Source of the DNA: Calditrichia bacterium
GTDB taxonomy: Bacteria > Calditrichota > Calditrichia > RBG-13-44-9 > J075
NCBI GenBank assembly: GCA_965227145.1
Contig: OZ245730.1
Span: forward strand, 3,086,187-3,150,186
Reading direction: 5' to 3'
Length of the DNA: 64,000 nt
Shown here: positions 1 through 64,000 of the stretch, one piece after another
Numbering within the stretch: position 1 is the first letter of the stretch
How the letters are laid out: every line of letters begins with the position of its first letter
Notes under the pieces: model-generated
What the model was told of the DNA's origin: nothing
What the model saw: only the letters and a program-made list of their open reading frames with translations
The model's database searches: none
Program-made: the position numbers and the translations under genes

Positions 1-645
1 TTCAGTATTTTCAGCAATTTCACCGATGAATGGTTGGTAAAATGTTTCCAGTGCGGGATCTTTCAGCCATTGCGGCGGCGATACTTTTTTGCTATCCGAA
101 GATTCCAGAATTTCAAAAATTGTGCGCCGTAAGTCGGGAATGCCTTCCCCTTTGCTGCCGATAACCGGAATTACGGTAATCGCCAACGATGCCGCAAGTT
201 CATCAATGTTGATTTCGATGCCGTGCGCTTTGGCAACATCCACCATATTCAGCGCCAGCAATGTCGGCTTGTTGAGCTCCAGCAATTGGCTGACCAGATA
301 CAAATTCCGGTTCAGGTTACTGGCATCTGCAACAACGACAATCAGATCAAGCGCATCATCTGAATACAGCGTTTCAACGGCAATTTCTTCGTCCAGCGAT
401 TGCGGGTTCAGGCTGTATAATCCGGGCAGATCGATAACTTCAACCTTTGCACCACCGGGCGAAATGAGCATGCCCGATTTTTTTTCAACCGTAACGCCTG
501 GATAATTACCCACTTTTTGGCGCAATCCGGTTAGTGCATTAAACACGGAAGTTTTGCCAGTGTTTGGGTTGCCCACAAGAGCAACCCGGAATTTTTTTAT
601 GGAAAATGACTGGTGTGCCGTCAGGTTTTCAACATTTACCGACAT
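1..645 (-). CDS. feoB: Ferrous iron transporter FeoB, N-terminal GTPase domain (partial; rest of gene lies beyond window start)
   Basis: Own minus-strand translation from ATG at 645..643: MSVNVENLTAHQSFSIKKFRVALVGNPNTGKTSVFNALTG...VGNYPGVTVEKKSG (P-loop plus FeoB G-domain signature). Sits 8 nt downstream of feoA. Track ORF 89..505(+) is a low-complexity shadow ORF. Confidence 0.8.
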   Translation of the reverse strand, partial: MSVNVENLTAHQSFSIKKFRVALVGNPNTGKTSVFNALTGLRQKVGNYPGVTVEKKSGMLISPGGAKVEVIDLPGLYSLNPQSLDEEIAVETLYSDDALDLIVVVADASNLNRNLYLVSQLLELNKPTLLALNMVDVAKAHGIEINIDELAASLAITVIPVIGSKGEGIPDLRRTIFEILESSDSKKVSPPQWLKDPALETFYQPFIGEIAENTE

Positions 646-653
646 CGATAGCG

Positions 654-887
654 TTATCCCTTTTCAACTAAAATAGAACGGGCAACATCCTTCCGGATCG
701 AAAGGTTATAGCCCCGGAAACGAATTTCCATCGGATCACCCAACGGTGCAAACTTGATCAACTTTACCGGTGTGCCTTCCAGAAGCCCCATTTCCATCAG
801 ACAGTTGGTATCGCTGGTGCAGTTGCAATATTCCCGGATAACGCAACATTCGCCCGGTTTCAATTTGTCCAGAGAGTCTTGATTCAT
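654..887 (-). CDS. feoA: Ferrous iron transport protein A (FeoA)
   Basis: 77-aa ORF, FeoA-like size and pattern (GDPMEIRFRGYNLSIR), immediately upstream of feoB on the same strand. Confidence 0.75.
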   Translation of the reverse strand: MNQDSLDKLKPGECCVIREYCNCTSDTNCLMEMGLLEGTPVKLIKFAPLGDPMEIRFRGYNLSIRKDVARSILVEKG

Positions 888-1182
888 TATTTAGCCCCAA
901 ACTAAAAAATTAATATTAAACCCCTCAGTAACTATTTACGACACAATTTAGATGGTTGAACGGTTTTTTTCAACACTGTTCGAGAATAAGAATAATTCTC
1001 CATTATCCCCGAAAATACCGGACAAGTTTTGGTGAATAATAGCTTTACGGCATCCTGAAAATTTCGCTGTCCGAAACCGGTTTCACGAACCAATTTCAAT
1101 TTAAGTTTCCAAAAACAATTTTTAATATCGGTAAATAATTTGCTGTTTCTGACAGCGTCTATTATATTTACGGAATCTGTAT

Positions 1183-2739
1183 ATGACCGTTGAAAATATG
1201 ACTATTGAACATTCATTCTTCGAAAGGCCTGCGGTGCAATCATTTTTCCGGAACCAACACAGTTTTCAGATTTTTGTTGAAACTGCGTCTCATGCGATTA
1301 TTGTCAGTAATTCGACGGGTAAAATTGAATACGCGAATGAATCTGCAGCAAAATTACATTTGTGCAACAGGGATGAGTTGATCGGGCAACCCGCAGAATT
1401 GCTTATTCCGGAACGGCTTCGCGAACAGTATCAACAATATATTTCAAAAACACCGTTGAACAATCACCAAAATACCCACACCCACCGGCTGGATACGTTT
1501 GCCCTCCGGTCAGACGGATCGGAAATTCCGGTTGATATCAACCTGAACCGTATCGAAATCGATGACGAATACTATCTCATCAGTTTTATTTCGGAAATCA
1601 GTCGCCGAAAAGAAGTGGAAAACGCGCTTCGGGAAAGTGAAGCCCGCTATCGCGGATTGTTTGAAGATGATTTAACCGGAAATTTTATCATGGACGGGCA
1701 GGGCAATATTTTGATGTGTAATCCGGCATTCGCCAAATTGTTCGGATTTGAAAATCCCCGGGTTGCCCAATATTCCGATTTTATGGAACGCTTTACCGAC
1801 GATGAAGCCCGGACAGAATTTATTGAAGAATTACACCGCCGCAAAAAACTTGCCCTTTACGAAATTACGCTCCGAAAAACCGATGGCAAGTTGATTTACG
1901 TGCTTGCAAATCTCGTCGGCAATTTCAACGACGCCGGAAAATTGACCGGAATGAAAGGCTATTTGCTGGATATCAGCCGCCGCCGGGAAATTGAAGCGCA
2001 GTTTCTGCAAGCCCAAAAAATGGAAAGTTTGGGCATTTTGGCGGGCAGCATCGCGCATGATTTCAGCAATTTTGTATCGGTCATCGAAGGGTATGCGGAA
2101 ATCATTTTGATGAAAATGGATGAAACCGATCCGATGCGAAATTTTGTTGAAAAAATACAGCAAACCAACAAACAGGCCGGTTTGTTAATCAAACAAATAC
2201 AGGCATTTAGCAGAAGACAGGAAGCACTGTTAATGCGCATCGATCCCAACTACGCCATCCGGGAAATTAAAGAAATACTTGACCGGTTGATTGGGAAAAA
2301 AATCAATTTTCAGCTGCATTGCGGCGTGGATATCGGCACTATCATCGCAGATCCGGTTCAACTAGAGCAAGCCATTATGAATCTGGCAGTGAACGCCCGC
2401 GATGCCATGCCAAATGGCGGCACGCTCACCGTTCGGACCTATCGCACAAAACTCGGCGAATCGGATGTACTCCACAGCGAAGCCGAGCCGGGCGAATTTG
2501 TGTGCATCGAAATTCAGGATACCGGAATCGGGATGGACGAAGAAACCAAATCGCACATTTTTGAACCTTTTTTCACCACAAAACCGCGCGGCAAAGGCAC
2601 AGGTTTGGGACTTTCGACAGTTTACGGGATTATCAAACAAAGCCACGGGCATATCAGCGTAACATCTTTTCCGGAAAAAGGCACCACTTTCAGGATGTTT
2701 TTCCCGATTGTTCCGATTGAAAATGTGGAACGCGTGTAA
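1183..2739 (+). CDS. PAS-domain sensor histidine kinase (no transmembrane segment evident)
   Basis: 518-aa ORF: N-terminal PAS-like region, H-box SIAHDFSNF, HATPase_c motifs NLAVNARDAM, DTGIGMD, GTGLGLS. Confidence 0.9.
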   Translation: MTVENMTIEHSFFERPAVQSFFRNQHSFQIFVETASHAIIVSNSTGKIEYANESAAKLHLCNRDELIGQPAELLIPERLREQYQQYISKTPLNNHQNTHTHRLDTFALRSDGSEIPVDINLNRIEIDDEYYLISFISEISRRKEVENALRESEARYRGLFEDDLTGNFIMDGQGNILMCNPAFAKLFGFENPRVAQYSDFMERFTDDEARTEFIEELHRRKKLALYEITLRKTDGKLIYVLANLVGNFNDAGKLTGMKGYLLDISRRREIEAQFLQAQKMESLGILAGSIAHDFSNFVSVIEGYAEIILMKMDETDPMRNFVEKIQQTNKQAGLLIKQIQAFSRRQEALLMRIDPNYAIREIKEILDRLIGKKINFQLHCGVDIGTIIADPVQLEQAIMNLAVNARDAMPNGGTLTVRTYRTKLGESDVLHSEAEPGEFVCIEIQDTGIGMDEETKSHIFEPFFTTKPRGKGTGLGLSTVYGIIKQSHGHISVTSFPEKGTTFRMFFPIVPIENVERV

Positions 2740-2933
2740 CGCTCCGGCAGGCAAATTATGATCATTTAAAGCGGTTTCATATCGCATTTTATAGCGCAAT
2801 CCTCACAAATTTTTAACCCATCCCCTCCCCTGTTTTTCGGTTTCCTGTCAATTTTGTGTGTGAAAATTGTAATTTTTCGGCTATATTAATCGAATAATTT
2901 TATTAACGCTAAACCCGGAATTTTAGTTGAGTT

Positions 2934-3893
2934 ATGAAAGAAGTTGCCTTTCTAAAACTGAATGCCGAAAAATGGAAAAAGCTGGAAGGGTTACTGAACA
3001 ATTCCGAACCGGTGGACGCAGATATTTACGCCGGTTTATTTCTGGAAATTACTGACGATCTCTCATTTGCCCGCACCCATTTTCCCGGCAGCAAAACAAC
3101 GCAATACCTCAACGGTTTGGCCGGAAAACTGCATCAGGAAATTTATCGCAATAAACGAACCGACAAAAACCGCATCATCAATTTTTGGAAAACCGAACTT
3201 CCGACACTTTACGCCAACCATCGCAAATCCTTGCTTTACAGCTTTCTGATTTTTGCAATTGCGGTGATGATCGGCACCCTTTCCACGCTGAATGACAATA
3301 CTTTTGTCCGGCTGATTTTGGGTGACGGCTATGTGAACATGACCGAACACAACATCGAAAAAGGCGATCCGCTGGCTGTTTACAAAGATGCCCGGCAACT
3401 GCAAATGTTTTTTGGAATTACTTTGAACAATATCCGGGTGTCTTTTCTCTGTTTTAGTGCAGGCATTTTACTATCGGTCGGAACCGCTTTTATGCTGTTT
3501 TTTAACGGCGTGATGTTGGGAACTTTCCACACTTTTTTTTATCTGAATTCGTTGTTGGGCGAGTCGTTACTGGTTATTTATATTCACGGTGCGCTGGAAA
3601 TTTCGGCAATCATCATCGCCGGTAGCGCCGGATTGGTGTTAGGCAACAGCATTTTGTTTCCCGGCTCATTTACCCGACGGGAATCGCTGCAACGCGGCGC
3701 GAAAGACGGTTTGAAAATCGCCATCGGGCTGGTGCCGGTTTTCATTGTTGCCGGATTTCTGGAATCATTTGTGACCCGGTACACCGAAATGCCGGTTGCT
3801 TTGAGCCTGCTGATTATTTTGGGCTCGCTCGCATTTATCGGATTTTATTTTATCGCATATCCTGCTTATCTGAACCAAAAGGCAAAAAAATGA
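2934..3893 (+). CDS. Integral membrane protein, SpoIIM-like (stage II sporulation protein M / DUF95 family)
   Basis: 319-aa ORF with several hydrophobic helices and a YIHGALEISAIIIAG segment; first gene of the conserved MoxR-containing cluster. Confidence 0.5.
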   Translation: MKEVAFLKLNAEKWKKLEGLLNNSEPVDADIYAGLFLEITDDLSFARTHFPGSKTTQYLNGLAGKLHQEIYRNKRTDKNRIINFWKTELPTLYANHRKSLLYSFLIFAIAVMIGTLSTLNDNTFVRLILGDGYVNMTEHNIEKGDPLAVYKDARQLQMFFGITLNNIRVSFLCFSAGILLSVGTAFMLFFNGVMLGTFHTFFYLNSLLGESLLVIYIHGALEISAIIIAGSAGLVLGNSILFPGSFTRRESLQRGAKDGLKIAIGLVPVFIVAGFLESFVTRYTEMPVALSLLIILGSLAFIGFYFIAYPAYLNQKAKK

Positions 3894-4798
3894 ACATGAC
3901 TGAACAAATTGATTTTCGCCAAACCCGCGATTTCAGTCAGGTACTGACCGAAACATTCAACTTTGTCCGCCAGAATATCAAAATTCTGGGGACACATTTG
4001 GTTATCGTAATGGGATTTCCGGCAGTTTTGGTAGGTTTTCTCACCGAATACTGGACGCCGAATGCAACCGATTTTCAAACATCCGGATTCGATTTTCTCG
4101 ATTATTATGCGGCACTGCTGCCGCTTTATTTAATCGCAATGTTGTTGAGCATTTTTTATTCCTGCCTGATTTACGCTTACACAATGTTGTATATCGAACG
4201 CGGATTCGACCAGTTCGAAACGCGCGATGTGTTCAATTATGCCAGCCGCTATTTGCTGAAGGCAACCATTGCATCGCTGCTTTCTTTTGTGTTTTTGATG
4301 GTTGCGGTTGTGATGTTTATCTTGCCGTTTTTTTATATTCTGGTACCACTGTCATTTTTATATATCGTTATTTTTAATGAAGATAAAGGTATTTTTGAAT
4401 CCATTTCCCGCTGTTTCGAAGTGGTTTCCGGTAACTGGTGGAACACTTTTGGATTGATCATTTTGCTCGGCGTGATTGTTTACATGCTCACCATTGCGGT
4501 TTCCGTGCCGCAAATTTTGATGGGCGTTTTCATCGAATTCAACGCCGCAAAAAATGAAGATATCGAAATGTATAAACTGATTTCGGCATTTTTGGGCGTT
4601 TTTACCAATTTAGCGGGATACCTCATTTTTCTCATTTTTCATTTTGGGATTATTTTCCAGTATTTCAGTTTGGTGGAACAAAAGGAAGTTCCCGGACTGC
4701 TTCGCCGCATCGATTCCATCGCCCAATCGGAAGAACCCGATGGCGAATCGCCGCCGGCGGCGATAGATTCCAACGCATCACCCGGAGACAAAGAATAG
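3890..4798 (+). CDS. Multi-pass membrane protein, function unknown
   Basis: 302-aa ORF, strongly hydrophobic segments; start overlaps previous stop by 4 nt (operon-like). Confidence 0.6.
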   Translation: MNMTEQIDFRQTRDFSQVLTETFNFVRQNIKILGTHLVIVMGFPAVLVGFLTEYWTPNATDFQTSGFDFLDYYAALLPLYLIAMLLSIFYSCLIYAYTMLYIERGFDQFETRDVFNYASRYLLKATIASLLSFVFLMVAVVMFILPFFYILVPLSFLYIVIFNEDKGIFESISRCFEVVSGNWWNTFGLIILLGVIVYMLTIAVSVPQILMGVFIEFNAAKNEDIEMYKLISAFLGVFTNLAGYLIFLIFHFGIIFQYFSLVEQKEVPGLLRRIDSIAQSEEPDGESPPAAIDSNASPGDKE

Positions 4799-4801
4799 CC
4801 G

Positions 4802-5521
4802 ATGATGCAACGTTTACCCATTTTAAGAATCGCTATTTTATTGTTTTTATTGCTTTTACCTGTCTATTCAAATTCTGACAGCGTTACGACAGATTCCAGC
4901 AACATCGACATACGCCTGCCCAACGAACAGCAAATCGAAAGCTTTCGCAACAACCCGGATTTCAATTACGATCGCAAAAACAAAACCGGCGTTTCGCTAT
5001 TTGAGCGCGCCGAAGCATGGTTTTGGGAAAAAGTGCTGCAATTTCTGTTGATGCCCGGATATTCCTGGCTGCGATATTTGATCCTCTATTCTTTTATCGC
5101 GCTGGCGTTCGGCTACGCCTATTACAAATTGCGCGGTCAGCAATGGCAGGCGTTATTCGCGGAAAAAAGCGATCTCTCGGTCCGGTTCAGCGAGCATCCC
5201 GAAAACTTACAAACGCTGGATTTGCCCGCGCTCATCCGCGAGGCGGAGCAGCAACAACAGTTCCGGTTGGCGGTTCGCTGGCAATTTTTGAAAATTCTCA
5301 AAGAATTGGAAACCGCCGGAATGATCCGCTGGCACCCTCACAAAACCAATCGCGCATATCTTTCCGAGTTGGGCGACACAGCCGTTCAGCACGATTTTTC
5401 GGAAATTATCGCCGTTTTCGAATATGCCTGGTATGGTCATTTTGATGTGGAAGCAAATCAGTATCAACGCGTTTCCACACAATTTTCTCATTTTCGAAAT
5501 GAAATAAAAACAACGGTTTAA
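4802..5521 (+). CDS. DUF4129-like membrane-anchored protein
   Basis: 239-aa ORF with N-terminal hydrophobic leader (LPILRIAILLFLLLLPVYS) and internal TM. Family assigned from position in the cluster, not from a motif. Confidence 0.45.
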   Translation: MMQRLPILRIAILLFLLLLPVYSNSDSVTTDSSNIDIRLPNEQQIESFRNNPDFNYDRKNKTGVSLFERAEAWFWEKVLQFLLMPGYSWLRYLILYSFIALAFGYAYYKLRGQQWQALFAEKSDLSVRFSEHPENLQTLDLPALIREAEQQQQFRLAVRWQFLKILKELETAGMIRWHPHKTNRAYLSELGDTAVQHDFSEIIAVFEYAWYGHFDVEANQYQRVSTQFSHFRNEIKTTV

Positions 5522-6717
5522 TGAAGAATAAACGCAACATTTTGATCGCTGTAATTTTGGGTATTTTGCTGCTCACGTATCTGGAAACACGGGCGCCAAA
5601 AGCGATCAACAAAACACCCAGCTTTTCGCGATACGATAAAATTCCGTTCGGGAGTTTTGTTGTGCACGAATTTCTTACTGATTTTTTCCCCTCGGGCGAT
5701 ATTTTCGAAAACAATCTGCCGTTGCTGCACACACTCGCGGACCTATCAGAAGACGATACGCCAAATTTTCTGTTTATCGATCTCAAATTGGAATTCGACC
5801 GTTTTGAAACTGAAGCAATGATGGATTTTACCAAACGCGGCGGCAATATTTTTCTCGCAGCGGAACGCTTTCGCGGAAAACTTGCCGATACGTTGAACAT
5901 TTCTACCAGCTTTTTCCCGATGGACATCTCCGATTCGTTGCAATTGCAATTTACCAGCCCGTTTTTGCAGGCAGATTCCGGCTATCGTTTCCGGCACGAT
6001 AACGCCGGGATTTACTTCACCGGATTCGATTCCAGCCGGACGATTATTTTGGCGACAAATTCTCAACAAAAAGTAACCCTGCTGCGCATTCCGAACGGCG
6101 ACGGGCAGTTTATTTTTAGCTCAACGCCATTTATTTTTACCAATTATAATATGTTGCTGGCAGAAAATTCCCGGTTTATCGCCACTGCGCTGTCATTTTT
6201 GAACGATACCGATGTGTATTGGGACGAATATTACAAAGAACGCCGCCGGATGTTTCGAACACCGATTCGTTTTATTCTCAGCCAGCCGGCGTTGAAAAGC
6301 GCATATTTTATTATTTTGTTGGGTGTTTTGCTGTTTATCATTTTTCAAGGTCGCCGGAAACAGCGCATCATTCCGGTGATTAACCCGTTGCAAAACACCA
6401 CTTTGGAATTTGTGAATATTGTCGGCAGGTTGTATTTTAACCAGCGTGACCACAAAAAAATGGCGCAGAAAAAAATCAATCATTTTCTGGAATTTTTGCG
6501 GGAAAATTACCGGGTGAACACCGCCGAAATAACACCGGAATTGCACGAAACGCTCGCCCGGAAAACCACTCGCCCACTGGCGGAAATTGAGAATTTGTTT
6601 AATTTTTTCGCCGCAATCGGCGATTCCAGACAAATCAGCGTGCAGGAATTGTTGAAACTCAACCGGATGATCGAATCCTGGTATCCGATAACGGAATCGA
6701 TCCAACGCACAGAATAA
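5521..6717 (+). CDS. DUF4350-like protein (N-terminal signal/anchor)
   Basis: 398-aa ORF directly upstream of MoxR ATPase; start overlaps previous stop. Family assigned by neighbourhood and size. Confidence 0.45.
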   Translation: MKNKRNILIAVILGILLLTYLETRAPKAINKTPSFSRYDKIPFGSFVVHEFLTDFFPSGDIFENNLPLLHTLADLSEDDTPNFLFIDLKLEFDRFETEAMMDFTKRGGNIFLAAERFRGKLADTLNISTSFFPMDISDSLQLQFTSPFLQADSGYRFRHDNAGIYFTGFDSSRTIILATNSQQKVTLLRIPNGDGQFIFSSTPFIFTNYNMLLAENSRFIATALSFLNDTDVYWDEYYKERRRMFRTPIRFILSQPALKSAYFIILLGVLLFIIFQGRRKQRIIPVINPLQNTTLEFVNIVGRLYFNQRDHKKMAQKKINHFLEFLRENYRVNTAEITPELHETLARKTTRPLAEIENLFNFFAAIGDSRQISVQELLKLNRMIESWYPITESIQRTE

Positions 6718-6730
6718 GGAAGCTTAACAA

Positions 6731-7711
6731 ATGGATGAATTATCAAAACACCCGCCGAGAGTGGATGTCGGCGATTTGCAGGAAGCCCGGAAACGCATCC
6801 GCGCGGAAATTCGCAAAATTATTGTCGGTCAGGAAAATATGGTCGATTTGCTCATTGCCGCGCTGTTGGCGGATGGACATGTGCTCATCGAAGGCGTGCC
6901 CGGCGTCGCCAAAACGCTGGCTGCACGGCTGCTGGCGCGCACCCTTTCCGTCGCGTTCGGGCGCATCCAGTTTACGCCGGATCTGATGCCGTCGGATATT
7001 TTGGGTACCAACGTTTTCAACCAAAGCAGCGCGAAATTCGAATTTAATCACGGACCGATATTTGCGAATATTGTGCTCATCGACGAAATCAATCGTGCGC
7101 CGGCAAAAACGCAAGCTGCGCTATTTGAGGTGATGGAAGAACGCCAAATCACGATGGATGGCAAATTGTATCCGATGGATCAGCCGTTTATGGTGGTCGC
7201 CACCCAAAATCCGGTTGAGCACGAGGGCACCTATCGCCTGCCGGAAGCACAGCTGGACCGGTTCCTGTTTAAAATTTCGGTGCCGTATCCCGATCTCGAT
7301 CAAGAAAAACATATTTTGCGGGAATTTCACGAACGCGGGAATCGCAACGATCTCAACAGCATCCAACCGGTACTGAGCGCGGCGGAAATTTTAGCGTTGA
7401 AAGCAAAAGTTCGCGCCATTCATATCGAGGAAAAATTGCTGGATTATATCGCCACATTTGCCGACCAAACCCGCAATCACCCGTCGCTGTATTTGGGCGC
7501 ATCGCCACGGGCGTCGTTGGCATTGCTGACCGCAGCAAAAGCGATGGCCGCGCTGCGCAACCGCGATTTTGTAACGCCGGAAGATATTCAGGATGTGATT
7601 ACGCCAACGCTGCAACACCGGCTGCTGCTCACACCAGAGAAAGAAATGGAAGGGCAAACCACGGAAGTTGTTATCCGGGATATTTTACAGCGGCTGGAAA
7701 TTCCGCGTTAA
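6731..7711 (+). CDS. MoxR-family AAA+ ATPase
   Basis: 326 aa; Walker A GVPGVAKT, Walker B VLIDEINRA, typical MoxR segments RIQFTPDLMPSDILG and ATQNP. Confidence 0.9.
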   Translation: MDELSKHPPRVDVGDLQEARKRIRAEIRKIIVGQENMVDLLIAALLADGHVLIEGVPGVAKTLAARLLARTLSVAFGRIQFTPDLMPSDILGTNVFNQSSAKFEFNHGPIFANIVLIDEINRAPAKTQAALFEVMEERQITMDGKLYPMDQPFMVVATQNPVEHEGTYRLPEAQLDRFLFKISVPYPDLDQEKHILREFHERGNRNDLNSIQPVLSAAEILALKAKVRAIHIEEKLLDYIATFADQTRNHPSLYLGASPRASLALLTAAKAMAALRNRDFVTPEDIQDVITPTLQHRLLLTPEKEMEGQTTEVVIRDILQRLEIPR

Positions 7712-7714
7712 ATT

Positions 7715-9061
7715 ATGAAATCTATGCTCCAAATGATCAAAAATTTATATCTGGCACCGCGATTGTATCAGGCAATCGGCGCAGTTGCCGTGCTGCACAT
7801 TCTCAGCTATTTTTTCCGCTCGCTGACGTTCGTTGCGGAAATTGCCGGAGTGACACTGCTATTTTTTTCGCTGATTGACATGGTGCTGCTTTTTCGCCAA
7901 AACAATGTCATTATTGCGCGGAGGGAATTGCCGGAACGGTTATCCAACGGGGATGAAAACAACGTCCGGATTTTTATCGAAAATCGATTTGCATTCCAAA
8001 TTCAAACAACCCTATTAGATGAGTTGCCATTCCAATTTCAGATTCGCGATGCCGGATACGATGTCGAGTTGTCCCCGGGAGAAACGCGCCATATTTCCTA
8101 TACGTTGCGTCCGGTGGCGCGCGGCGAATATCATTTCGGCACGTTAAATGTTTACGTTTCAACGCCGGTTGGTTTGATCAAACGGCGCTTTCGCTTCGAA
8201 TCGGATGGCGCGATGGTTCCCGCATATCCCTCGTTTATCCAGATGCGCAAATATGAATTGATGGCGATTTCCAACCGGCTGACCGAAGCGGGCATCAAAA
8301 AAGTGCGCCGGATCGGGCACACAATGGAGTTCGACCAGATTCGCGAATACGTTCGCGGCGACGACCACCGCACCATCAACTGGAAAGCCACAGCCCGCAA
8401 ACGGGCGCTGATGGTCAACCACTATCAGGATGAACGGTCGCAACAGGTTTACAGTGTGATTGATATGGGGCGGGTGATGCAGATGCCGTTCAACGAATTG
8501 TCGCTGCTGGATTATGCCATCAACGCCAGTTTGGTGATTTCTAACATCGCATTGCTGAAACAGGATCGCGCTGGCATCATCACATTTTCCCATAAAGTTG
8601 GCAGTATTTTACCGGCGGAACGCACGCCCGGACAAATGCGCAAAGTAATGGAAACGCTTTACAACCAGCGAACTGATTTTCTGGAATCGGATCACCAGTC
8701 TGTGTATCTCACGCTGTTGCGCAGGCTGAATCAACGCAGCCTGATTTTACTGTTCACCAATTTTGAAACACTCACCGCGTTAAAACGGCAGCTCACGTAT
8801 TTGCGGCGTATTGCCCGGCGCCATTTGCTGGTCGTGATTTTTTTTGAAAATACCGAATTGAAGGGTATTTTGCACAGCGCTGCGGAATCCCCGGAAATGG
8901 TTTACCGCAAAACAATTGCCGAGCAATTTGCCTATGAAAAACGGCAAATTGTCAAAGAATTACAGCGTTCCGGTATTTTTGCGATTCTGACATCACCTGA
9001 AAATTTAACGGTTGCAACCATCAATCAATATCTGCAGCTAAAAGCGCGCGGATTGATTTAA
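7715..9061 (+). CDS. DUF58 domain protein (MoxR partner, vWA-like)
   Basis: 448 aa; N-terminal TM pair then DUF58-like core (EYVRGDDHRTINWKATARKRALMVNHYQDE); immediately follows MoxR. Confidence 0.75.
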   Translation: MKSMLQMIKNLYLAPRLYQAIGAVAVLHILSYFFRSLTFVAEIAGVTLLFFSLIDMVLLFRQNNVIIARRELPERLSNGDENNVRIFIENRFAFQIQTTLLDELPFQFQIRDAGYDVELSPGETRHISYTLRPVARGEYHFGTLNVYVSTPVGLIKRRFRFESDGAMVPAYPSFIQMRKYELMAISNRLTEAGIKKVRRIGHTMEFDQIREYVRGDDHRTINWKATARKRALMVNHYQDERSQQVYSVIDMGRVMQMPFNELSLLDYAINASLVISNIALLKQDRAGIITFSHKVGSILPAERTPGQMRKVMETLYNQRTDFLESDHQSVYLTLLRRLNQRSLILLFTNFETLTALKRQLTYLRRIARRHLLVVIFFENTELKGILHSAAESPEMVYRKTIAEQFAYEKRQIVKELQRSGIFAILTSPENLTVATINQYLQLKARGLI

Positions 9062-9093
9062 CCATCGCAATAAAGCAGGATACATATTTTCTG

Positions 9094-9816
9094 ATGAACC
9101 GTGTGAACATCTCCACTACCCAAAATGTTTCCATTTCATACGAAATTGCCAATATCGGCGAGCGGATTTTGGCTACTCTGATCGACTGGTTTATCCTGTT
9201 GGGATTTGCATTTGCGATGTTATTTCTATCGAGCAACGCCATTATTCCCGGCGATATCACCGGTTGGGCAGTATTGTTTATTATCGGATTTTATGACCTG
9301 GTTTGCGAAATAACCATGAACGGGCAAAGCATCGGGAAGCGGGCGCGGAACATCAAAGTTGCCAAACTGGACGGTTCACAACCGACATTGAGCAGTTATT
9401 TATTGCGCTGGATGTTGCGGTTGGTTGATTTTACGATTACTTCCGGGGCTGGCGCCATTCTGTCAATTTTGTTTACATCCACCGGACAACGGCTTGGGGA
9501 TCTGGCAGCCGGCACAACTGTCATCAAAATTGGGCAGAATGTATCGCTTTCCGATACAATTTTAACCCGAATTGCGGACGATTATCAACCGACATTCCCG
9601 CAAGTGCATCAGTTGACCGATGAAGATGCGGCGATCATCAAAGAAGTGCTGAACACCGCACCGCGACTGCCGGACGCCAAAACCCGCCGATTGGTGATCC
9701 GCAAAGCGGCAGAACAGATTGCCCTCAAAATGGGATTGGCACCGGATTTGGCACCGGAAATGTTTCTCGACACCGTTTTAAAAGATTACAATCATTACAA
9801 CGGCACCGTTGAATAA
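9094..9816 (+). CDS. RDD-family membrane protein
   Basis: 240 aa; RDD hallmarks NGQSIGKRARNIKV and GQRLGDLAAGTTVIK with flanking TM helices. Confidence 0.75.
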   Translation: MNRVNISTTQNVSISYEIANIGERILATLIDWFILLGFAFAMLFLSSNAIIPGDITGWAVLFIIGFYDLVCEITMNGQSIGKRARNIKVAKLDGSQPTLSSYLLRWMLRLVDFTITSGAGAILSILFTSTGQRLGDLAAGTTVIKIGQNVSLSDTILTRIADDYQPTFPQVHQLTDEDAAIIKEVLNTAPRLPDAKTRRLVIRKAAEQIALKMGLAPDLAPEMFLDTVLKDYNHYNGTVE

Positions 9817-9831
9817 TCCACCCAAACAAAA

Positions 9832-11016
9832 TTAATACAGCAAAAATGACTTGCGGATTTCTTCAAATTCCGCTGTTTCCGGCAGCCAGCGTGCCTCCAT
9901 TTCCGCTAACGGTGCCTGTGCTTCCAGCATTTGGCGCAGCCAGTCGTTAGATGCCAGAATATCGAACGGCAATTTGATATATTCATATTCGTATGGCGGA
10001 TTTTTCCACCCGAAATCATCCGGGTAAAGATGAATCATTTCCCGCAGCAGCGCAATAGTCGTCAAAAAGGGTTTGAACGTTTGGCGATTTACCACATGTA
10101 TAAAACAGCCACCGCAAACCTCATCCGCAAATTTGTGGAATGTCGGCTGAAACAGCAGCGGACGAAACACAACACCCGGTAAACGATACGATTGCATGGC
10201 TTCGGCAAATTGCCAGCCATCCACAAATGCCGCCCCAAACAGCTCGAACGGACGTGTTGTACCCCGCCCTTCGGAAATATTAGTAGCTTCCAGCAAACAT
10301 TGACCGGGATAAACAACCGTGCTTTCCGTTACAGGAATATTTGGCGACGGCATCGCAAAAGGTAATCCGGTTGCTTCGAAATACATATCGCGTTTCCAGC
10401 CCTGCATTTCCACAACCGACAACTGGCAATCGGGATAAAAAAAGTGTTGCAAATATTTGGCGATCTCCCCGATGGTCAACCCGTGGCGAATAGCCATATC
10501 GTGCCAACCCACAAAGCTGGTGAACTCGCCGTGGCGAAACGGACCTTCCACCTGAGTGCCGCCAATCGGGTTGGGGCGATCGAGCACAACAACTTCGATA
10601 TTGTTCTCCTGACAAGCTTCCATGCAAAGCGCCATCGTCCAGATAAACGTATAATATTTTGCGCCGACATCCTGCAGATCAATGACGAGCACTTCCAGCC
10701 CGTCCAGCATTTTTTGGGTCGGTTTGCGGTTTTCACCATACAACGAGTAAACCGGCACCATTGTCCGTGGATCTTTAAATCCGCCTTCCCATTCAATCAT
10801 ATTGTCCTGGGTATGTCCCCAAAGTCCGTGTTGCGGGCCAAACAGCGCATTTAGCGACAATTTGCCGGACTGATGTGCCGAATGGAACAAATCGACAGCG
10901 TGTTCCAGCGATCCGGCAACGGATGCCTGATTGCAAACCAGCCCGGTTTTACGCCCTTTGAACAAATTGAAATTGTTTTTTTTAAGGATATCCAATCCTG
11001 TCAAAACCTGCATCAC
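9832..11016 (-). CDS. DUF1343 / NamZ-like exo-beta-N-acetylmuramidase family protein
   Basis: 394 aa; VYSLYGE, LVIDLQDVGAKYYTFI, VVVLDRPNPIGG, IRHGLTIGE match the DUF1343 pattern. Confidence 0.8.
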   Translation of the reverse strand: MMQVLTGLDILKKNNFNLFKGRKTGLVCNQASVAGSLEHAVDLFHSAHQSGKLSLNALFGPQHGLWGHTQDNMIEWEGGFKDPRTMVPVYSLYGENRKPTQKMLDGLEVLVIDLQDVGAKYYTFIWTMALCMEACQENNIEVVVLDRPNPIGGTQVEGPFRHGEFTSFVGWHDMAIRHGLTIGEIAKYLQHFFYPDCQLSVVEMQGWKRDMYFEATGLPFAMPSPNIPVTESTVVYPGQCLLEATNISEGRGTTRPFELFGAAFVDGWQFAEAMQSYRLPGVVFRPLLFQPTFHKFADEVCGGCFIHVVNRQTFKPFLTTIALLREMIHLYPDDFGWKNPPYEYEYIKLPFDILASNDWLRQMLEAQAPLAEMEARWLPETAEFEEIRKSFLLY

Positions 11017-11449
11017 AAACCCTTTCTATATTCAACATACACCGATATTATTGAAAAGAAACCGTGCTGTTGCAACAAACGGTTACTGTTTTTCTCGAAT
11101 TATTGAACATCAGCCCAACACTTTGGGATTTTTTTACTGATCCGGTTAAACATTTTTTATCATCATAAACAACACTATTGATTGCAAAAAAAACTTCTCA
11201 AAGAAGATTCCGGATTGTATATTTTTCGCACCCGGAAAACAAAATGCTTTCTGCGTTTTTATATGAGAATTATCCGGAATTATGTAATAATTTAATACAT
11301 TTAATTGATCGTTAATCAATATTACCTTACAATTTATATTAAAGCGGCGGCAACGCAACACCATTTTCTCAATTAATCGGATGACAAAAATTCATACGGG
11401 GTGAGAACTTTACCGTAATAATTCCAATTATCTAACCAAAAAGCAAATT

Positions 11450-12049
11450 ATGATTGAACACATTATTTTTGATCTGGGCAATGTGCTGATTGATATTCAC
11501 CCCGAAAAAACGATTGCAGAACTTGCCGGACGCACCGGTAAATCCCCATCGGAACTGCAAGATTTTTTTCTATCGCCAACCCATTTAAATTTCATGAACG
11601 GAACGCTTTCTCCCACCGAATTTTACCGTGAATTTGTTAACCGGTACGACTGCCAGATCAGCTACTACCATTTTGCGGCAATTTGGAAACGGCTTATTGG
11701 CGAGCCAAAAACCGGTATTGCATCACTTATTCACAAGCTATCCGGAAAATATACATTGAGTGTTTGTTCAAATACGGATCCGCTTCACTGGCGGGTTGCC
11801 CAAAAAAATTGCACTTTCTTCATCAATTTCAATTACTTTTTTCTCTCCTACAAACTCAATTTATTGAAGCCGGAAACAACCATATATCACACCATGCTTA
11901 AATCGCTAAAAACGGTACCCGAAAAATGCGTATTTATCGATGATACACGCGAAAACATCCAATCCGCCAAATCCATCGGTATCCACGCTATTCACGCCGA
12001 CACTATTGAAACGATGCTAATTGAATTATCAAAAAGAGAAGTATTATAA
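11450..12049 (+). CDS. HAD-superfamily hydrolase
   Basis: 199 aa; N-terminal motif I IIFDLGNVL and C-terminal FIDDTREN motif. Confidence 0.8.
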   Translation: MIEHIIFDLGNVLIDIHPEKTIAELAGRTGKSPSELQDFFLSPTHLNFMNGTLSPTEFYREFVNRYDCQISYYHFAAIWKRLIGEPKTGIASLIHKLSGKYTLSVCSNTDPLHWRVAQKNCTFFINFNYFFLSYKLNLLKPETTIYHTMLKSLKTVPEKCVFIDDTRENIQSAKSIGIHAIHADTIETMLIELSKREVL

Positions 12050-12651
12050 ATATCTAATTTTTAAGAATAGTATTTGATATTCGCATTAAAAGTTTGTAAT
12101 ATATCAGAAGTGATCAACGGAACATTTTTATATTTAGGTCTCTGGTATTTCATTCTATTATGTATTCTCAATATTACTCTTCATATCATTTTTTTATAAG
12201 CTCCTGGATGGGATATATTTGAATTAATATCATTCATTCCAGTTGAGTTTCAATTCTACTCCTGATTCACTCTGTACTTCATTTTACGAATCTTTGCAAA
12301 TAGAATTGTCTTTCCAGATAATTTTATGTGCCTTAATGGTGCCCAACTCAGAAAAAAAATATCAGCTGTTACCAATCATAAATATTTTATTTACAAATAT
12401 TTATAGTATTTCTAATATCCATAGCAACTTTAAAAATGAAGGGAGTTGTTTTTAAGCATACTATCTGAATAAAATGACCGAAAGCATTCAAGCCTGGTAA
12501 ATTATTTGCGATAATGAAAAGTATTCTCATCAGCCTGTTGGGCTCACTTTTAATGATTTGGCTTTACCAATCCAACCATTTATTGTCAAACAGGCATACC
12601 GGAAAAGTTAGCCGGCAGTTCTATTTCAAATAGTCAAAAACAGGTTACGCA

Positions 12652-13815
12652 ATGAGTTATTTTCTGAACTACCAGTGCTCAGGATGCCAAAAAGAATACG
12701 ACATATATACCACAAATTTTCGCTGTGTAGCGTGCTCAGATCCGTTATTGGCGGTTTATGATTTGTATAAAGCACGTAAAGAATTGCAAGGTTTTCAAAA
12801 CTACCATTTTACATCAATTTGGGGATTTGAAGATCTTCTACCGATTAAGGAACAGCAGCAACCGGTCAGTTTGGGAGAAGGTAACACACCCATTTATCGT
12901 TTGGAACGGATTGCCAAATCTTTAAATGTTCAGAATATTTTTCTAAAACAAGAGGCAAACAATCCCGGTGGCTCAATGCGCGACCGGGAAATGAGCGTAT
13001 TAATTTCGGCAATACAGCCATTCAGATATGAGACCTGTTTTGCAGAAAGTATCGGGACGGCAAGTGTGTCATTCAGCATGTATTGTGCGGCTGCACAACA
13101 AAAAAACTTGCTGATGACCAGCGAAACCTTTCCGGAACAATTGGAACAAGAGTGTCGTGAATTCGGTACAAATGTAAAGCGCATTCCGTGGACGACTGCC
13201 GAACGCGAGAAAATGCGGGAGATGGTTTTAGCTTCTTCAGACCGGATTTTTGATCAAACGGAACAGGGCTTCACTTTTCGGATAGAAGGTGCAAAAACAA
13301 TATTTTACGAACTTTTTTTACAGTTTCACAGAAAGATGCCCGATGTGCTGGTGCTGCCATTGGGTGACGGTGTTCTGGTTATGGGATTGTGGAAAGCACT
13401 CAGCGAATTCAAAAAGCTCGGTTTTCTGAAAAACGTGACATTACCCAAAATCTGGCTGGTCCAGAGCAGTAAATTTCCGGCGCTTTCCTTATTTATGAAG
13501 CAGTTGAAATCGGAAATCCCGGAAGTGACAGATTCAATAGCAGCGGATCTTTATTGTACGAACACAGTATTATACCCCTTGATCAGCAAGATATTGAACA
13601 CACTTTCGCTGAATATCATTCACATTGAGGATGATGAAATGATTGACGCCTGCAAGCGGTTGGCCCGTAAAGAGGGAATTCAAACATCTGTTGAAGGCGG
13701 TGCCTGTATGGCTGCTGTTCAACAATTAATATCACTGAATCAGGAAAATACAAAACAAAACTTCCTGATCATTAACCCGTCTTCCGGCATACGTCGTGCC
13801 TGGAATGCTGATTGA
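12652..13815 (+). CDS. Threonine-synthase-like PLP-fold protein with N-terminal Cys4 zinc-ribbon; canonical PLP lysine appears replaced
   Basis: 387 aa; CxxC...CxxC at N-terminus; GEGNTP and NNPGGSMRDRE align with TS motifs GxTP and NPTGSFKDR, with Arg in the Lys position. Confidence 0.6.
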   Translation: MSYFLNYQCSGCQKEYDIYTTNFRCVACSDPLLAVYDLYKARKELQGFQNYHFTSIWGFEDLLPIKEQQQPVSLGEGNTPIYRLERIAKSLNVQNIFLKQEANNPGGSMRDREMSVLISAIQPFRYETCFAESIGTASVSFSMYCAAAQQKNLLMTSETFPEQLEQECREFGTNVKRIPWTTAEREKMREMVLASSDRIFDQTEQGFTFRIEGAKTIFYELFLQFHRKMPDVLVLPLGDGVLVMGLWKALSEFKKLGFLKNVTLPKIWLVQSSKFPALSLFMKQLKSEIPEVTDSIAADLYCTNTVLYPLISKILNTLSLNIIHIEDDEMIDACKRLARKEGIQTSVEGGACMAAVQQLISLNQENTKQNFLIINPSSGIRRAWNAD

Positions 13816-13852
13816 GAAATTAAATTCATTAATCACTAAGGAGTTGTTTCAA

Positions 13853-15211
13853 ATGGCAATCACCAAAGATTTAAGTCTTGTTGCAGTTGAGATCCGCAAA
13901 TGGGATCTTGAAACGAACAAGATCGGTATTACCAGTTTTTTCGTAATGGATAATCAGGAAAAATCACTCGAATTTATCGTTAACATCATGCAACCCCCGG
14001 AAATGGTTGAAGAATTTTTAGGGAAATTGCGTTACGAAGCAGAGCTTAAGCTGAAATCCGAAAACGGTACAGATGAATTTTCCATTAATTTTGAAAACGA
14101 GACGTTTCTGCGTCAAAAAGTATATAACTATTTCAAACGAATTACATCGGAACTGAATAGTACCAAGCGTAAAAAAGGTCAACCACGAATGATCTTTACG
14201 ACGCATATGGATATTTACAACGAAACGCAGGACATCACATTTCTGCAGCAACGCCTCCAGTTTTACGTTGTGCTAAACTGGTCTCGGAAATATTACGAAC
14301 GTGAAGAATTTAAAAAAGCAGTCGAGCCATTGCGAAAACTGATCAAGATAAATCCCGGTTATGGTCCGGGCTATCAAATGCTGGCACGATCACTCAAAAA
14401 AATTCGAAAATACGACGAAGCCATGCGCTATTACGAGCGTTATGCGGAAGTTGAAAACACAACCGAAGCGTGGCTTGATTTGGCAAAATCGTATCGCAAA
14501 GGCAAGGTATTTGACAAATCCGAAGCCATTTACAATCGTATTTTAGCCGACGACCCGAAAAATCCCGATGCACGGATCGGCATTGCCCAAATCCGTTATG
14601 CCACACAGGATCAGGAGTATATCAAATTACTGGATGAAATATTCAAAGATTCGCCGGACTGGACCCGCAGTTGGTTGAAAGAAGAATTTAATTTCCGGAT
14701 TTATACCAATGACAAAATGGGTTTATCACCCAATCAGGCTGCGAAATTTATGGGTTATGACAAAATCTTTGATCTGACCCAGCGGGCATTTCGCAACGAG
14801 ATTCCGTCACATTTTAATCCGTCCAGAGCACGACTGAGCTTTTTTAAAGAAGAGTTGGAAAACTGGGCGCAAATGATGAATCGCTTCAACTGCCTGCCCG
14901 GCGAAGTCAAATTGTATCCGGACAGAATTCATGCGGAAGATGCCGAAATGGATGAAGCAGAAGCCGCACCGTCGCAAAATACGTCTTCTAACAATGATTC
15001 CGGCAGTAAAAACTCAACCAAAGTTGAGGAAATACTGACCCAGCTTCGGGCGCGAAAAGCCCAGCGATTGGCAGAAGCCAGCGGCAATCCGCAACCGCGC
15101 AAAAATCAACCGGTTAATCTCACTCACCAAAAGCCAGCTAAACCGCAGGCGGTGGAAGTTGAAGAAACACCGGCAAAACGCAAACGGGGACGTCCCCGTA
15201 AAACGGATTGA
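13853..15211 (+). CDS. TPR-repeat protein with low-complexity C-terminal tail ending in an AT-hook-like motif (KRKRGRPRK)
   Basis: Track ORF starts at 13796; AAGGAG Shine-Dalgarno ~9 nt before the ATG at 13853 supports that start. TPR-like helices in the middle. Confidence 0.65.
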   Translation: MAITKDLSLVAVEIRKWDLETNKIGITSFFVMDNQEKSLEFIVNIMQPPEMVEEFLGKLRYEAELKLKSENGTDEFSINFENETFLRQKVYNYFKRITSELNSTKRKKGQPRMIFTTHMDIYNETQDITFLQQRLQFYVVLNWSRKYYEREEFKKAVEPLRKLIKINPGYGPGYQMLARSLKKIRKYDEAMRYYERYAEVENTTEAWLDLAKSYRKGKVFDKSEAIYNRILADDPKNPDARIGIAQIRYATQDQEYIKLLDEIFKDSPDWTRSWLKEEFNFRIYTNDKMGLSPNQAAKFMGYDKIFDLTQRAFRNEIPSHFNPSRARLSFFKEELENWAQMMNRFNCLPGEVKLYPDRIHAEDAEMDEAEAAPSQNTSSNNDSGSKNSTKVEEILTQLRARKAQRLAEASGNPQPRKNQPVNLTHQKPAKPQAVEVEETPAKRKRGRPRKTD

Positions 15212-15306
15212 TTGATCGAAAGTAATAAAAACGTTGTCTGATAAACCAGTTCGTAACGTTCGAATGGGTTTCTTTTTGGGTTGAAGGAAATGTTCAGGCA
15301 GCAAAA

Positions 15307-15340
15307 CAAAAAGGTCTGCACAATTGTGCAGACCTTTTTT
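15307..15340. terminator. Bidirectional rho-independent terminator between convergent genes
   Basis: AAAAAGGTCTGCACAATTGTGCAGACCTTTTTT: 9-bp perfect stem, 4-nt loop, A-run before and T-run after. Confidence 0.65.
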
Positions 15341-15365
15341 GATGAATGGCTTTTTATATCCGAAA

Positions 15366-16982
15366 CTATCGCCAGAGCTTTTCCCATTCCCAACCGGCGG
15401 CAATGCGCAACTGCATATCGGATGTTGCCTGCCCCTCAAAATGCTGGAAATTGGAAATATCTGAGTAAGTCAAATCAAACCGCAAATATGCCAGGTGATG
15501 CGGTTTGTAAAACGCCCGAACACCGCTTTGCCAATTCCGCTCGACAATCCCGAACGGAAACGGTTCATCATAGCCTTCTTCCGGCGTAAAATTCAGAAAA
15601 TCTTCGTTAAACACACCGGCAACACTCCCCTCCCCCTGTTTGGTAAATCGGGTGAAACCGGTGAGTTGCAGCTCCGGTTTCAGCCAGTAATCCAGATCCA
15701 GCGCGAGTTGCCAGAAATTATTGCCCAGATAGTGCCCGATTTCCTCGTTGCGATGCAGGTATTTGCCAAACGGCGGCGCAGCGACGTTATACGTGCGGTT
15801 CCGCACCTGTGTGTACGACAGATGCAATTTGCTGCCGGAAAATCCCGCCGGATTAGCCCATTGAAATCCGAGCAGCAGCCCCAGTTCCGCAGGCTCAAGA
15901 TCGCCGGGCGCCTCGTTATCCACCTGATAATCATCAATCAACAATTCGCCGTAGATGTTCATTTGCGGGAAAACATACAGATCCCAGTCGATGGTATAGA
16001 GCACGTTGGCGTTGGTTCCGCCGACTTCCTGATTCAAATTGTAGAGATAATAAAAGGACAGCGGATTGACAAATCCCATCTCCCAGGAACGGTTTTCGCC
16101 GCCATACAACGCAACTTCGGAGATGCCGATGTAAATGCGATTGCGAAGGTTCAGGCGCAAACTGTGTCCGTTGAGATAGCGGTTGGCGATATAACTGCGG
16201 TCATCGATGATCCGCTGGCGATCCAGCTGCATCCCCCAAAACGAAAATTGCAGCACAGATTTACCGAATTTGAGATGATACATATCAAACGGACGGCTAT
16301 TGGCGGAGAACAGCAATTGGGCATCCCGTCCGGGACCGGACTGCAGCCAGTCCCGCCCGACTTTGATGCTCAGCCAATCCTGCCGGTATTGCAAATAACC
16401 TTGCTCCATATAGCCGTATAAATTACGGTATTCCTTGCCAATATAGGTCGATGGCGCATCGCTGAAGACCCGGAGATTGCTGTAAAATGTAAACGATTGG
16501 TTGAGATTGCCCATCACTGTTGCATGGGCATCGTATTCGGTTTGGGTATCGGTATCGCGGGAATCTTGCAGATAAAGTTCACCAAAAAATCCCGGTTTTA
16601 TTGCTGTTGAGCGATCGGGTATTTCCAACGGCAGTTTCAGGACACCCATTGCAGTGTTAAATAATTCGCGCCAGTCGCCCAAACGTGCCAACTGGGCAAT
16701 TTCCGGGCTGAATTCCCGATAGAGCAAACGGATGATCGATCGGTCTTTTGCGGAAAGCTGCTGCTGCCAACCGATGTTTAGCAGTTCCCGGGCAATGGCG
16801 TCCCGTTCCAGCGGTCGCTGGTTGACATCGATACCGGGCAAATACCCGGCAACTTTAAGATAATCGATATAATCATTTGCCCAATGATACGGCGGCAGGG
16901 TTTCCTGTCCAAATAACGTCACTGAACTGAAGATAAGCAGAAATAATATGTTGCGAAAACGTTGAATCATGGATCGCCTCAA
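15366..16982 (-). CDS. Capsule assembly Wzi-like outer-membrane protein (putative)
   Basis: 538 aa, N-terminal signal peptide, aromatic-rich beta-barrel-like composition, C-terminal aromatic residues; adjacent to polysaccharide genes. Confidence 0.5.
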   Translation of the reverse strand: MRRSMIQRFRNILFLLIFSSVTLFGQETLPPYHWANDYIDYLKVAGYLPGIDVNQRPLERDAIARELLNIGWQQQLSAKDRSIIRLLYREFSPEIAQLARLGDWRELFNTAMGVLKLPLEIPDRSTAIKPGFFGELYLQDSRDTDTQTEYDAHATVMGNLNQSFTFYSNLRVFSDAPSTYIGKEYRNLYGYMEQGYLQYRQDWLSIKVGRDWLQSGPGRDAQLLFSANSRPFDMYHLKFGKSVLQFSFWGMQLDRQRIIDDRSYIANRYLNGHSLRLNLRNRIYIGISEVALYGGENRSWEMGFVNPLSFYYLYNLNQEVGGTNANVLYTIDWDLYVFPQMNIYGELLIDDYQVDNEAPGDLEPAELGLLLGFQWANPAGFSGSKLHLSYTQVRNRTYNVAAPPFGKYLHRNEEIGHYLGNNFWQLALDLDYWLKPELQLTGFTRFTKQGEGSVAGVFNEDFLNFTPEEGYDEPFPFGIVERNWQSGVRAFYKPHHLAYLRFDLTYSDISNFQHFEGQATSDMQLRIAAGWEWEKLWR

Positions 16983-17121
16983 CTGTTGATTTTGTCAGAC
17001 AGAATCTAATTTTACGGGTTAACGGATGCAATAAAAAAGGAAAGCGGTTAGGTTTTTGGGAGTGAAATAAACTGGGAAATTAGCCAAATGCCGTGTAGGA
17101 ATCGCATATATACGATCCCTA

Positions 17122-17152
17122 CAAAAAAAGGGAACACAAAACTGTGCTCCCT
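17122..17152 (-). terminator. Putative rho-independent terminator after the sugar-transferase gene
   Basis: Minus strand reads GGGAGCACAGTTTTGTGTTCCC followed by TTTTTTT; stem has one mismatch. Confidence 0.45.
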
Positions 17153-17183
17153 TTTCTTATATCAAATATGTTACATCATCGAA

Positions 17184-18608
17184 TCAATAGGCGCCTTTGC
17201 CGAGGAAAGCCACCGGAATCGTTTCAAACAGGATTTCCATATCAAAGAAAATGGACTGGTTTTCGATATAATAGAGATCCAGCAAACACATTTCCTCGAA
17301 CGAGAGATTACTTCTGCCGGAAATTTGCCACAGTCCGGTGATACCCGGCTTGGTGTTCCCGCGCTTGGCATACCAATCGTAATTCACTTTGCCATTTTTG
17401 ATTTTGTTAAAATCATTGATCGGCAAGGGACGCGGTCCAACGATGCTCATATCCCCTTGTAATACATTAATAAACTGGGGAATTTCATCCAGGCTGTATT
17501 TGCGGAGGAATTTGCCGACCGGCGTTACCCGGGGATCATCCTTCATTTTGAACAATGCGCCGTTGGTTTCGTTATTTGCCCAGATTTTATCTTTCATGTC
17601 ATCAGCATTATCATACATGGTGCGGAATTTATAGAACCAGAATTCCGGGCCGCCTTTATACAGCGAACGTCTTTGTTTGAAAAAAACAGGACCTTTTGAA
17701 GTTAAGCGGATCATCGCTGCAATAATGGCACCGGCCGGAATGAGTAAAATACTGGCAAAAGCCAGAATAATTAAATCGAAGACCCGCTTCAGTCGGGACT
17801 GCCACACCGGCACCCGCAAACGCCGGCTGTCCGTGGATAGCGGCACGCCGGTAACATCTTTTACCTTGATCTGGTTCATCAGTTTTTTAACATCCGGCGA
17901 CACCATTTTAACCGCAACCCCAAAATGTTCGCAGGCTTTGCGGATCGGTTCGTATTTCTTTTCCAGCATGGAATCGCTGACAATAAACACTTTGTCGATG
18001 CCGTGTTCCGGGATAATCGTGTCCACATCGTGGTATTTACCGATAATATACGGCGCAATTTCGGGATGGTGATGGGGCGTGCCGTTGGCGATAAACCCGC
18101 GCAAATCGTAATAATCACCGTATGCATCCGTCAGGATTTCGGTAAAGCGCAGGGCAGACAGATCAGTGCCAACCACCAGTATCCGCTGATTGCCAAATCC
18201 CTTATTAAACAGGCGCAGGTTGATTTTGTGCATCAGGGTGTGCATGACTTCCAGAATGATGTATTGGGACATCAGAAAGATAATTACCACGCCTCGGGAA
18301 AACTCATGTCCCTTGATCAAGAACAGATAGGACATCGTGAGCAGACCGAGGTAGTAGGTCATTATTTTGAGGTGCTGTTTCTGATGCAAAATCGGGCTGC
18401 TGTAAACACTCCGGTAAAGCCCGAGGATAGCGGCCAGCGGGAAAAAGATCAGGTTGACAAATAGCCAGGGCTCAAAATATCTGGCTAAGGGTTCATCCAA
18501 TTCCGGGAAACGAAGATACAGCGCCAGCCGGAAAGCAGCGTTGATCATGATGAAATCGCCAATCATGACGAGCATCGTATAGACGAATCGCCAATTCCGT
18601 TTTAGCAT
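17184..18608 (-). CDS. Initiating polyprenyl-phosphate sugar phosphotransferase (WbaP/CpsE-type bacterial sugar transferase)
   Basis: 474 aa; N-terminal TMs and C-terminal catalytic domain (KRVFDLI, FFKQRR, YKFRTM, RVTPVGKFLRKYSLDEIPQFINVLQGDMSIVGPRP). Confidence 0.9.
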   Translation of the reverse strand: MLKRNWRFVYTMLVMIGDFIMINAAFRLALYLRFPELDEPLARYFEPWLFVNLIFFPLAAILGLYRSVYSSPILHQKQHLKIMTYYLGLLTMSYLFLIKGHEFSRGVVIIFLMSQYIILEVMHTLMHKINLRLFNKGFGNQRILVVGTDLSALRFTEILTDAYGDYYDLRGFIANGTPHHHPEIAPYIIGKYHDVDTIIPEHGIDKVFIVSDSMLEKKYEPIRKACEHFGVAVKMVSPDVKKLMNQIKVKDVTGVPLSTDSRRLRVPVWQSRLKRVFDLIILAFASILLIPAGAIIAAMIRLTSKGPVFFKQRRSLYKGGPEFWFYKFRTMYDNADDMKDKIWANNETNGALFKMKDDPRVTPVGKFLRKYSLDEIPQFINVLQGDMSIVGPRPLPINDFNKIKNGKVNYDWYAKRGNTKPGITGLWQISGRSNLSFEEMCLLDLYYIENQSIFFDMEILFETIPVAFLGKGAY

Positions 18609-19808
18609 GAGGTTAATCCTGTTTCAGTAAAGATTGTTGAATTTAGATTACAGACACTATTTTCGGCAGTTAAACTGCGGACTTTAATGATTGAAAATAT
18701 TTGTATTTTCGCGCCGCTTATTAAACTTTTTTTGCAACAGAGGCGCAAGGGCTCACAGAGAAAGGTTCATGAAGCCCGTGTTAATTATACTGCAATTGGT
18801 CATTACCATTATTTACATCAATATTAAACCAGATTCCTGCTCCGAAGGAGCGCCTTTGGCGCGGATGCAGGAATCTCCTGCTCAAAAAGTTATTTAGTGC
18901 AATCTCTCAGGTCTTCCGTGATGCTGCGGCTAAAATGCAAAACATCAGTTGTTAAAAAACAAGCCGACAGTATAACACATTAACCTTATATTGCGCAATT
19001 TCTTTTTAAATGCTAATGTTACCGGTCATTTGTGCTGACAGGATAACAGGATTTACCGGATCGTAAGTGCAGATACAAATTTAATTGGTTCTCTGACAAT
19101 TTTTGTGGAATAAGTTCTGTTACTGCGCCAGCCTGAGCCCTTCGGTAAGCTCAGGATAAACTGCGTCGAAGGTCGTCATTCGATAAAAAACAGAGGCTTT
19201 CCCGCAAAGCGGGACTCAGCATGACAGAATATGCATGTTTTAGCTGACTTCCACACTATTTGTCAAAGAACGATTAAATTAATATTTTCAATGTAAGGCT
19301 GAGGGAATCGAAGGACAATTCATAATGATAGCGGCTTCGACTTCGCTCAGCCTGACAAGATTTACATTTTAATTAGCAAATTATGGTAGTGTCACTATTT
19401 AATTGATATTTCAACATACAGATGCTTCGTCTCCCGGCTTTCCGGGAAAGAATCTCGTCTTTATGGTGTATCAAATCACTCAATATCTACCACTACCCAA
19501 ATTATTTCTGTCAAGGCACTTATGATGTTTATCAAATTGAGTCTTGTCATTTCCGAATCAACCAAAAACCGTGATATTTTGATGATACAATCAACAATTT
19601 ATTTTCTTGATCATCATGCATATCCTGTCAAACAAACCACTTCCATGTTTTGATTTGCGACTCAAAATACATCATTATATAGGTGCATTTGTGACTGGCT
19701 TAACAGATCGGCAAAATTCATTATATATTCCCATTTTTGTTGATATTCTTCCGTAAATAAAAATCCCCGCCATGAATATGACGGGGCTGGAAAGAACATC
19801 CCCCCTGC

Positions 19809-20005
19809 GCTGCCATTAAGTTAAGGATCAAAGTGGGCAGTTTTGTCACCCTGAGCTAAGTGTCACCCTGAGCACAGTGTCACCCTGAGCGCAGTCGAAG
19901 GGTCGATGGGTCGATGGGTCGATGGGTCGATGGGTAATTTTGCCGTGCATATATCATGGTTCGACTTCGCTCACCATGACAGGTTGTGCTTAACTTAATG
20001 GCAGC
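19809..20005. repeat. 17-bp perfect inverted repeat pair (GCTGCCATTAAGTTAAG / CTTAACTTAATGGCAGC) bracketing a 163-bp repeat-filled segment
   Basis: Arms at 19809..19825 and 19989..20005, read directly. Confidence 0.8.
19845..19936. repeat. Tandem repeat tract: 3 x 16-bp GTCACCCTGAGCnnnn units then (GGGTCGATG)x4
   Basis: Direct reading; reverse-complement copy with 8 units at 22195..22366. Confidence 0.85.
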
Positions 20006-20012
20006 ATTTCAA

Positions 20013-20066
20013 AGGAGGGGATGTCTGATTTCCCCCTTCGAAGGGGGATTAAGGGGGATGTTATCC
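20013..20066. repeat. Solo copy of the palindromic element family (core CCCCCTTCGAAGGGGG)
   Basis: GGGGATGTCTGATTTCCCCCTTCGAAGGGGGATTAAGGGGGATG; same core as arrays at 50.7 and 51.9-52.35 kb. Confidence 0.8.
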
Positions 20067-20107
20067 TGCGGAACGCATATACGCGTTCTCTGCAAATGTT
20101 ATGTATC

Positions 20108-21037
20108 TTACGGCTGCTGGGCCAGATACCATTGATAGGTTTGGGTAATGCCATCCCGTAAAGAGATACCGGCTTTCCACCCCAAACCATTCAGTTTGGA
20201 GACATCCAGCAGTTTGCGGGGCGTGCCGTCCGGTTTGGATGTGTCAAACGTTAGTTCACCGCTAAAACCAACGATATCCTTAATCAGCAGCGCCAGGTCT
20301 TTTATTGCGATATCCTCACCCACCCCGATATTGACAATCTCGCTATCTGCATAGTGCTGCATCAGATACACACAGGCATCCGCCAGATCATCCGCATGCA
20401 GGAATTCCCGTTTGGGTGAACCAGTCCCCCAGATTTCCACGGACGGTTTTCCGGCAAGTTTGGCTTCATGAAACTTGCGGATCAGCGCCGGCAGGACGTG
20501 GGAACTTTGCAGATCGAAATTATCGTTGGATCCATACAAATTGGTGGGCATCACCGAAATAAATGATGTGCCATACTGGCGATTAAAGGACTGGCAGGTT
20601 TTGATCCCGGCAATCTTGGCGATAGCGTAAGGCTCGTTGGTCGGTTCCAGCTTGCCGTCCAGCAAATGTTCTTCCTTCATCGGTTGCGGGGCGAATTTGG
20701 GATAAATACAGGAGCTACCCAAAAACAGCAGCTTTTTCACCCCGTTCCGGTAGCTGTGATGAATAATATTGGACTGGATCATCAGGTTATCGTAGATAAA
20801 ATCCGCCGGATAATCGTTATTGGCCAAAATGCCGCCCACTTTGGCGGCAGCCAAAAATACGTATTCCGGCTGCTCTTTTTCAAAGAAAGCCGCAACGGCT
20901 GCCTGATTCCGTAGATCAAGTTCTGCGGATCGTTTGAGCACCAGATTGTTAAATCCGTTTGATGCCAACCGCCGTGCTATGGCGGAGCCAACCAGACCGC
21001 GATGTCCGGCTATGTAGATTTTTGATGTTGTTTTCAT
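20108..21037 (-). CDS. fcl: GDP-L-fucose synthase
   Basis: 309 aa; extended-SDR motifs [11 protein letters not shown], YxxxK (YAIAKIAG), and Fcl-typical NLYGSNDNF. Confidence 0.9.
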
Positions 21038-21040
21038 GTT

Positions 21041-21092
21041 GGGTGTATGGGTTAGTGGGTGAATGGGTTGATGGGTTATGGGTTGATGGGGA
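21041..21092. repeat. Simple repeat tract (GGGTnnATG-like nonamers)
   Basis: GGGTGTATGGGTTAGTGGGTGAATGGGTTGATGGGTTATGGGTTGATGGGG. Confidence 0.8.
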
Positions 21093-21266
21093 AACTGGGG
21101 GAAGTTCAGTCATTCCCGCAGGTTCCCCGATAAATAACTTCGGGGACCTGCTTTAGCGGAAATCCATCGCTATACAGTCAACATATCACCCCGCTGGGGT
21201 TTCTCATAAAAATATGGGATAATTTTCTATAAACATGTAACTGCTCTGCAGTTATTTGCATTGAAG

Positions 21267-21341
21267 CCAAAACCCCGGAGGGGTAACATGTTTATATTCG
21301 GAAAATAAATGAAACTATCCAAAACCCCGGAGGGGTGACAT
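21267..21341. repeat. Direct repeat of CCAAAACCCCGGAGGGGT[A/G]ACAT, two copies ~52 bp apart, upstream of fcl
   Basis: Copies at 21267..21290 and 21319..21341; each contains a CCCC-GGA-GGGG mini-hairpin. Confidence 0.7.
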
Positions 21342-21525
21342 TTTATAATGGTTTTAATAAAAAATTTCCAAAGAACTTATCAGCCCTGCCATTTGATGAG
21401 GGATGTTGAGGACTGCCAGACATCAAACGAATCGGTAAAAGAGAAAGTTTTATAAAACACGTTCAATAGCTCGATAGCTGTATCTGCAGATGCTATTGGA
21501 TGAGCCTGTCGAAGCCGGACTTTTT

Positions 21526-21750
21526 TTACAATTGTTTCAGGAGACTGTCATAATCGGCGTGGGAACATACCCAGAACCAAGGGATGTAATCCGTTTTTAT
21601 TACACCAACTGCCCGGTAATCCCTGCTTATTCGCACGGAATATACCGGCAGACTTGAATGAATTCTCTTAAATCGGAGTCCGGGATACCAGGGATCTTTA
21701 CGGAATACAGCATAAGCTACTTTTGCCTGTTTTTTTATTTCTGCAGGCAA
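21526..21750 (-). CDS. RelE/ParE-superfamily toxin-like protein (type II TA toxin, putative)
   Basis: 74 aa; VYSVRISRDYRAVGV...IPWFWVCSHADYD resembles the RelE/ParE beta-sheet core; sits just downstream of a small acidic ORF. Confidence 0.5.
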   Translation of the reverse strand: MPAEIKKQAKVAYAVFRKDPWYPGLRFKRIHSSLPVYSVRISRDYRAVGVIKTDYIPWFWVCSHADYDSLLKQL

Positions 21751-21792
21751 ATCATAGTAATTTTTTCAAAAATCGGGATGTTGCCTTTGATC

Positions 21793-22014
21793 TCACAATT
21801 TGTCAATGTCCAGATGGGTCGCATTACCCTGTTCATCTTCTTCCAACGCTTCCAAAGCCAGCTTAGCCAATGCGTCTTCAGATTCAGCAAACTTTTTATC
21901 CCACAGTTTTTCCGAATCAATTTCATCAAGTATCCAACGCGCTAATGCATTTTGTTCGATTTCCGGAAGCCGGGACATTTTTTTAAACGCTTTTTCCAAT
22001 AAACGGGTCATCAT
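21793..22014 (-). CDS. Putative antitoxin partner of the RelE/ParE-like toxin
   Basis: 73 aa, acidic C-terminal half, directly upstream of and co-oriented with the toxin ORF (43-nt gap). Confidence 0.4.
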   Translation of the reverse strand: MMTRLLEKAFKKMSRLPEIEQNALARWILDEIDSEKLWDKKFAESEDALAKLALEALEEDEQGNATHLDIDKL

Positions 22015-22107
22015 TTAATACCTGGCAGTTGTTATATGATCATAAATTAAATATAGTCGCAAACTGCATGTGTAGTCAATGGTCAATTTTATTGGCGGGT
22101 TGTGATC

Positions 22108-22166
22108 AGCTTTTAGCTTTTGGCTTTTAGCTTTTGGCTTTTGGCTTTTGGCTTTTGGCTTTTGGC
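22108..22166. repeat. (GGCTTT/AGCTTT)n hexamer tract
   Basis: AGCTTTTAGCTTTTGGCTTTTAGCTTTTGGCTTTTGGCTTTTGGCTTTTGGC. Confidence 0.85.
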
Positions 22167-22194
22167 AAGAAAACCCAGGGTTTACCTTCCGCCG

Positions 22195-22366
22195 CTTTGC
22201 CGCTTCGACCCTTCGACCCTTCGACTGCGCTCAGGGTGACACTGCGCTCAGGGTGACACTTGCTCAGGGTGACACTGCGCTCAGGGTGACACTTGCTCAG
22301 GGTGACACTTGCTCAGGGTGACAATCGCTCAGGGTGACACTGCGCTCAGGGTGACACTGCGCTCAG
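22195..22366. repeat. Tandem repeat tract: (CCTTCGAC)x3 then 8 x 16-bp GCTCAGGGTGACAnnn units; inverted copy of 19845..19936
   Basis: Direct reading; reverse complement gives GTCACCCTGAGC units as in the 19.85-kb tract. Confidence 0.85.
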
Positions 22367-22470
22367 GACAAGCCTTTTACTTTTTCCCTTCGGCTTCGCT
22401 CAGGACGAGCCTTTTTACTTTTTACTTTTTCCCTTCGGCTTCGCTCAGGACGAGCCTTTTTACTTATTTC
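22357..22470. repeat. ~48-bp direct repeat x2 (CGCTCAGGACRAGCC-TTTTTACT-TTTTCCCTTCGGCTT) just 3' of gmd
   Basis: Direct reading. Confidence 0.7.
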
Positions 22471-23565
22471 ACTGCTTCATCTGTTTTTCAATCTTGGCCA
22501 ACCGGTAATCTGCGACAATCATAATATCGACCAGTTCCCTGAAGGTGGTTTGGGGTTGCCAGCCGAGATGTTTTTTGGCTTTAGCCGGATCACCGATCAG
22601 CAAATCCACCTCGGTGGGACGGTAATAACGCGGGTCAATGGCCACAACCGTTTGCCCGACGCGAAAGGCCGGAGAGCGTTCCAGTCCCGGCAATTTGGGA
22701 TCATCGATATTGGCAATCACCGCATATTCTTCGCTACCGTTGCCCTGCCACTGCAAGGTTACCCCGAAGCCATCAAACGAGGCTTCGATAAATTCCCGAA
22801 CAGAATTGGTCTGTCCGGTTGCCAGCACAAAATCATCCGGTTCGCTTTGCTGGAGCATGCGCCACATACCTTCCACATATTCCGGTGCGTAGCCCCAATC
22901 GCGTTTGGCATCGAGATTTCCCATAAACAATTGTCCTGCTCGCCGATAGCCATCCGGGTAATCGCCCGGGTGATCTTGCGGGTCACAAAAGTTTCCCCGC
23001 GCCGGGGCGATTCGTGGTTAAACAAAATCCCGTTGCAGGCAAAGAGGTTATAGGCTTCGCGATAGTTCACGGTGATCCAGAAGGCATACATTTTGGCAAC
23101 GCCGTAAGGGCTGCGGGGATAAAACGGGGTGCTTTCCGTCTGCGGCACTTCCTGCACTTTGCCGTAAAGCTCCGATGTAGAAGCCTGGTAAAACCGCGCT
23201 TTGATACCGGTTTCTTTAATCGCATCGAGAAAACGCAGCGTGCCGACAGCATCCACTTCCGCAGTATATTCCGGCACCTGGAAAGAAACACCGACGTGAC
23301 TCTGGGCGGCCAGATTATAAATTTCATCCGGCTGCACCTTTTCAAGAATGCGGTTGAGGTTGGAGGAATCGGTCAAGTCCCCGTAATGCAGCACCATTTT
23401 GCGGGGCTGTTCGTGGGGATCCTGGTAAATATGTTCAATACGCTGGGTGTTAAAATTGCTGGCGCGACGGACAATGCCGTGCACCTGATAGCCTTTTTCA
23501 ATCAGCAGTTCAGTTAAATAACTGCCATCCTGACCGGTTATGCCGGTAATGAGTGCCTTTTTCAT
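22469..23565 (-). pseudogene. gmd: GDP-mannose 4,6-dehydratase, reading frame broken by an apparent 1-nt deletion (or sequencing error)
   Basis: Track ORFs 22759..23592 and 22469..22930 are the N- and C-terminal parts of one Gmd ([31 protein letters not shown] / [12 protein letters not shown]). Frames switch at 22925..22936, where GACAATTG would read through as GACAAATTG. Likely start is the second Met (MKKALITG) at 23565. Confidence 0.8.
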
Positions 23566-23718
23566 TGATGCCTCATGATTTTCTTTTGCCATGAATATTC
23601 ACGAATGGTCACGAATATCTGTAATTTTTGTCTTGAAATCAATGCTTGTATGAATTGACAGATGTCAATCATTGTTTGGGTAAATGGGTGTATGGGTAAA
23701 TGAGTGAATGGGTATAAG

Positions 23719-23940
23719 ACGCACCTCGTTACAGGCTCCTGCCTGGAATGTCTTTATCCGGTGAGGGATGATTTGGATACAATAATGGAACAGCTACGAT
23801 GTTCGACGCACCTCGTTACAGGCTCCTGCCTGGAATGTCTTTATCCGGTTATTTGGATACAATAACGGAACATCTACGATGTTCGACGCACCTCGTTACA
23901 GGCTCCTGCCTGGAATGTCTTTATCCGGTTAGGGAAGCAA
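23719..23940. repeat. ~86-bp tandem direct repeat, about 2.6 copies, upstream of gmd
   Basis: Unit GACGCACCTCGTTACAGGCTCCTGCCTGGAATGTCTTTATCCGGT...TTTGGATACAATAATGGAACAGCTACGATGTTC; partial fourth copy at 24086..24120. Confidence 0.85.
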
Positions 23941-24024
23941 AAGCAGGTGATTTGAACAAAATCATTAAAAACCGCGTAGCGGTTACATTATTGTAGAAAA
24001 TGAGTGGCAACCGGATAAATAAAT

Positions 24025-24063
24025 CCTCGTAGAGGATTCATCGTGCATTAACCCTCTACGAGG
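24025..24063. repeat. Perfect 11-bp-stem hairpin (CCTCGTAGAGG ... CCTCTACGAGG)
   Basis: Arms 24025..24035 and 24053..24063; 17-nt loop. Confidence 0.7.
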
Positions 24064-24393
24064 GTTGGTCGGTTGGGTGAAATGATTTGGCTACAATAAT
24101 GGAACATCTACGATGTAATCTTGTGTATGGTCAATTGTCAATTGTCGATGGTCGATGGTCAATTCCGAGTTCCCCGCCGCGAAGCGGTTCCTTCGGAAAA
24201 GGAGCATCTTCGGCGTCGAGTTTCGAGTTTCCGATTCCATCTGGAGCAAAACTACCGCAAAAATAAACCAATAACCTATATAATGAAAAAACCCTGCTGC
24301 CGGGTGTACTCCCGGTCGATCAGGGTTATGTTGTTGCTAGTGAAACGTCTTAAACAATAGGGAAATGGAACAACCCAGTATTAATGGATAACT

Positions 24394-25503
24394 TCATTTT
24401 TTTGAAAGTGTCATTTTTTGAAACAACTCGATATACTGATCGGTTATCTTACCCCAGGTGTAGCATTCCGTTATCCTGTTCCGGGAAATCTTTCTTTGGG
24501 CAGAAATTATATTGGGATTTTCTTCAAGGGATTTAATCAAGTCGATTAATGAATCGTCATGCTTGCGAAAATATACGCCATATTTGCCATTGTCCAGCAC
24601 TTCCCGGCTAAAACGGGTATCCAGTGCAATAATCGCACACCCATAAGCCAGGGCTTTTAGCAATGTTGGATTTGTACCACCAAATTCATGCCCGTGAAAA
24701 TAGGCAAAACAATTATGATAGAGTTCAGCCAATTCATCCTGATCGGTTACATAGCCGGTAAAAATCACGCGGGGATCGCTAACCTGTTTTATTTTCTGGG
24801 CATAGTCATCATTATAAGGCACATCACCGACCACGACCAGTTGCTTGTCTGAATTTGATTTTACAAACCGCTCTACAATCACATCCGCATTATTATCCGG
24901 GATCAGGCGACCAACAATTAAATAATACCCTTCTTTTTGTAGTTGCCAGCGTTCGATGAGTTCCGGTTGTTTGGAATGTCGAATATTTGCACCATAGGCA
25001 ATGACGGTTGAATCGGCATTAAATGTCTCTTTATAAATCTTACCCATTTCAACAGAGTCGGTAATAATTTCATTATACAATTTGGTCGCTAATTTGGAAG
25101 CAGTGTAAAAATATTTTGCCCCTAATCCTTGCCATTTGGGGCGCAGCCATTCCAAACCATCCACATTGATTGCGGTTCTTTTACCCAAAATACGGGAAAA
25201 CAAACCAAACGGTCCGTTTGCCGAGTTAACTGCCAGAACAAGGTCATAATCTTTTGTGCAGGCATGTATCATGGATTGGAAAGAATGAACAAACTGGCTG
25301 AGCGTTTTTTTCTCTATAGTGTTAATATAAACAAGGTTCACACCATTGACGGTATCGGGATAAGTGGTAAAAAGGTTCTTGTGACAATAAACCGTTACAT
25401 CAATACCTTTTTTGACCAGCCGCTCACATAGTTCCTTTACAAATGTTTCATAACCGCTATATACGTAAGGATAGCCGCGTGAGCCAATAATCGCGATTTT
25501 CAT
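24394..25503 (-). CDS. Glycosyltransferase, GT-B fold (family 1/4-like)
   Basis: 369 aa; C-terminal [19 protein letters not shown] resembles the GT4 E-x7-E sugar-donor motif. Confidence 0.75.
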
Positions 25504-26219
25504 TCTTTGATTCTTTTCTTAATAAGTTTCGCAGGTATCCCCGCAGCAATAGAGTTTTTTTCGATATTTTTTGTTACGACTGAACCCGCAGCTATAATAC
25601 AGCCATCTTCGATAACAACGCCATCCAGAATAGTGCTGCCGGCACCGATCCAGCAATCATTTCCAATTGTTACACCTTTCCGGCTTTCACCTTGCAGTCG
25701 AACGGGTATCTCCGGATGATCGTAATTATGATTTTCCGAAAAGATTCGAACACCCGGGCCCATAATGACATCATTACCAATGGTTATACCACCTTGCCCC
25801 CCAAGAAAAGATTGGGCGCCGATGGCTGAATTATTGCCAATAGTAATCCCAATTCCCTTATTTGCGATAACGCCACTACAAACCAAACTTGTGTATTTTG
25901 CGACAGTAACATTATTACCAAAACAAATGCCCTCATGAGAGAGGGCATTAATGTGTACAAAATCTTCGATAATCAACCCATTTCCGGCTTGAATCATATA
26001 GGGATGCTCAAAACGGGTATATTTTCCAATAAACACCAATCCTTTTACTTTGCGGAAAAAAAATCGCTTGATTAAGCCACGACATAATTGCATACCACGA
26101 GTGTTAAGAATGCCAAGCAACTCCCGGTTGGTCAGTTTAACTTTAAACCGGTAATCCGGATTTTTTTTTAGGATACTGACAATTTTTTCAATGACTTTCA
26201 GCAGGTGCATTGATACCAA
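25500..26219 (-). CDS. Hexapeptide-repeat (left-handed beta-helix) acetyltransferase, WcaF/serine-acetyltransferase-like
   Basis: 239 aa; repeated [LIV]-G-x-x-x-x hexads ([33 protein letters not shown]...[13 protein letters not shown]). Confidence 0.8.
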
Positions 26220-27318
26220 CCGCTTTCTCGCAACTCCGGATCAAATCCCGGGCAGCTTTCTCCCAGGAAAATTTTGCTGCCTGTTTTAATGACAGTTGCC
26301 GCTTTTGTTCATATAGTTCCGGATCAGTCAACAGTTTATCGATCATATTAGCAATACTTTCGGGGGAATGGGCATCCACATAATTACCGGCATCTCCGCA
26401 AATTTCCGGTATGGAGGATGAGTCTGATACAACTACCGGAATCCCGGAAGCCATTGCTTCCAAAGGGGGAAGCCCAAAACTTTCTTCATATGATGGAAAA
26501 CAAAATACTTTTGCAAGAGAGTAAACTGCCGCTAATTCCTTACCGAAAACCGGGCCAGTAAATATCAAACGGTTTCGAATTCCCAATCTGTCTATGGTAG
26601 ATTCCACTTCACCCATTTTCCAGTCAAAGCCACCAACAATAACCAGGGGAATATTTTGATTTTCAAGTTTGGGAATTGCACTTAATAAATTAAAGATATT
26701 CTTGCGAACATTTAATCTGCCAACATATAACAAAAATTCATCCGGTAATTTATATTTTGACTTAACCGACAAAATTGTTTCAGCGAGCTGTTTGGTTAAC
26801 GGCTTAAAATTTGTGTTAACGCCATGATGAATGACATCTATTTTGGTTTCACTAATGCCATAGTGGTCAGATATACGCTTCTGCTCCGCATATGAAACCG
26901 TATTGATACGATCCGAATGTTTTGCCAAAAATTTTAGCGGCGAGAAATATAATCGCTCTTTCCAGGTGTAATATTCAGGGTGAGTGAGAAATATAATATC
27001 GTGAATATAGGCGATTTGTTTGTAATTTGTAAAAAGTGATGGGAAATTTTGATAAACAAGAACATCAATATTGTGTTCTTTGGCCACCTTAGGCAAGACA
27101 AACAAATTGGAAACCAGATTATTACCTGCCCAGATATTTGCTAATTTGATATTGGGTTTTTGATATGGAAAAGTGTTTTGACGCTCCTTTTCATCAAGAA
27201 AAAAAACAAATTCATGATCTGTATTTGCTTCGGCCAGTTTATTAACCAGGTTTTCAATAACAACTTTACCGCTTGCAGGTCCTTTAAAATACCATTTAGC
27301 ATCTATGCCGATTTTCAT
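26188..27318 (-). CDS. Glycosyltransferase family 4 (GT-B)
   Basis: 376 aa; YVGRL...[29 protein letters not shown]. Confidence 0.85.
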
Positions 27319-28550
27319 ATCGTTTTATTCACTCGAATTGCATCACTCATTATTTGTAGCATTTCTTTACGCCGTAAATTCCATGAAAAATTATCCAAGA
27401 TCCTTACTTTACATGCTTCTGCAAATTGCAATCTTAAATTAGTGTTATGGTATAGTTCTTCCATGCTATTTTTGAGATATTCTATTACCTCTTTTGTATT
27501 TGTTGGCGGTATTTTATATCCTGTGTTTTCGTCAACTTGTAAGGCTGGCCCACCAATATCCAAACATATAACTGGCCTTCCCGCGGCCATTGCCTCGGCA
27601 CAAACCCATCCACCCGAGTCGTGAAAACTTGGATGCACTAATGCATCGCTATCTTTTAAAACACCAAAAACCTCTTCCCGGGAAAGGTTACCCATGAATC
27701 TCGTTTGTTCCTGAATACCAAGTTGGCTAGCCAGATCCTTTAAGTTTTGAAATTCGGGACCTTCTCCAACTATCCAATATTCCGAGTGAATATCACCTGA
27801 TTTTAAGAACTCCGCAAAGGCCTTTAAACCTAAGTGGTAACCTTTCCAATGCAACAATCTGCCAATACTAACAAAGATCAGATTGGGATTTTTGTTGATT
27901 TGGAATTGGTTTAATTTTTCGATGTCTTTTAAAGGCAATGCAACATTTGACATTATTTGTATATTTTTAACACCTGCTTTATGCAATCGTTCTTTGGTCT
28001 GTTCGGATGTTGCTAGAGCTATTGTAGCCCGTTTTACGGTTAATTTCCAAAGTATATCGAATTGAACAAGAGATCTTACGATATCTCTTTTATGCTCAAA
28101 AATTTTTCCATTTAGATCTAATGACTTGTATAAGCTTTTTGGCGCTGATTCACCACCACCTACCGGTCCCCAGATAAATGGAATGGGTAACAAACATAGT
28201 AAGCTTGGTAACCAATATGAGCCAAATGTTGCATGTTGAATTACATCGAAATTAATTTTATTATTAATTTTTTTTATCTTGAAATAAATAGCTATCTGCC
28301 ATAAATAATAATAAACTCTTGCACCACGAGAACCTTTTTTCCAAAATCTTAGGTAGTATGGTAAATCATAGTATATCCAATGTGTATTTTGCGGTAAAGA
28401 TTGGTTCTTAGTAACAGGTATGCTATTATTTTCCCTGGTTATAACCCATATCTCATTCTCAATTGATAATTGTTCGACCCAGTTCCAACCGATACCTGCT
28501 TCAGAGCCTTTACCGGGTTCACATGCGTAAGCGGATACTAATATTTTCAA
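27315..28550 (-). CDS. Glycosyltransferase family 4 (GT-B)
   Basis: 411 aa; SIGRLLHWKG, HPSFHDSGGWVCAEAMAAGRPVICLDIGG. Confidence 0.8.
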   Translation of the reverse strand: MKILVSAYACEPGKGSEAGIGWNWVEQLSIENEIWVITRENNSIPVTKNQSLPQNTHWIYYDLPYYLRFWKKGSRGARVYYYLWQIAIYFKIKKINNKINFDVIQHATFGSYWLPSLLCLLPIPFIWGPVGGGESAPKSLYKSLDLNGKIFEHKRDIVRSLVQFDILWKLTVKRATIALATSEQTKERLHKAGVKNIQIMSNVALPLKDIEKLNQFQINKNPNLIFVSIGRLLHWKGYHLGLKAFAEFLKSGDIHSEYWIVGEGPEFQNLKDLASQLGIQEQTRFMGNLSREEVFGVLKDSDALVHPSFHDSGGWVCAEAMAAGRPVICLDIGGPALQVDENTGYKIPPTNTKEVIEYLKNSMEELYHNTNLRLQFAEACKVRILDNFSWNLRRKEMLQIMSDAIRVNKTI

Positions 28551-28555
28551 TACTT

Positions 28556-30418
28556 TTAATTGTTAACTTTTTCCAGACCCGTGTTTTTTAAAATTGTATG
28601 CTCAATTATAAATAAATTCAACAGATAGCTAAAGGTTTTCATGTTTTCACTAAAAATGGATCTATCATTTTCATAAATACATATATGATATATTAAATAT
28701 AAACCATAAACACCATGGATAATTCTATCAATGATTTCTAAATCTATATTCAGTTTTAATAGATAAGTTTCATAAATTTTATACCAACCTATCTTTTCTG
28801 TTAATTCTTTGTGTACTTGATATTTGGAAGTTTTCCGGATCAGTATCATAACTTGGGTATAATAGCGTATAACATCAAAACCAGCAGGTGCAGAATCAAT
28901 TGCATATTCAAAGTCAAAAACACCAACTTTCGGTTTTGTATTATACATATTCCATGGTGTAAAATCACCATGAGAAAAGTGAAAAGGTAATTGTATAGAT
29001 AAAACTTTTTTAATGATTATCTCTAATGAATCTTCACAAAGGTGTTTTAAATACGGTGTTTTAATATGGTTAACCATTTTTTGTAATTCTAAGAAAAAAT
29101 CAGATTCCACCAATACCATTGCACTGTAATTTATTTTTGAAAAATCTTTTACGACATTTAAGAATTCTTCTTTTTCTAATATCATTGATTTATGCGATAT
29201 TTTTTTAGAATCAAGGGCACTTGTAACAAGACAATATTTAACTTTCCATCTCCCTTCATATAAAACTTCCGGTATATCAATCGCATGAAACTTATGAGAA
29301 TTTAAATTTTTTAAAATATTTGCTTCAGTTTTTAGACCTTCAATGGCGGCTTCTTTATTGGCAATTTTGGCAAATGCTATTATACTTCCATTTAAATCCA
29401 TTAAACAAAATACTATCTTACGTTTAGGACCAGGTGCGCCTAAAGATATTGAAAAATTTATTACATTAAGTTCTGGAAATAAACTATTAATAAAACGCAG
29501 GAAAGAGCTTAGCTGTGTCTGGTCAATATGTATTTTATTAAAAATATATTTTGCAAAACCACACTTAAATGATAATTGAATAAAATTTTTTAATAATCGT
29601 GCTTTTTTTGAGGCTGGAGAGTAAAGAGATAAACTATTAGTTATAGATCGTCTAAACTTATAGTTAACAATAAATCCGCGACCATCATTAAATTTTATTA
29701 ATACAAGTTCAGGATATGACTGCCTTTCATGATATGCATTGAAGAAACTTTGTACCCATAATTCTGGATTATAATCTGTTTTTGAATCGATATAATTATT
29801 AAACTTGCTAAGAATTAGTGTCTTTATTTCATTTGCAATTGCATAGGGAGCTCTATTTATTCGGATTAGATATTCAATTTCTCCTAACCTATGTAATTTA
29901 ATCCAACTTAATTGATGTTGGGTAAGAATTTTAACAGGTAATTCAGGTTTACGTCTATAAATATATTCTGGTTCATCATATAATAGTATGCTAATATCTG
30001 CCTTTTGAGCAACCTTTGGATATAGTTTAGTTATAAATATCTTTTTTAAACCAAATCTTTCTGGATTAACCAAAATATCTAAATAAGACCTATCATAAAA
30101 AACAAGATCAGATGAATTACAAATATTACTTTTAGAAAAAAACCGATCAATAGCATAGTCTATTAAATAATATATCTGTCTCGCAAATTGAAATTTGCCA
30201 TGCTCCTGTCTTGGTATTATTATAGAATCATTAATTTTGATATTTTGGGGTTGACGATGAGCTATTTTATGAAGAGGTGGTAAATACCCCGGACGCCAAA
30301 ACCTTCTTTCTAAATTAACATTGTCAAGTTGATTTATAAGAAAATCAAGAGTTGTAGATTTTCCAACACCATCAGGTCCATGAAGAGATATAGTAATTCT
30401 ATTAGATTTAGATTTCAA
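28556..30418 (-). CDS. Two-domain protein: N-terminal P-loop (nucleoside/nucleotide-kinase-like) plus C-terminal APH/choline-kinase-like phosphotransferase
   Basis: 620 aa; Walker A HGPDGVGKST near N-terminus; C-terminal HGDFTPWN (Brenner-type catalytic loop) and DFEYA (metal-binding D-x-E). Confidence 0.55.
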   Translation of the reverse strand: MKSKSNRITISLHGPDGVGKSTTLDFLINQLDNVNLERRFWRPGYLPPLHKIAHRQPQNIKINDSIIIPRQEHGKFQFARQIYYLIDYAIDRFFSKSNICNSSDLVFYDRSYLDILVNPERFGLKKIFITKLYPKVAQKADISILLYDEPEYIYRRKPELPVKILTQHQLSWIKLHRLGEIEYLIRINRAPYAIANEIKTLILSKFNNYIDSKTDYNPELWVQSFFNAYHERQSYPELVLIKFNDGRGFIVNYKFRRSITNSLSLYSPASKKARLLKNFIQLSFKCGFAKYIFNKIHIDQTQLSSFLRFINSLFPELNVINFSISLGAPGPKRKIVFCLMDLNGSIIAFAKIANKEAAIEGLKTEANILKNLNSHKFHAIDIPEVLYEGRWKVKYCLVTSALDSKKISHKSMILEKEEFLNVVKDFSKINYSAMVLVESDFFLELQKMVNHIKTPYLKHLCEDSLEIIIKKVLSIQLPFHFSHGDFTPWNMYNTKPKVGVFDFEYAIDSAPAGFDVIRYYTQVMILIRKTSKYQVHKELTEKIGWYKIYETYLLKLNIDLEIIDRIIHGVYGLYLIYHICIYENDRSIFSENMKTFSYLLNLFIIEHTILKNTGLEKVNN

Positions 30419-31662
30419 TTCTCTTTTGAATTTACCATTTTAAAAATATTAACAATTTCATCATTTAACTGTGATTCAAGTATTGTTAGTTCAGGATTGT
30501 TTATGGAGCTTATAACTTCGCTATTAAATTGTAAATTGCAACAATAACTATTTTTAATGCATTCATTAATTTTAACTTGCTCTTCTTGCAGTATAATATT
30601 AATTACTGCATCAGGGTTAGGTAAGAAAATTAAAAAAACATTCATAAGCTTTAATATTAATAAAGCTATCAAACTATTTTTTTTTTCTTGCAAAAAATTC
30701 GCTTGATAATAAATGACAAGCTGTTGTCGGCTTTTCATTAATTTTGTTTTAAAAAGCACCTCAACCAGATCCTTTATTATATTATCTAATATATTAAAGA
30801 AACTCATCCCCTTTGACATATAACGATAAAGGTTTCTTTGTACACAGTAATCCTTATTTATTTTATGTACTGGTAAGTGAAAAAACATTGGCAAGTCGAT
30901 ATTATTAATCTGTTTTACTAAATGAATTAAAAAAGCATTATTATTACAATTTAGGAGTATCAATGGCCCACACGGTGAAGTAAATACTAATGCCTTTTTT
31001 TTGATCCACCCAACTAAATTTTTAATAGCATTTCCAGGATGAGAAAAAATATAGTGTAATATTAAATCTCTTTTTAAATTTTTTAATCCTATTAATTTTT
31101 CTAATTGCGTTATTTCAAGATAGTAAAAAAATTGAACTACCGTTTTTGAATTAAGCTTTTTAGATAATATTTGTTTTCCAGCTTGAATAAACTCAAATAT
31201 CTTTTCTTCATTTTGAATATTATATAGTAACTTCCTCTCATTATTGGCTAAAACAGGTAACAATACTTTTCTAACAAATGGAAGCCAAAGTTTACTTTCG
31301 ATTTGTTTATCTTCTGAATTAAAAAAATCATTAAAATCAATAAAACCCCATGAAATATTTTTTAAGCTATGAAATTCGAGATATTGCCATTTCCCATTGA
31401 TTTTTTTTATTCCTATTATTCTTTTACCCCAAATGGGAGGAGGATGAATCGCATAAAATTCATTTTTGTGGAATTCTTTTTTAACCAGTTCTAATGCGAA
31501 TTCAACATCATTAAATATTACAACATCTATATCCCTACCAACCATCCTTGGAAATTTTTCTAATCCACTTACGACAGTAAAGAAAATATTGTAATTGTTA
31601 AATTGAGTTATAATAGATTGTATTATTGCAACTTTAAGTTTGTTGACATCAAGCAACATCAA
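30415..31662 (-). CDS. Hypothetical protein; N-terminal segment weakly nucleotidyltransferase/LicD-like (GRDIDVVIF)
   Basis: 415 aa, co-directional, start overlaps upstream stop; only a short D-I-D-V motif supports a family. Confidence 0.4.
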   Translation of the reverse strand: MMLLDVNKLKVAIIQSIITQFNNYNIFFTVVSGLEKFPRMVGRDIDVVIFNDVEFALELVKKEFHKNEFYAIHPPPIWGKRIIGIKKINGKWQYLEFHSLKNISWGFIDFNDFFNSEDKQIESKLWLPFVRKVLLPVLANNERKLLYNIQNEEKIFEFIQAGKQILSKKLNSKTVVQFFYYLEITQLEKLIGLKNLKRDLILHYIFSHPGNAIKNLVGWIKKKALVFTSPCGPLILLNCNNNAFLIHLVKQINNIDLPMFFHLPVHKINKDYCVQRNLYRYMSKGMSFFNILDNIIKDLVEVLFKTKLMKSRQQLVIYYQANFLQEKKNSLIALLILKLMNVFLIFLPNPDAVINIILQEEQVKINECIKNSYCCNLQFNSEVISSINNPELTILESQLNDEIVNIFKMVNSKEN

Positions 31663-32334
31663 TTAATCCGATTTAAGTTTTGCTACACAAATCATTGTAT
31701 CACCAAATCTAGGCATGGTTCGAAAGAACCACTTTAACGCACTATTGGCAATTTTATTGGAATTCGTTTCAAATATTTCATTACTAGTATACCAATTTGA
31801 AACTGTAAGATCAAACCGATTGAATAATGTTTTAATAAGGGAAAATGTAAACCCCAAAGTGTGGTCCGGATGAATTCTTTGATTTGATTTTAAATTATGA
31901 AGAAACAACTTTAGACTCAACAAATTAGGTGTAGTAATAATCAATTTAGTATTTTTATTCATATATTTTTTTACTGATTGTAAAAACAGGCCTGGATTAT
32001 ATAGATGTTCGATTAATTCACCTGCAATTATTACATCAAAATTAACTTTATTTGAATCGAAAGTAAGGTTTTCAACATTATCTACATAAAGATTGGCAAC
32101 ATTATATTTTTCTTTTAAATAATCTAAAACTTCTTGGCTTAAATCCACACCATAAAGTAAGTTAGATTGTTCCATTAACCTCAGATGCAAATACCTACCT
32201 ATTATCTCATTATCTTTATAATGAATGGCATCTGCACACCCTAAATGTAGTACATTTTTATCTTTACAACTATCTACTAAAAACTGGTTTCTATCCTCAA
32301 TAAATTTGATTGAAGGAAATTGGTTTTTTCCCAT
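31663..32334 (-). CDS. Class I SAM-dependent methyltransferase
   Basis: 223 aa; motif I VLHLGCADA, acidic motif YGVDLS, motif III-like DVIIAGELIEHL. Confidence 0.8.
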   Translation of the reverse strand: MGKNQFPSIKFIEDRNQFLVDSCKDKNVLHLGCADAIHYKDNEIIGRYLHLRLMEQSNLLYGVDLSQEVLDYLKEKYNVANLYVDNVENLTFDSNKVNFDVIIAGELIEHLYNPGLFLQSVKKYMNKNTKLIITTPNLLSLKLFLHNLKSNQRIHPDHTLGFTFSLIKTLFNRFDLTVSNWYTSNEIFETNSNKIANSALKWFFRTMPRFGDTMICVAKLKSD

Positions 32335-32339
32335 TTCTC

Positions 32340-33491
32340 TTAATTGCCTCTAATTTCTTGGTTTTTATTAATAAATTTTTTATAACTCTTATTCATATCT
32401 ATAGCAATATTTTTCCATTGAAATGAATCTAAAATTATTTTATAATTTTCTAGTCCCATTTTTTTTAATTTTAGTTTAGACTCAGATTCTGCATTAATAA
32501 GGGCCTTAGCAATTTCTTGAAAATCAAAATTTACAATCCATCCTGAATTTCCATTTTTTAACATGCCTATTGGATTAGCCTGTTTTGTCAATAAACAAGG
32601 TAAGCTCATAGCCATTGCCTCGAGCACTGACAAAGACAAGCCTTCCCATCTTGAAGTATGAATAAAAATATCTGAATGATTTAAATAATTATATTTTTTG
32701 GGACCAAATAAAGGACCTACGATTAATACTTTATCTTTTATATCATAATTTGAGATCATTTCTTTTAGGTGTGGAGTATTATCTTTATGGTCAGGGCCAA
32801 CTAATAACAATACCAAGTTTTTAATGTTATTATTACTAAAAGCTTTTAATAAAACATCTAACCCCTTTTGGACTGGATCTAAGCGTCCTACAAACAAAAC
32901 AATTCTTTTAGAACTCAAGAAAGGATAATCTTTCAAAATGTCGTTATTTATATACTCTTTAGGTATAACATCTAAATTTATCCCGTTTGGTATTTCAACG
33001 ATATGATTATTTACACCATAATTTCTAATACTTTCAGTATCTCCTACAGAATGAACAAAAAGAGCTCCATTGTAAAGTTTTAATTCTATAATATATTTAT
33101 ATATTAACTTGAGTATTTTTTTTCTAAGTAATATTGATTTGTCTAAACCACCGTGAGCTGTAATAACATAAGGTATATTCAGTTCATTTAACCATCTGGA
33201 AATAATGTAATTATGTGGGTTATTTACCGAGTGTAAATGTACGACATCAGGATTACACTCAATTATTTTTTTTTTTATTTCAATTGGAAGTAAAATTGCG
33301 GCTTTATGTGGTTTAAATTTATATATCTGAACATTTGGTATACTAATAATTTCTTTATTTGTAAGGGAAAATAAGATTACACAGTTACTTGAATTTTTTG
33401 CCAATTCAAGAGTCATATTGTATACCATCTTTTCAATGCCATTTGCTGAATCTGGATTACACCGTCCAAGTAAATAGTGGAGAATTATCAT
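32340..33491 (-). CDS. Glycosyltransferase family 4 (GT-B)
   Basis: 383 aa; FVGRLDPVQKGLDVL, HTSRWEGLSLSVLEAMAMSLPCLLT. Confidence 0.8.
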   Translation of the reverse strand: MIILHYLLGRCNPDSANGIEKMVYNMTLELAKNSSNCVILFSLTNKEIISIPNVQIYKFKPHKAAILLPIEIKKKIIECNPDVVHLHSVNNPHNYIISRWLNELNIPYVITAHGGLDKSILLRKKILKLIYKYIIELKLYNGALFVHSVGDTESIRNYGVNNHIVEIPNGINLDVIPKEYINNDILKDYPFLSSKRIVLFVGRLDPVQKGLDVLLKAFSNNNIKNLVLLLVGPDHKDNTPHLKEMISNYDIKDKVLIVGPLFGPKKYNYLNHSDIFIHTSRWEGLSLSVLEAMAMSLPCLLTKQANPIGMLKNGNSGWIVNFDFQEIAKALINAESESKLKLKKMGLENYKIILDSFQWKNIAIDMNKSYKKFINKNQEIRGN

Positions 33492-33512
33492 ATACCTGTC
33501 AATGTTTAAGTT

Positions 33513-34301
33513 TCACGAATAAACAATTTTTATATATTTTCTATATATTAATAAGGTTGAACATAATATTCTATAGATTTTAAGACCAAACTCATTATTC
33601 ATTAACTTTATACTTGAGTATCTATTAAATACTTTAAAACCTTCTTTATATCTTATTTCACGAACATTTGGCACATCTAAAGACTTGTTTGAATTATGCC
33701 ATCTGAAAATGGCAAAGAAATCATTTACATATTTTAATTTATATCCAGAATATAAAATATGAGCAAAAAACTCTTTATCCATTGTTAGTTTAAAATTCTT
33801 ATCAATTAGTATGCCTGAATCAATAATTTCTTTTCTAAAGAAGAAAGTTGTAGAAGGGATATAGCAATGATAAAGTGAAAGCCATTTAATAGGTATGTGC
33901 GAATATACTTTTTGTACCTTCTTATTTGATTGAAAAAGCAAATAAAAATTTGAATAAAATGCATCAACATTCGGGTTATCAATAAAATACTTGCTAATTT
34001 TATGAAATGTTTTAGTGCAGTATTGATCGTCAGCGTTAAGCCATCCGATTATTTCACCTGTTGCTAAATGGAATCCTTTATTTAAAGCATCACTTTGACC
34101 TTCATCTTTTTCTGAAATCCATTTCAAATGCGGATACTCTTTAACTATTGAAAGTGTATCATCTGTTGATTCTCCATCAACAATTATATGTTCAAAATTG
34201 TTATAATTTTGATCTATTACACTATTTATGCAATCTTTTAAATATTTTGCACTATTGTATGATGGAGTAATAATAGATATTTTAGGATATTTTTCTGACA
34301 T
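33513..34301 (-). CDS. Glycosyltransferase family 2
   Basis: 262 aa; ISIITPSYNSAKYL, IVDGESTDDT, GWLNADD (DxD-type). Confidence 0.85.
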   Translation of the reverse strand: MSEKYPKISIITPSYNSAKYLKDCINSVIDQNYNNFEHIIVDGESTDDTLSIVKEYPHLKWISEKDEGQSDALNKGFHLATGEIIGWLNADDQYCTKTFHKISKYFIDNPNVDAFYSNFYLLFQSNKKVQKVYSHIPIKWLSLYHCYIPSTTFFFRKEIIDSGILIDKNFKLTMDKEFFAHILYSGYKLKYVNDFFAIFRWHNSNKSLDVPNVREIRYKEGFKVFNRYSSIKLMNNEFGLKIYRILCSTLLIYRKYIKIVYS

Positions 34302-35544
34302 TTGATATACGTTTATTTGTGGAAAAATTAAGTATCAACGAAAATGAAATAAAAATCCAGCTTACAACATCGGCCCCATAACCAATCATATACATAATCA
34401 AGGCTATAGTAGATAGAAAACTTAGTCTATAAACAAATTTATCATTTGGGTCAATATTTTTCATTCTAATTTTAATGTACGATTTATATAAGAAACTAGA
34501 TACAAATAAAATTACTAAAGAAATCCCCAAATATCCCAAATAGTATAGTGTTTGAATAAAACCGTTATGAGCTCCTGCCATCGCCTGATCACCAATTAGT
34601 TTTGCATGCACAATGAATCGAGCTCCTAACCCATTTCCCATAAATGTTGCATTATCAATTACAGCATTCCAAATCAACATTCTCCACGAGCCTGTTGCGT
34701 CAGCGTCAAAATCGGTAAATGCAGTTAATCTCTGCTGTATAAATGCAATATCAATCTGTATAAAAAAACCCACAATGAATCCAACAACTGCCACGAGGAA
34801 CATATATTTATAATTTTGAACCCAAAGAAAAATTATGGGCACTGTTGCAAAAAGAATTGCCCAAACAGTGCGATGACTTGTATATGGAATCATAATCACA
34901 AAAATAGGTAACAGAAACAGCGGCAATCTATAACTTTTATCAATAAATTGGTAGTAAAGTAATCCAGATAAGAAGCCCAAAGTAATAGTTTCATACGTCA
35001 ACGCACCAAATTGGCGATTTGCCACACTTAGCGAATAATTATTTGTCAGGACTAAATTAAGAGGTGCTAGAATTATTAATGGCATAAGGTAAGTACTTAG
35101 ACCCTTAATTAATTCCAATACTTCTCTTTTTCTGACATTAGTTGAAATATATATCATGATAATAATATAATAAAAAACTGAACGAAATTCAGCAATACTC
35201 GCATATCCAAATTTAACTCCACCCATAAAAACAGATACAAATACAAAACCAAAAAATAGTCTCACGATATCGTTTTTAAAAAACAATGGAGAGTTTCGGG
35301 TTTTACTTATTTTTTGATGAATAATAAAAACCACCATCAATAACAAAGCAATGTCTGTTGGTTGTGTTCGAATAGGCGTAAGAGTTAATGATGTTATTCC
35401 ATTTTCCCATGAGTTTCTTTCAATAAAAAACATAAATAGAGTGAATATTAAAATAAACTCATTTCTGGTCTTTGCCTTATACAAGAAGTAGATAGAATAT
35501 AAAATAATAATATATAATAGTGCTGGATGACCTGATATATACAT
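34282..35544 (-). CDS. Polytopic membrane protein, O-antigen polymerase/ligase (Wzy-like) candidate
   Basis: 420 aa with about 10 hydrophobic helices and a larger loop near the C-terminal third; position within the GT cluster. Confidence 0.5.
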   Translation of the reverse strand: MYISGHPALLYIIILYSIYFLYKAKTRNEFILIFTLFMFFIERNSWENGITSLTLTPIRTQPTDIALLLMVVFIIHQKISKTRNSPLFFKNDIVRLFFGFVFVSVFMGGVKFGYASIAEFRSVFYYIIIMIYISTNVRKREVLELIKGLSTYLMPLIILAPLNLVLTNNYSLSVANRQFGALTYETITLGFLSGLLYYQFIDKSYRLPLFLLPIFVIMIPYTSHRTVWAILFATVPIIFLWVQNYKYMFLVAVVGFIVGFFIQIDIAFIQQRLTAFTDFDADATGSWRMLIWNAVIDNATFMGNGLGARFIVHAKLIGDQAMAGAHNGFIQTLYYLGYLGISLVILFVSSFLYKSYIKIRMKNIDPNDKFVYRLSFLSTIALIMYMIGYGADVVSWIFISFSLILNFSTNKRISNVRKIS

Positions 35545-35586
35545 ATTTAATTCTGGGATTTAAAATTAGAAATAAGAGATTTCAAC

Positions 35587-36732
35587 CTAATTAATTTCAT
35601 GGATTTGTTCAATAACCCTTTGCCATCCTTTAAACCATAACCCAATATTGTAATTTTCTCTAACATTTTGTTGTTGTTGTTTTGCTATAAATTCCGTATT
35701 CTTGAGCAATTTAATTAAATTATTTTTAATACTCTCTGGTAATGTTTCTACTTGTATGGATGGGAGATCTCTTAATCCTGCGACGTTTGTTGTAATTGTA
35801 GGACATCCACAAGCCATACTTTCCAATGCACTTAGTGATGTACCTTCTCTTCTCAAGGTAGGGATCAGTGTTAACCTCGCTGTTGAATAATATTTTACTA
35901 TTTCATTATTGGTTATATCATGTCTCCAAATGACTTGTTCATCCAATGAATATTTATTGATTAATTCATCACAATACTCTTTATAATCTAAACCTCTTAT
36001 TGTACCAATAATCAACAATGTATATCCGGGCACTTCATTATTAAACAAATGAAATGCCTCGATTGCCAAATGAATACCACGATCCACAGTTATTTGTCTT
36101 GGAACAAGAATTATCTTTTTGTTATGAAATTCTGCAAGCGGTTCAACCTTATTAAACTTTTGAGAATCTACACAATTAGGAATAAACCATTTATTGGGTG
36201 CAACTTCCTGAAAGCAATTTTTCTTAGGTTCAACATCAAGACCTAATGTACGGAAATAATGTGTGTCATTTGCAACAATTGTAAATCTGTTAAACGTTTT
36301 TTTTGCTATCCATAGATGAATTCGATCATCCAAACTGGTGCTTTCAATATTCCATTCAACACCATGCGACAGGACAATTACTTTTTTGTTAATAAACCAA
36401 AGCGGTAAGGCATAAAATGCATAATGAACAATAATGATATCTTCTTTTAGAAGTGACAAAATACGTGTTAGCAATAACAGGCTAAATAAATATTGTCCAA
36501 TTTTAGGTATAAATCTTCCCAAAAACGGTATATTAAAAACCAATTTCACTTTGGGATCTTTGCTTTTGGAAAAATAGTGATATTGTTTGTTAATCGGTTG
36601 GTAAACGGTGCTAACAATACCTTGTTCATCAAGCATTTTAAGCATGTTTGCAATGTAAACCTCCTGCCCACCGACAACAGGTTGATAACAATAGCTTATA
36701 TGCCCTATTTTTTTTAAATTATTCTTACTCAT
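35587..36732 (-). CDS. Glycosyltransferase family 4 (GT-B)
   Basis: 381 aa; PTLRREGTSLSALESMACGCPTITTNVAG. Confidence 0.8.
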   Translation of the reverse strand: MSKNNLKKIGHISYCYQPVVGGQEVYIANMLKMLDEQGIVSTVYQPINKQYHYFSKSKDPKVKLVFNIPFLGRFIPKIGQYLFSLLLLTRILSLLKEDIIIVHYAFYALPLWFINKKVIVLSHGVEWNIESTSLDDRIHLWIAKKTFNRFTIVANDTHYFRTLGLDVEPKKNCFQEVAPNKWFIPNCVDSQKFNKVEPLAEFHNKKIILVPRQITVDRGIHLAIEAFHLFNNEVPGYTLLIIGTIRGLDYKEYCDELINKYSLDEQVIWRHDITNNEIVKYYSTARLTLIPTLRREGTSLSALESMACGCPTITTNVAGLRDLPSIQVETLPESIKNNLIKLLKNTEFIAKQQQQNVRENYNIGLWFKGWQRVIEQIHEIN

Positions 36733-37858
36733 TCAAAAATTCAGAAACTATTCTTTTAATATTAATACATGATTTACCATCTCCATATGGATTATCAGGA
36801 AGCGTCATTTGTTTGTATACGTTGGTTTTTGTCAATAATGTTTTTACGCCATAATAAATCTTGTTTGCATCAGTACCAACCAGGATAGCATTTCCGGCTT
36901 CAACACCTTCCATACGTTCTGTTACATCTCGCATTACTAACACAGGTTTATCCAATGAGGGTGCTTCTTCCTGAATACCGCCAGAATCTGTCAAAACCAG
37001 GTATGATTTGTTTAACAACCAAATAAAGTATTTATAATCCAGTGGGTCAATCAAATAGACATTTTTACAATTTGACAATATACGGTGAACAGGCTTTTGG
37101 ACTGACGGATTTAAATGCACTGGATAAACAAATTGGACATCACTAAAATTTTCTGCTGCCTTTCTGATGGCTAAACATATCTGTTCAAAAGGCTGCCCAA
37201 AACTTTCTCTACGGTGTGCAGTGATCAAAACAATTTTTTGATCGAATTTTAACATATCAAAATAATTATAAAAATCCATTTCATCAGAGTGATTGACTTG
37301 CTCTAGTCCCAATAACAATGCATCTATGACCGTATTCCCAACATTATGAATATTTGTTGAAATATTTTCATTCACAAGATTGTTAACAGCCAGTTGCGTA
37401 GGACAAAAATGGATGGTTGCAATTTTGGAGATCAATAAACGATTCATTTCTTCTGGAAAAGGGGAATATTTGTTAAAACTTCTTAATCCGGCCTCAATAT
37501 GGGCGACAGGTATTTTATTATAAAATCCAACCAATGCGCCCAAACAAGCCGTGGTTGTATCGCCCTGAACAAAGATAATATCCGGTTTTTCATTTACGAT
37601 AACTTCTGAAAGATTATTAATAATTGTAGCGGACAAATATGCCAATGATTGATTTTCTCGCATTACCTTCAGATCATAATCTGGCACAATATTAAAAAAA
37701 TTTAAAATATGATCCAACATTTGACGGTGTTGGCCTGTTGAACAAATTATTGTTCTATATTTAGGATCGATGTAATATTGTTTAATAAGGGGAGCAAGTT
37801 TTACTGCCTCGGGTCTCGTACCAAATATAAATAATACTTTTATCTTAAGTTTCCTCAA
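36725..37858 (-). CDS. wecB: UDP-N-acetylglucosamine 2-epimerase (non-hydrolysing)
   Basis: 377 aa; FGTRPEAVKLAPL, HIEAGLRS, TAHRRESFG, LTDSGGIQEEAPSLDKPVLVMRDVTER. Confidence 0.9.
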   Translation of the reverse strand: MRKLKIKVLFIFGTRPEAVKLAPLIKQYYIDPKYRTIICSTGQHRQMLDHILNFFNIVPDYDLKVMRENQSLAYLSATIINNLSEVIVNEKPDIIFVQGDTTTACLGALVGFYNKIPVAHIEAGLRSFNKYSPFPEEMNRLLISKIATIHFCPTQLAVNNLVNENISTNIHNVGNTVIDALLLGLEQVNHSDEMDFYNYFDMLKFDQKIVLITAHRRESFGQPFEQICLAIRKAAENFSDVQFVYPVHLNPSVQKPVHRILSNCKNVYLIDPLDYKYFIWLLNKSYLVLTDSGGIQEEAPSLDKPVLVMRDVTERMEGVEAGNAILVGTDANKIYYGVKTLLTKTNVYKQMTLPDNPYGDGKSCINIKRIVSEFLNE

Positions 37859-39113
37859 TTTTTATTTTTTTTATATCATTAAAGATATTAGTAAATAAAT
37901 GATCTAAGTTGTTTCTAAAATAAGTTAAGCTCCACCTATTTTCAAAAAGCTTAATTGTATTTTGAGTTGCATTAACACACCACTCAGGACTTTTTCTGCT
38001 GGCATCATCAATACACTCGACCAATGAATCAACATCCCAGGAATCAGTAAGAATATTCTGTTGGTCATCAGAAATTATATCGACATACCCAACAGGAATT
38101 AAACCTAAAGCCAGTGTTCCCAAGAAAGCTGTACCAATTCCAAAATTTACCGGTGCATGTACAGAAAAATTTGTATTCAATAATAAATTTCGCAATTTTC
38201 TGTGAAATGGCTTAAACCGCCAATGATATATATAGTGTATATTTTTTAAATTGAGTTCCGATTTATAGTATTTTAAAATTTCATCTTCAACGGCACAATA
38301 GATATATAGGTTTAAATCTTTTCTTTTTGCAAATACCTCTAATAATAAGTCTAAACCTTTTTGAATGTTACCTCCAGTACCGCCTACATAAATAAATTTT
38401 TTTAAACCTTTAGAATAATTTTTTAATTTAATATCAACATTCATATGGTTTAAAGGGTAGGATGTCCAGCCTGAATAAATAAATTTATTTTTATATTCCC
38501 CATAACCTTCTATCATCCTTGGACAATGACCACAGAATAAAACATCTGCTTTATTAGTCAAATATTCTTCACCTTCAATTAAACCTTTTAGAGATCTTTT
38601 AAAATCATAATCATCTTTGACGATATTATTTCTTCTAAAAAACCTTTCATATCTTTCTACAGATTCACTATTAAGACTTTTCCAATATGCACCTGAAACA
38701 TATTGGAATACTGGAGTATTCTCGGGCAGGCTTTCAATAATCGTACGGCAATTACCACCATGTCCAATAAATAAATCGTATTTCTTTGTTGGTAAAAAGT
38801 CTTTCTCCTTATAATCAATAATATCAACATCGAACCCACATCTATTAAGCGCATGTACTAATTCATAAGTAAAACCAGTAATGTTAAAATATTTTATTTC
38901 AGGGAGCTCGTACACCGCTGTTTCCCAGGATTTCGGAGATAAACTCACTAAGGCTAATTTGGAACTTTGAGATTTGGGCAAAACATTTATATTCTCAAGA
39001 ATCTTGCTACTTTGATAAATACTATTCGATGTTTTTCGCCGTATTGATATCAATGAAATGAAGCCATTCAATTTTCTTTGTGAGAGGGCTATTTTTAATG
39101 TAGTTTTAATCAT
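37845..39113 (-). CDS. Hypothetical protein, possibly a divergent GT-B-like transferase
   Basis: 422 aa ORF co-directional with flanking sugar genes; no firm motif. Confidence 0.4.
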   Translation of the reverse strand: MIKTTLKIALSQRKLNGFISLISIRRKTSNSIYQSSKILENINVLPKSQSSKLALVSLSPKSWETAVYELPEIKYFNITGFTYELVHALNRCGFDVDIIDYKEKDFLPTKKYDLFIGHGGNCRTIIESLPENTPVFQYVSGAYWKSLNSESVERYERFFRRNNIVKDDYDFKRSLKGLIEGEEYLTNKADVLFCGHCPRMIEGYGEYKNKFIYSGWTSYPLNHMNVDIKLKNYSKGLKKFIYVGGTGGNIQKGLDLLLEVFAKRKDLNLYIYCAVEDEILKYYKSELNLKNIHYIYHWRFKPFHRKLRNLLLNTNFSVHAPVNFGIGTAFLGTLALGLIPVGYVDIISDDQQNILTDSWDVDSLVECIDDASRKSPEWCVNATQNTIKLFENRWSLTYFRNNLDHLFTNIFNDIKKIKIEET

Positions 39114-39148
39114 TAATATTTATTACTAAATTTTAATTTTTTTGGTAA

Positions 39149-39874
39149 CTAAATAGTCCCTGAATCAACAAATATATTTTGACCGGTTATTGAACTAGCT
39201 TTTTCTGACAGAAGAAACTCAACCGTATTCGCTACAGAATTTAGTGAGGTAGGTGTTTTTAGTGAATTTCTATTATAAATTCTGTTTCTTTGACCATCAT
39301 CCAATTTTTGGCTCATTGAAGTTTCCATGAATCCTGCAACGATACAATTTGATCTTATCCCTTTACTTCCCCATTCCCTAGAAGTATTTTTTGAAAAGGC
39401 CTCCAATGCACCTTTTGTTGAAGCATACATTGCAAGCCCTTTATAACCTGTATGCACACTTATAGAAGAAATGTTCACAATACTACCTTGTATTTGATGA
39501 AGCAACATATTTCTAATAACATATTTGGTGATTAGCATTGGCGTAAAAACATTAACCTGAAACATCTCATGCAAAGGTTTTATATCAATATTTGTTACAA
39601 TGTCATCATAAGCAATTGCTGCATTGTTTACAAAGCCATGCAAAGGAATATCATAATTAATGAAACCCTTTGTTAGTAAGTTTTTACAACCTTGAGTATC
39701 TAATAAATCAAATGACTTGATATAAATTTTACTTTCATAACTATTCATTAATAATTTTAAATCATTAGAAATTGTTCTGCATAAGCCATGTACAGTATAC
39801 CCTTTTTCAAGTAAAACTTGAGCAATTTCCAATCCAAGCCCTTTGGATATACCAGTTAATAAAATATTCTTCAT
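39149..39874 (-). CDS. Short-chain dehydrogenase/reductase (FabG-like)
   Basis: 241 aa; TGISKGLG glycine motif, NNAA, catalytic S...YxxxK (SSISVHTGYKGLAMYASTK). Confidence 0.85.
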   Translation of the reverse strand: MKNILLTGISKGLGLEIAQVLLEKGYTVHGLCRTISNDLKLLMNSYESKIYIKSFDLLDTQGCKNLLTKGFINYDIPLHGFVNNAAIAYDDIVTNIDIKPLHEMFQVNVFTPMLITKYVIRNMLLHQIQGSIVNISSISVHTGYKGLAMYASTKGALEAFSKNTSREWGSKGIRSNCIVAGFMETSMSQKLDDGQRNRIYNRNSLKTPTSLNSVANTVEFLLSEKASSITGQNIFVDSGTI

Positions 39875-41103
39875 TATCTTTTTATTTTTCCGGTTCTTGT
39901 TGCTTCAATTGAATCGACAATATTTATTATTCTAGGGATTTTAAAATTTTGTATCTTTTTGTTAAGAAAATCTTTCAAAGTTTTTTCGGAAATATCTTTT
40001 TTTATAACTATATCAGCACATAAGACATTTCCAATTACAGAATTTTTTTTTGCAAAGACTCTGGAAATTTTAATATTAGGATGCGAATTAATAACGGATT
40101 CTATTTCCAGAGGATTTACTTTATAACCACCAACATTTATTAACTCATTTTTTCTACCAACAAATCGAAAAACTAAAGGATCGTTTTCTACAATCTCTAC
40201 TATATCACCTGTATTATACCAATTATCATTCAACTCTATAGAGTTAGTATATCCCAATAACTTGTTATTAATGAACAACTCATTATCAACTATTTTCACC
40301 ATTTTTTTTAAGGCATCTTTTATTTGAAACAGATCGCCATTTGCTGCAAGTACAGTACCTGCCTCAGTTGAAGCATAAACATTCAGTATTTTAGCATTTG
40401 GAAAAATTGTAAGCAAACTTTCAGTAAATTTGTTATCAAATTTTTCCCCTCCAGAAGTTATACGCTTGACAGAATTATAAGGCTTTTCAATCGGAAGCAA
40501 CATTCGAAAAAAAGTTGGTGTTGCAGAAATATTAGTAATATGAAATTGCTCAATAAGTTCATAAATCTTAGAACGTGATTGACCAAATAAAGTAATTATT
40601 GAATTATTATTTAGCAGAGCCTGAAAGAAGACTTGTAATCCAGCAATATGTGTTGGATTGTATGAAAAACCCCAAATATCCGACTCCATTTTTGAAGATT
40701 TTTTTACCATTCGAGTTACGTTTTGAAACGTATGACTTACCCTCTTTGGAAGCCCTGTTGTTCCTGAGGTATATAATGTGATTCTCCATTTAGAAGTATT
40801 ATTAAATGAAGTAATCATTTGAGGAGGTGTTAACTCATTTATATTTTTTAAGTCATAACCAGAGGTTAGCTCTTCCTTTGTAATTCCTAGATTCTCAATT
40901 TCGATATTTGAAAAGTCATAGTCCAGTAAAATTATTGGACAATCGTGTATTAATGAGCAAACAATGTTTTTAAATATATTATAATAATCATTTGTATAAA
41001 CATAGCGATTTAAATACCTTAATTGTATTATATCATTAAATAAATCATCATAAGTATAGCTTTTGTTTGAAAAGCTGTCCCAAAAAAACAATTTTTTATG
41101 CAT
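39874..41103 (-). CDS. Adenylate-forming enzyme (ANL superfamily), likely acyl-ACP/CoA ligase
   Basis: 409 aa; AMP-binding motif TLYTSGTTGLPKRV, later GYTNS/YNTGD. Confidence 0.8.
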   Translation of the reverse strand: MHKKLFFWDSFSNKSYTYDDLFNDIIQLRYLNRYVYTNDYYNIFKNIVCSLIHDCPIILLDYDFSNIEIENLGITKEELTSGYDLKNINELTPPQMITSFNNTSKWRITLYTSGTTGLPKRVSHTFQNVTRMVKKSSKMESDIWGFSYNPTHIAGLQVFFQALLNNNSIITLFGQSRSKIYELIEQFHITNISATPTFFRMLLPIEKPYNSVKRITSGGEKFDNKFTESLLTIFPNAKILNVYASTEAGTVLAANGDLFQIKDALKKMVKIVDNELFINNKLLGYTNSIELNDNWYNTGDIVEIVENDPLVFRFVGRKNELINVGGYKVNPLEIESVINSHPNIKISRVFAKKNSVIGNVLCADIVIKKDISEKTLKDFLNKKIQNFKIPRIINIVDSIEATRTGKIKR

Positions 41104-41326
41104 TATCTAAATCTAACTTTTTGAATATTTCACCTAAAGTTGATACCAAACCATCTTCAAATACATCTATACCAAATTCTTTTTCAATTCGAACAGTAAA
41201 TTCAGCTAGATCTAGTGAATCAAATCCAATATCCTTTCGTAAATCCATGGAGAGATTTAATTCGTTAAATTCAGTTAAATCCTTATTATATCTCATAATG
41301 TTAATAATTTCCAATATTTTTTCCAT
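41096..41326 (-). CDS. Acyl carrier protein
   Basis: 76 aa; phosphopantetheine-attachment motif GFDSLDLAEF. Confidence 0.8.
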   Translation of the reverse strand: MEKILEIINIMRYNKDLTEFNELNLSMDLRKDIGFDSLDLAEFTVRIEKEFGIDVFEDGLVSTLGEIFKKLDLDNA

Positions 41327-41327
41327 A

Positions 41328-41978
41328 TTAAAATCTCATTTCCTTAGCTGGGTTACCAAATACTTTTTTAGGCTTGAGTATGGATTGTGTTACAACTGAT
41401 CCTACCCCAATAAAACAATCGTTGACAATTTTGGTTTCAATGTTAATCGTAGAACTATTACTAATATATACTCTATCTCCGACATTCGATCTGGCACCAA
41501 TAACTACACCAGCACCAAGTAAGCATGAATTACTTATTGTAACATCGTGTCCTAAAATAGAGCCATAGAATATGTTGTTAAAATTACCGATTTTGACGTT
41601 AGACCCAAACAGTACATTCTCATATATTATATTCCCAATACCTATCTCAGAAAAAGTTATATCTGTTTTTGGATGAATAAGATTTGGTAGGTTTGTAATA
41701 TTGTATTCGTTTTTTATGCGTTTTATAATAGATTCATGATGTTGGGTTGATTGAAAAACTGTATTAACAACAGCGCATTTCTTATATTTTGACTTAAGTA
41801 ATTCATCTCCTCCAATGATAGGTACACCAAAGATATCTTTACCTATACATTCTTTATCCTTTTCTAAAAAACCGATAATATTGTAAGTTTTTTTTTGCTC
41901 ATTAATTGCTTTTATCAACTTTATTATATCTGAGTCTCCAGCACCGATAATCACTAAATCTTGCATCATGTCCTTCAA
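41328..41978 (-). CDS. NeuD/PglB-family hexapeptide acyltransferase (sugar N-acyltransferase)
   Basis: 216 aa; N-terminal Rossmann-like VIIGAGDS, then hexapeptide repeats (IGNFNNIFYGSILGHDVTISNSCLLGAGVVIGARSNVGDRVYI). Confidence 0.8.
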   Translation of the reverse strand: MKDMMQDLVIIGAGDSDIIKLIKAINEQKKTYNIIGFLEKDKECIGKDIFGVPIIGGDELLKSKYKKCAVVNTVFQSTQHHESIIKRIKNEYNITNLPNLIHPKTDITFSEIGIGNIIYENVLFGSNVKIGNFNNIFYGSILGHDVTISNSCLLGAGVVIGARSNVGDRVYISNSSTINIETKIVNDCFIGVGSVVTQSILKPKKVFGNPAKEMRF

Positions 41979-42904
41979 TCAGTAAAAAAATCGTTAATTT
42001 TAAACTTATCTGTATTATCTGTAAAAACTAGTATAGTACCATCAGTAGTTTTAACGATGATCCCACCATCACTAAAGACTTCACAAACTGTGCCTGCTTT
42101 ATAAGTAGGGAAGAAATTCTTTTCAAAAGGAATACCTTTAAATACCTTTACAACTTTCCCATTAATATAAGTATGTGCAAGTGGATATGGTTTTTCTAAA
42201 GCACGAATCAAATTATAGATATGTTCAGTATTAAACTTTTGCCAAAGGATTTGCCCATCTTCAATTGACCTTTTTCGGAGATATATAATATTTTCTTTAA
42301 CTTTCTGACTATTAAAAGTTAAAGTGTTGTTAGATATTTCTTGAAACAAATTTTGTATAAATTCTTTTGCAACAATACTGATTTTTTTGTATAAACTAGA
42401 ATTATTATCAAATTTTGATATTTCAATTTTTTTATGGTACACTATTGGACCATTGTCTACTTCAGGCGATACCTTAAACAAATAAAAATTATATTCTTTA
42501 TATCCCCCAGCAATTGACCATATCACAGGTGATCTACCCCTGCCATCAGGTAATTCAAAAGGCGATCCATGAAATCCAAAACAACCTTTTTTAAAAAAAC
42601 TGAGAATGTTGTTTGGTATTAACCTGTTCCATCCAATTACTAATCCTATATCTGGTTCACAGTTCTTAATATAGTCTAAATCACTTTTCGATTTTAGATT
42701 ATATTTGTCTGCAAAAAATATTTCGTCTGTCGGAGCATTAACAATATTCTCATAATACTCACCAAGACCGATTTTATCTGCTTTTTCTTTCGAAATTGTA
42801 ACCAATGTAGATTTATTAAGATACATTAAATCAATATTCAATAAAATATCATATGCAGGCTGATTAACTCCAAAAAAAATCGTATTATAACCTTTATCTT
42901 TCAT
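41975..42904 (-). CDS. Formyltransferase-family protein (sugar N-formyltransferase candidate) with C-terminal extension
   Basis: 309 aa; GFHGSPFELPDGRGRSPVIWSIAGG resembles the formyl_trans_N catalytic loop. Confidence 0.6.
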   Translation of the reverse strand: MKDKGYNTIFFGVNQPAYDILLNIDLMYLNKSTLVTISKEKADKIGLGEYYENIVNAPTDEIFFADKYNLKSKSDLDYIKNCEPDIGLVIGWNRLIPNNILSFFKKGCFGFHGSPFELPDGRGRSPVIWSIAGGYKEYNFYLFKVSPEVDNGPIVYHKKIEISKFDNNSSLYKKISIVAKEFIQNLFQEISNNTLTFNSQKVKENIIYLRKRSIEDGQILWQKFNTEHIYNLIRALEKPYPLAHTYINGKVVKVFKGIPFEKNFFPTYKAGTVCEVFSDGGIIVKTTDGTILVFTDNTDKFKINDFFTD

Positions 42905-43571
42905 ATGATCTTACCAAATTGAATCCTTCTGCGAAATTTAATCCAGATTCCCCACCTCTTACAACTGCTAGAGCTCTTATATATTCCTTACTTCGCGGAT
43001 GAGGTGGTTGTTTCAGTTCTGTTTCATAATATTTAATTAATTCAATTTTATCTTCTATATAATTTTCGATATTAATATAATAATTAAATTTGAAATTTTT
43101 ACTTGCGCTAAATGCAGCGTCTGATGAAGATGGTATTTCATAAGCAAATATAGAATTAATATAAGTCGAATAATATGGCTTTGTCGACATTTCAACAAGT
43201 TCATATGCTATTTTATGTTCATGATTGAAGTCCCAAGGTGAAGGGGTAAAAATAATATTCGGCTGTATTTTATCTAAAACAGATATTAATTTTTCCTGTA
43301 GATTATTTAAAGGGATTGTATCCAATTGGTTATCTTTATAGTCCCATTTTATAACATTACTGATATTAAGCTTACCAGCAACTTGGTTAATAGCATTATC
43401 TCTTGAATTTATCGCATATTCCGACCATTTTGGCTGCCAAATTGAAGTCAAGATCAACCAGTATAGTTCGTTAACCTCTGGATTAGATGCCAGTTTTACT
43501 AAACTACCCCCCATTCCAAAACATTCATCATCAGCATGAGCAGATATTATTAGTATTTTTCGTTTTTTCAA
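42894..43571 (-). CDS. PIG-L/LmbE-family N-acetylglucosaminyl deacetylase
   Basis: 225 aa; LIISAHADDECFGMGG (zinc-binding AHxDDE motif). Confidence 0.85.
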   Translation of the reverse strand: MKKRKILIISAHADDECFGMGGSLVKLASNPEVNELYWLILTSIWQPKWSEYAINSRDNAINQVAGKLNISNVIKWDYKDNQLDTIPLNNLQEKLISVLDKIQPNIIFTPSPWDFNHEHKIAYELVEMSTKPYYSTYINSIFAYEIPSSSDAAFSASKNFKFNYYINIENYIEDKIELIKYYETELKQPPHPRSKEYIRALAVVRGGESGLNFAEGFNLVRSYER

Positions 43572-44698
43572 TTCACTAACCGATTTATTTCATTCGTAAT
43601 AGTATGGATATTTTCCGATGATAATGAACTAAACATCGGTATTGTAAATAAGTTAGAGGAAACATATTCAGTATTTGGAAGTGCAAGGTTTTGATTCTTG
43701 TATATTAAAAAGTTATGCACAGATGGATAATGGACACTCGTTTGTATTCCTTTTTTCGCGAGTTTTGATCTAATTTTATTTCGAATATCAGCATTACCGT
43801 TTTTTAGTATTAATGGAAAAATATAATTTGATGAAAATTCACTATAATGTTCAAATGGGATAATTATATTACTAGTTTTATTAAAGTTTCTAATATATTC
43901 TTTTCTAACTTCTGCTCTTCTATTCAGGTCATTTTGTAATTTATTCAGCTGAACTAGCCCAATTGAAGCTCTGATATCATCTATTCTGTAGTTAAAACCT
44001 AATTCTATAACATCGTAACTGGTTGAGTGTCCTTTCGCCCGCTCATATGAAAGTGATGTCATACCATGGGATCTTAACAATTTCGTTTTTTCAAACAATT
44101 CACTATTATTAGTTACTAACATGCCACCTTCACCGGTTGAGATATTTTTATTTGAAAAGAAACTAAAACATCCGACATCCCCTATTGTCCCTAACTTTCG
44201 TCCTTTATATTCTGAAAGTGGGGCATGGCAAGCATCCTCAATCACTTTAAGTTTATGCTTTTTTGCGATTTCCATTATTCTATCCATATCGCAGGCAAAA
44301 CCACCATAATGCATTACCACAATTGCTTTGGTATTACCAGAAATCTTTCGTTCGATATCTGCCGGGTCAATTGTTAAATCTTCCAAACTGGTTATATCTG
44401 CAAATACTGGTATCGCGTTAACATAACGAATGGCATTTGCAGTTGCCACAAAAGTAAGAGAGGGACAGATCACTTCATCGCCTTCACCGATATCCAGCAA
44501 AAGCATAGCCAGATGCAGTGCAACCGTACAATTTGCCAGTGCAACAGCATGTTTAGCACCAAGCATTATAGCAAACCGCTCTTCAAACTCGGCCGTCTTG
44601 GGACCTGTAGATATCCATTTGGAACGAAGCGTTTCTAATACAGCTTGTTCTTCTGCTTCATCAAAATTTAATTCAAATAGTGGTATTTTATATGACAT
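43568..44698 (-). CDS. DegT/DnrJ/EryC1/StrS-family sugar aminotransferase
   Basis: 376 aa; fold-type I AT pattern, FSFFSNKNISTGEGG PLP-lysine region. Confidence 0.9.
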   Translation of the reverse strand: MSYKIPLFELNFDEAEEQAVLETLRSKWISTGPKTAEFEERFAIMLGAKHAVALANCTVALHLAMLLLDIGEGDEVICPSLTFVATANAIRYVNAIPVFADITSLEDLTIDPADIERKISGNTKAIVVMHYGGFACDMDRIMEIAKKHKLKVIEDACHAPLSEYKGRKLGTIGDVGCFSFFSNKNISTGEGGMLVTNNSELFEKTKLLRSHGMTSLSYERAKGHSTSYDVIELGFNYRIDDIRASIGLVQLNKLQNDLNRRAEVRKEYIRNFNKTSNIIIPFEHYSEFSSNYIFPLILKNGNADIRNKIRSKLAKKGIQTSVHYPSVHNFLIYKNQNLALPNTEYVSSNLFTIPMFSSLSSENIHTITNEINRLVN

Positions 44699-44707
44699 AT
44701 TCGTTTC

Positions 44708-45694
44708 TTAAATATTATAAAGGTCTGATTTATACATTTTCAGATTACTCTTGTCTTTAAACCAATTAATCGTTTCGGTTATTCCGTTTTCCAAAGAAAA
44801 TCGTGGCTTCCAACTTGTATTGTTTAATATTTTCTGATTACATCCAAATAACCGATTCACTTCACTTTTCTCGGGGCGGATTCGAATTTCATCAGTAATA
44901 AAAGATGCTTGAATATTGATTTTATCAATTATCAATTGAGCCAGATCCCCAATAGCAATCTCTGAATTTGTGGCGATATTGATATGTTCTCCGATTAATT
45001 GTACATTTCTGGCAATTTCCAAAAAACCTGAAATAGTATCTTTCACATATACCAAATCACGCGTAGGAGATAAGGCACCCAGTTTTATCTCTTTTTTACC
45101 ATTAAGAAGCTGGGTGATAATTGTTGGTATAACCGCACGTGCGGATTGCCGGGGACCATAGGTATTAAATGGCCTGACAATTGTCACCGGTAAATTAAAA
45201 CTCCGATAATAAGATTCGGCAATGGCATCAGCAGCAATTTTTGTAGCAGAGTACGGCGATTGCGGTTGCTTTGGGTGGTCTTCATCGATCGGAACATATT
45301 GCGCTGTTCCATACACTTCAGAAGTTGATGTAACTAAAATTCTTTTTGTATTAAGTAGTTTTGCAGCTTGTAGAATATTAAGTGTCCCTTTAATATTTGT
45401 ATCGACGTATGAATCCGGTGCAATGTAGCTATATGGTATCCCAATTAATGCAGCAAGATGAAATACTGTATCTACATGTTGCATCGCGGTAAAGACGGCA
45501 TTATTATCCCGTATATCGCCGCTAAAGATTTCTATATTATTTACAATATCTTTTGGAGTATTTTCTAACCATCCCCACGTGTTAAAAGAGTTATAATATA
45601 CAAATGCTTTAACATCATATCCTGCGGTAACCAAAAACTCAGTTAAATGACTACCGATGAAACCATCGGCACCTGTTACTAGAACTTTTTTCAT
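44708..45694 (-). CDS. NAD-dependent nucleotide-sugar epimerase/dehydratase (extended SDR)
   Basis: 328 aa; VTGADGFIGSHL, STSEVYG, YSATK (YxxxK). Confidence 0.85.
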   Translation of the reverse strand: MKKVLVTGADGFIGSHLTEFLVTAGYDVKAFVYYNSFNTWGWLENTPKDIVNNIEIFSGDIRDNNAVFTAMQHVDTVFHLAALIGIPYSYIAPDSYVDTNIKGTLNILQAAKLLNTKRILVTSTSEVYGTAQYVPIDEDHPKQPQSPYSATKIAADAIAESYYRSFNLPVTIVRPFNTYGPRQSARAVIPTIITQLLNGKKEIKLGALSPTRDLVYVKDTISGFLEIARNVQLIGEHINIATNSEIAIGDLAQLIIDKINIQASFITDEIRIRPEKSEVNRLFGCNQKILNNTSWKPRFSLENGITETINWFKDKSNLKMYKSDLYNI

Positions 45695-45699
45695 TAATC

Positions 45700-46398
45700 C
45701 TATATACTGTTAAATAGTTTTTCGTAATCTGAGCGGGCTTTCTCATAGTCTCCCGGTCTTCCAATATCTAACCAGTAGTCTTTAGATTCATATTTTACCA
45801 CCGGTATATTTTTTTTCAGTAAATTTTTGATTAATGTGTCAATACCAAAATATACGTTTTCGGGTATATAATCAAAGACTACTGGTTTCATTATATAAAT
45901 ACCGGCTAAAATATAGGTTATAATATCCGGTTTTTCTTCTACACCTGTTACAAAATCACCATCGAAAAATACATTGCCAAATGCAAACGGTAAAATTTCT
46001 TTTTTAATTACAATATTTAAAGGTGACACATTTTTTAGACTAAAATTATAAAATTTTTCGAAATCAAGCAAGCTTAACACATCGCCATTCATTACAACAA
46101 ATGGTTCAGTTAATTGCTTTTTCAAAAGAGCCAAAGGGCCTACCGTTCCTAGCGGTTTATCTTCTTTACTAATGATTAACTTTACACCAAAGCGGGAACC
46201 GTCGCCAAAGAAATTTTCAATATATTGGGATTTATAATTGGTAGCCAGAAATATTTCATCAAAACCAAACTTCTTAAGCCGCTCGATCTGGATCTCCAAA
46301 ATCGCTTTTTCTCCAATTGGCAATAGTGGCTTTGGAATGACCTCTGTAAATGGCTTAAGTCTTGTGCCCAATCCACCGGCTAATATGACAGCTTTCAT
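45700..46398 (-). CDS. Sugar-1-phosphate nucleotidylyltransferase
   Basis: 232 aa; MKAVILAGGLGTRLKP...PKPLLPIG signature. Confidence 0.85.
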   Translation of the reverse strand: MKAVILAGGLGTRLKPFTEVIPKPLLPIGEKAILEIQIERLKKFGFDEIFLATNYKSQYIENFFGDGSRFGVKLIISKEDKPLGTVGPLALLKKQLTEPFVVMNGDVLSLLDFEKFYNFSLKNVSPLNIVIKKEILPFAFGNVFFDGDFVTGVEEKPDIITYILAGIYIMKPVVFDYIPENVYFGIDTLIKNLLKKNIPVVKYESKDYWLDIGRPGDYEKARSDYEKLFNSI

Positions 46399-46407
46399 AA
46401 TGTTTTC

Positions 46408-47916
46408 CTAAAAAATAATGGCTTTTTTGTATAGCATATAGATATAATACAAACTACCCAAGACCGTTCCGAAAAGCAGATCAACCAGATAGGGCTCATC
46501 AAAAAATTGTCTGAATATAATAACACTAGTAGAAAATAGAAGTATTGGGAGTAAATGTATCCTATAAACCGACTTAAAAAAGTCTTTAAATTTTACACCA
46601 ATAGTTCTTGTTGTTTGGATCATTACAAAACTGATTACGATTAAGGAGGTAATGAGTAAGGCATTAGACGCACCAATTAAACCAAAATACTTGGTTAATA
46701 ACGGAATAAATATCAGGTATGATACAATTGTAATAGCAGAAAAAAAACCTATAAGCCTTGAGATACCCAATCCAAGTAAAACCAGATTCGGAATTGCTGT
46801 AAAACTGCCAACTGTCCCGCTTAAACAGATAATACTCAATATTAACCAGCTTTTATTAGCAAATTCCGCTCCCATCCATAATGTCATAATAGGCTCTGAA
46901 AAAAAAATCACTACGCAAGAAATGGGTAAACTAACAGCAGCAAAAATTAAATTGGATTTAATAAAAGATCGTTTTATTTCTTCAGTTTTTCCCAATGCTG
47001 CCAATCGGCTGGTATAAGGAAAAATGGCATTCGCTGCGGCAGATAATACACCGCCAATTGCACCCAGAAGTTTGGCAGGCACCACATAAAAAGTTACGGC
47101 CGCAGGCCCCAGAAAAAAAGAAATCACAAACCGAACCACATAGGTTGCAAAAATATTTGATATACGGGATAAGAAAAGATACAGAGTAAACGATAGAAAT
47201 TTTTTGATAATAGCTATATTAAAACCCAGACCGAATGTGTATGAAAGTTTATTTCTTTTGAATAATATCGCATATGCGATTAGTTGTGTTACTGCTATTG
47301 AAACATTAACCCAAACTGCCTCTTTAATACCATATCCCATCATCAAAACAACCAATAATAGCAAGTTTAATGTTAGGTTTGATCCCGAATCAATCGTTGT
47401 AACGCCACCATATAATTCCAATCCTTTCATTGCAGCGGAATAGGTTGAGGCAAGCATGCTAAAAAAAAAACCGACGGATGCTATTCTCAGGGCACTAACT
47501 GCATCTTGATAAAAAATATCTGTAACATTCAATAGTGCTATTATATTTTCACTGAATAAAAAAATTGTTGTGCTTAATACTAAGCCGATCATTAACTGTA
47601 TGGTAAAAACCGAATTAACAGCATCATTTAACTGTTCTTTCGAATCTGTTGAGTTGTATTCAGAAACAAATTTGATTAACCCCTGACCCAAACCAAAATC
47701 GAAAATACCATAATACCCAACAATACTGATAATCAGGATATAAATGCCATATTGCTCAAAACCAAAGTTGCTTACAAGAAAAGGCGTGATTACTAACCCG
47801 ACGAGAGAGATAAAAACAAAACCACCTGAACCGAATACAGAATTTCGAAATAACGGATGCTTGAATTTATTTTTTAGCATTGCATAATATTGCAATACTA
47901 CTTCGGTTGTTTTCAT
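46408..47916 (-). CDS. Wzx-type oligosaccharide flippase (MOP superfamily)
   Basis: 502 aa, about 12-14 hydrophobic helices, position in the Wzx/Wzy-type locus. Confidence 0.75.
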   Translation of the reverse strand: MKTTEVVLQYYAMLKNKFKHPLFRNSVFGSGGFVFISLVGLVITPFLVSNFGFEQYGIYILIISIVGYYGIFDFGLGQGLIKFVSEYNSTDSKEQLNDAVNSVFTIQLMIGLVLSTTIFLFSENIIALLNVTDIFYQDAVSALRIASVGFFFSMLASTYSAAMKGLELYGGVTTIDSGSNLTLNLLLLVVLMMGYGIKEAVWVNVSIAVTQLIAYAILFKRNKLSYTFGLGFNIAIIKKFLSFTLYLFLSRISNIFATYVVRFVISFFLGPAAVTFYVVPAKLLGAIGGVLSAAANAIFPYTSRLAALGKTEEIKRSFIKSNLIFAAVSLPISCVVIFFSEPIMTLWMGAEFANKSWLILSIICLSGTVGSFTAIPNLVLLGLGISRLIGFFSAITIVSYLIFIPLLTKYFGLIGASNALLITSLIVISFVMIQTTRTIGVKFKDFFKSVYRIHLLPILLFSTSVIIFRQFFDEPYLVDLLFGTVLGSLYYIYMLYKKAIIF

Positions 47917-47941
47917 TATTATTTACGAAAAAGCTAACTTT

Positions 47942-49486
47942 CTATTTTAATATTCCAGCCGATGGATCTTTATCCATTAATAATGGATTGTATAATATCA
48001 TACCAGTGTAAGGATAATTAACCTGGTCAGAAGGATCATAATCATTTTTATCTATGATCATACTGTTTAAAACTGTTATATCCGTCGTGGCCCACCAATT
48101 GTTTGTTGCATCGATATCCTCACCGTTATCACTCACAATTGTACCCACAATTTGGGTAATCACCTGAGACTTTGTTGAAAGGTTGTTTCTATTGATAACC
48201 GGTTCGCTTTTTGAGTTATATCCCCTGGCTGTTATATAGATCGCCTGAAATTCATTTGACTGAATATTATTGAACGTTATTGAAGGCTTGCATCCGCTAA
48301 CTTCAATGCCGACGGATAAGTTTTTAACAATATCATTGTTTTTGATTATCGCATCACTTTGAAACCAGCAGATAATGCCGTTTGCATTTTTAGTTATCAG
48401 GTTATTGGATATCAATATGTCAGACTGGCTGATACTTATCCCGTCATCATTTGACCCGATAATAATAGAATTTTTAATCTCGTTTGTATTATCCGCATCC
48501 GAAACTTGTAAGCCAACAAAATTTTCATCTAATAGAACTTTATCAATACTGCACTGTGATATATTTTGGGATAAGCTAATGCCTGTACTACTAGCACCTG
48601 TTATAATCGCATTATTAATTTTGTTAGAATTGTTCCGTATACTTATACCTGAGGTCGTCTTACGAAGTGTTATGCCATCTAAAGTATTGTTCGAAGAGTT
48701 AATCAGAATGCCGCGCCAAAAACCGCTATTAGATATATCGTTTGAGAAATGGGAAAACCCTGTTTGGGTTTTGATTACCCTGCCGTTAACCGTCAATCTG
48801 CTATTTAACTTTCCCAGGCACCATACTTTTTCTTCAATAGTCAATGTGGCTCCAGCATCCACAAAAACTTCACCTTCCAACACATAGGATTTACCACTTT
48901 CCCACATTATGTTGCCAGTTAAAATACCGCTTACATTGATTACTTCACTCAAGTCAAAATTCTGGCTACCGCGGCCAACTTCATAACGGTATTGCCAACC
49001 AAACCCATCCTTACTCGCCACCACATTATACTCCCCCTGCGCCACATTCTCAATCTTCCAATTCCCGCCGGCATCGCTAACGGTTGTTACTACCGGGGTA
49101 TGTTCCCGGTGGTCAAACTCGGTTTCCTGGGAAATTTGCACACCAATGTTGGGGTATTGCTCATTTATGCGCACTAGTGCCGTATCCAGTTCTACGGGTT
49201 TGTATAAGGCAAAGGTCACACCGCTGTGGTCGGTTTGCCCTTCCAGGGTTACCTTGCCGGAGAAGGTTACGGTTTCTTCGCCGGGGTCGGTGCCTTTCTT
49301 ACTGCAGGAAGAAGAAAGAAAAAAGAGTAAAGAAAAAAGAAAAAAGATGAAGGACCTTCTAAAGATAAAAGATGGAAGATGAAAGATGGAAGAAAGGTCA
49401 AGAATGGTTCTTGTAATTTTGGGCGTATTGATACAAGAAAATTGTTTTGATAATATATTCTTTTTTGAGGTCATTTTAGTCACCAA
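47942..49486 (-). CDS. Lipoprotein with right-handed parallel beta-helix repeats
   Basis: 514 aa; hydrophobic leader ending LSSSC-SKKG (lipobox-like), then repeated NN-I-x-G-x-S/I-x-N units typical of beta-helix folds. Confidence 0.65.
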   Translation of the reverse strand: MVTKMTSKKNILSKQFSCINTPKITRTILDLSSIFHLPSFIFRRSFIFFLFSLLFFLSSSCSKKGTDPGEETVTFSGKVTLEGQTDHSGVTFALYKPVELDTALVRINEQYPNIGVQISQETEFDHREHTPVVTTVSDAGGNWKIENVAQGEYNVVASKDGFGWQYRYEVGRGSQNFDLSEVINVSGILTGNIMWESGKSYVLEGEVFVDAGATLTIEEKVWCLGKLNSRLTVNGRVIKTQTGFSHFSNDISNSGFWRGILINSSNNTLDGITLRKTTSGISIRNNSNKINNAIITGASSTGISLSQNISQCSIDKVLLDENFVGLQVSDADNTNEIKNSIIIGSNDDGISISQSDILISNNLITKNANGIICWFQSDAIIKNNDIVKNLSVGIEVSGCKPSITFNNIQSNEFQAIYITARGYNSKSEPVINRNNLSTKSQVITQIVGTIVSDNGEDIDATNNWWATTDITVLNSMIIDKNDYDPSDQVNYPYTGMILYNPLLMDKDPSAGILK

Positions 49487-49777
49487 TCGTTATTGGTTAA
49501 TTGCTTTTTTTTTAATCTTAATACTTTAATCTTGTCTTTTCAGGGTCGGTGCCTCTTTTACTGCAGGAAAAAAAAAGAAAAAAGAAAAAAGAAAAAAGAA
49601 AAAAGAAAAAGGAGAAAAACGAGAAAGTGAGAGATGTATTGCTTTTTGAGATTTGTGCATACTTTTGTGTAATATTGATTTTGTTTTCATTTTAACCACC
49701 TAAATTGCATATTTTTTTAAATCGTCCTTTTTCTTCCGTCTTTATTCCTTGTTCTTTCATCTTTTTTCTTTACTCTT

Positions 49778-50200
49778 TTATCTTTGATCTTTCTTCTGGT
49801 CACATTTCGAGACGATTGAACCCAGGATGAGGGCTAATTCTTTTGATTCATTCACCAAGAATCTTCTCTCATCAATATTGCCAATTTCCAATTCATCAAC
49901 AATTCTCAAAAAGTAATTGCTTTCCCTGGCTTCTCTTAGCGCAATTCGCACTTTCTGGACAAATTCACGGTATGTTGATGCCTGAGATTCCTCATAGTTG
50001 GCACCAATTGAAGTCGCTGCTTTTGAAATTTGATACCGAAATACGTCGTATTCTTTCCTGGAAGGGATTGTAAGCAAAAATTTCATGGTTCTGACAGCAA
50101 AGTTGAACAACCGTTTACGCAGGTCCGTTTGATATTTTTGTTCAACTTCCTTGACAATTAAATCAATGTTCCCCGGCACTTCCTGATAATCAATCATCAC
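49778..50200 (-). CDS. Four-helix-bundle protein (23S rRNA intervening-sequence protein family)
   Basis: 140 aa; family-typical SIGANYEESQ and REARESNYFLRI segments. Confidence 0.75.
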   Translation of the reverse strand: MMIDYQEVPGNIDLIVKEVEQKYQTDLRKRLFNFAVRTMKFLLTIPSRKEYDVFRYQISKAATSIGANYEESQASTYREFVQKVRIALREARESNYFLRIVDELEIGNIDERRFLVNESKELALILGSIVSKCDQKKDQR

Positions 50201-50218
50201 AATGGTTTTCGTTATTTG

Positions 50219-50310
50219 TCATTGATCTTTTGTCTTTTGTCTTTGATTTTTTGTCTTTGATCTTTTGTCTTAATGGTCAATGGTCAATGGTCAATGGTTA
50301 ATTAACAATT
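50219..50310. repeat. Simple repeat tract: (TCTTTTG/TCTTTGA)n then (GGTCAAT)x3
   Basis: Direct reading. Confidence 0.8.
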
Positions 50311-50374
50311 GACAATAATCAATTAACAAAATTCATTATTCCATATTCAATAGCCAACGGCGGTTTGCGTAGCT

Positions 50375-50666
50375 GCGGATGGTGGTTCAACTTTTTTCCT
50401 GACCTGCCGCTAAAGTGCGGATGGCGGTTCAACTTTTTTCCTGACCTGCCGCTAAAGTGCGAATAGTGGTTCTAAATGTTTACAACCGGCTTGTCACTAT
50501 GCCGGAAGGGGTTCAACAATATTCCCAACCTGTCGTCACTGTGCGGAAGGCAATGTAACTTTTTGATAGGCCTGTTGTCGTAGTGCAGAAGGGTTTTTAA
50601 AAAGTTTCGGCAGGGTTAAACAGTAGCCGAAGGGCAGGTATATTGTTTAAAAACAGGTTGTTAGGG
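50375..50666. repeat. Degenerating ~42-bp tandem array (2 near-identical plus ~5 decayed units)
   Basis: Units 1-2 GCGGATGGYGGTTCAACTTTTTTCCTGACCTGCCGCTAAAGT; later units keep the GCRGAAGG...TTCAAC...CCTG...GT skeleton. Confidence 0.7.
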
Positions 50667-50692
50667 ATATTCCGGTTTGTTAAGACCGCTGC

Positions 50693-50812
50693 AAGAAACA
50701 TCCCCCTTCGAAGGGGGAAATCTTGTTAGCCCCTCTTTGAAGAGGGGTTGGGGAGATGTAATCTTAAGAGACATCCCCCTTTATCCCCCTTTGAAGGGGG
50801 AAATTTTAAGAA
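50693..50812. repeat. Palindromic element family, ~1.5 units, immediately upstream of ORF 50909..51646
   Basis: AAGAAACATCCCCCTTCGAAGGGGG...CCCCTCTTTGAAGAGGGGTTGGGGAGATG... Confidence 0.85.
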
Positions 50813-50908
50813 AAAACATTTTTTTTCTAAAGTTTTCTGTTCGCATCCGATCACTTAAACATCGATAATTCATTCAATAGTATCTATTCAAACTAAGGAG
50901 AGACGCAT

Positions 50909-51646
50909 ATGATAGACCTGAGCAGATTTTTTGAAAATCAATTTGACGCCAGGATCATTAGTGACGACCGGCTGCGAAGCTTTACGGCAGATCACATCCA
51001 GCGGATGATTGCCAATAACACGGACGGCAGGTATGATCCGCTGATTGAACCCACCAAGACGTTTTACGATGCGTATTTTAACGCGATCCAGACCGAAGAT
51101 GTGCGCCTGACCGAAAAGCAGGCCATGACATTAACCAAGGATGTGAATAAAACCAATTTTGTCAAAGCGATCCGCCAGAAAGAAGGGATCATCCGGGGCA
51201 CCTGGGGCAAACAATCGCCGGAATACCGGGAATTTTTCCCGCGCGGTGTGGCAGAATATACCCGCTGCACATTGGCCAATGCGGAGAACCTGATGGCCCG
51301 CATCCTGAACCTGTCGGATAAATACAAGGATGTGTTGGGACAGGATTTTGTTGACTTGTTTACCCGTCTCCAAAACGAGTTTGTTACGGCACGGGAACAA
51401 CAGTTGCAAAAGTCCGGCAAGGTATCGGACCTGAAGCAAACCACCCGGGGCAACCGTGAAGCCCTCACCAACCAGTTGACCAAAAACCTGCTGAGCCTGG
51501 CGATTGATTCGATCGGCGAGCCGCAGCGGGTGACGGACTTCTTCGACCAGCGCATTTTGCGACGCAACAGCCGGCGCAGCGCAGGGCCGGAAAATGAACC
51601 GGTTTCTGTCAATGATACGGTTATCGAGGATGTTGTTGCCGGTTAA
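50909..51646 (+). CDS. Hypothetical protein (no recognisable domain); only plus-strand gene inside the repeat island
   Basis: 245-aa ORF with AAGGAG-like RBS (AAGGAGAGACGCAT-ATG); GC clearly higher than the adjacent AT-rich locus. Confidence 0.6.
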   Translation: MIDLSRFFENQFDARIISDDRLRSFTADHIQRMIANNTDGRYDPLIEPTKTFYDAYFNAIQTEDVRLTEKQAMTLTKDVNKTNFVKAIRQKEGIIRGTWGKQSPEYREFFPRGVAEYTRCTLANAENLMARILNLSDKYKDVLGQDFVDLFTRLQNEFVTAREQQLQKSGKVSDLKQTTRGNREALTNQLTKNLLSLAIDSIGEPQRVTDFFDQRILRRNSRRSAGPENEPVSVNDTVIEDVVAG

Positions 51647-51703
51647 TGTGTCATTCGGGGAACAGTTGCGTCGGTGTGATTGTTCCCTGTCGTTTTGTTT
51701 TGT

Positions 51704-51752
51704 CAATTAGCAATTAGCAATTAGCAATTAGCAATTAGCAATTAGCAATTGG
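51704..51752. repeat. (CAATTAG)x7 heptamer tract
   Basis: Direct reading. Confidence 0.9.
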
Positions 51753-51892
51753 CTGTTTTTTACTGCGAATGGTCAATGGTCAACCCATAAGTGGCATATC
51801 GTTATGTAAATGGGGTTCAATGGGTTTTGGTTGGGTTAATCTATTGCTGAAGGTGATGGATATAGTTTAAAAATAGTGAACGACATCTTTTT

Positions 51893-52350
51893 TTGTCCCC
51901 TGATAGACATCCCTCTGTGTCCCCTTAAGAAACATCCCCCTTTGTCCCCCTTCGAAGGGGGAAAGTTGTTTAGCCCCTCTTTGAAGAGGGGTTGGGGAGA
52001 TGTTTCTTTTGCCTTTTGAAACAGCTTCTTTTTATCACCCTAAGAGACATCCCCCTGTGTCCCCCTTCGAAGGGGGAAAGTTGTTTAGCCCCTCTTTGAA
52101 GAGGGGTTTGGGGAGATGTTTCTTCAGCTTTTTGATACAGCTTCTTTTTATCCTCTAAGAAACATCCCCCTTTGTCCCCCTTCGAAGGGGGAATCTTTTT
52201 AGCCCCTCTTTGAAGAGGGGTTGGGGAGATGTTTCTTTTGCTTTTTGAAACAGCTTCTTTTTATCCTCTAAGAGACATCCCCCTGTGTCCCCCTTCGAAG
52301 GGGGAGTCTTTTTTGCCCCTCTTTGAAGAGGGGTTGGGGAGATGTTTTCT
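51893..52350. repeat. Tandem array of ~113-bp palindrome-containing units (4 units, alternating A/B variants)
   Basis: Each unit: AAGARACATCCCC...CCCCCTTCGAAGGGGG (perfect 16-bp palindrome)...CCCCTCTTTGAAGAGGGG (hairpin)...GGGGAGATGTTTCTT (inverted copy of the unit start). Unit starts near 51929, 52044, 52156, 52270. Confidence 0.9.
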
Positions 52351-52392
52351 TCGGCAAGTAGAAGGGCACGGCGGTGCCGTGCCCCTACGTAA

Positions 52393-53523
52393 TTATTTCA
52401 TGAGCACTTCGATGATGTAATCCTGCGTATCGGCATCCAGATAGGGATGCATGGGCAGGCTGAAGATGCGGGTCATCACCGATTCGGTTACCGGGAAGTC
52501 ACCGAGCTTGTAGCCGAGACCGGCAAAAGCATCCTGCAAGTGCAGCGGTTTGGGATAATAGACCGCCGTGGGCACGCCGTTTTCTTTCAGCATTGCCATG
52601 TCCGCTTCGCGATTATCGCTGAGGATGGAGTATTGCGCCCATACGCTGCTGCGATCGTCTTTTACCTGCGGCACAATATATTTTCCGGCAAGCGCCTTGC
52701 TGTATCGCGCGGCAACTGCATCGCGCAGCTCAATTTCTTCATCAAAGATGGTCAGTTTTTCCAGCACAACGGCTGCCTGCATGGTATCCATCCGTCCGTT
52801 GATACCGATGCGAACGTTATCATATTTATGTCCGCCCTGCCCGTGAACCCGGATAGAACGGAGTTTTTCGGCGATACTGTCGTCATTGGTAAAGATGGCG
52901 CCGCCGTCGCCATAGCAACCGAGCGGTTTTGCCGGGAAGAAGGATGTGCCGGCTACATCGCCGTGGCTGCAGGTTTTAGTGCCTTTGTAAGTTGCGCCAA
53001 AGGACTGCGCAGCGTCCTGCCAGACTGCCATGCCGTATTGTTTGGCAATCGCGTTAATTTCGTCGTAATCGGCCGGCTGCCCGAACAGGTCCACCGGGAT
53101 AATGCCTTTGGGTTTGTATTCGCTTTGGGGCGATGCATAGCATTCAATGGCTTCAGCCAATGCTTTGGGATCGATGTTGTAGGTTACCGGATCGATATCC
53201 ACAAATACCGGGCGGGCACCGAGCAGGGCAATCACTTCGGCAGTGGCGATAAAGGTAAAGGGCGTGGTGAAAACGGCATCCCCGGGACCAACTTCATTGG
53301 CCATCAGTCCCATCAGCAGGGCATCGGTGCCGTTGCCGCAGCTGATGCAATGCTGTACGCCGACATAATCCGCAAGCTTGCTTTCCAGCTCTTTTATTTC
53401 CGGTCCCATGATGTATTTGCCGTGATCCAGAACAGCGGCAATCCGCCGGTCGAGGTTTTCACGAATCCGCGCCTGCTGCGCGGCAAGATCGATAAATTGA
53501 ATGTTTTTTAGTGCGGTTGTCAT
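52393..53523 (-). CDS. DegT-family sugar aminotransferase (WbpE/ArnB-like)
   Basis: 376 aa; N-terminal FIDLAAQ, GNGTDAL, PLP-lysine region; next to the oxidoreductase-acetyltransferase fusion. Confidence 0.9.
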   Translation of the reverse strand: MTTALKNIQFIDLAAQQARIRENLDRRIAAVLDHGKYIMGPEIKELESKLADYVGVQHCISCGNGTDALLMGLMANEVGPGDAVFTTPFTFIATAEVIALLGARPVFVDIDPVTYNIDPKALAEAIECYASPQSEYKPKGIIPVDLFGQPADYDEINAIAKQYGMAVWQDAAQSFGATYKGTKTCSHGDVAGTSFFPAKPLGCYGDGGAIFTNDDSIAEKLRSIRVHGQGGHKYDNVRIGINGRMDTMQAAVVLEKLTIFDEEIELRDAVAARYSKALAGKYIVPQVKDDRSSVWAQYSILSDNREADMAMLKENGVPTAVYYPKPLHLQDAFAGLGYKLGDFPVTESVMTRIFSLPMHPYLDADTQDYIIEVLMK

Positions 53524-53954
53524 ATAAATATACCAGTGTTGTTGTGTTGTTGTGTTATCGTTTTACCGTATTTTTGTGTTGCTGAATACGATATGCAGAT
53601 AATTTACACGAACGGTATTGAATGAATCAATGGATAAATAAATCACTGGTTTGAGGAAGTTGAAAAGGTGAAAGGGAAAAGGTGAAAGTAAAAAGGGAAA
53701 ATGATGTTTAGATTCTGGATTTGGCTTTGATGAGTATTGCGCCAAAGATGCGTTTAATTTCTTCAGCTTCCTGATCAAGAGTTGATCGTTGGTGCTGATC
53801 ACCGATTCCTAACCCGGAAATCAGACGAAAAAAGTAGTGTGTTTCCCTGGCTTCTTTTAGGCAGATTGAAATTTTATTTGCAAAATCTTTGGGGCTTGCT
53901 GCATCCTGCGCTTCTTCATTCACACTGTGAAATATTTTAAAAAGAGAATTATTG

Positions 53955-54262
53955 ATTTAATTTCACAGGGTGTAATTATCTTGACTTATGTCGGACAAAA
54001 ACTTTCGTATTCTATTTCTGATATATCTTTTGCCGTATGTCGTTTTAAGATACTTTTCTCTATGTGTTGCATCCTGTTGATTCAGACAGGCTTCGTAATA
54101 TACAAGTTTCAGAGGTCTTCTATCAGCGGTTGATTTAACTTTGCCTGCTTGGTGTTCTGAGATTCTCATTTTCAAGTCACTTGTGTAACCCGTGTAGAAT
54201 TTTCTGTCCTTCTGACTCAACAATACGTAAACATAAAAAAAATTCATTTAATTTCACAGGGT
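53955..54262 (-). mobile_element. Putative mini mobile element: GIY-YIG ORF bounded by 17-bp perfect direct repeats ATTTAATTTCACAGGGT
   Basis: Direct repeats at 53955..53971 and 54246..54262. One overlaps the ORF start codon, the other its stop codon. Element sits inside the conserved SIGAN motif of the host 4HB gene. Confidence 0.55.
53963..54247 (-). CDS. GIY-YIG nuclease family protein (small stand-alone form)
   Basis: 94 aa; MNFFYVYVLLSQKDRKFYTGYTSDLKMRISEH matches the GIY-YIG motif (YVYVL...YTGYT...R..EH). Confidence 0.8.
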   Translation of the reverse strand: MNFFYVYVLLSQKDRKFYTGYTSDLKMRISEHQAGKVKSTADRRPLKLVYYEACLNQQDATHREKYLKTTYGKRYIRNRIRKFLSDISQDNYTL

Positions 54263-54595
54263 AAATTTGCGCCAATCGATGTTACTGACTTCGAAAGTTG
54301 ATACCGGAAAACATCATATTCTTTAGTTATCAGGTAGTGATTTGAAAAATGCAAACGTCATTATTGCGAATTTTAACAATCGTTCATCTAACTTTATCGC
54401 ATATTTTGATCCTGGTTCTCTGATCTCTAAAGTAATTTCGGATTCAATAAAATCGTAAGTTACATTGGATAATGATTTAGCTTCCAAAACTTACATCTTT
54501 TAAATTTTTTAACTTTTTACTTTTTACTTTTTACTTATCGAGAGATCAACCGCACGGACGCAACATGACCACACCCGTGCGGTTAATGAAAACTG

Positions 54596-56206
54596 TTAAT
54601 CCTTGTCCGTCAAGTTGATGATAGTACCTGAAGTTTCTTTATACTCCCGGCTGCAATTACTGCATTTGGCATGATCGTGAACAACATTCAAACGAGTGCC
54701 GCAGCGACACATCCAGCCGATTTGTTTGGCGGGATTACCGACCATCAGGGCGTATTCGGGAACATCTTTGGTAACCACCGCACCGGCACCGATAAAAGCA
54801 AATTTACCGAGCGTTGTTCCGCAAACAATGGTTGCGTTTGCGCCGATGGACGCGCCGTATTTTACCACAGTTTTGTGGTAAAACTCACTGCCGCGCTGGG
54901 GAAATTCACAGCGGGGATTGAGCACATTGGTAAACACCATCGAGGGTCCGCAGAACACATAGTCTTCCAGTTCCACACCTTCGTACACAGAAACGTTGTT
55001 CTGTATCTTGACAAAATTTCCGATGGTTACGTTGTTCCCAACGTTGACATTTTGTCCGAGCACACATTTTTTACCGAGCTTGCTGCCGCTTTGCACATGG
55101 CTGTAATGCCATATTTTGGTGCCCTCCCCTATTTCGCAGCCTTTGTCAACCATTGCGGTATCGTGCACAAAGTATGGCAGTTTTTCGGCAGGCTTGGCAA
55201 CTTCCGGCTGTTTTGCATTCGCAGCTGCGCCATGCTTTTCCAATCCGTTCTGGGCTTTTTCGAGAATTTCCAGCACAGAAACGGCATTTTTTCCGTCGGT
55301 TAGCGGCTGTTCACCGTTGACAATGCAATCGCGGAAATGCAGTTGTTCCAGATCCAGCGGCATCGGCGCTTCGTATTCGATCACCTGAAAATCTTCATCG
55401 CGCTTGACCGGCTCGCCGTTCACCCAATCGATCCCTTTGGGATAGAGCACCAGTTTGTCCGATTGGCGGGAATCCTCGAACACAACCATGCTGCGATCGC
55501 CGATGACCACCAGGCGATGCTCTTTAAAGGGATGCAGCCAACTGACATGGATATGTGCCTGAATATTATTGGGATAGGTTAACGTGGTTAAGGTAACATC
55601 GTGAATGCCGGGCTGCAGAAAAACACCGCCTTTGGCGTCGACCGCCACCGGATCATCACCGATAAAATATTGCAGCACAGAAATATCATGCGGCGCAAAT
55701 GACCACAAAATGTTCTCTTCTTTGCGGACAGTTCCCAGATTGAGTCTGTTGCTATAAATGTATTGCAGTTTACCGAGGGTGCCGTCGTTGATCAATTCCT
55801 TGATTTTGCGAATCGCCGGATGGAACAGCAGCAAATGCCCGACCATCAGTACACGATTGTTTTTCCGCGCCAGCTCATCCAGCTCTTTGGCCTGGCGGGA
55901 AAAGAGGGCCATCGGTTTTTCTACCAGCGCATGTTTGCCGCTTTCCAGCACCGATTTGGCCAACGTAAAATGGGTTTCCGCCGGCGTGCTGATGATGACA
56001 GCAGTAATTTCAGGATCTTCGAGAATCCTGCGCGGATCGTTCACAAATGCTGCTTTTGGCGCGGCGTCGCGCACTTTTGCAGCTCGATCCGGATCGACAT
56101 CACAAACGGTTTTCAACGATTCGCCGAATAATCGGCTGGCTGTGCGAATATGGTTCATCCCCCAACGTCCGCTGCCAATGATTGCTAATTTAAAGGTGTT
56201 GTTCAT
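54596..56206 (-). CDS. Bifunctional Gfo/Idh/MocA-type sugar oxidoreductase fused to hexapeptide N-acetyltransferase (WbpB/WbpD-like)
   Basis: 536 aa; N-terminal Rossmann IIGSGRWG, Gfo/Idh/MocA pattern EKPMA; C-terminal hexapeptide repeats ([37 protein letters not shown]). Confidence 0.85.
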
Positions 56207-56552
56207 ATAAAAAAGTCATTCCCGTGTTAGGTAAATTACTGTTCCGTTAACTGTTGGGGGAATTTAATCTACGGGAATTTGTGTTCAAAAGGGTTTTGGC
56301 TAAAGCTCCGCCCCGTCAGTTACAGGCTGCTTTAAAAAACCTGCACGGGGCGATACATATAATGTAATGGGGATTGATCAAACGAACGGATCACCCCAAA
56401 AATATACTACGCAAATCCATTAAAAACCGGTGATTAGCGGCATTTGCCAATGCCGTTCGGAAAACAGCCGGGGCTGTTCACCAAAAGGTTGCGCCAGTTT
56501 TCACTATAGGTAATATACACCTACCCTGATGACAATTAACAATTATACCACA

Positions 56553-56840
56553 TCAACTATCATCTGATCCTGATTGATCAATGGAAATCCGTTTCCGAGA
56601 GTTTGTAAAAGGGAGGTATTTCATCGACAAAATGAATGGATGATTGTTACTTCTTCCCACCGCTAAATCTTCCCTGATCATTTTGCTAAAGTCTTTTGCC
56701 ATAATACAGTTGTCATAGTCGGCGGTTACACCCATAACTTTAACAGATTTGATCATTTTTTCAGACTGAAACCCAATTTTGTTGCTGTTTTTCCGGCAAT
56801 ATCTCCGGGTTAGGTCATAATTTGCAACGGGATTTGGCAT
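56553..56840 (-). CDS. Weak ORF of unknown function, possibly a gene remnant
   Basis: 95-aa ORF in an otherwise ORF-free ~700-bp gap, bracketed by AGGTAATATACACC direct repeats (56508..56521, 56863..56876). Confidence 0.25.
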   Translation of the reverse strand: MPNPVANYDLTRRYCRKNSNKIGFQSEKMIKSVKVMGVTADYDNCIMAKDFSKMIREDLAVGRSNNHPFILSMKYLPFTNSRKRISIDQSGSDDS

Positions 56841-56903
56841 CCCCTATAAAAATCGCGCAAAAAGGTAATATACACCCGCCGGAAAGTCTGTGACTCTACT
56901 CAC

Positions 56904-57776
56904 CTAACCGAGCTGTGCTTCTTTTTTGAGCTGAACTGTTTTGAGATGTTCAAGAATGGTGTCCGGAATATTCAGATCATTGTCTTTTCCGGTGCCCATG
57001 AAGATGCCGGGTTTGTTATCGCCGTGATAATCGCTGCCACCGGAAATGGCGAAACCGTGCGATTCGGCGAGTGCCAGCAAACCCTCGGTGTATTCCGTTG
57101 GCATGCCGGAGTAATACACTTCAAAACCATCCAATCCCAATTCCTTTAGTTCCAATAATTTATCGCGTGCTTCTGCGAATGTGTCGTAATGCATCAGGTG
57201 CGAATGTGCCATTATAGCCAGTCCGCCGGCATCGTGAATCATTTTGATGGCGTCGCTTTCGCCGAGTTTGGTTTTATCCATATATGCGGGTTTGCCTTTG
57301 GCAAGCCAGATGTCGAACGCTTCCTGAATCGAACTGACAACACCTTTGCGCACCAGGATTTTTGCCACATGTGGTCGCCCGATAGCGCCTTCTCCGGCTT
57401 CGTCGAGCAATTCCTGCATGGTGATATCCACCCCGTTTTCTGTCAATTTGCGAATGATGCGCTGGGCGCGTTCGTTGCGTTCTTTCAACAAAAAACTCAG
57501 GGTGTTTTTCAACGATTCAGAATAGGGATCGACGAGCAATCCCAAAATATGCATGTGTCCGTTGTTGGGCAATTTGGTGTCCACGCTGATTTCCACGCCC
57601 GGCACGGTTGTAATGCCGTGGGTTTCACCCAGCGCCATAAACTCAGGAATACCGTCGATGGTATCGTGATCGGTAAGCGCAATGGCGCTCAACCCTTTGG
57701 CTTTGGCTTCCAGAATCAACTGTTCGGGCGTCTGGCTGCCGTCGGAATATGTGCTGTGCATGTGTAAATCGATCAT
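56904..57776 (-). CDS. PHP-domain phosphoesterase (TrpH/YciV-like)
   Basis: Start chosen at internal Met giving MIDLHMHSTYSDGS (PHP motif I), then ALTDHDT; track ORF begins 42 codons upstream. Confidence 0.8.
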   Translation of the reverse strand: MIDLHMHSTYSDGSQTPEQLILEAKAKGLSAIALTDHDTIDGIPEFMALGETHGITTVPGVEISVDTKLPNNGHMHILGLLVDPYSESLKNTLSFLLKERNERAQRIIRKLTENGVDITMQELLDEAGEGAIGRPHVAKILVRKGVVSSIQEAFDIWLAKGKPAYMDKTKLGESDAIKMIHDAGGLAIMAHSHLMHYDTFAEARDKLLELKELGLDGFEVYYSGMPTEYTEGLLALAESHGFAISGGSDYHGDNKPGIFMGTGKDNDLNIPDTILEHLKTVQLKKEAQLG

Positions 57777-57914
57777 CAAGCAACTCCTTTGCTTTTGCGT
57801 GTTTTTCGTATTGCGCTGGCAAATATACAGCATCCGACCGGCAGTCTCAACAGATAATTTATTAACTTTTGCTACACGTTCCCGGTTTTTTTCCCACAAC
57901 AAAACAGATGTTTA

Positions 57915-59579
57915 TCAATTAGCCATATCTGAATCGCGTTTGGCTTTGAAGGCATTGCCGTCGTTCCATTTTGGGAAGGTGTTTTCCCGGCTGAGCTGGT
58001 AGCCAACACGGAACATCAGCCGGATATCGTCGATGGCGCCGCTCAAATCCCAGGTTGCCGGATCGTATTCATCACCCGGTTTGTGATACAGCTCGGCTGT
58101 CCATTTGTTGGAAATCGCCAACACCTCATCCTGCGACTTGCTGACGTGTTCGATCCCCATTTTGGTGTAAAGCGACGGGACGCCTTCTTTGGCAAAACTG
58201 AAGTGATCGGAGCGAAAAAAGATCCCTTTTTCCGGCTCGGGATCGGGGCGAACGTAACGTCCCTGGGCAGTTGCGGCGGTTTCAACATACGCATCGAGTT
58301 GCGAATTGCCTAACCCGATGACGGTGATATCTTTCATTTTTCCAAAAATATTCAGCGCATCCATGTTTAGTGCGGCAACGGTTTTGTTGAGCGGATACAC
58401 CGGATGCGCGGCATAATATGCAGAACCGAGCAGCCCCTGCTCTTCTGCGGTGACCGCCAAAAAGAGGATCGATCGACGCGGCGGTTCCGGCGCATTCACG
58501 AACGCATCAGCCAGTTCCAGCAATGCGGCGGTTCCGGTGGCGTTGTCGCGCGCACCGTTGAAAATATTGTCGCCGTCCATTTCCGGGTTCACCCCAAAAT
58601 GATCCCAATGGGCGCTGTAAATGATAATTTCATCAGCGCGATCGGTTCCCGGCAGCAACGCCAGCACGTTGTTCGATTTGGAGTAGGAAATGTCGTTGGT
58701 CAGCGACAGCGACGCGGTCAGCCCGAACGGTTGGAAAGTGAATCCCGGTTTTGCGGCTTTGGCAATTTCTTCCTCATAATTTAGTCCGGCTTGCCCGAAC
58801 AGCGAGCGCGCCGCGATACCGGATATCCAGCCCTCGAACTGGCAGCGGGACATATTTTTATCCGCCGCTTCCATGTGAAATTCCGGTCCGCTCCAGCCGG
58901 ATTGCACCACAAACCACGGGTAACCAGCCGGCGCCGGTTCGTGAACAATCAGCACTCCGGCCGCGCCCTGCCGCGCGGCTTCTTCGTATTTGTAAGTCCA
59001 GCGACCGTAATAGGTCATCGCACGACCGGTGAACAGCGCGCTGTCCTGCGTCGCGAAACCGGGATCGTTCACCAAAACGACCACAATTTTACCTTTGGCA
59101 TCGAGACCGGCATAATCGTTCCAGTTGTATTCCGGCGCAACGATGCCGTATCCGGCGAACACGATTTCCGCATCGCGAACATCGATTTTATCTACCATCC
59201 GGCGGGTTTGCGCAACAAACTGGCTGCCCAAACCGAGACTCAATCCCCTGCCGGTGCCTTTTATTTCCAGCCGCTCATCCGGATGACTGGTGATTTGCAC
59301 CAACCCGACTTCCTGAAAATAGCTGTCACCATTGCCCGGTTTAAGCCCGATTTTGCGAAATTCATCGCGCAAATAGTTAATGGTTTTGGTCTCGCCTTCC
59401 GTTGCTGGCAATCGCCCCTGAAATTCATCCGAAGCAAGTGTTTTGATGCGTTGGGTGTATTCTGCTTCATCAATCTTAGTGAGCGCTTTTTGCAAATCCT
59501 GCGCAATGGCGAGACTTGCAAACATTGTCAAAAAGAGAACAAATCGTCCGCTGGATGTGATTGAAAAAAATCGCTGCAC
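57915..59579 (-). CDS. M28-family zinc aminopeptidase with signal peptide
   Basis: 554 aa; signal-like N-terminus, M28 motifs HWDHFG, NGARDNATG, TAEEQGLLGS. Confidence 0.85.
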   Translation of the reverse strand: MQRFFSITSSGRFVLFLTMFASLAIAQDLQKALTKIDEAEYTQRIKTLASDEFQGRLPATEGETKTINYLRDEFRKIGLKPGNGDSYFQEVGLVQITSHPDERLEIKGTGRGLSLGLGSQFVAQTRRMVDKIDVRDAEIVFAGYGIVAPEYNWNDYAGLDAKGKIVVVLVNDPGFATQDSALFTGRAMTYYGRWTYKYEEAARQGAAGVLIVHEPAPAGYPWFVVQSGWSGPEFHMEAADKNMSRCQFEGWISGIAARSLFGQAGLNYEEEIAKAAKPGFTFQPFGLTASLSLTNDISYSKSNNVLALLPGTDRADEIIIYSAHWDHFGVNPEMDGDNIFNGARDNATGTAALLELADAFVNAPEPPRRSILFLAVTAEEQGLLGSAYYAAHPVYPLNKTVAALNMDALNIFGKMKDITVIGLGNSQLDAYVETAATAQGRYVRPDPEPEKGIFFRSDHFSFAKEGVPSLYTKMGIEHVSKSQDEVLAISNKWTAELYHKPGDEYDPATWDLSGAIDDIRLMFRVGYQLSRENTFPKWNDGNAFKAKRDSDMAN

Positions 59580-59654
59580 GGTTTTCTCCTGGATTCTGGT
59601 TTCTGGATTTTTTTATTCCGGTGGTTGAGCGGAACCGATACCACCCGCGACCAT

Positions 59655-60125
59655 TCACAATTGGTGAATCTCACGATTTTTGGTGATTATTTTCCACTCG
59701 TTTTCTGTGACGGATTGAACCGACAAACGGCTGCCTTTGCGGAGCAGCACCATTTCCTCGAGTTCGGGAATGTCACGGAGTTCCGGCAAGGTTACCGGTT
59801 CAGCAAATTCGGCTTCGCTGCGAATATCGACCACGCTCCAGCGCGGATCTTCTGTTTTGCTTTTGGGATCAAAATATTTGGATTCGGGGTCAAACTGGGT
59901 GGGATCGGGATATGCTTCGCGAACCACCGTGGCAATCCCGACAATTGCCGGCGGGTTGATCTGACTGTGATAGAAAAATACTTTATCACCAACTTTCATA
60001 TCGCGCATAAAATTGCGGGCCTGATAATTGCGAACACCGTCCCAAAAATCGGTTGAATTCGGCTGGTTTTTGAGATCATCCCATGAATATGCTTCCGGTT
60101 CCGTTTTCATTAACCAGTAGTTCAT
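59655..60125 (-). CDS. EVE (PUA-like) domain protein
   Basis: 156 aa; MNYWLMKTEPEAYSWDDL...GDKVFFYHS pattern typical of EVE/Thy28. Confidence 0.8.
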   Translation of the reverse strand: MNYWLMKTEPEAYSWDDLKNQPNSTDFWDGVRNYQARNFMRDMKVGDKVFFYHSQINPPAIVGIATVVREAYPDPTQFDPESKYFDPKSKTEDPRWSVVDIRSEAEFAEPVTLPELRDIPELEEMVLLRKGSRLSVQSVTENEWKIITKNREIHQL

Positions 60126-60161
60126 TGTTTCCCCTGTCGGTTTAAAATGGCATCACCCGTT

Positions 60162-60332
60162 GAGACAATTCGCTCGTAGTAGAGACAATTCATGAATTGT
60201 CTCTACGGGTGAATTCATGAATTGTCTCTACGGGTGAATTCATGAATTGTCTCTACGGGTGAATTCATGAATTGTCGCTACGGGTGATTTGTCTCTCGGG
60301 TGAATTGTTTATATCATTAAAAATTTTATCAA
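60162..60332. repeat. Tandem array of 25-bp units GGGTGAATTCATGAATTGTCTCTAC (4 full copies plus flanking partials), each with the 12-bp palindrome AATTCATGAATT; first copy forms a 28-bp perfect palindrome
   Basis: 28-bp palindrome GTAGAGACAATTCATGAATTGTCTCTAC at 60179..60206; array fills essentially the whole gap between the HtrA-like stop and the EVE start. Confidence 0.9.
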
Positions 60333-60334
60333 TT

Positions 60335-61960
60335 TCAGGGCACTTCGATAAATACCATCCGGGTGCCGGTACCACCGCGAATTTTCAGCTGGAATTTCAC
60401 AAAATCACCGCTGGATGATTCTCTGGTAATTGTGTTGAATTCTTCCAGAGACTTTACCGGCATGTCGTCGATTTGCAAAATAACATCCAACCGGTAAAAC
60501 CCGGCACGATCAGCCGGACTGTTCGGCACCAGTTTTTCAACAATCAGCCCTTCGGTAATATCATAGCGGGCTTGCTCTTCTTTGGTCAATTCCCGAACGG
60601 TTAAACCGAAATTTTCGAATTCTTTTTCTTCGGGTTCTTTTGTTTCGACCGGAGTTTCTGTTTGCAACTGCTCACTCGCAGGCGCTTCGCCGAGTTCCAC
60701 ATCCACTTCCCATTTTTTACCATCGCGCCATATTACGACAGCTACAACATCGCCGGGACGATTTTGGGCAATTTTAATTTGCAAATCATTTACAGAAACA
60801 ACCTCGCTGCCGTTCACGGCCAACACAATATCGCCCTGCTGCAATCCGGCTTTTTGGGCGGGTGAATTTCCGGTTACGCCCTGAATCAACGCACCGATCG
60901 GCTTTGGCAATCCCACCGCTTTGGCAACGCGATCGCTCACCTGATCGATACTGACACCGAGAATTGCCCGGCGAACGTAGCCATCGTTGATCAGATCCTC
61001 GCTGACTTTTTGGGCAAGGTTGATGGGAATTGAAAATCCGTAGCCCTGATAATATCCGCTGCGCGTAGCGATTGCCGTGTTGATGCCGACAACTTCACCG
61101 GCGAGATTAACCAGCGCACCGCCGCTGTTCCCGGGATTGATCACCGCATCGGTTTGGATGAAATTTTCGATTTTATAGCGATAGCGGCTGCCATCAATAA
61201 TATTAATGTTACGACCCAGCGCGCTGACGATGCCGGCAGTAACCGTGGATGTAAAATTTAGCGGGTTGCCAACAGCCATCACCCATTCGCCGATTTGCAC
61301 ACTGTCCGAATCGCCGATGTATGCCGCCGGCAGGTTTTCCGCCTCAATGCGAATAACCGCGATATCCGTTGTGGGATCGGTACCAACCAGCTTGGCATCA
61401 AATTCGCGTTTATCGTACAGCTTTACCCGCAACTCTTTGGCATCTTCGATCACGTGATTGTTTGTTAAAATATAGCCGTTGGCAGTAATGACAATACCGG
61501 AACCGGAACCGGGCGGGAGAATTTGCTCTTCATCGTTCTCACCGTCGCGTTTTAAAAAGGGATGCAACAGATCGAAAGTGGAGCTGGTTTTGCGAATATT
61601 TTCGATGGAAACTACTGCCGGCAAAATTTTTTGGGCAGCACCCACAAAAATAGAATTGGGGTTTCCGTTAAACGGGATTGCACCGCTGATCACCGGACGT
61701 TCCGTCTGTTCCTGCGGTTCGGTTTTCCGCCATGCAATTGAATCGCGAATATTTTGCCGTGCACCGGGCTGAACCGAAACGCGCGGCTCTACCGCCGACG
61801 GTTGTTTTGCCTCGGGCTCCGGCGTTAAAGGATGGATGCTGCTTTGTTTGGGCAACGGATTGTATCCCGAAGCGCCCGGCACTCTCGAAACCATCCAAAC
61901 GACAATTCCGATTATCAGAACGCCGGTAATCAACACGGCTAATTTTTTTAATTCGTCCAT
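60335..61960 (-). CDS. HtrA/DegP-family serine endopeptidase with PDZ domains
   Basis: 541 aa; N-terminal TM, trypsin-like active-site region GNSGGALVNLAGEVVGINTA, C-terminal PDZ-like segments. Confidence 0.9.
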   Translation of the reverse strand: MDELKKLAVLITGVLIIGIVVWMVSRVPGASGYNPLPKQSSIHPLTPEPEAKQPSAVEPRVSVQPGARQNIRDSIAWRKTEPQEQTERPVISGAIPFNGNPNSIFVGAAQKILPAVVSIENIRKTSSTFDLLHPFLKRDGENDEEQILPPGSGSGIVITANGYILTNNHVIEDAKELRVKLYDKREFDAKLVGTDPTTDIAVIRIEAENLPAAYIGDSDSVQIGEWVMAVGNPLNFTSTVTAGIVSALGRNINIIDGSRYRYKIENFIQTDAVINPGNSGGALVNLAGEVVGINTAIATRSGYYQGYGFSIPINLAQKVSEDLINDGYVRRAILGVSIDQVSDRVAKAVGLPKPIGALIQGVTGNSPAQKAGLQQGDIVLAVNGSEVVSVNDLQIKIAQNRPGDVVAVVIWRDGKKWEVDVELGEAPASEQLQTETPVETKEPEEKEFENFGLTVRELTKEEQARYDITEGLIVEKLVPNSPADRAGFYRLDVILQIDDMPVKSLEEFNTITRESSSGDFVKFQLKIRGGTGTRMVFIEVP

Positions 61961-62159
61961 TTTTTAACATCCCGGGTTTGGGTCTTGTCACTGTGCTTAA
62001 GCTTCAAACATAATTGAAAAGCGAAGCGCAAGCAAAGAAAATTTATTTGGTGATACGTAATTTACCGGCAATTTGTTCACTGCGGATATTCAGCGCTGGC
62101 AATCAGTTATCGGGTGACGACGGTATCGTAAAAAACGGCTTTAACTTGCGCCATGCGGT

Positions 62160-62945
62160 TTGTATCTTCCGGGCATGATTTTTGGAAAAATGAATCGAGA
62201 CATCTGTCAGAAAACATTGTTTTGCGGCATCGGGTTGCTCCTGATTATCTGTTTTGGCGGTGAAACCGCCGTTGCGCAGGAGGAATCCTTTCATCCGTTG
62301 GGCGACACAAAACCGGTGACCAGCGAATTTGGCTGGCGGAAAAACCCGTTCAGTGGACGCGGCAGCGAGTTCCATCGCGGGATTGATATCGACTGTTTTG
62401 AGGGGGATTCGGTATTTGCCTGGCGCGGCGGCGCGGTGATTTTCACCGGTTACAACAAGCTATCCGGCAATATGATCAACATCGCTCACGCGGATAATTT
62501 TCTTTCAAAATACCACCATTTAAAAAAGATTTTGGTAAAAAAAGGACAGTTGGTGAGTCCGGGCGAACTGATCGGTATCGCCGGGAAAAGCGGGCGGGCA
62601 ACCGGTTCACATCTCCATTTTTCGATTCTGCAAAACAACCAGCATCTCGATCCGCTGCCGTACATAAAAAAGGCGCGACGCGTTTCCGCGCCGCAGCCTG
62701 TCCAGCCGATAAAGGTGCCCATAAACAAACGTCTGGCCATTCGCAGCTTCCCAATGGATGGGGATGTTTATATCGATGGTGAGCATCGCGGTCGCACACC
62801 CATCGACGTGCAGTTAACGTATGGCGAGCATTTTGTGGAGGTTGATACAGGCGGGAAATATGTGCGATTTATTGGGCGTCTGTGGATTGACCAGAACTCC
62901 GGGCACCTGTATGTTGCGGATCTTACGCAAACTCCTAACCAATGA
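62160..62945 (+). CDS. M23-family metallopeptidase with C-terminal PEGA-like domain
   Basis: 261 aa; HRGIDID and GSHLHFSI (HxxxD / HxH zinc motifs); true start may be a downstream Met. Confidence 0.8.
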   Translation: MYLPGMIFGKMNRDICQKTLFCGIGLLLIICFGGETAVAQEESFHPLGDTKPVTSEFGWRKNPFSGRGSEFHRGIDIDCFEGDSVFAWRGGAVIFTGYNKLSGNMINIAHADNFLSKYHHLKKILVKKGQLVSPGELIGIAGKSGRATGSHLHFSILQNNQHLDPLPYIKKARRVSAPQPVQPIKVPINKRLAIRSFPMDGDVYIDGEHRGRTPIDVQLTYGEHFVEVDTGGKYVRFIGRLWIDQNSGHLYVADLTQTPNQ

Positions 62946-63011
62946 CAATGACCCTTTGAAAACAAATGTAACGATACGGCTGATTTTTTAACTGTTTGTT
63001 TTTATTGGATA

Positions 63012-63653
63012 TCAGGTGTTTTTTCTTCCCTGCAGAACCAACTCTTCCAATTCTTCAATCCGGAAACGGGCGTATTCAACATGCTCTTTTTGACGCGGAT
63101 TGGCGCGTTCGATAAAGCGGGCATACGCATCGATGGCGTCTTCAAACATTTCCAGTTTTTCGCAGGTGAGCGCTTTGTTGTAATACGACGCCGGTTCGTT
63201 TGGCGATAATTCGATGGCTTGATTGCGATCCGAGAGCGCCTGCCGGAATTTTCCCATATCAAAAAATGCAATGCCGCGCTCGTTATACGCAGGCGCATAG
63301 TTCGGATCTATCGATATTGCCAAATTCAGCTCACGAATTTTTTTCTCGTTATCAAAATGATTCCCGAAATCGATCGCACGGAACAACGCCATTGCAGCTT
63401 GCGGTTTCAATTTTCCCGCTTCGGCATCTTTCGCGATAGCCATGCTGCCGTCCGCCGGCGAATAACCGGGCATTTCAGAAAGGGCAGTTTTGAATGAATG
63501 GATGGCAGCTGTAAAATCCCCACCTTTAGCCAGTTCGATGCCCTGTATATATTGTTGCTCATGAATTGCCAGCGCCGGTTTATCCGAATTGCTGCAGCCC
63601 CAGAGCAAAATTCCGGTCAGTAGAATTCCAAAAAACTGTGTGATTTGCTTCAT
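63012..63653 (-). CDS. TPR-repeat lipoprotein
   Basis: Start chosen at internal Met giving MKQITQFFGILLTGILLWGCSNSD (lipobox LWGC); TPR-like helices follow; track ORF starts 26 codons upstream. Confidence 0.7.
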   Translation of the reverse strand: MKQITQFFGILLTGILLWGCSNSDKPALAIHEQQYIQGIELAKGGDFTAAIHSFKTALSEMPGYSPADGSMAIAKDAEAGKLKPQAAMALFRAIDFGNHFDNEKKIRELNLAISIDPNYAPAYNERGIAFFDMGKFRQALSDRNQAIELSPNEPASYYNKALTCEKLEMFEDAIDAYARFIERANPRQKEHVEYARFRIEELEELVLQGRKNT

Positions 63654-64000
63654 TGTCACTCCGATCCAATAGGTTGTTTTAACTGCGGTTACGCAAAATT
63701 GTGACGAAGCAGTGGAAGTGGGGAAAACCAAAAAAGGCGTATGACTGGTGCGGCGGATTCCCGTGTTTCAACTTCCGTGTTTTTCGCCAGAGAATGCGGT
63801 GATTTATGACGACCCTGTTCACATCGTTAATAAAAGCAATTTCAAAACTTACCCTGTGTAAATTGTCACAGGTTGGTAACACCGGTTTTTTAACGGTTTA
63901 CAGATCAGATGCAGCACAAGTTGAACAATGCTGGTTTCCTGCAATATTTTGATGTTTAGTATGATCGTACGAGGGGTTTGCCGCGAAGGCGCTAAGGGCG

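Follow-up and report, generated by a model that had tools for sequence, protein, structure and literature searches.

Nested hairpin repeats in a four-unit array of a Calditrichia genome, and their relatives in other phyla

Genes around the array

The DNA analyzed here, referred to as the window, was a 64-kb stretch from the genome of a Calditrichia bacterium. An array of repeats occupied the non-coding gap between two convergent genes, an open reading frame (ORF) at 50909–51646 and a DegT gene. Before the array lay a terminator-like hairpin of the ORF (51656–51689, plus strand). On the other side, a separate terminator-like hairpin followed directly after the DegT stop codon (52362–52389, minus strand; GTAGGGGCACGGCACCGCCGTGCCC on that strand), which resembled a GTAG-tagged REP (tag according to PMC3733652). 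The array ended at 52352, 40 nt short of the DegT stop codon at 52393, with this hairpin (GGGCACGGCGGTGCCGTGCCC) in between. It therefore did not abut the stop codon, as the first-pass annotation had stated. On the plus strand, T-rich tails followed the hairpins of the array, yet the terminator-like hairpins of the ORF and DegT themselves were nearer to their stops. A gap between two genes with their own terminator-like hairpins is a safe site for selfish DNA.

The ORF at 50909–51646 had been described as an orphan. This did not hold, as seven homologues with 40–97% identity were found. None of them had an assigned function, and the ORF matched no family in Pfam, NCBIfam or PHROGs. One homologue (L123) had housekeeping neighbors and no repeats beside it.

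The elements of the window flanked a rearranged, variable glycan gene cluster at its borders. The assembly closest to the window, GCA_025450675.1 (L122; approximately 75% amino-acid identity), lacked the repeat elements in the syntenic region. This indicated that the repeat family is gained and lost. A metagenome scan based on DegT gave relatives of at most 68% identity, with no repeat copies among them. Two proteins of the window, searched for by exact sequence, gave no match.

Architecture of the four-unit array

The array, as assembled, consisted of four units of 113–115 bp arranged head-to-tail at 51926–52352. Tandem Repeats Finder reported 51926–52347 with a period of 113, 3.7 copies, 92% matches and a score of 707, in agreement with the four tandem units of about 113 bp proposed in the first-pass annotation. 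The start given there, 51893, was too early: positions 51893–51925 (plus strand) contained a partial, degenerate unit (GATAGACATCCCTCTGTGTCCCCTT) that bordered the array on its 5' side and was not part of a full one.

Each unit had a core of 85 nt, in which the arms AAGAAACATCCCC and GGGGAGATGTTTCTT closed a three-way junction around a palindrome, P (TCCCCCTTCGAAGGGGGA), and a second hairpin, H2 (CCCCTCTTTGAAGAGGGG). All four cores were on the plus strand. The core of Unit 1 (51926–52010) carried these two arms, with P at 51945–51962 and H2 at 51974–51991, and its three-way junction folded with z of −5.9 to −6.1. Unit 2 (core 52041–52126; P 52060–52077; H2 52089–52106) had a left-arm variant, AAGAGACATCCCCCTGTGT. 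Unit 3 had its core at 52156–52239, P at 52175–52192 and H2 at 52203–52220. The last, Unit 4 (core 52269–52352; P 52288–52305; H2 52316–52333), ended with the right arm GGGGAGATGTTTTCTT. The units were contiguous, and the cores were joined head-to-tail by a conserved linker of a single type, a T-rich plus-strand sequence of about 30 nt (TTGCCTTTTGAAACAGCTTCTTTTTATCACCC) at 52011–52040 with equivalents at 52127–52155 and 52240–52268.

The 16-bp palindrome noted earlier, CCCCCTTCGAAGGGGG, was present exactly at 20032, 50702, 51946, 52061, 52176 and 52289, and with one mismatch at 50785. These seven matches compared with 0.01 expected, and none of 100 shuffled sequences reached seven. H2 was exact in all four units (51974, 52089, 52203 and 52316) and at 50730. 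The terminal inverted segments were also confirmed: the arms paired as a closing stem, and the right arm GGGGAGATGT was found in five exact copies in the window. The sequence ACATCCCC occurred 11 times in the window, against 1.6 expected.

The unit cores were 89–96% identical in pairs. The alternation of A and B variants claimed before was seen at two to three diagnostic sites (AAGAAAC..CTTTGT versus AAGAGAC..CTGTGT) and in the linker. On the other hand, the spacer between P and H2 grouped Units 1 and 2 against Units 3 and 4. Given these two conflicting groupings, the array is a mosaic. The mosaic variation, together with the finding that contigs of a related strain (ORF 97% identical) ended exactly at the P palindrome, made an assembly artefact unlikely. 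Short-read assemblies, as seen in the related-strain contigs, broke at the repeats. The repeats also produced spurious ORF calls.

Other copies in the window

The family was dispersed in the window, as the first-pass annotation had claimed, with three sites spread over 32 kb. P was found at seven sites in three extragenic locations within the 64 kb, and P with its arm made up about 30 nt. Beyond the array, copies were present at 50693–50801 and 19790–20066.

The first of these comprised a solitary full unit and a half unit, both on the plus strand. In the full unit (50693–50765), the left arm was directly fused to P (50701–50718), followed by H2 (50730–50747) and the right arm GGGGAGATGTAATCTT. 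The half unit, or singlet (50766–50801), consisted of the left arm AAGAGACATCCCCC and a P variant, TCCCCCTTTGAAGGGGGA. A contig of a related strain (L125), carrying the TTCGAA form, began precisely at this half unit.

The copy reported at 20013–20066 was present (plus strand), but its makeup was different: P (20031–20048) lay between two arms of the same orientation, GGGGATGTCT and AGGGGGATGTT, and the matching left arm was at 19796. It adjoined the stop codon of an epimerase gene (20108–21037, minus strand) on the downstream side. A larger composite could be read directly from the sequence at 19790–20026 (plus strand), where the arms AGAACATCCCCCC and GGAGGGGATGTCT and a perfect 17-bp inverted repeat (GCTGCCATTAAGTTAAG / CTTAACTTAATGGCAGC) surrounded about 160 bp of other tandem repeats.

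Distribution and modules of the family

The 18-mer P was found in at least 120 genome stretches, against about 9 expected by chance. Its carriers belonged to Hydrogenedentota, Bacteroidota, Balneolaceae, Rhodothermales, Calditrichia and KSB1, and included cultured isolates and one finished 615-kb plasmid. The same arm, CATCCCCC or GGGGGATG, stood beside P in 88% of the sites. The constant flank of the family was (A/T)CATCCCCC, the motif pattern was ACATCCCCCT-N3-TCCCCCTTCGAAGGGGGA, and the end of about 30 nt was nearly identical across several phyla. Ends common to several phyla had not been foreseen in the first-pass annotation. Several copies could be present in one genome: eight loci in one Calditrichia MAG, seven in one Hydrogenedentota MAG and seven in one Rhodothermales MAG, by a tally of record titles.

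The basic module was a C-rich arm, CATCCCCCT, adjoining P (TCCCCCTTCGAAGGGGGA), a hairpin with a 7-bp stem. When two modules were inverted, their arms paired as a closing stem. This enclosed P and could also enclose more hairpins (H2 in the window, X in other genomes) or unrelated sequence. The modules were combined as singlets, perfect palindromes of 44–50 nt, arm–hairpin–P junctions, inverted doublets of about 157 bp, and clusters. Clusters in other genomes (Rhodothermales loci and L104) were mosaics, whereas the window array was head-to-tail, its linkers being of one type. None of the genome or metagenome contigs searched matched the two-hairpin pattern.

Ten of 15 inverted doublets spanned 154–158 bp, and 11 of 15 had interiors of 88–98 nt. 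Their ends were near-invariant, and their interiors were unique except for one 20-nt hairpin. The terminal inverted repeats were ACATCCCCC(T)...(A)GGGGGATGT, reaching about 35 bp in Hydrogenedentota, and each end contained direct 10–11-bp repeats of TCCCCCT. In some subfamilies, interiors were common to two genomes (L030 and L046). Where two species (coding DNA 78–81% identical) had copies beside the same gene, the ends were 95–97% identical and the interiors differed or were replaced; the surrounding intergenic DNA failed to align although the ends were conserved. In the L014/L041 pair, the central interior had the same orientation, and a small hairpin was at opposite ends.

The sites were extragenic; in one case, the element separated hisG from hisD within an operon. 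The genes nearby (hisG/hisD and secG, for example) were ordinary. By crude ORF calls, and thus only as an indication, the 77 classified intergenic sites comprised 47 between tandem, 19 between convergent and 11 between divergent genes. The family was not found in 502 kb of control contigs.

A literature search by sequence found no paper with the 16-mer, and 10-mer matches were primers and the like. A keyword search on the repeat gave only general REP and MITE papers. The repeat family is apparently undescribed so far.

Folding and covariation

Single units, whose folding the first-pass annotation had proposed to check, folded strongly, with z between −5 and −6 for either strand under both RNA and DNA parameters. 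The window arms paired across an interval of about 60 nt, and in doublets the two 35-nt ends paired with each other. The left-arm G of Units 2 and 4 gave a G-U pair on the plus strand and A-C on the minus strand. One locus (L036) folded into a four-way junction with z of −7.3. Among 41 P-X-arm modules from other genomes, X was a hairpin in 36, with diverse sequences and a median z of −3.8.

Pairing extended beyond the conserved positions. The base just outside ACAT was paired in 14 of 15 copies with five pair types, and the first spacer base was paired in all 15 with four pair types. None of 500 shuffles reached the observed pairing score at non-conserved positions.

No Rfam family matched the window at the gathering threshold, and the matches by E-value were all far below it. 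The 18 related loci gave only one match, to an unrelated tRNA.

Search for a mobilizing enzyme, target duplication and vehicle

Target-site duplications were absent from 15 compact copies, whose flanks were inverted complements and not direct repeats, and no consistent duplication was found in about 12 long copies. Other genomes were examined as 8-kb slices. No recurrent transposase was found within about 4 kb of 120 loci, and clustering of all ORFs from these loci produced only housekeeping families, with no recurrent recombinase. Scanning ORFs in 12 of 37 inter-site gaps (350–3200 bp) gave no transposase; these gaps contained ordinary genes (hisD, hisG, secG, a merB-like gene) or ORFs with no family match. 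An insertion sequence with the same termini was not found in the 8-kb slices.

A RAYT (Y1/HUH) gene, which is usually present as a single copy and typically has the repeats on both sides, was found neither among the scanned window ORFs nor near the 120 loci. A motif scan for RAYT-like ORFs also gave none, which is weak evidence. Pfam scans revealed no integrase in window ORFs near the repeats or in the first 17 kb. The motif was carried by a single viral contig, and plasmids gave one match, the 615-kb plasmid (window-unit query only). No insertion or excision polymorphism was found.

Some other candidates were dropped. A reading of the doublets as invertons was not supported by the L014/L041 comparison, which did not show a simple inversion. 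Possible resemblances to a CsrA-type GGAUGU motif, an anti-Shine-Dalgarno sequence, a tRNA T-arm, a G-quadruplex and an i-motif were also set aside: the motif was mostly base-paired, and the resemblance was partial.

Comparison with known systems

REPINs of Pseudomonas fluorescens SBW25 are REP doublets that form hairpins and are associated with RAYT transposases (PMC3116915). The singlets, preferred-length doublets, clusters and near-invariant ends of the window family match that description. Both kinds of element are extragenic inverted doublets of preferred spacing with ends more conserved than the spacer, and in both the conserved parts pair as a long hairpin. They also share singlets and clusters, the lack of target duplication, and the lack of a transposase within the element. 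On the other hand, a link to a RAYT was not found for the window family. Its end is composed of an arm, a separate hairpin and TCCCCCT repeats, whereas that of REPINs is a single imperfect palindrome, and it nests extra hairpins into three- and four-way junctions. Its ends are also common to several phyla, whereas REP and REPIN sequences are usually species- or genus-specific.

REP (PU) elements and BIMEs of enterobacteria resemble the family in being short (20–40 nt) GC-rich stem-loops at extragenic or intercistronic sites, arranged in mosaic clusters of few modules, and in being less common between divergent genes than between tandem or convergent ones. BIME units alternate in orientation, with a few linker motifs in between, whereas the window array is head-to-tail. 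The GTAG/CGTC tag at the foot of the stem in REP superfamilies (PMC3733652) is missing; the constant motif here is CATCCCCC/GGGGGATG. Nor does the family fit CGTC elements, which have 8–9-bp stems starting with A-T pairs and a CCA tail.

The Correia, ERIC/IRU and RUP MITEs are similarly 50–300 bp long; they carry terminal inverted repeats, fold into a long hairpin and occur in many copies between genes. Unlike the window family, they have target duplications (TA for Correia), an identifiable parent IS family and full-length homology; here neither a duplication nor a parent was found, and most interiors were unrelated. Integron attC sites are also folded single-strand sites with conserved inverted ends, a variable center and structure conserved over sequence. 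However, attC sites end in RYYYAAC/GTTRRRY and lie downstream of cassettes, close to an integrase gene; no such features were seen here. CRISPR arrays have repeats of 23–50 nt with unique spacers, and usually cas genes, whereas the window units had no unique spacers; the only Rfam CRISPR match in the window scored 16 bits against a threshold of 39.

The intergenic DNA of the window genome was rich in 7-nt tandem repeats, and the TCCCCCT box is also a heptamer. The STRR heptamer repeats of cyanobacteria are simple direct tandem repeats, not nested palindromes, and a link between them and the window family is speculative.

Origin of the array

We give an even chance to a REP/BIME/REPIN-like reading: the array would be a cluster of extragenic hairpin repeats that an unlinked, hairpin-recognizing enzyme spreads in trans, and slippage or unequal exchange would have formed the array itself. 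Such an enzyme would recognize the folded single-stranded DNA and copy it to new extragenic sites; the obvious candidate would be a RAYT or IS200-type Y1 transposase. Copies would persist for a long time with their ends kept intact. In the window, replication slippage or unequal recombination may have multiplied one unit to four, with later exchanges giving rise to the mosaic of variants. Any effect on the host, be it through RNA hairpins where genes end or through patches of homology at the borders of the glycan cluster, would be secondary.

The nested hairpins, preferred doublet spacing, extragenic sites, absence of duplication and absence of a nearby transposase fit a REPIN-like element better than a MITE. 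Of the two labels offered by the first-pass annotation, "MITE-like or REP/BIME-like", the latter is the more probable; the target duplication and autonomous partner of a MITE were looked for and not found in the copies and 8-kb slices examined. That the candidate enzyme was not seen in 64 kb of the window genome and in 8-kb slices of the others is weak evidence against the REPIN-like reading. The missing GTAG/CGTC tags of most catalogued REPs are evidence against a REP-type element. So is, from the sequences compared, an end of about 30 nt that appears almost unchanged across phyla, which the REPIN model does not predict. The TCCCCCT direct repeats at the ends would suit a double-strand DNA-binding protein equally well.

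With a lower probability, the array would be one local bloom of an undescribed multi-phylum family of folded DNA (or RNA), defined by the invariant closing stem ACATCCCCC...GGGGGATGT and the hairpin TCCCCCTTCGAAGGGGGA. Varied hairpins, or interiors of about 97 nt that are each unique, would fill this frame. Its ends would stay nearly constant in groups as far apart as Bacteroidota and Hydrogenedentota, and in different species at one locus, while the interior is exchanged.

An unlikely alternative is that the units act as structured RNA, transcribed in the form of a small RNA or within a 3' untranslated or intercistronic region, and serve as a terminator, an exonuclease block, an RNase III substrate or a scaffold for variable segments. 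The strong folds, the covarying positions, and hairpin X, conserved in structure and variable in sequence, are all consistent with this, as are the T-rich tails of the plus-strand array hairpins and the left-arm G of Units 2 and 4, which keeps a pair (G-U) on the plus strand and gives A-C on the minus strand. Location points the same way at the hisG–hisD intercistronic site and where ends are conserved beside the same gene in two species amid unalignable intergenic DNA. However, the array lies past the terminator-like hairpins of the flanking genes, 11 of 77 classified sites are in divergent intergenic regions, and no Bacteroidota-type promoter motif was read by eye in the linkers. No Rfam family reached threshold in the window or the 18 loci. 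The near-perfect palindrome is the same on both strands, and folding is equal for either strand and with DNA parameters. An RNA function also leaves the fixed sequence across phyla, as opposed to structure, unexplained.

We consider it distinctly improbable that the units are classical MITEs. As such, they would derive by deletion from an insertion sequence, and its DDE transposase would bind ACATCCCCC...GGGGGATGT and move them by cut-and-paste, with horizontal IS spread across phyla. Horizontal spread would account for the common ends, and the terminal inverted repeats (12–35 bp), the size (44–270 bp) and the many copies per genome are as expected of MITEs. The 10–11-bp direct repeats within the ends, judging from sequence, resemble multiple transposase binding sites, and interiors were common to L030 and L046. 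Nevertheless, no target-site duplication was found in the 15 compact and about 12 long copies, and about 0.9 Mb of sequence contained no transposase ORF enclosed by the arms or adjoining them. Copies in the same genome had mostly unrelated interiors, unlike a recently amplified MITE. The motif was also nearly missing from viral contigs, and plasmids gave a single match with the window-unit query.

Even less probable, in our judgment, is that a conserved host protein recognizes the elements as double-stranded DNA; such a protein might be gyrase, a nucleoid-associated protein, or a site-specific recombinase or invertase. Doublets of about 157 bp would then be wrapped or invertible, and the TCCCCCT boxes (right, right, left, left, at one-helical-turn spacing) would be the binding sites. 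The four boxes spaced 10–11 bp apart, the sequence identity across phyla, and the conserved doublet length around a free interior would agree with this, and so would the ends kept beside the same gene in two species and the position of window elements at the borders of the rearranged glycan cluster. Yet a protein that reads duplex DNA needs neither hairpins X and H2 nor the pairing of non-conserved flanks. The family is patchy, missing from the relative of about 75% identity and from 502 kb of control contigs, which argues against a core host function. The L014/L041 pair is not a simple inversion, and no recombinase gene recurred nearby.

Although short-read assemblers can create or mis-size tandem arrays, and related-strain contigs broke at the repeats, an assembly artefact or a local tandem duplication of a chance palindrome is very improbable and, apart from the exact copy number, already refuted, as the window motifs were far above chance, the array units differed in a mosaic pattern, and the same modules recurred in at least 120 independent assemblies, with cultured isolates and a finished plasmid among them.

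Significance

In practical terms, the repeats delimit a variable glycan gene cluster in the window, break short-read assemblies and yield spurious ORFs. More generally, few non-coding features of bacterial genomes are as abundant and as poorly understood as REP-type repeats. The families described are mostly from Proteobacteria and lineage-specific, whereas the window family spans other phyla. It is distinctive in its near-fixed end of about 30 nt, its interchangeable hairpin modules, and its doublets that keep their length but not their interior.

If the multi-phylum frame pattern is true, it would imply dedicated, conserved trans-acting machinery; the family could then represent hairpin-specific mobile elements of a new kind, or a scaffold for variable segments that act as cargo or guides. 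Were a partner enzyme or an RNA function tied to the family, either the REPIN–RAYT picture would reach new phyla or a different mechanism would be revealed.

The array and its units

Tandem Repeats Finder placed an array at 51926-52347 of the window, with a period of 113, 3.7 copies and 92% matches. Sequence reading and unit alignment resolved it into four units arranged head to tail, with starts at 51926, 52041, 52156 and 52269, and directly preceded by a degenerate partial unit (51893-51925). The first-pass annotation had described four units of ~113 bp at 51893-52350; the four units stood, and the initial segment proved not to be part of a full one.

Each unit consisted of a core of 84-86 nt and a T-rich linker of ~30 nt. 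The core comprised a left arm, AAGA(A/G)ACATCCCC; a palindromic hairpin, P (TCCCCCTTCGAAGGGGGA); a spacer of ~11 nt; a second hairpin, H2 (CCCCTCTTTGAAGAGGGG); and a right arm, GGGGAGATGTTTCTT. All four motifs counted were far more frequent in the window than by chance: 7 matches of the 16-mer palindrome within P (0.01 expected), 5 exact matches of H2 (0 expected), 5 of GGGGAGATGT (0.09 expected) and 11 of ACATCCCC (1.6 expected). The predicted fold of the core was a three-way junction, in which the paired arms closed a stem around P and H2, with z of -5 to -6 on both strands and with RNA or DNA parameters alike. The palindrome, second hairpin and terminal inverted segments first attributed to each unit were thus borne out.

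Pairwise identity among the cores was 89-96%. The previously proposed alternation of A and B variants held at a few left-arm and linker sites, but the inter-hairpin spacer grouped units 1 and 2 against units 3 and 4. This conflict indicated that the units were reshuffled after the array arose. Collapsed or duplicated reads, named earlier as a possible source of the array, are therefore an unlikely explanation for such a mosaic. A CRISPR array was ruled out because unique spacers were absent.

Outside the array, a full unit (50693-50765) was directly followed by a half unit (50766-50801), and the segment 20013-20066 contained P with two arms that point the same way. A composite of ~230 bp enclosed other tandem repeats; it was closed by a left arm (19796) together with a perfect inverted repeat of 17 bp. 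The element is dispersed, as had been claimed.

The intergenic DNA was also full of differing 7-nt tandem repeats (GCTTTTG x8, CAATTAG x6.7, AATGGTC, TTTGTCT, AAAAAAG, TGGGTTA and GTCAATT), at 21040-21090, 22109-22166, 23673-23714, 24130-24164, 49571-49618, 50215-50302 and 51704-51783, which we take to resemble the STRR repeats of cyanobacteria. Comparable heptamer runs adjoined P in five loci of other genomes (L004, L011, L038, L104 and L110). A 17-nt unit, ACTGCGCTCAGGGTGAC, was repeated 8.7 times at 22224-22367, and its complement, beginning TGTCACCCTGAGC, three times at 19844-19895, inside the arm-bounded composite (19790-20026); the 12-mer GTCACCCTGAGC was also present in two other stretches (L028 and L106). 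Unrelated tandem repeats lay at 23771-23931, 60187-60287, 50374-50472 and 22375-22465 (80 bp x2, 97%; 25 bp x4, 98%; 42 bp x2.4; 45 bp x2, 100%). Small palindromes of other types at 21150-21340 and 23990-24070 (AAAACCCCGGAGGGGT twice; CCTCGTAGAGGATT and AACCCTCTACGAGGGTT) indicated that this genome has several distinct hairpin repeat families.

Distribution and architecture of the family

Neither genome nor metagenome contigs contained an exact match to the pattern of P followed by H2, which suggested that H2 may be confined to this lineage. By itself, the 18-mer P was found in at least 120 genome stretches, against ~9 expected by chance (calculated for 596 Gb). By record title, the matches listed comprised Hydrogenedentota (35), Bacteroidota (21), Balneolaceae and relatives (18), Rhodothermales (11), Calditrichia (9), KSB1 (7), MAGs labelled Nitrospirales or Nitrospiraceae (7), Chlorobi (1) and other groups (11). 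The family is multi-copy, extragenic and spread over several phyla. Cultured carriers included Fodinibius, Aliifodinibius, Rhodohalobacter, Maribellus and Draconibacterium, and a finished Aureibacter plasmid had a copy at a site without annotation.

At 131 of the 148 P sites in the listed loci (88%), CATCCCC or GGGGATG lay within 90 nt of P, typically as ACATCCCCCT-NNN-P and/or P-NNN-AGGGGGATGT. Unrelated metagenome contigs with DegT homologues (502 kb) contained no P site and no arm pair, and 2.9 million viral contigs contained one P site.

The modules were combined in five ways: singlets (arm and P); arm-P-arm palindromes, compact at 44-50 nt; arm-X-P or arm-X-P-X-arm forms, X being a hairpin whose sequence varies; inverted doublets of two 35-nt ends around an interior, most of them in Hydrogenedentota; and tandem or mosaic clusters (L105, L085, L104 and Rhodothermales loci). 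X folded as a hairpin in 36 of 41 cases (median z -3.8), and one locus, L036, folded as a four-way junction (z -7.3). The doublets spanned 154-158 bp in 10 of 15, with interiors of 88-98 nt in 11 of 15; the only common part of these interiors was a 20-nt hairpin, CGCAACGC-N3-GCGTTGCG, beside one of the two P copies. L105, from a MAG of Hydrogenedentota, had at 560-900 tandem repeats of a 102-bp unit that ends in P and the right arm, beside a run of N, so that arrays of the family occur and break assemblies in another phylum too.

Among 15 compact copies, base pairing reached positions that are not conserved: the base directly outside ACAT was paired in 14 (five pair types), the next one outward in 11, and the first spacer base in all 15 (four pair types). 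None of 500 shuffles reached the covariation score, and a register shift of 1-3 columns destroyed it. The flanks were inverted complements and not direct repeats; hence there was no target-site duplication at the copies examined, including these 15. Complementary flanks could reflect selection for a folded single strand, or template-switch "perfecting" of quasi-palindromes in replication.

Persistence at shared sites

Two species pairs carried the element beside the same flanking gene: L014/L041, with coding DNA 81% identical, and L069/L116, with 78%. The arm-plus-P ends differed at 1-2 of 33-37 positions in these pairs, but the interiors were not conserved. Those of L014/L041 aligned only in part, with the small hairpin at opposite ends, and those of L069/L116 were 33 and 97 nt long; the intergenic DNA between gene and element in the latter pair did not align. 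The simplest reading of these comparisons is that the elements have long been resident, with only their ends under strong constraint or subject to homogenisation. Independent insertion at the same spot retains some chance of being the source of the shared sites.

Two Hydrogenedentota MAGs had in common a subfamily with a conserved interior (L030, L046, L111 and L119). L111 6590-6640 and its counterpart in L119 were otherwise ~97% identical, with 5 substitutions clustered in 8 nt of the interior (CTGTTGCT vs ACGCTGCG).

Neighbouring genes and rearrangement

The array lay between two convergent genes: on the plus strand an ORF (50909-51646), on the minus strand a DegT-family aminotransferase (52393-53523). 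Each had its own terminator-like hairpin: at 51656-51689 (plus), near the stop codon of the ORF, and at 52362-52389 (also given as 52365-52378; minus), right after that of DegT. Between these hairpins, the gap was taken up by the array and a run of CAATTAG heptamers. The DegT-side hairpin, GTAGGGGCACGGCACCGCCGTGCCC, has a 5' GTAG and in this resembles REPs of the GTAG-tagged class. In another locus (L056), P adjoined a similar hairpin, GTAGGGGCAGAT..ATCTGCCC.

The ORF, previously called an orphan, had seven homologues at 40-97% identity and no family in Pfam, NCBIfam or PHROGs; it is a real but unannotated gene. Upstream, a 23S_rRNA_IVP (Avd-like four-helix-bundle) protein gene (49778-50200, minus strand, E 5e-13) sat among heptamer-repeat blocks, with the first P element ~500 bp away. 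The window ORFs scanned included no reverse transcriptase.

Farther upstream was a glycan biosynthesis region (20108-50200), in which an island at 28-44 kb had 28-31% G+C. The closest relative available (L122, GCA_025450675.1, ~75% amino-acid identity) had the ORF and the epimerase, dehydratase, DegT and GFO/hexapeptide genes as well, in another order, and its stretch contained no copy of the P/arm repeat. Relative to L122, the epimerase and dehydratase genes of the window (20108-23592) were on the opposite side of both the island and the ORF, and P elements (20031 and 50701-52305) coincided exactly with both borders of the rearranged blocks. They could serve as recombination handles, or may merely have built up at module boundaries. 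Contigs of a strain with a 97%-identical ORF started at the P palindrome and stopped at the heptamer run, indicating that these repeats break assemblies.

Nature of the family

Rfam gave no family at threshold in the window or 18 related loci, the 16-mer palindrome had no match in the literature searched by sequence, and a GTAG- or CGTC-tagged REP was ruled out for the array repeat. Within ~4 kb of 120 loci, no ORF family recurred, transposases and recombinases included; the neighbours were sigma-54 activators, ABC-F proteins, oxidoreductases, hisD, hisG, secG and similar, and the elements have no linked gene. Motifs like those of RAYT, the Y1/HUH transposase linked with REPINs, had no match in 1.4 Mb, a weak negative.

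The best-supported reading is a family of REP/BIME/REPIN-like extragenic nested hairpins. Its singlets, doublets and clusters have the organisation published for REPINs, inverted REP doublets that fold as hairpins, in agreement with the REP/BIME-like label of the first-pass annotation. Three features go beyond the REPIN model: ~30 nt of end near-identical across phyla, direct repeats of TCCCCCT one turn apart, and unique interiors of constant length. Jointly they keep alive three rivals, namely a MITE (the other label first proposed), a structured RNA and a putative protein-binding DNA site, and leave room for a more novel mechanism. A new type of hairpin-element machinery, or a scaffold with variable segments, seems rather improbable.

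Under the REPIN-like reading, the elements would be mobile but non-autonomous, copied in trans through a single-stranded DNA intermediate, with a Y1-type enzyme as the candidate. On this view, slippage or unequal exchange would have secondarily amplified a unit into the array of the window.

Follow-up and report, generated by a model that had tools for sequence, protein, structure and literature searches.

A GIY-YIG nuclease ORF splitting a four-helix-bundle gene in a Calditrichia bacterium: a probable copy of a widespread compact element bounded by inverted repeats

The GIY-YIG nuclease ORF that interrupts a four-helix-bundle (4HB) gene in the 64-kb stretch of DNA analysed here (the window) is probably one copy of a widespread mobile element. 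In this study we report the anatomy of the element, the compensated pairing of its arms, the breadth of the family, the occurrence of solo hairpins, the near-identical copies that lie in unrelated flanks, and the many gene families that are interrupted. The family is very large and its members, to which the insert belongs, are GIY-YIG elements of ~290 bp bounded by inverted repeats; they may rank with the smallest self-contained bacterial mobile elements. A literature search, with most subscription journals outside reach, returned no paper tying GIY-YIG proteins to 4HB genes or describing these elements.

The original prediction placed on the minus strand a 4HB gene split at its most conserved motif by a 94-aa GIY-YIG ORF. 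Both parts of this statement hold, the split falling where S70, G72, A73, N74 and E77 are invariant in the 4HB family. The features of the locus are as follows.

49778..50200, minus strand: intact 4HB paralog with an unbroken SIGANYEES motif (GGTGCCAACTATGAGGAA)
53672..53701, no strand assigned: purine-rich, 7-nt-periodic tract from the inverted-repeat search, pairing with 54507-54536
53708..53919, minus strand: 4HB C-terminal part ((Y)EEAQDA...KEARETHYFFRLI...AKSRI, stop), PF05635 positions 48-103
53919..53933, minus strand: right arm ATTTCACAGTGTGAA, the inverted copy and real right end of the element
53920..54263, minus strand: inserted element, 344 bp, its boundary inferred from the invariant Tyr of intact relatives
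53955..53971, minus strand: copy 2 of the 17-bp direct repeat, internal, holding the TGA stop
53975-53960, minus strand: internal duplicate of the left arm TTACACCCTGTGAAAT, overlapping repeat copy 2
53963..54247, minus strand: intact GIY-YIG nuclease ORF, 94 aa (PF01541, E 3.7e-16)
54246..54262, minus strand: copy 1 of the 17-bp direct repeat, inside the left arm, covering AT of the start codon
54251..54265, minus strand: left arm TTTACCCTGTGAAAT, from the inverted-repeat search
54264..54324, minus strand: 4HB N-terminal segment 2 (KEYDVFRYQLSKSVTSIGAN) plus T54264, 85% identical to paralog residues 49-68
54326..54487, minus strand: 4HB N-terminal segment 1 (M...FFKSLPDN), ending at the frameshift
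54507..54536, no strand assigned: partner of the purine-rich tract, upstream of the 4HB start
Intact (uninterrupted) target sequence: GCAAATTATGAAGAAG
Predicted empty junction at the window locus: ATTGGCGCAAATTATGAAGAAGCG
Predicted circle or head-to-tail junction of the window element: ...CAGTGTGA joined to TACCCTGTG...

The N-terminal part of the 4HB gene terminates in ...SIGAN at 54265, and the C-terminal part, NEEAQDA...RLI, extends to 53708. The idea that the two parts are unrelated fragments is dispelled by the rejoined protein, which gives a single continuous match to TIGR02436 (positions 3-107 of 109, 74.2 bits for a cut-off of 24, E 8.6e-21) and aligns without gaps to 14 intact relatives. 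Both parts also align to the paralog, as had been claimed, with 85% identity over residues 49-68 and 38% over residues 68-132. The motif is contiguous (SIGANYEE) in the 14 related proteins and in the paralog, and its Tyr is invariant in intact 4HB relatives. The frameshift in the N-terminal part is an extra T at 54325, also present in four independent Logan assemblies (contigs L001-L004). The window 4HB gene (TIGR02436/PF05635) is a pseudogene.

The arrangement of the window is repeated exactly in two loci from other organisms, L006 and L018, and its presence in three distant organisms could be read as an ancestral three-gene order (4HB-N, GIY-YIG, 4HB-C) without empty sites anywhere. We give this reading next to no credence. 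It is contradicted by the present data, in which uninterrupted relatives are the rule (the 14 proteins and the window paralog) and 79 of 89 element copies have no 4HB association. Moreover, the halves are 45-55% identical between loci yet open save for one frameshift each, and therefore fit insertions that were recent and independent better than a gene long dead. The search for uninterrupted alleles found intact relatives and the paralog, but not the orthologous empty site: a 36-nt degenerate junction pattern built from the window and L006 alleles had no match in JGI metagenome contigs. For strain variants, an exact search with the adjacent DegT protein gave no record.

Excision of exactly 53920..54263 restores GCA AAT TAT GAA GAA (A-N-Y-E-E), while the alternative excision, 54264..53921, yields N-N-E-E. 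The element would have entered in the direction of the gene, its most likely point of entry being the Tyr codon (T|AT) in the invariant SIGAN-Y-EE motif, with T54264 proposed as the first base of the split codon; the first one or two T of the left arm may be host-derived. The insertion would have split the gene, and the frameshift would have been acquired since. A single rule of clean excision was rejected: all three frame classes are restored by excision, differing among host families, and the T|AT junction is therefore claimed for the window and L006 only.

These boundaries revise several details of the original prediction. The insert measures 344 bp (54263..53920) and not ~308 bp. The perfect 17-bp direct repeat ACCCTGTGAAATTAAAT does occur exactly twice (54262-54246 and 53971-53955), overlapping the ATG and TGA of the GIY-YIG ORF, where shuffles give 0.61 matches even with 3 mismatches permitted. 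These repeats are not terminal, however, since the second copy is internal and the true ends are the inverted arms TTTACCCTGTGAAAT and ATTTCACAGTGTGAA. Nor do they represent an unusual target duplication: they are the left arm of the element and its internal duplicate, and the host flanks compared at the window junctions show no duplication. The internal arm duplicate is followed by a 26-nt loop (53959-53934) and the inverted copy ATTTCACAGTGTGAA; it gives rise to the 17-bp direct repeat as well as to a local hairpin at the 3' side, with DNA folds of -7.8 kcal/mol (z -2.6) for the sense strand and -10.1 kcal/mol (z -3.95) for the antisense strand. The same layout, arm-ORF-arm-loop-arm', was found again in L012 and L098, and the window copy is a recurrent variant. 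The purine-rich tract and its partner (53672..53701 and 54507..54536) enclose the entire 4HB cassette. A promoter and terminator scan gave no signal above shuffles.

The start codon of the nuclease ORF overlaps the TGA that closes the truncated 4HB reading frame (ATGA). An intein was considered and rejected, the ORF being out of frame with the host 4HB gene and bounded by stops. All 24 residues invariant among 39 relatives are retained in the window protein, PF01541 is its sole Pfam domain above cut-off, and its TIGR01453 score is 17.7 bits for a cut-off of 56.05. The best matches among solved structures are UPF0213 proteins (YazA/YhbQ; PDB 1zg2, E 2.4e-7, and 1ywl, E 5.3e-7), which are likewise stand-alone GIY-YIG proteins of the same size and fold class, but only ~40% identical to the window protein. 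UPF0213 genes are single-copy and housekeeping-type, and are not known to carry flanking arms.

The suggestion of a compact GIY-YIG-based selfish element was supported by the wider search, and generalised to a large family bounded by inverted repeats. A typical copy (~290 bp) consists of a left arm (consensus TTYACCCYGTnnnATA), a single ORF coding for a single-domain GIY-YIG nuclease of 84-94 aa, and a complementary right arm (consensus TATnnnACRGGGTRAA) that in most copies also codes for the protein C-terminus Y-L-T-G-stop. Of the 89 copies examined, 76 have the ORF enclosed by one common 16-bp split stem, with arms agreeing at no fewer than 12 of 14 positions. Over 62 aligned arm pairs, 92.9% of the cells of this stem are paired, versus 84.3% in shuffles and 29-47% in slid controls. 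Compensatory changes affect 11 of the 16 stem pairs, with 111 cells changed on both sides, and none of 500 shuffles was as high. Such covariation fits pairing in RNA as well as in DNA.

RNAalifold on 52 whole elements recovered the terminal stem only, and a Rfam search at E<=1 across 49-61 kb returned chance miRNA-type matches, none of them on the element; an intron (group I or group II) or other ribozyme was rejected on these grounds. We also regard as quite improbable that the arms act in RNA, either as a long-range transcript stem stabilising or regulating the nuclease mRNA, or in an intron-like removal so that the 4HB protein is still made. The covariation and the strict co-orientation with host genes would suit such a role, as would the single-sided changes outside stem position 3, which on the sense strand are of G.T type in 14 cases and of A.C type in 7, but this bias is not significant. 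Furthermore, the sense strand usually has C.A at stem position 3 (26/64), a Rfam match covering the element and a conserved internal structure in the 52 elements are both absent, and solo hairpins exist without any ORF. Removal at the RNA level also sits poorly with the frameshifts in the interrupted 4HB genes of the window and L006, and with the residues lost in PDDEXK_3 hosts.

Relatives of the ORF occur in at least 10 phyla, with at least 533 matches confirmed. Among the matches listed, relatives 60-75% identical come from Bacteroidota, Ignavibacteria, Patescibacteria, Planctomycetota, Bdellovibrionales, Gammaproteobacteria, Cloacimonadota, KSB1 and Verrucomicrobia. Viral contigs yielded 5 relatives in 2.9 million. 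Plasmids gave just 9 matches, all distant (39-44% identity), and the family is therefore not plasmid-borne.

Mobility is supported by close copies in unrelated surroundings, by solo hairpins and by the interruption of many kinds of gene. Two copies in one MAG, L062 and L063, are 98% identical from GTTWACCC to GGGTGAA with flanks only 28-29% identical, these being two contigs of one binned MAG and not a closed genome; no target duplication was found around them. L027 and L052, from different phyla and with unrelated flanks, reach 84% nucleotide identity over the element. ORF-less solo hairpins carrying the local arm sequence lie near L025, L050, L022, L031, L038, L070, L077 and L084.

Among known systems, the Ssn nuclease and its NTS/SRM hairpin repeats come closest. 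Ssn nucleases are single-domain 94-aa GIY-YIG proteins that cut single-stranded DNA (ssDNA) beside their own flanking hairpins, and the authors commented on the resemblance of NTS-ssnA-NTS to an IS (Chenal et al. 2025, Nat Commun; PMC11893778). In both systems a single-domain protein of ~94 aa without a DNA-binding domain is encoded between cognate hairpin-forming inverted repeats, further ORF-less hairpin copies lie in the same genome, and nuclease and hairpin co-vary between lineages. Here, however, the hairpin is unrelated in sequence, a single hairpin is split around the ORF with a coding right arm, whereas Ssn genes have a complete hairpin on each side, and the unit interrupts genes and shows signs of mobility, the latter not shown for Ssn. 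Indeed, the SRM pattern HGTCWY..YYVSBRH..WNVSBRG..RNCYNB is absent (0 matches) from the 64-kb window and from the 300 nt on either side of 64 elements, while the positive control, Azospirillum, gave 4 matches flanking its gene. Hairpin-forming inverted repeats of 20-50 nt, tied to the gene and repeated elsewhere, are present as the 16-bp split stem and the solo hairpins, with a non-SRM sequence and layout. The A1 profile, a proxy for cd10448 (GIY-YIG_unchar_3), is non-discriminating, scoring the SRM-flanked Azospirillum homolog at 44.2 bits, L052b at 45.9 and UPF0213 at 41.5 and 35.9, the protein being about equally distant from an SRM-flanked homolog and from UPF0213.

This likeness raises the question of a domesticated, non-mobile host nuclease gene of Ssn type, the repeats being recognition or regulatory sites and the 4HB halves chance neighbours. 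Neisseria Ssn is a chromosomal gene, lying between its own hairpin repeats and modulating transformation (PMC11893778), and the window ORF is intact and highly conserved. We nevertheless consider this explanation highly improbable: the 4HB halves belong to a single gene broken at a codon, the element interrupts at least 9 Pfam families, near-identical copies sit in unrelated flanks, and the 84% identity of L027 and L052 is found across phyla.

The interrupted hosts verified with Pfam are 23S_rRNA_IVP, PDDEXK_3, YhcG_C, Bro-N, HATPase_c_4/AlbA_2, Phage_integrase, ORF6N, HepT and ParE, and host genes and element are always co-oriented (4HB, PDDEXK_3, YhcG, Bro-N, integrase and toxin genes). The check for GIY-YIG ORFs interrupting 4HB genes elsewhere was positive, with 4HB halves on both sides in 10 of 89 copies, all co-oriented with the ORF, and in 8 of them the break lies no more than a few codons from one common motif. 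Insertions also share a motif in YhcG (L083, L030, L043) and in Bro-N (L020, L045, L060). PDDEXK_3 hosts are short of 4-12 residues at the junction, and insertion is therefore not always clean. Across 64 flank pairs, neither a shared target consensus nor a target-site duplication was seen; insertions cluster at conserved motifs all the same.

Free-standing GIY-YIG homing endonucleases include I-TevI and the Seg and Mob proteins, and insertion of such endonucleases gives rise to 'genes in pieces'. A classical gene of this type would cut the intact double-stranded 4HB target and be copied by recombinational repair, the arms being incidental. GIY-YIG is a known homing endonuclease fold (PMC1564403), and the host is split at a conserved site. 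Unrelated genomes have homologous genes entered at one shared motif (4HB in the window, L006 and L018; YhcG; Bro-N), always in the orientation of the host gene. The suggestion of a homing-type insertion is thus partly supported, through the clustering at one 4HB motif; the element is not 4HB-specific. Homing of the classical kind is in our view unlikely, for the protein is a catalytic domain alone, without a NUMOD or helix-turn-helix DNA-binding module, the arms are kept by compensatory change and also occur as solo hairpins, and 98%-identical copies lie in non-homologous flanks. Many copies are intergenic (e.g. L017, upstream of recR), the point of insertion in the 4HB motif shifts by as much as 5 codons from copy to copy, and the family is rare in phage contigs.

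As a mobile element, the insert resembles IS200/IS605 and REP-RAYT in its hairpin ends, small size, absence of target duplication and hairpin-only non-autonomous relatives, REP/REPIN corresponding to the solo hairpins. It differs in using a hydrolytic GIY-YIG nuclease rather than an HUH Y1 transposase, in having two ends that pair with each other and not a subterminal hairpin at each end, and in the lack of a conserved target tetranucleotide in the 64 flank pairs. Classical IS and MITEs share its terminal inverted repeats, but target-site duplication is absent here (window junctions, L062/L063, flank profiles), as is any DDE, HUH, serine or tyrosine transposase, GIY-YIG being the sole ORF.

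By analogy with Ssn nucleases, IS200/IS605 and REP-RAYT, we infer a transposition mechanism in which the nuclease would recognise the arm-arm stem in ssDNA and nick beside it, and host replication or repair would finish the copying or excision as well as the integration. Solo hairpins would be non-autonomous derivatives, and the nuclease would be expressed by read-through of host-gene transcription. Against the mobile-element reading, DNA hydrolysis by GIY-YIG enzymes involves no covalent intermediate.

More tentatively, and with rather less than even confidence, we propose that the ~290-bp units could form a class of autonomous prokaryotic transposon not recognised before and smaller than any other known. 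The only protein that they encode, a GIY-YIG nuclease of ~85 aa, would act as a hairpin-guided ssDNA 'transposase' on the stem formed by the element's own ends, mobilising solo hairpins in trans. As landing sites the elements would favour motifs conserved in other genes of a selfish or defence type (4HB, PD-(D/E)XK nucleases, integrases, toxins, RayT-like genes). If the nuclease moves its own 290-bp unit, autonomous mobile DNA would have a lower size limit than has been known so far. The GIY-YIG fold would join the enzymes that drive prokaryotic transposition, propagation of hairpin elements would be a natural function for Ssn-type ssDNA nucleases, and dozens of nuclease and hairpin pairs with differing arm sequences would be available as ssDNA tools. 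For annotation, the family accounts for many short 'GIY-YIG nuclease family protein' genes, as well as for broken 4HB, PDDEXK_3 and YhcG pseudogenes and metagenome contig breaks. Finally, recurrent insertion in conserved motifs of selfish and defence genes turns target choice into a testable question.

The broken four-helix-bundle (4HB) gene of the window belongs to the 23S_rRNA_IVP/TIGR02436 family and lies in two pieces on the minus strand, between an aminotransferase gene and a transferase gene. The features of the locus are as follows.

52393-53523, DegT/DnrJ/EryC1 aminotransferase gene, one neighbour of the broken 4HB gene
53708 (stop), minus strand, end of the 4HB C-part (NEEAQDA...KEARETHYFFRLI...)
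53933-53919, right end of the insert, ATTTCACAGTGTGAA, inverted complement of the left end
54247-53963, minus strand, intact 94-aa GIY-YIG ORF between the 4HB halves (PF01541, E 3.7e-16)
54265-54251, left end of the insert, TTTACCCTGTGAAAT, partner of the right end
54487 to 54265, minus strand, 4HB N-part, ending ...SIGAN, with one frameshift (extra T at 54325)
54596-56206, GFO_IDH_MocA-hexapeptide transferase gene, other neighbour of the broken 4HB gene
53672-53701 / 54507-54536; 49565-49618; 49713-49797; 50207-50284, 7-nt-periodic tracts around the 4HB genes

The two parts fit the intact paralog at 49778-50200 with 85% identity over residues 49-68 and 38% over residues 68-132, and TIGR02436 matches the rejoined protein as a single stretch (model positions 3-107 of 109, 74.2 bits for a cut-off of 24), in agreement with the original prediction of one 4HB gene split by an intact GIY-YIG ORF. 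The frameshift of the N-part is not an assembly error, because the extra T recurs in four independent Logan assemblies (L001-L004), and the broken 4HB gene is a pseudogene.

The 7-nt-periodic tracts, purine-rich or pyrimidine-rich and of AAAAGTA / TCTTTTG type, bracket both window 4HB genes; the two around the broken gene are inverted (30 nt, 77% complementary), and the 4HB genes may themselves occupy cassette-like inserts between operon genes. In the non-coding stretch between the two genes, a 113-115-nt unit is repeated in tandem about 4.5 times (51890-52380; a related copy is at 50693-50807), and each unit has two G+C palindromes, CCCCCTTCGAAGGGGG and CCCCTCTTTGAAGAGGGG. This region also holds heptamer arrays (AATGGTC, AATTAGC) and a 42-nt tandem duplicate (50272-50328, 51698-51796, 50374-50457).

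Exactly two copies of a 17-mer, ACCCTGTGAAATTAAAT, are present, one overlapping the ATG of the GIY-YIG ORF and the other its TGA, and the perfect direct repeat predicted there is therefore real. Contrary to what had been proposed, it is not terminal: the second copy is internal to the insert, with 26 nt separating it from the inverted right end. With its inverted ends and internally duplicated left arm, the insert (54263..53920, minus strand) measures 344 bp rather than about 308 bp. The internal left-arm duplicate pairs with the right arm in a local hairpin, whose DNA fold reaches -7.8 kcal/mol in sense (z -2.6) and -10.1 kcal/mol in antisense (z -3.95). This arm-ORF-arm-loop-arm' layout is a recurrent variant among the elements. 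At L098, a Verrucomicrobia locus encoding the relative P0061, TACCCTGTGAAATAG precedes the ATG and recurs across the stop, followed by a 62-nt loop and ATTTCACAGGGTGAA; at locus L012 the right arm is duplicated (9 bp) around an arm copy with a 27-nt loop. Moreover, the C-terminus ...YLPCEI of the relatives P0006, P0029 and P0061 comes from reading through a direct arm copy. Since the layout recurs elsewhere, the 17-bp repeat is the element's own and not an integration footprint, and no host bases are duplicated at the window junctions, contrary to the target duplication first suggested.

The motif S-[IMV]-G-A-N-Y-E/Q-E is ungapped in the window paralog and in 14 intact relatives, 47-57% identical to the rejoined window protein. 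The residues S, G, A, N and the second E never vary across the aligned sequences, and all the intact ones have the Tyr. Excision at the codon boundary gives N at the position of this Tyr in both the window and L006, a locus with the same arrangement. One base further right, at 54263..53920, it gives GCA AAT T/AT GAA GAA (A-N-Y-E-E; slash at the junction), and the equivalent shift in L006 gives GCC AAC T/AT GAA GAA. Because the shifted excision restores the conserved Tyr, the insertion point probably lies inside the Tyr codon, a placement drawn from conservation rather than from an empty allele. In the window, the TGA ending the truncated 4HB frame overlaps the nuclease ATG (ATGA); together with co-orientation, this suggests that the nuclease may be expressed by read-through and translational coupling.

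The inverted ends are a property of the family. A left arm TTYACCCYGTnnnATA, 0-50 nt upstream of the ATG, and a right arm TATnnnACRGGGTRAA, at the stop, are complementary at 12 or more of 14 positions in 76 of the 89 copies, and most right arms also code for the conserved C-terminus Y-L/F-T-G-stop. The inner arm bases vary by lineage (GTGAAAT, GTTAGAT, GTTAAAT, GTCAAAT, GTGAGAT, GTGTAAT, GTTGGAT) and change jointly on both arms, so that complementarity is maintained. Over 62 aligned arm pairs, 92.9% of the cells of the 16-bp stem are paired versus 84.3% in shuffles, with both-side changes in 11 of 16 pairs (111 cells); none of 500 shuffles reached any of five stem measures, and pairing in slid controls is 29-47%. 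Counted from the outside, the third pair is strikingly non-Watson-Crick (C.A 26, T.G 17, T-A 8, C-G 0). RNAalifold on 52 whole elements predicted the terminal stem as sole structure and nothing inside the ORF, and an Rfam search gave no match on the element. Elsewhere in the window, at 60146-60300, the 25-nt unit GAATTCATGAATTGTCTCTACGGGT is repeated in tandem 4-5 times; it contains TCTCTACGGGTGAAT, which resembles the hairpin-family right arm ATCTCACGGGGTGAA, and an inverted partner, CATCACCCGTTGAGA, is found at 60151.

A word-indexed search returned relatives of the ORF, proteins of 84-94 aa and 60-75% identity, in 2567 clusters; 50%-identity representatives number 46 (E<=1e-30), 3498 (E<=1e-10) and 18185 (E<=0.001). 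A GTDB scan with one genome per species confirmed at least 533 relatives (533 of the 600 pattern matches listed). The 80 loci kept, again among the matches listed, represent Bacteroidota, Ignavibacteria, Patescibacteria, Planctomycetota, Bdellovibrionales, Gammaproteobacteria, Cloacimonadota, KSB1, Verrucomicrobia, Desulfobacterota and one Woesearchaeota MAG. Members are scarce on plasmids and in viral contigs, the latter yielding 5 relatives in 2.9 million.

Several findings are evidence that the unit is mobile. One Gammaproteobacteria MAG has, on two of its contigs (L062, L063), copies that are 98% identical from GTTWACCC to GGGTGAA; outside, identity is 28-29%, that is, random, and no duplication is found at the element ends. 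Similarly, elements of a Magasanikbacteria and a Verrucomicrobia MAG share 84% DNA identity in unrelated flanks. Many elements have solo hairpins nearby, which lack the ORF but have the same arms, with loops of 8-110 nt; these usually share the inner bases of the local ORF-bearing copy (L025, L050 with three copies and 71-73-nt loops, L022, L031, L038, L070, L077, L084). Furthermore, the GIY-YIG ORF is not peculiar to 4HB genes: Pfam checks of rejoined or flanking products identified 23S_rRNA_IVP, PDDEXK_3, YhcG_C/DUF1016, Bro-N, HATPase_c_4/AlbA_2, Phage_integrase, ORF6N, HepT-like and ParE hosts. ORFs with a RayT/IS200-like motif are also interrupted, their family not being confirmed by Pfam. 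Many copies are intergenic, as at L017, just upstream of recR. The ORF is co-oriented with every recognisable host gene, and host residues are missing at some junctions, a hint that the process is untidy and depends on repair. The reading of the insert as a compact GIY-YIG selfish element was right.

At L087:2977-3939, a pair of GIY-YIG elements encloses an ORF with RayT/IS200-like motifs, the first ahead of its start and the second at its C-terminal end; in L011, L066 and L068, similar ORFs are broken immediately ahead of ...YEHIIRNE. These cases hint that the elements are linked to REP-type transposase genes, the family of the ORFs not being confirmed by Pfam. At L099:440-940, a PDDEXK_3 (GxxExxY) gene holds a full element at its GPGLLE motif; another left arm, TTTACCCTGTTAAGTA, follows after about 170 nt, and the gene appears to have been struck twice.

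Insertion recurs at the same motif. 4HB fragments flank 10 of the 89 copies, all co-oriented with the ORF, which is a strong enrichment because 4HB genes, by a rough estimate, are a tiny fraction of a genome. In eight of these ten the fragments abut within a few model positions of one motif (67-69 for the window-type subfamily, 53-60 for the classical S-I-P-S-N-I-A-E-G subfamily); the break in L048 falls at the second conserved motif, K-E-A-x-E-T. Two loci repeat the window arrangement at SIGAN / SSGAN: L006, found in three JGI samples, and L018, from an Ignavibacteriaceae MAG. Between the window and L006 the halves share only about 45-55% identity, and each has a single frameshift but is otherwise open; separate and fairly recent insertions fit this better than one ancient dead gene. 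Recurrence at one motif is likewise seen in other hosts, namely YhcG (L083, L030, L043), Bro-N (L020, L045, L060) and PDDEXK_3 (L090, L091, L099); the element flanks examined gave no common DNA consensus. The interrupted gene of L006 lies amid repeated HEPN and nucleotidyltransferase (MNT) toxin-antitoxin pairs (L005-L007, 688-1408 and 3677-4385), with an AbiEii gene nearby and a DegT gene adjoining, as in the window.

The closest described system is Ssn. In Neisseria meningitidis, SsnA, a GIY-YIG enzyme of 94 aa and a single domain, binds its cognate hairpin repeat (NTS/SRM) in single-stranded DNA only and cuts upstream of it; most Ssn homologs have such hairpins on their flanks, and in NTS-ssnA-NTS the authors saw a likeness to an insertion sequence, without showing mobility (PMC11893778). 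In design the present family resembles an Ssn nuclease and hairpin pair, but it has another hairpin sequence, carries its gene inside one split hairpin with a coding right arm, and interrupts genes. The published SRM pattern has 4 matches in an Azospirillum control and none in the window or within 300 nt of 64 elements. On our alignment profile of ORF relatives (A1), SRM-flanked proteins score 44-46 bits and stand-alone UPF0213 proteins 36-41 bits. The control gene, a bona fide SRM-flanked GIY-YIG homolog on plasmid AZO_p3 of Azospirillum lipoferum 4B (L089:440-1090), has CGTCATCCCCGCGAAGGCGGGGATCCAG on both sides, as two inverted SRM copies each; it sits between sufB and sufC and looks like an insertion into an operon spacer. 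In Udaeobacter (L052:1451-1833), a 111-aa GIY-YIG gene is flanked by an NTS-like pair, TTGTCATCCCGAGC / GCTCGGGATGACAA; both kinds of nuclease and hairpin pair coexist in this genome, because the locus also holds a split-hairpin element. An intron or intein was rejected, as were a classical homing endonuclease (no DNA-binding module, TIGR01453 far below cut-off) and a classical IS (no target duplication, no known transposase).

The insertion at the window locus is genuine, and so is the mobile element. We found no description of the family as mobile in the accessible literature, within which it appears not to have been previously described as such. By analogy with Ssn, the nuclease would recognise the stem of the two arms, or the local 3' hairpin, in single-stranded DNA and would nick next to it. 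Host replication or repair would complete the movement, and solo hairpins could be mobilised in trans.

Follow-up and report, generated by a model that had tools for sequence, protein, structure and literature searches.

Tandem duplication of one hairpin arm as the probable source of a 25-bp palindromic repeat array between htrA and an EVE-domain gene in Calditrichia

REPs are short (20 to 40 bp), palindromic, extragenic sequences that share a common consensus and are present in multiple copies (PMC12306157, PMC3733652). In many of them, one end of a short GC-rich stem bears a GTAG (or CGTC) tag that is unpaired, and they are often reiterated in tandem, as set out in the section on Pseudomonas of one of these sources (PMC3733652). 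The locus described here invites comparison with them. It is an array of palindromic 25-bp repeats that fills most of the spacer between an htrA gene and a gene for a stand-alone EVE domain, and it lies in a stretch of 64,000 nucleotides from a Calditrichia bacterium, which was analyzed as a whole and is called the window below. The features of the locus, listed in the direction of transcription, are collected in Table 1.

Table 1. Features of the htrA-EVE spacer and of the two genes that border it
Feature	Coordinates	Strand	Evidence or remark
htrA, DegP/HtrA-type serine protease with two PDZ domains	60335..61960	-	Pfam Trypsin_2 1.4e-34, PDZ_2 1.6e-25
AT-rich segment, 31 nt, htrA stop to first repeat unit	60304..60334	-	sigma-70-like hexamers, consensus match only
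Short 16-nt unit, TCACCCGAGAGACAAA on minus strand	60288..60303	-	sequence and alignment A1
Three extra 25-nt copies of upstream hairpin arm, TCACCCGTAG[A/C]GACAATTCATGAAT on minus strand	60213..60287	-	
Retained hairpin	60179..60212	-	original 20-nt upstream arm at 60193-60212; perfect 28-bp palindrome GTAGAGACAATTCATGAATTGTCTCTAC at 60179-60206
7-nt linker, TACGAGC on minus strand	60172..60178	-	alignment A1
Distal downstream-arm copy, GAATTGTCTCAACGGGTGA on minus strand, one mismatch	60153..60171	-	
27-nt tail TGCCATTTTAAACCGACAGGGGAAACA	60126..60152	-	imperfect U-run after stem, then Shine-Dalgarno-like AGGGGA, EVE ATG
Stand-alone EVE (PUA-like) domain gene, first gene downstream of element	59655..60125	-	Pfam EVE 1.3e-60

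Tandem Repeats Finder (TRF) reported a period of 25, with 4.0 copies, 98% matches and a score of 195, at positions 60187-60287. The first-pass annotation of this DNA had described four tandem 25-bp units that carry the 12-bp palindrome AATTCATGAATT, and both TRF and the matching of 25-mers bore this out; the units occupy 60187-60286, and AATTCATGAATT is found in each of them. The 25-mer AATTCATGAATTGTCTCTACGGGTG gave four matches, three of them exact and one with a single mismatch, and no match of any kind was obtained in 100 shuffles. The 12-mer occurs four times in the 64 kb, all four within the array. The 28-bp perfect palindrome that had been reported in the first copy is also real, with 14-nt arms that are 100% complementary and without a gap. 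Partial copies had been mentioned as well, and two are present. The one at 60288-60303 is a degenerate unit of 16 nt, and the one at 60153-60171 is an inverted copy of the unit core, with 1 mismatch in 18, an orientation that had been missed. Of the extra 25-nt copies, that nearest to htrA differs by one substitution from the other two, which are identical. Repeat-derived sequence (60153-60303) accounts for 151 of the 209 bases of the intergenic spacer (60126-60334). The array has no coding potential, its 25-nt period not being a multiple of 3 and stops being found in every frame; the sole entry in the ORF list that touches its edge is a meaningless ORF of 48 amino acids.

The repeat-derived block begins 31 nt past the htrA stop codon and ends 27 nt short of the EVE start, in agreement with the earlier placement of the array 5' of the EVE gene. 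Both genes are on the minus strand, which places the array not only 5' of EVE but also 3' of htrA. The surrounding genes encode HtrA, EVE, an M28 peptidase, PHP, an M23 peptidase/PEGA protein, a TPR protein and DUF8198, and the closest homologs of the EVE protein are annotated Calditrichia. No DNA-binding protein, Rep or regulator gene adjoining the array was found among these neighbors, and there was no transposase among the nine window ORFs that were scanned against Pfam.

The spacer was compared among relatives whose nucleotide identities to the window were taken over about 2.4 to 8.5 kb of aligned sequence. The array was seen in two further independent data sets, from strains that are about 98.5% identical to the window (L018 and L019 in one, L001 to L010 in the other), and it is thus not an artifact of one assembly, an explanation that the first-pass annotation had itself raised. 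L018, an ENA MAG contig (Calditrichia_J042) with 98.4% identity, crosses the array, and L019, a Logan contig with 98.8% identity, starts inside the hairpin. The ten Logan contigs L001 to L010 encode an identical HtrA, carry the unit types of the window with a few substitutions, and all 10 end 89 nt past the htrA stop, inside the array; L001, at 98.5% identity, is of the array type and breaks there like the others. The comparison of copy number between strains that had been suggested gave four units in the 209-nt spacer of the window and three in the 184-nt spacer of L018, a difference of exactly one 25-nt unit that rests on one short-read MAG contig, in which a unit may have been collapsed. 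Short units related to the degenerate one at 60288-60303 are also found in L018, L001 and L041, the L001 version being 17 nt long and the L041 version 16 nt. The 7-nt linker and the adjoining copy of the downstream arm together form a 20-nt insertion that splits the ancestral downstream arm (alignment A1, columns 180 to 199); it is present in the window and L018 and absent from L020, L028, L041 and L042.

The more distant alleles are simpler. L041, at 94.5% identity, has the short 16-nt unit and one hairpin with an uncompensated 2x2 internal loop, and its sequence upstream of the AT-rich segment is also different, at a contig end. The sister species (L020, L024, L028 and L042, about 92% identity) has a 98-nt spacer with one perfect 40-bp palindrome, TCACCCGTAGAGACAATTCA followed directly by TGAATTGTCTCTACGGGTGA, which runs from 31 nt after the htrA stop to 27 nt before the EVE ATG. 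The same spacer as in L020 is found in L022, L023, L025 to L027 and L029, and L043 starts inside the palindrome. No 25-nt duplication was found in L041 or in the relatives at about 92%. Further away, L030 (72%) has a 43-nt spacer and L031 (about 71%, partial alignment) one of 9 nt, both without a hairpin, and the gene order htrA-EVE-M28-PHP is kept in L030. The reiteration is thus unconserved, with a single palindrome in the relatives at about 92% and none in L030, L031 and L036. Because the htrA-EVE adjacency is kept in distant relatives that have no hairpin, the gene pair is old and the hairpin a clade-specific gain. The alleles place the gain of the hairpin in one genus-level clade and that of the array within one species, and they form a graded series: the hairpin alone, the hairpin with a 16- or 17-nt extra arm, the same with two further 25-nt units, and the same with three. 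In the more distant Calditrichia L036 to L039, a HigB-HigA toxin-antitoxin pair lies between htrA and EVE (about 3387-3962). This module fills the spacer that holds the hairpin in the clade of the window, and the spacer therefore appears to be a permissive insertion site.

How the units may have arisen can be read from the ancestral-type allele. Two copies of ACAATTCA are found in it at a distance of 17 nt, the first just before the palindrome and the second at the palindrome center, together with two copies of AATT at a distance of 25 nt (AATTCACCC..., AATTGTCTC...). The junctions of the array fall at these short direct repeats, which were already there in the ancestral sequence. Long perfect palindromes are known from the literature on palindrome instability to be prone to slippage, and the first duplications would have been seeded by the microhomologies at such a palindrome. 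Duplication between the two copies of ACAATTCA would give a 17-nt unit, which is intact in L001 (TCACCCGTAGAGACAAA) and one nucleotide shorter, by a deletion, in the window, L018 and L041. The two AATT copies, used in the same way, would give exactly the observed 25-nt unit, ACAATTCATGAATTCACCCGTAGAG. Once two copies existed, their number would drift by replication slippage or unequal exchange, as in three versus four. The window and L018 each show a single substitution of their own in the distal arm. The repeated AATTCATGAATT sites are evidently by-products of duplicating the center and one arm of a single palindrome. The extra arms would offer alternative pairings, yet the closing stem beside the U-rich tail is kept, and they are most likely neutral or mildly modulating by-products.

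Changes in copy number could also be what selection acts on. The locus would then be a contingency (phase-variable) locus, in which gain or loss of 25-nt copies switches or tunes the expression of EVE and the genes downstream. Copy number is indeed 4 against 3 between strains that are about 98.4% identical, and the array is flanked by a possible promoter on one side and by the EVE ribosome-binding site on the other. However, only two copy numbers are resolved, one of them from a short-read MAG, and all predicted folds leave that ribosome-binding site free. The array is neither between a -35 and a -10 element nor in a reading frame, the usual positions of phase-variable repeats, and intergenic tandem repeats abound elsewhere in the window (79 TRF rows), which points to a general tendency to slippage and not to selection at this locus. 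We regard selected phase variation as very improbable.

On balance, and with modest confidence, we favor a joint account in which the array is an intergenic minisatellite, or variable-number tandem repeat (VNTR), that came about within a single Calditrichia species when the upstream arm of one existing 40-bp palindrome was duplicated in tandem, and in which the palindrome itself acts as a hairpin, as discussed below. The proposal that the repeats are an operator or iteron array for a dimeric DNA-binding protein found no support. Relatives do not conserve the reiteration, the neighboring genes include no regulator, and the period of 25 bp amounts to 2.4 helical turns, so that successive sites are not in phase. 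Two other classes were considered and rejected. The units abut without spacers, which excludes a CRISPR array, and a chromosome dimer-resolution (dif-like) site was discarded because the GC skew does not switch at 60 kb and the genes between 24 and 62 kb are all on one strand.

The hairpin, by comparison with the reiteration, is the older and conserved unit. The unit consensus and the arms of the sister species showed 0 differences in 40 positions, against 6 in 58 in the flanks (Fisher p = 0.04), and the palindrome is perfect in 11 sister-species contigs that represent at least three flank haplotypes. The RNA of the window spacer, from the transcribed minus strand, folds with -64.9 kcal/mol (z = -8.9), and the spacer RNAs of L020 and L018 also fold more stably than their shuffles (-33.9 kcal/mol, z = -6.0, and -58.9 kcal/mol, z = -7.5, respectively). 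The ancestral form, in L020, is an 18-bp stem with a 4-nt loop and the tail TGTCATTTTA, and a simple scan classed it as terminator-like. In the predicted fold of the window, the distal arm pairs with the upstream units and closes the whole structure beside the T-rich tail, and the outer stem likewise still closes there in the fold of the second array allele, that of L018. The hairpin is on the coding strand, shortly after a stop codon and within a string of genes on the same strand. The other suggestion of the first-pass annotation, a structured RNA element, is accordingly plausible for the underlying hairpin, to judge from the spacer fold and the terminator-like 18-bp ancestral stem.

Most likely, we infer from the sequences, the hairpin is an intercistronic RNA stem-loop that is terminator-like or protects a 3' end. 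The functional unit would be the hairpin and not its reiteration, acting on the RNA of the htrA-EVE-M28-PHP string, a step that we hold to be less certain than the origin by duplication. It may attenuate or terminate transcription after htrA, or it may keep 3' exonucleases from degrading the htrA message; in both cases htrA levels would be uncoupled from those of the downstream genes. Several observations speak against a stem-loop terminator. The U-tract is imperfect and not adjacent to the stem, and while the sister-species tail, TGTCATTTTA, passes a scan criterion of 5 T in 8, the window tail, TGCCATTTT, fails it; L041 has TGCCATATT. The perfect stem of 18 to 20 bp is longer than is usual for intrinsic terminators. 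The one canonical terminator recognized in the window, at 15308-15339, has a stem of 10 to 11 bp with clean A5/T5 flanks. That element, AAAAAGGTCTGCACAATTGTGCAGACCTTTTT, is a textbook bidirectional intrinsic terminator between convergent genes and provides a local standard for this organism. Covariation that would show selection at the RNA level was not found among the alleles, across which the hairpin arms are identical; the variants comprise the uncompensated 2x2 internal loop of L041, one G-U pair in L018 and one A-A mismatch in the window. A permissive search of 59000-61500 against Rfam families returned only mir-4861 (30 bits, gathering score 100) and sraL (18 bits, gathering score 39), which we dismissed as spurious hairpin matches.

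Also against the RNA reading, promoter-like hexamers abut the palindrome, which fits a role as operator or 5' untranslated region equally well. The AT-rich 31 nt might then be the promoter of EVE-M28-PHP, and the palindrome, at about -6 to +34, either the operator of a dimeric repressor or a 5'-terminal stem-loop that stabilizes the transcript; extra units would add weaker sites or lengthen the leader. In L020, TTGATA-17-TACAAT matches at 10 of 12 positions and ends one base before the palindrome. In the window, TTGATA-17-AACAAT matches at 9 of 12, and its second hexamer ends where the array begins. The hexamers vary at 1 of 12 positions and the spacer between them at 6 of 17, with a constant spacer length, and the palindrome is perfect and more conserved than its flanks. 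In the ancestral layout, moreover, the 28-bp palindrome that is kept in the array alleles would form the very 5' end of such a transcript. However, hexamer matches of this kind come close to the chance frequency in AT-rich DNA (3 matches where 1.6 were expected), the contrast between hexamers and spacer is not significant (Fisher p = 0.11), and the -35 region is replaced in L041. The hexamers were scored as sigma-70-like, but the Calditrichota promoter consensus may differ. The Bacteroidetes-type promoter TAnnTTTG showed no intergenic enrichment in the window and did not occur in the htrA-EVE spacer. The spacers of 9 to 43 nt in distant relatives indicate that EVE is normally cotranscribed with htrA, which counts against a promoter of its own. 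No regulator gene lies in the vicinity, the palindrome core is confined to this one site in the 64 kb, and a perfect palindrome of 40 bp is much larger than a typical dimer operator. A promoter with an operator or leader stem-loop is therefore an unlikely explanation, in our estimate, and the intercistronic stem-loop remains the reading that we prefer for the hairpin.

Upstream of htrA itself (61961-62159, alignment A2), a block is conserved even in L030, at 72% identity, with the form TTGCGnTTnGCTTnTC...ATTATGTTT and a TAnnTTTG-like motif 45 nt before the start. This block may be a stress promoter of htrA.

A REP-like element would account for the position and form of the palindrome in another way. 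An element of a GTAG-headed family could have been inserted between htrA and EVE and then tandemly clustered, possibly after mobilization by a RAYT-type tyrosine transposase encoded elsewhere. An extragenic palindrome of 40 bp, between co-oriented genes and downstream of a coding region, has typical REP properties (PMC12306157, PMC3733652), and tandem reiteration is known for REPs (PMC3733652). GTAG opens the inner palindrome and CTAC closes it, and the element is an insertion, specific to one clade, between two genes that otherwise lie close together. Another long hairpin, at 24025-24063, has the same GTAGAG...CTCTAC stem core and an ATTCAT motif; GTAGAGN{4,34}CTCTAC had two hits in the window, with 0.00 expected. 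Multicopy status, the defining feature of REPs, was nevertheless not seen: even at low stringency there was one locus in the 64 kb, a provisional count. The array, too, was confined to one locus in the window and in the public collections searched, contrary to the concern, voiced in the first-pass annotation, that the repeats might be scattered as a generic REP-like element. The 20-mer of the arm had no match in JGI metagenome contigs. A search of GTDB representative genomes with GAATTGTCNCTACGGGTGA gave seven single matches in unrelated taxa, about the number expected by chance, in a collection from which the source genome and its close relatives are apparently missing, and the one match of the 17-mer in viral contigs had no surrounding palindrome and is a chance match. 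GTAG and CTAC are base-paired within a long AT-rich stem, symmetrically at both ends of the inner 28-bp palindrome, and no transposase is in view within the 64 kb. An inserted REP-like element thus seems to us quite unlikely.

The hairpin at 24025-24063 consists of CCTCGTAGAGG, 17 nt and CCTCTACGAGG, and lies in a repeat-rich spacer; its 19-mer had no match in JGI metagenome contigs. The 7-nt linker of the array (GCTCGTA on the plus strand) resembles the CCTCGTAG head of this hairpin. The two palindromes could conceivably belong to an undescribed Calditrichota REP-like family with GTAG on both strands and arms that amplify in tandem, or else the palindrome might serve one clade as an operator or 5' stem-loop, with expression of EVE-M28-PHP tuned by its copy number; these are doubtful conjectures, and duplication of one arm of a stem-loop is the account that we retain.

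Tandem repeats are found in many other spacers of the window, and the 79 TRF rows indicate a genome unusually rich in them. Arrays of a 17-mer, TGTCACCCTGAGCACAG in 3 copies at 19844-19895 and its reverse complement ACTGCGCTCAGGGTGAC in 8.7 copies at 22224-22367, form an inverted pair (within 19844-19935 and 22109-22470) that flanks an epimerase gene (20108-21037) and about 1 kb of noncoding DNA. Beside them are GTCGATGG in 5 copies, GCTTTTG in 8 copies and a 45-nt repeat in 2 copies. An 80-nt unit is present twice, with 97% identity, at 23771-23931, and a further partial copy follows the 24025 hairpin, at 24085-24117. Repeated 8-mers of the TGGGTGAA type occur at 23677-23713 and 21040-21090. 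At 51926-52347, a 113-nt unit in 3.7 copies (score 707) has the internal GC hairpins CCCCCTTCGAAGGGGG and CCCCTCTTTGAAGAGGGG, and motifs related to CCCCCTTCGAAGGGGG are also found near 20030. Between about 26000 and 48000 lies an island of low GC content (27 to 35%, against 44 to 50% elsewhere) in which all genes are on the minus strand. Just outside it are the sugar-nucleotide genes for a GDP-mannose dehydratase, an epimerase and a DegT aminotransferase, and there are repeat-rich spacers near both of its ends. The island looks like an acquired polysaccharide-biosynthesis locus.

If our account is right, the seemingly designed series of dyad-symmetric binding sites is a recent duplication of one hairpin arm that is polymorphic among strains, and annotation as an iteron or operator array is unwarranted. 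The locus would then be a natural example of a long perfect palindrome that seeds tandem duplications at microhomologies of 4 to 8 nt, and a tidy one, because several intermediate alleles survive in related strains. It could be used to tell strains of this Calditrichia species apart, and the array explains why short-read assemblies break at the htrA-EVE spacer. Should the hairpin indeed be an internal terminator or stabilizer within the old htrA-EVE pair, it would illustrate how expression of a stress protease can be uncoupled from that of the genes downstream.

Among known systems, iteron arrays and tandem operators share with this locus direct units of about 20 to 25 bp with a dyad-symmetric core upstream of a gene, but here the reiteration is unconserved even within the genus, the units are duplication products of one palindrome, and there is no Rep or regulator gene as a neighbor. 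REP, BIME and REPIN elements of the GTAG superfamily (PMC3733652, PMC3337134, PMC12306157) are alike in being extragenic palindromes of 20 to 40 bp with GTAG, located between co-oriented genes, as well as in their tandem clustering and in their proposed roles in termination and mRNA stabilization. The present element differs in that no dispersed copies were seen, GTAG is paired at both ends and no RAYT gene lies in the window; unlike those of a REPIN, moreover, its halves are not themselves hairpins. Intrinsic terminators and intercistronic stabilizing stem-loops resemble the hairpin in several respects: the stem-loop is strong, follows a stop codon at a short distance on the coding strand, has a base rich in GC and leads into a T-rich tail, and it is placed between genes of one transcription unit; the sister-species allele was indeed scored as terminator-like. 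In contrast to intrinsic terminators, the stem here is 18 to 20 bp, perfect and AT-rich in its upper half, and the U-run is interrupted and begins 5 nt after the stem. Bacterial intergenic VNTRs of the kind used for MLVA typing are similar in their head-to-tail units of 10 to 100 bp, nearly identical and set in a noncoding spacer, and in a copy number that differs among close strains (4, 3 and 0 extra full units), for which slipped-strand mispairing is a likely cause. What sets this array apart from the usual VNTR is that its unit can be traced to one arm and the center of a preexisting perfect palindrome, that each unit can pair with the retained downstream arm, and that the seeding microhomologies, AATT and ACAATTCA, can be identified.
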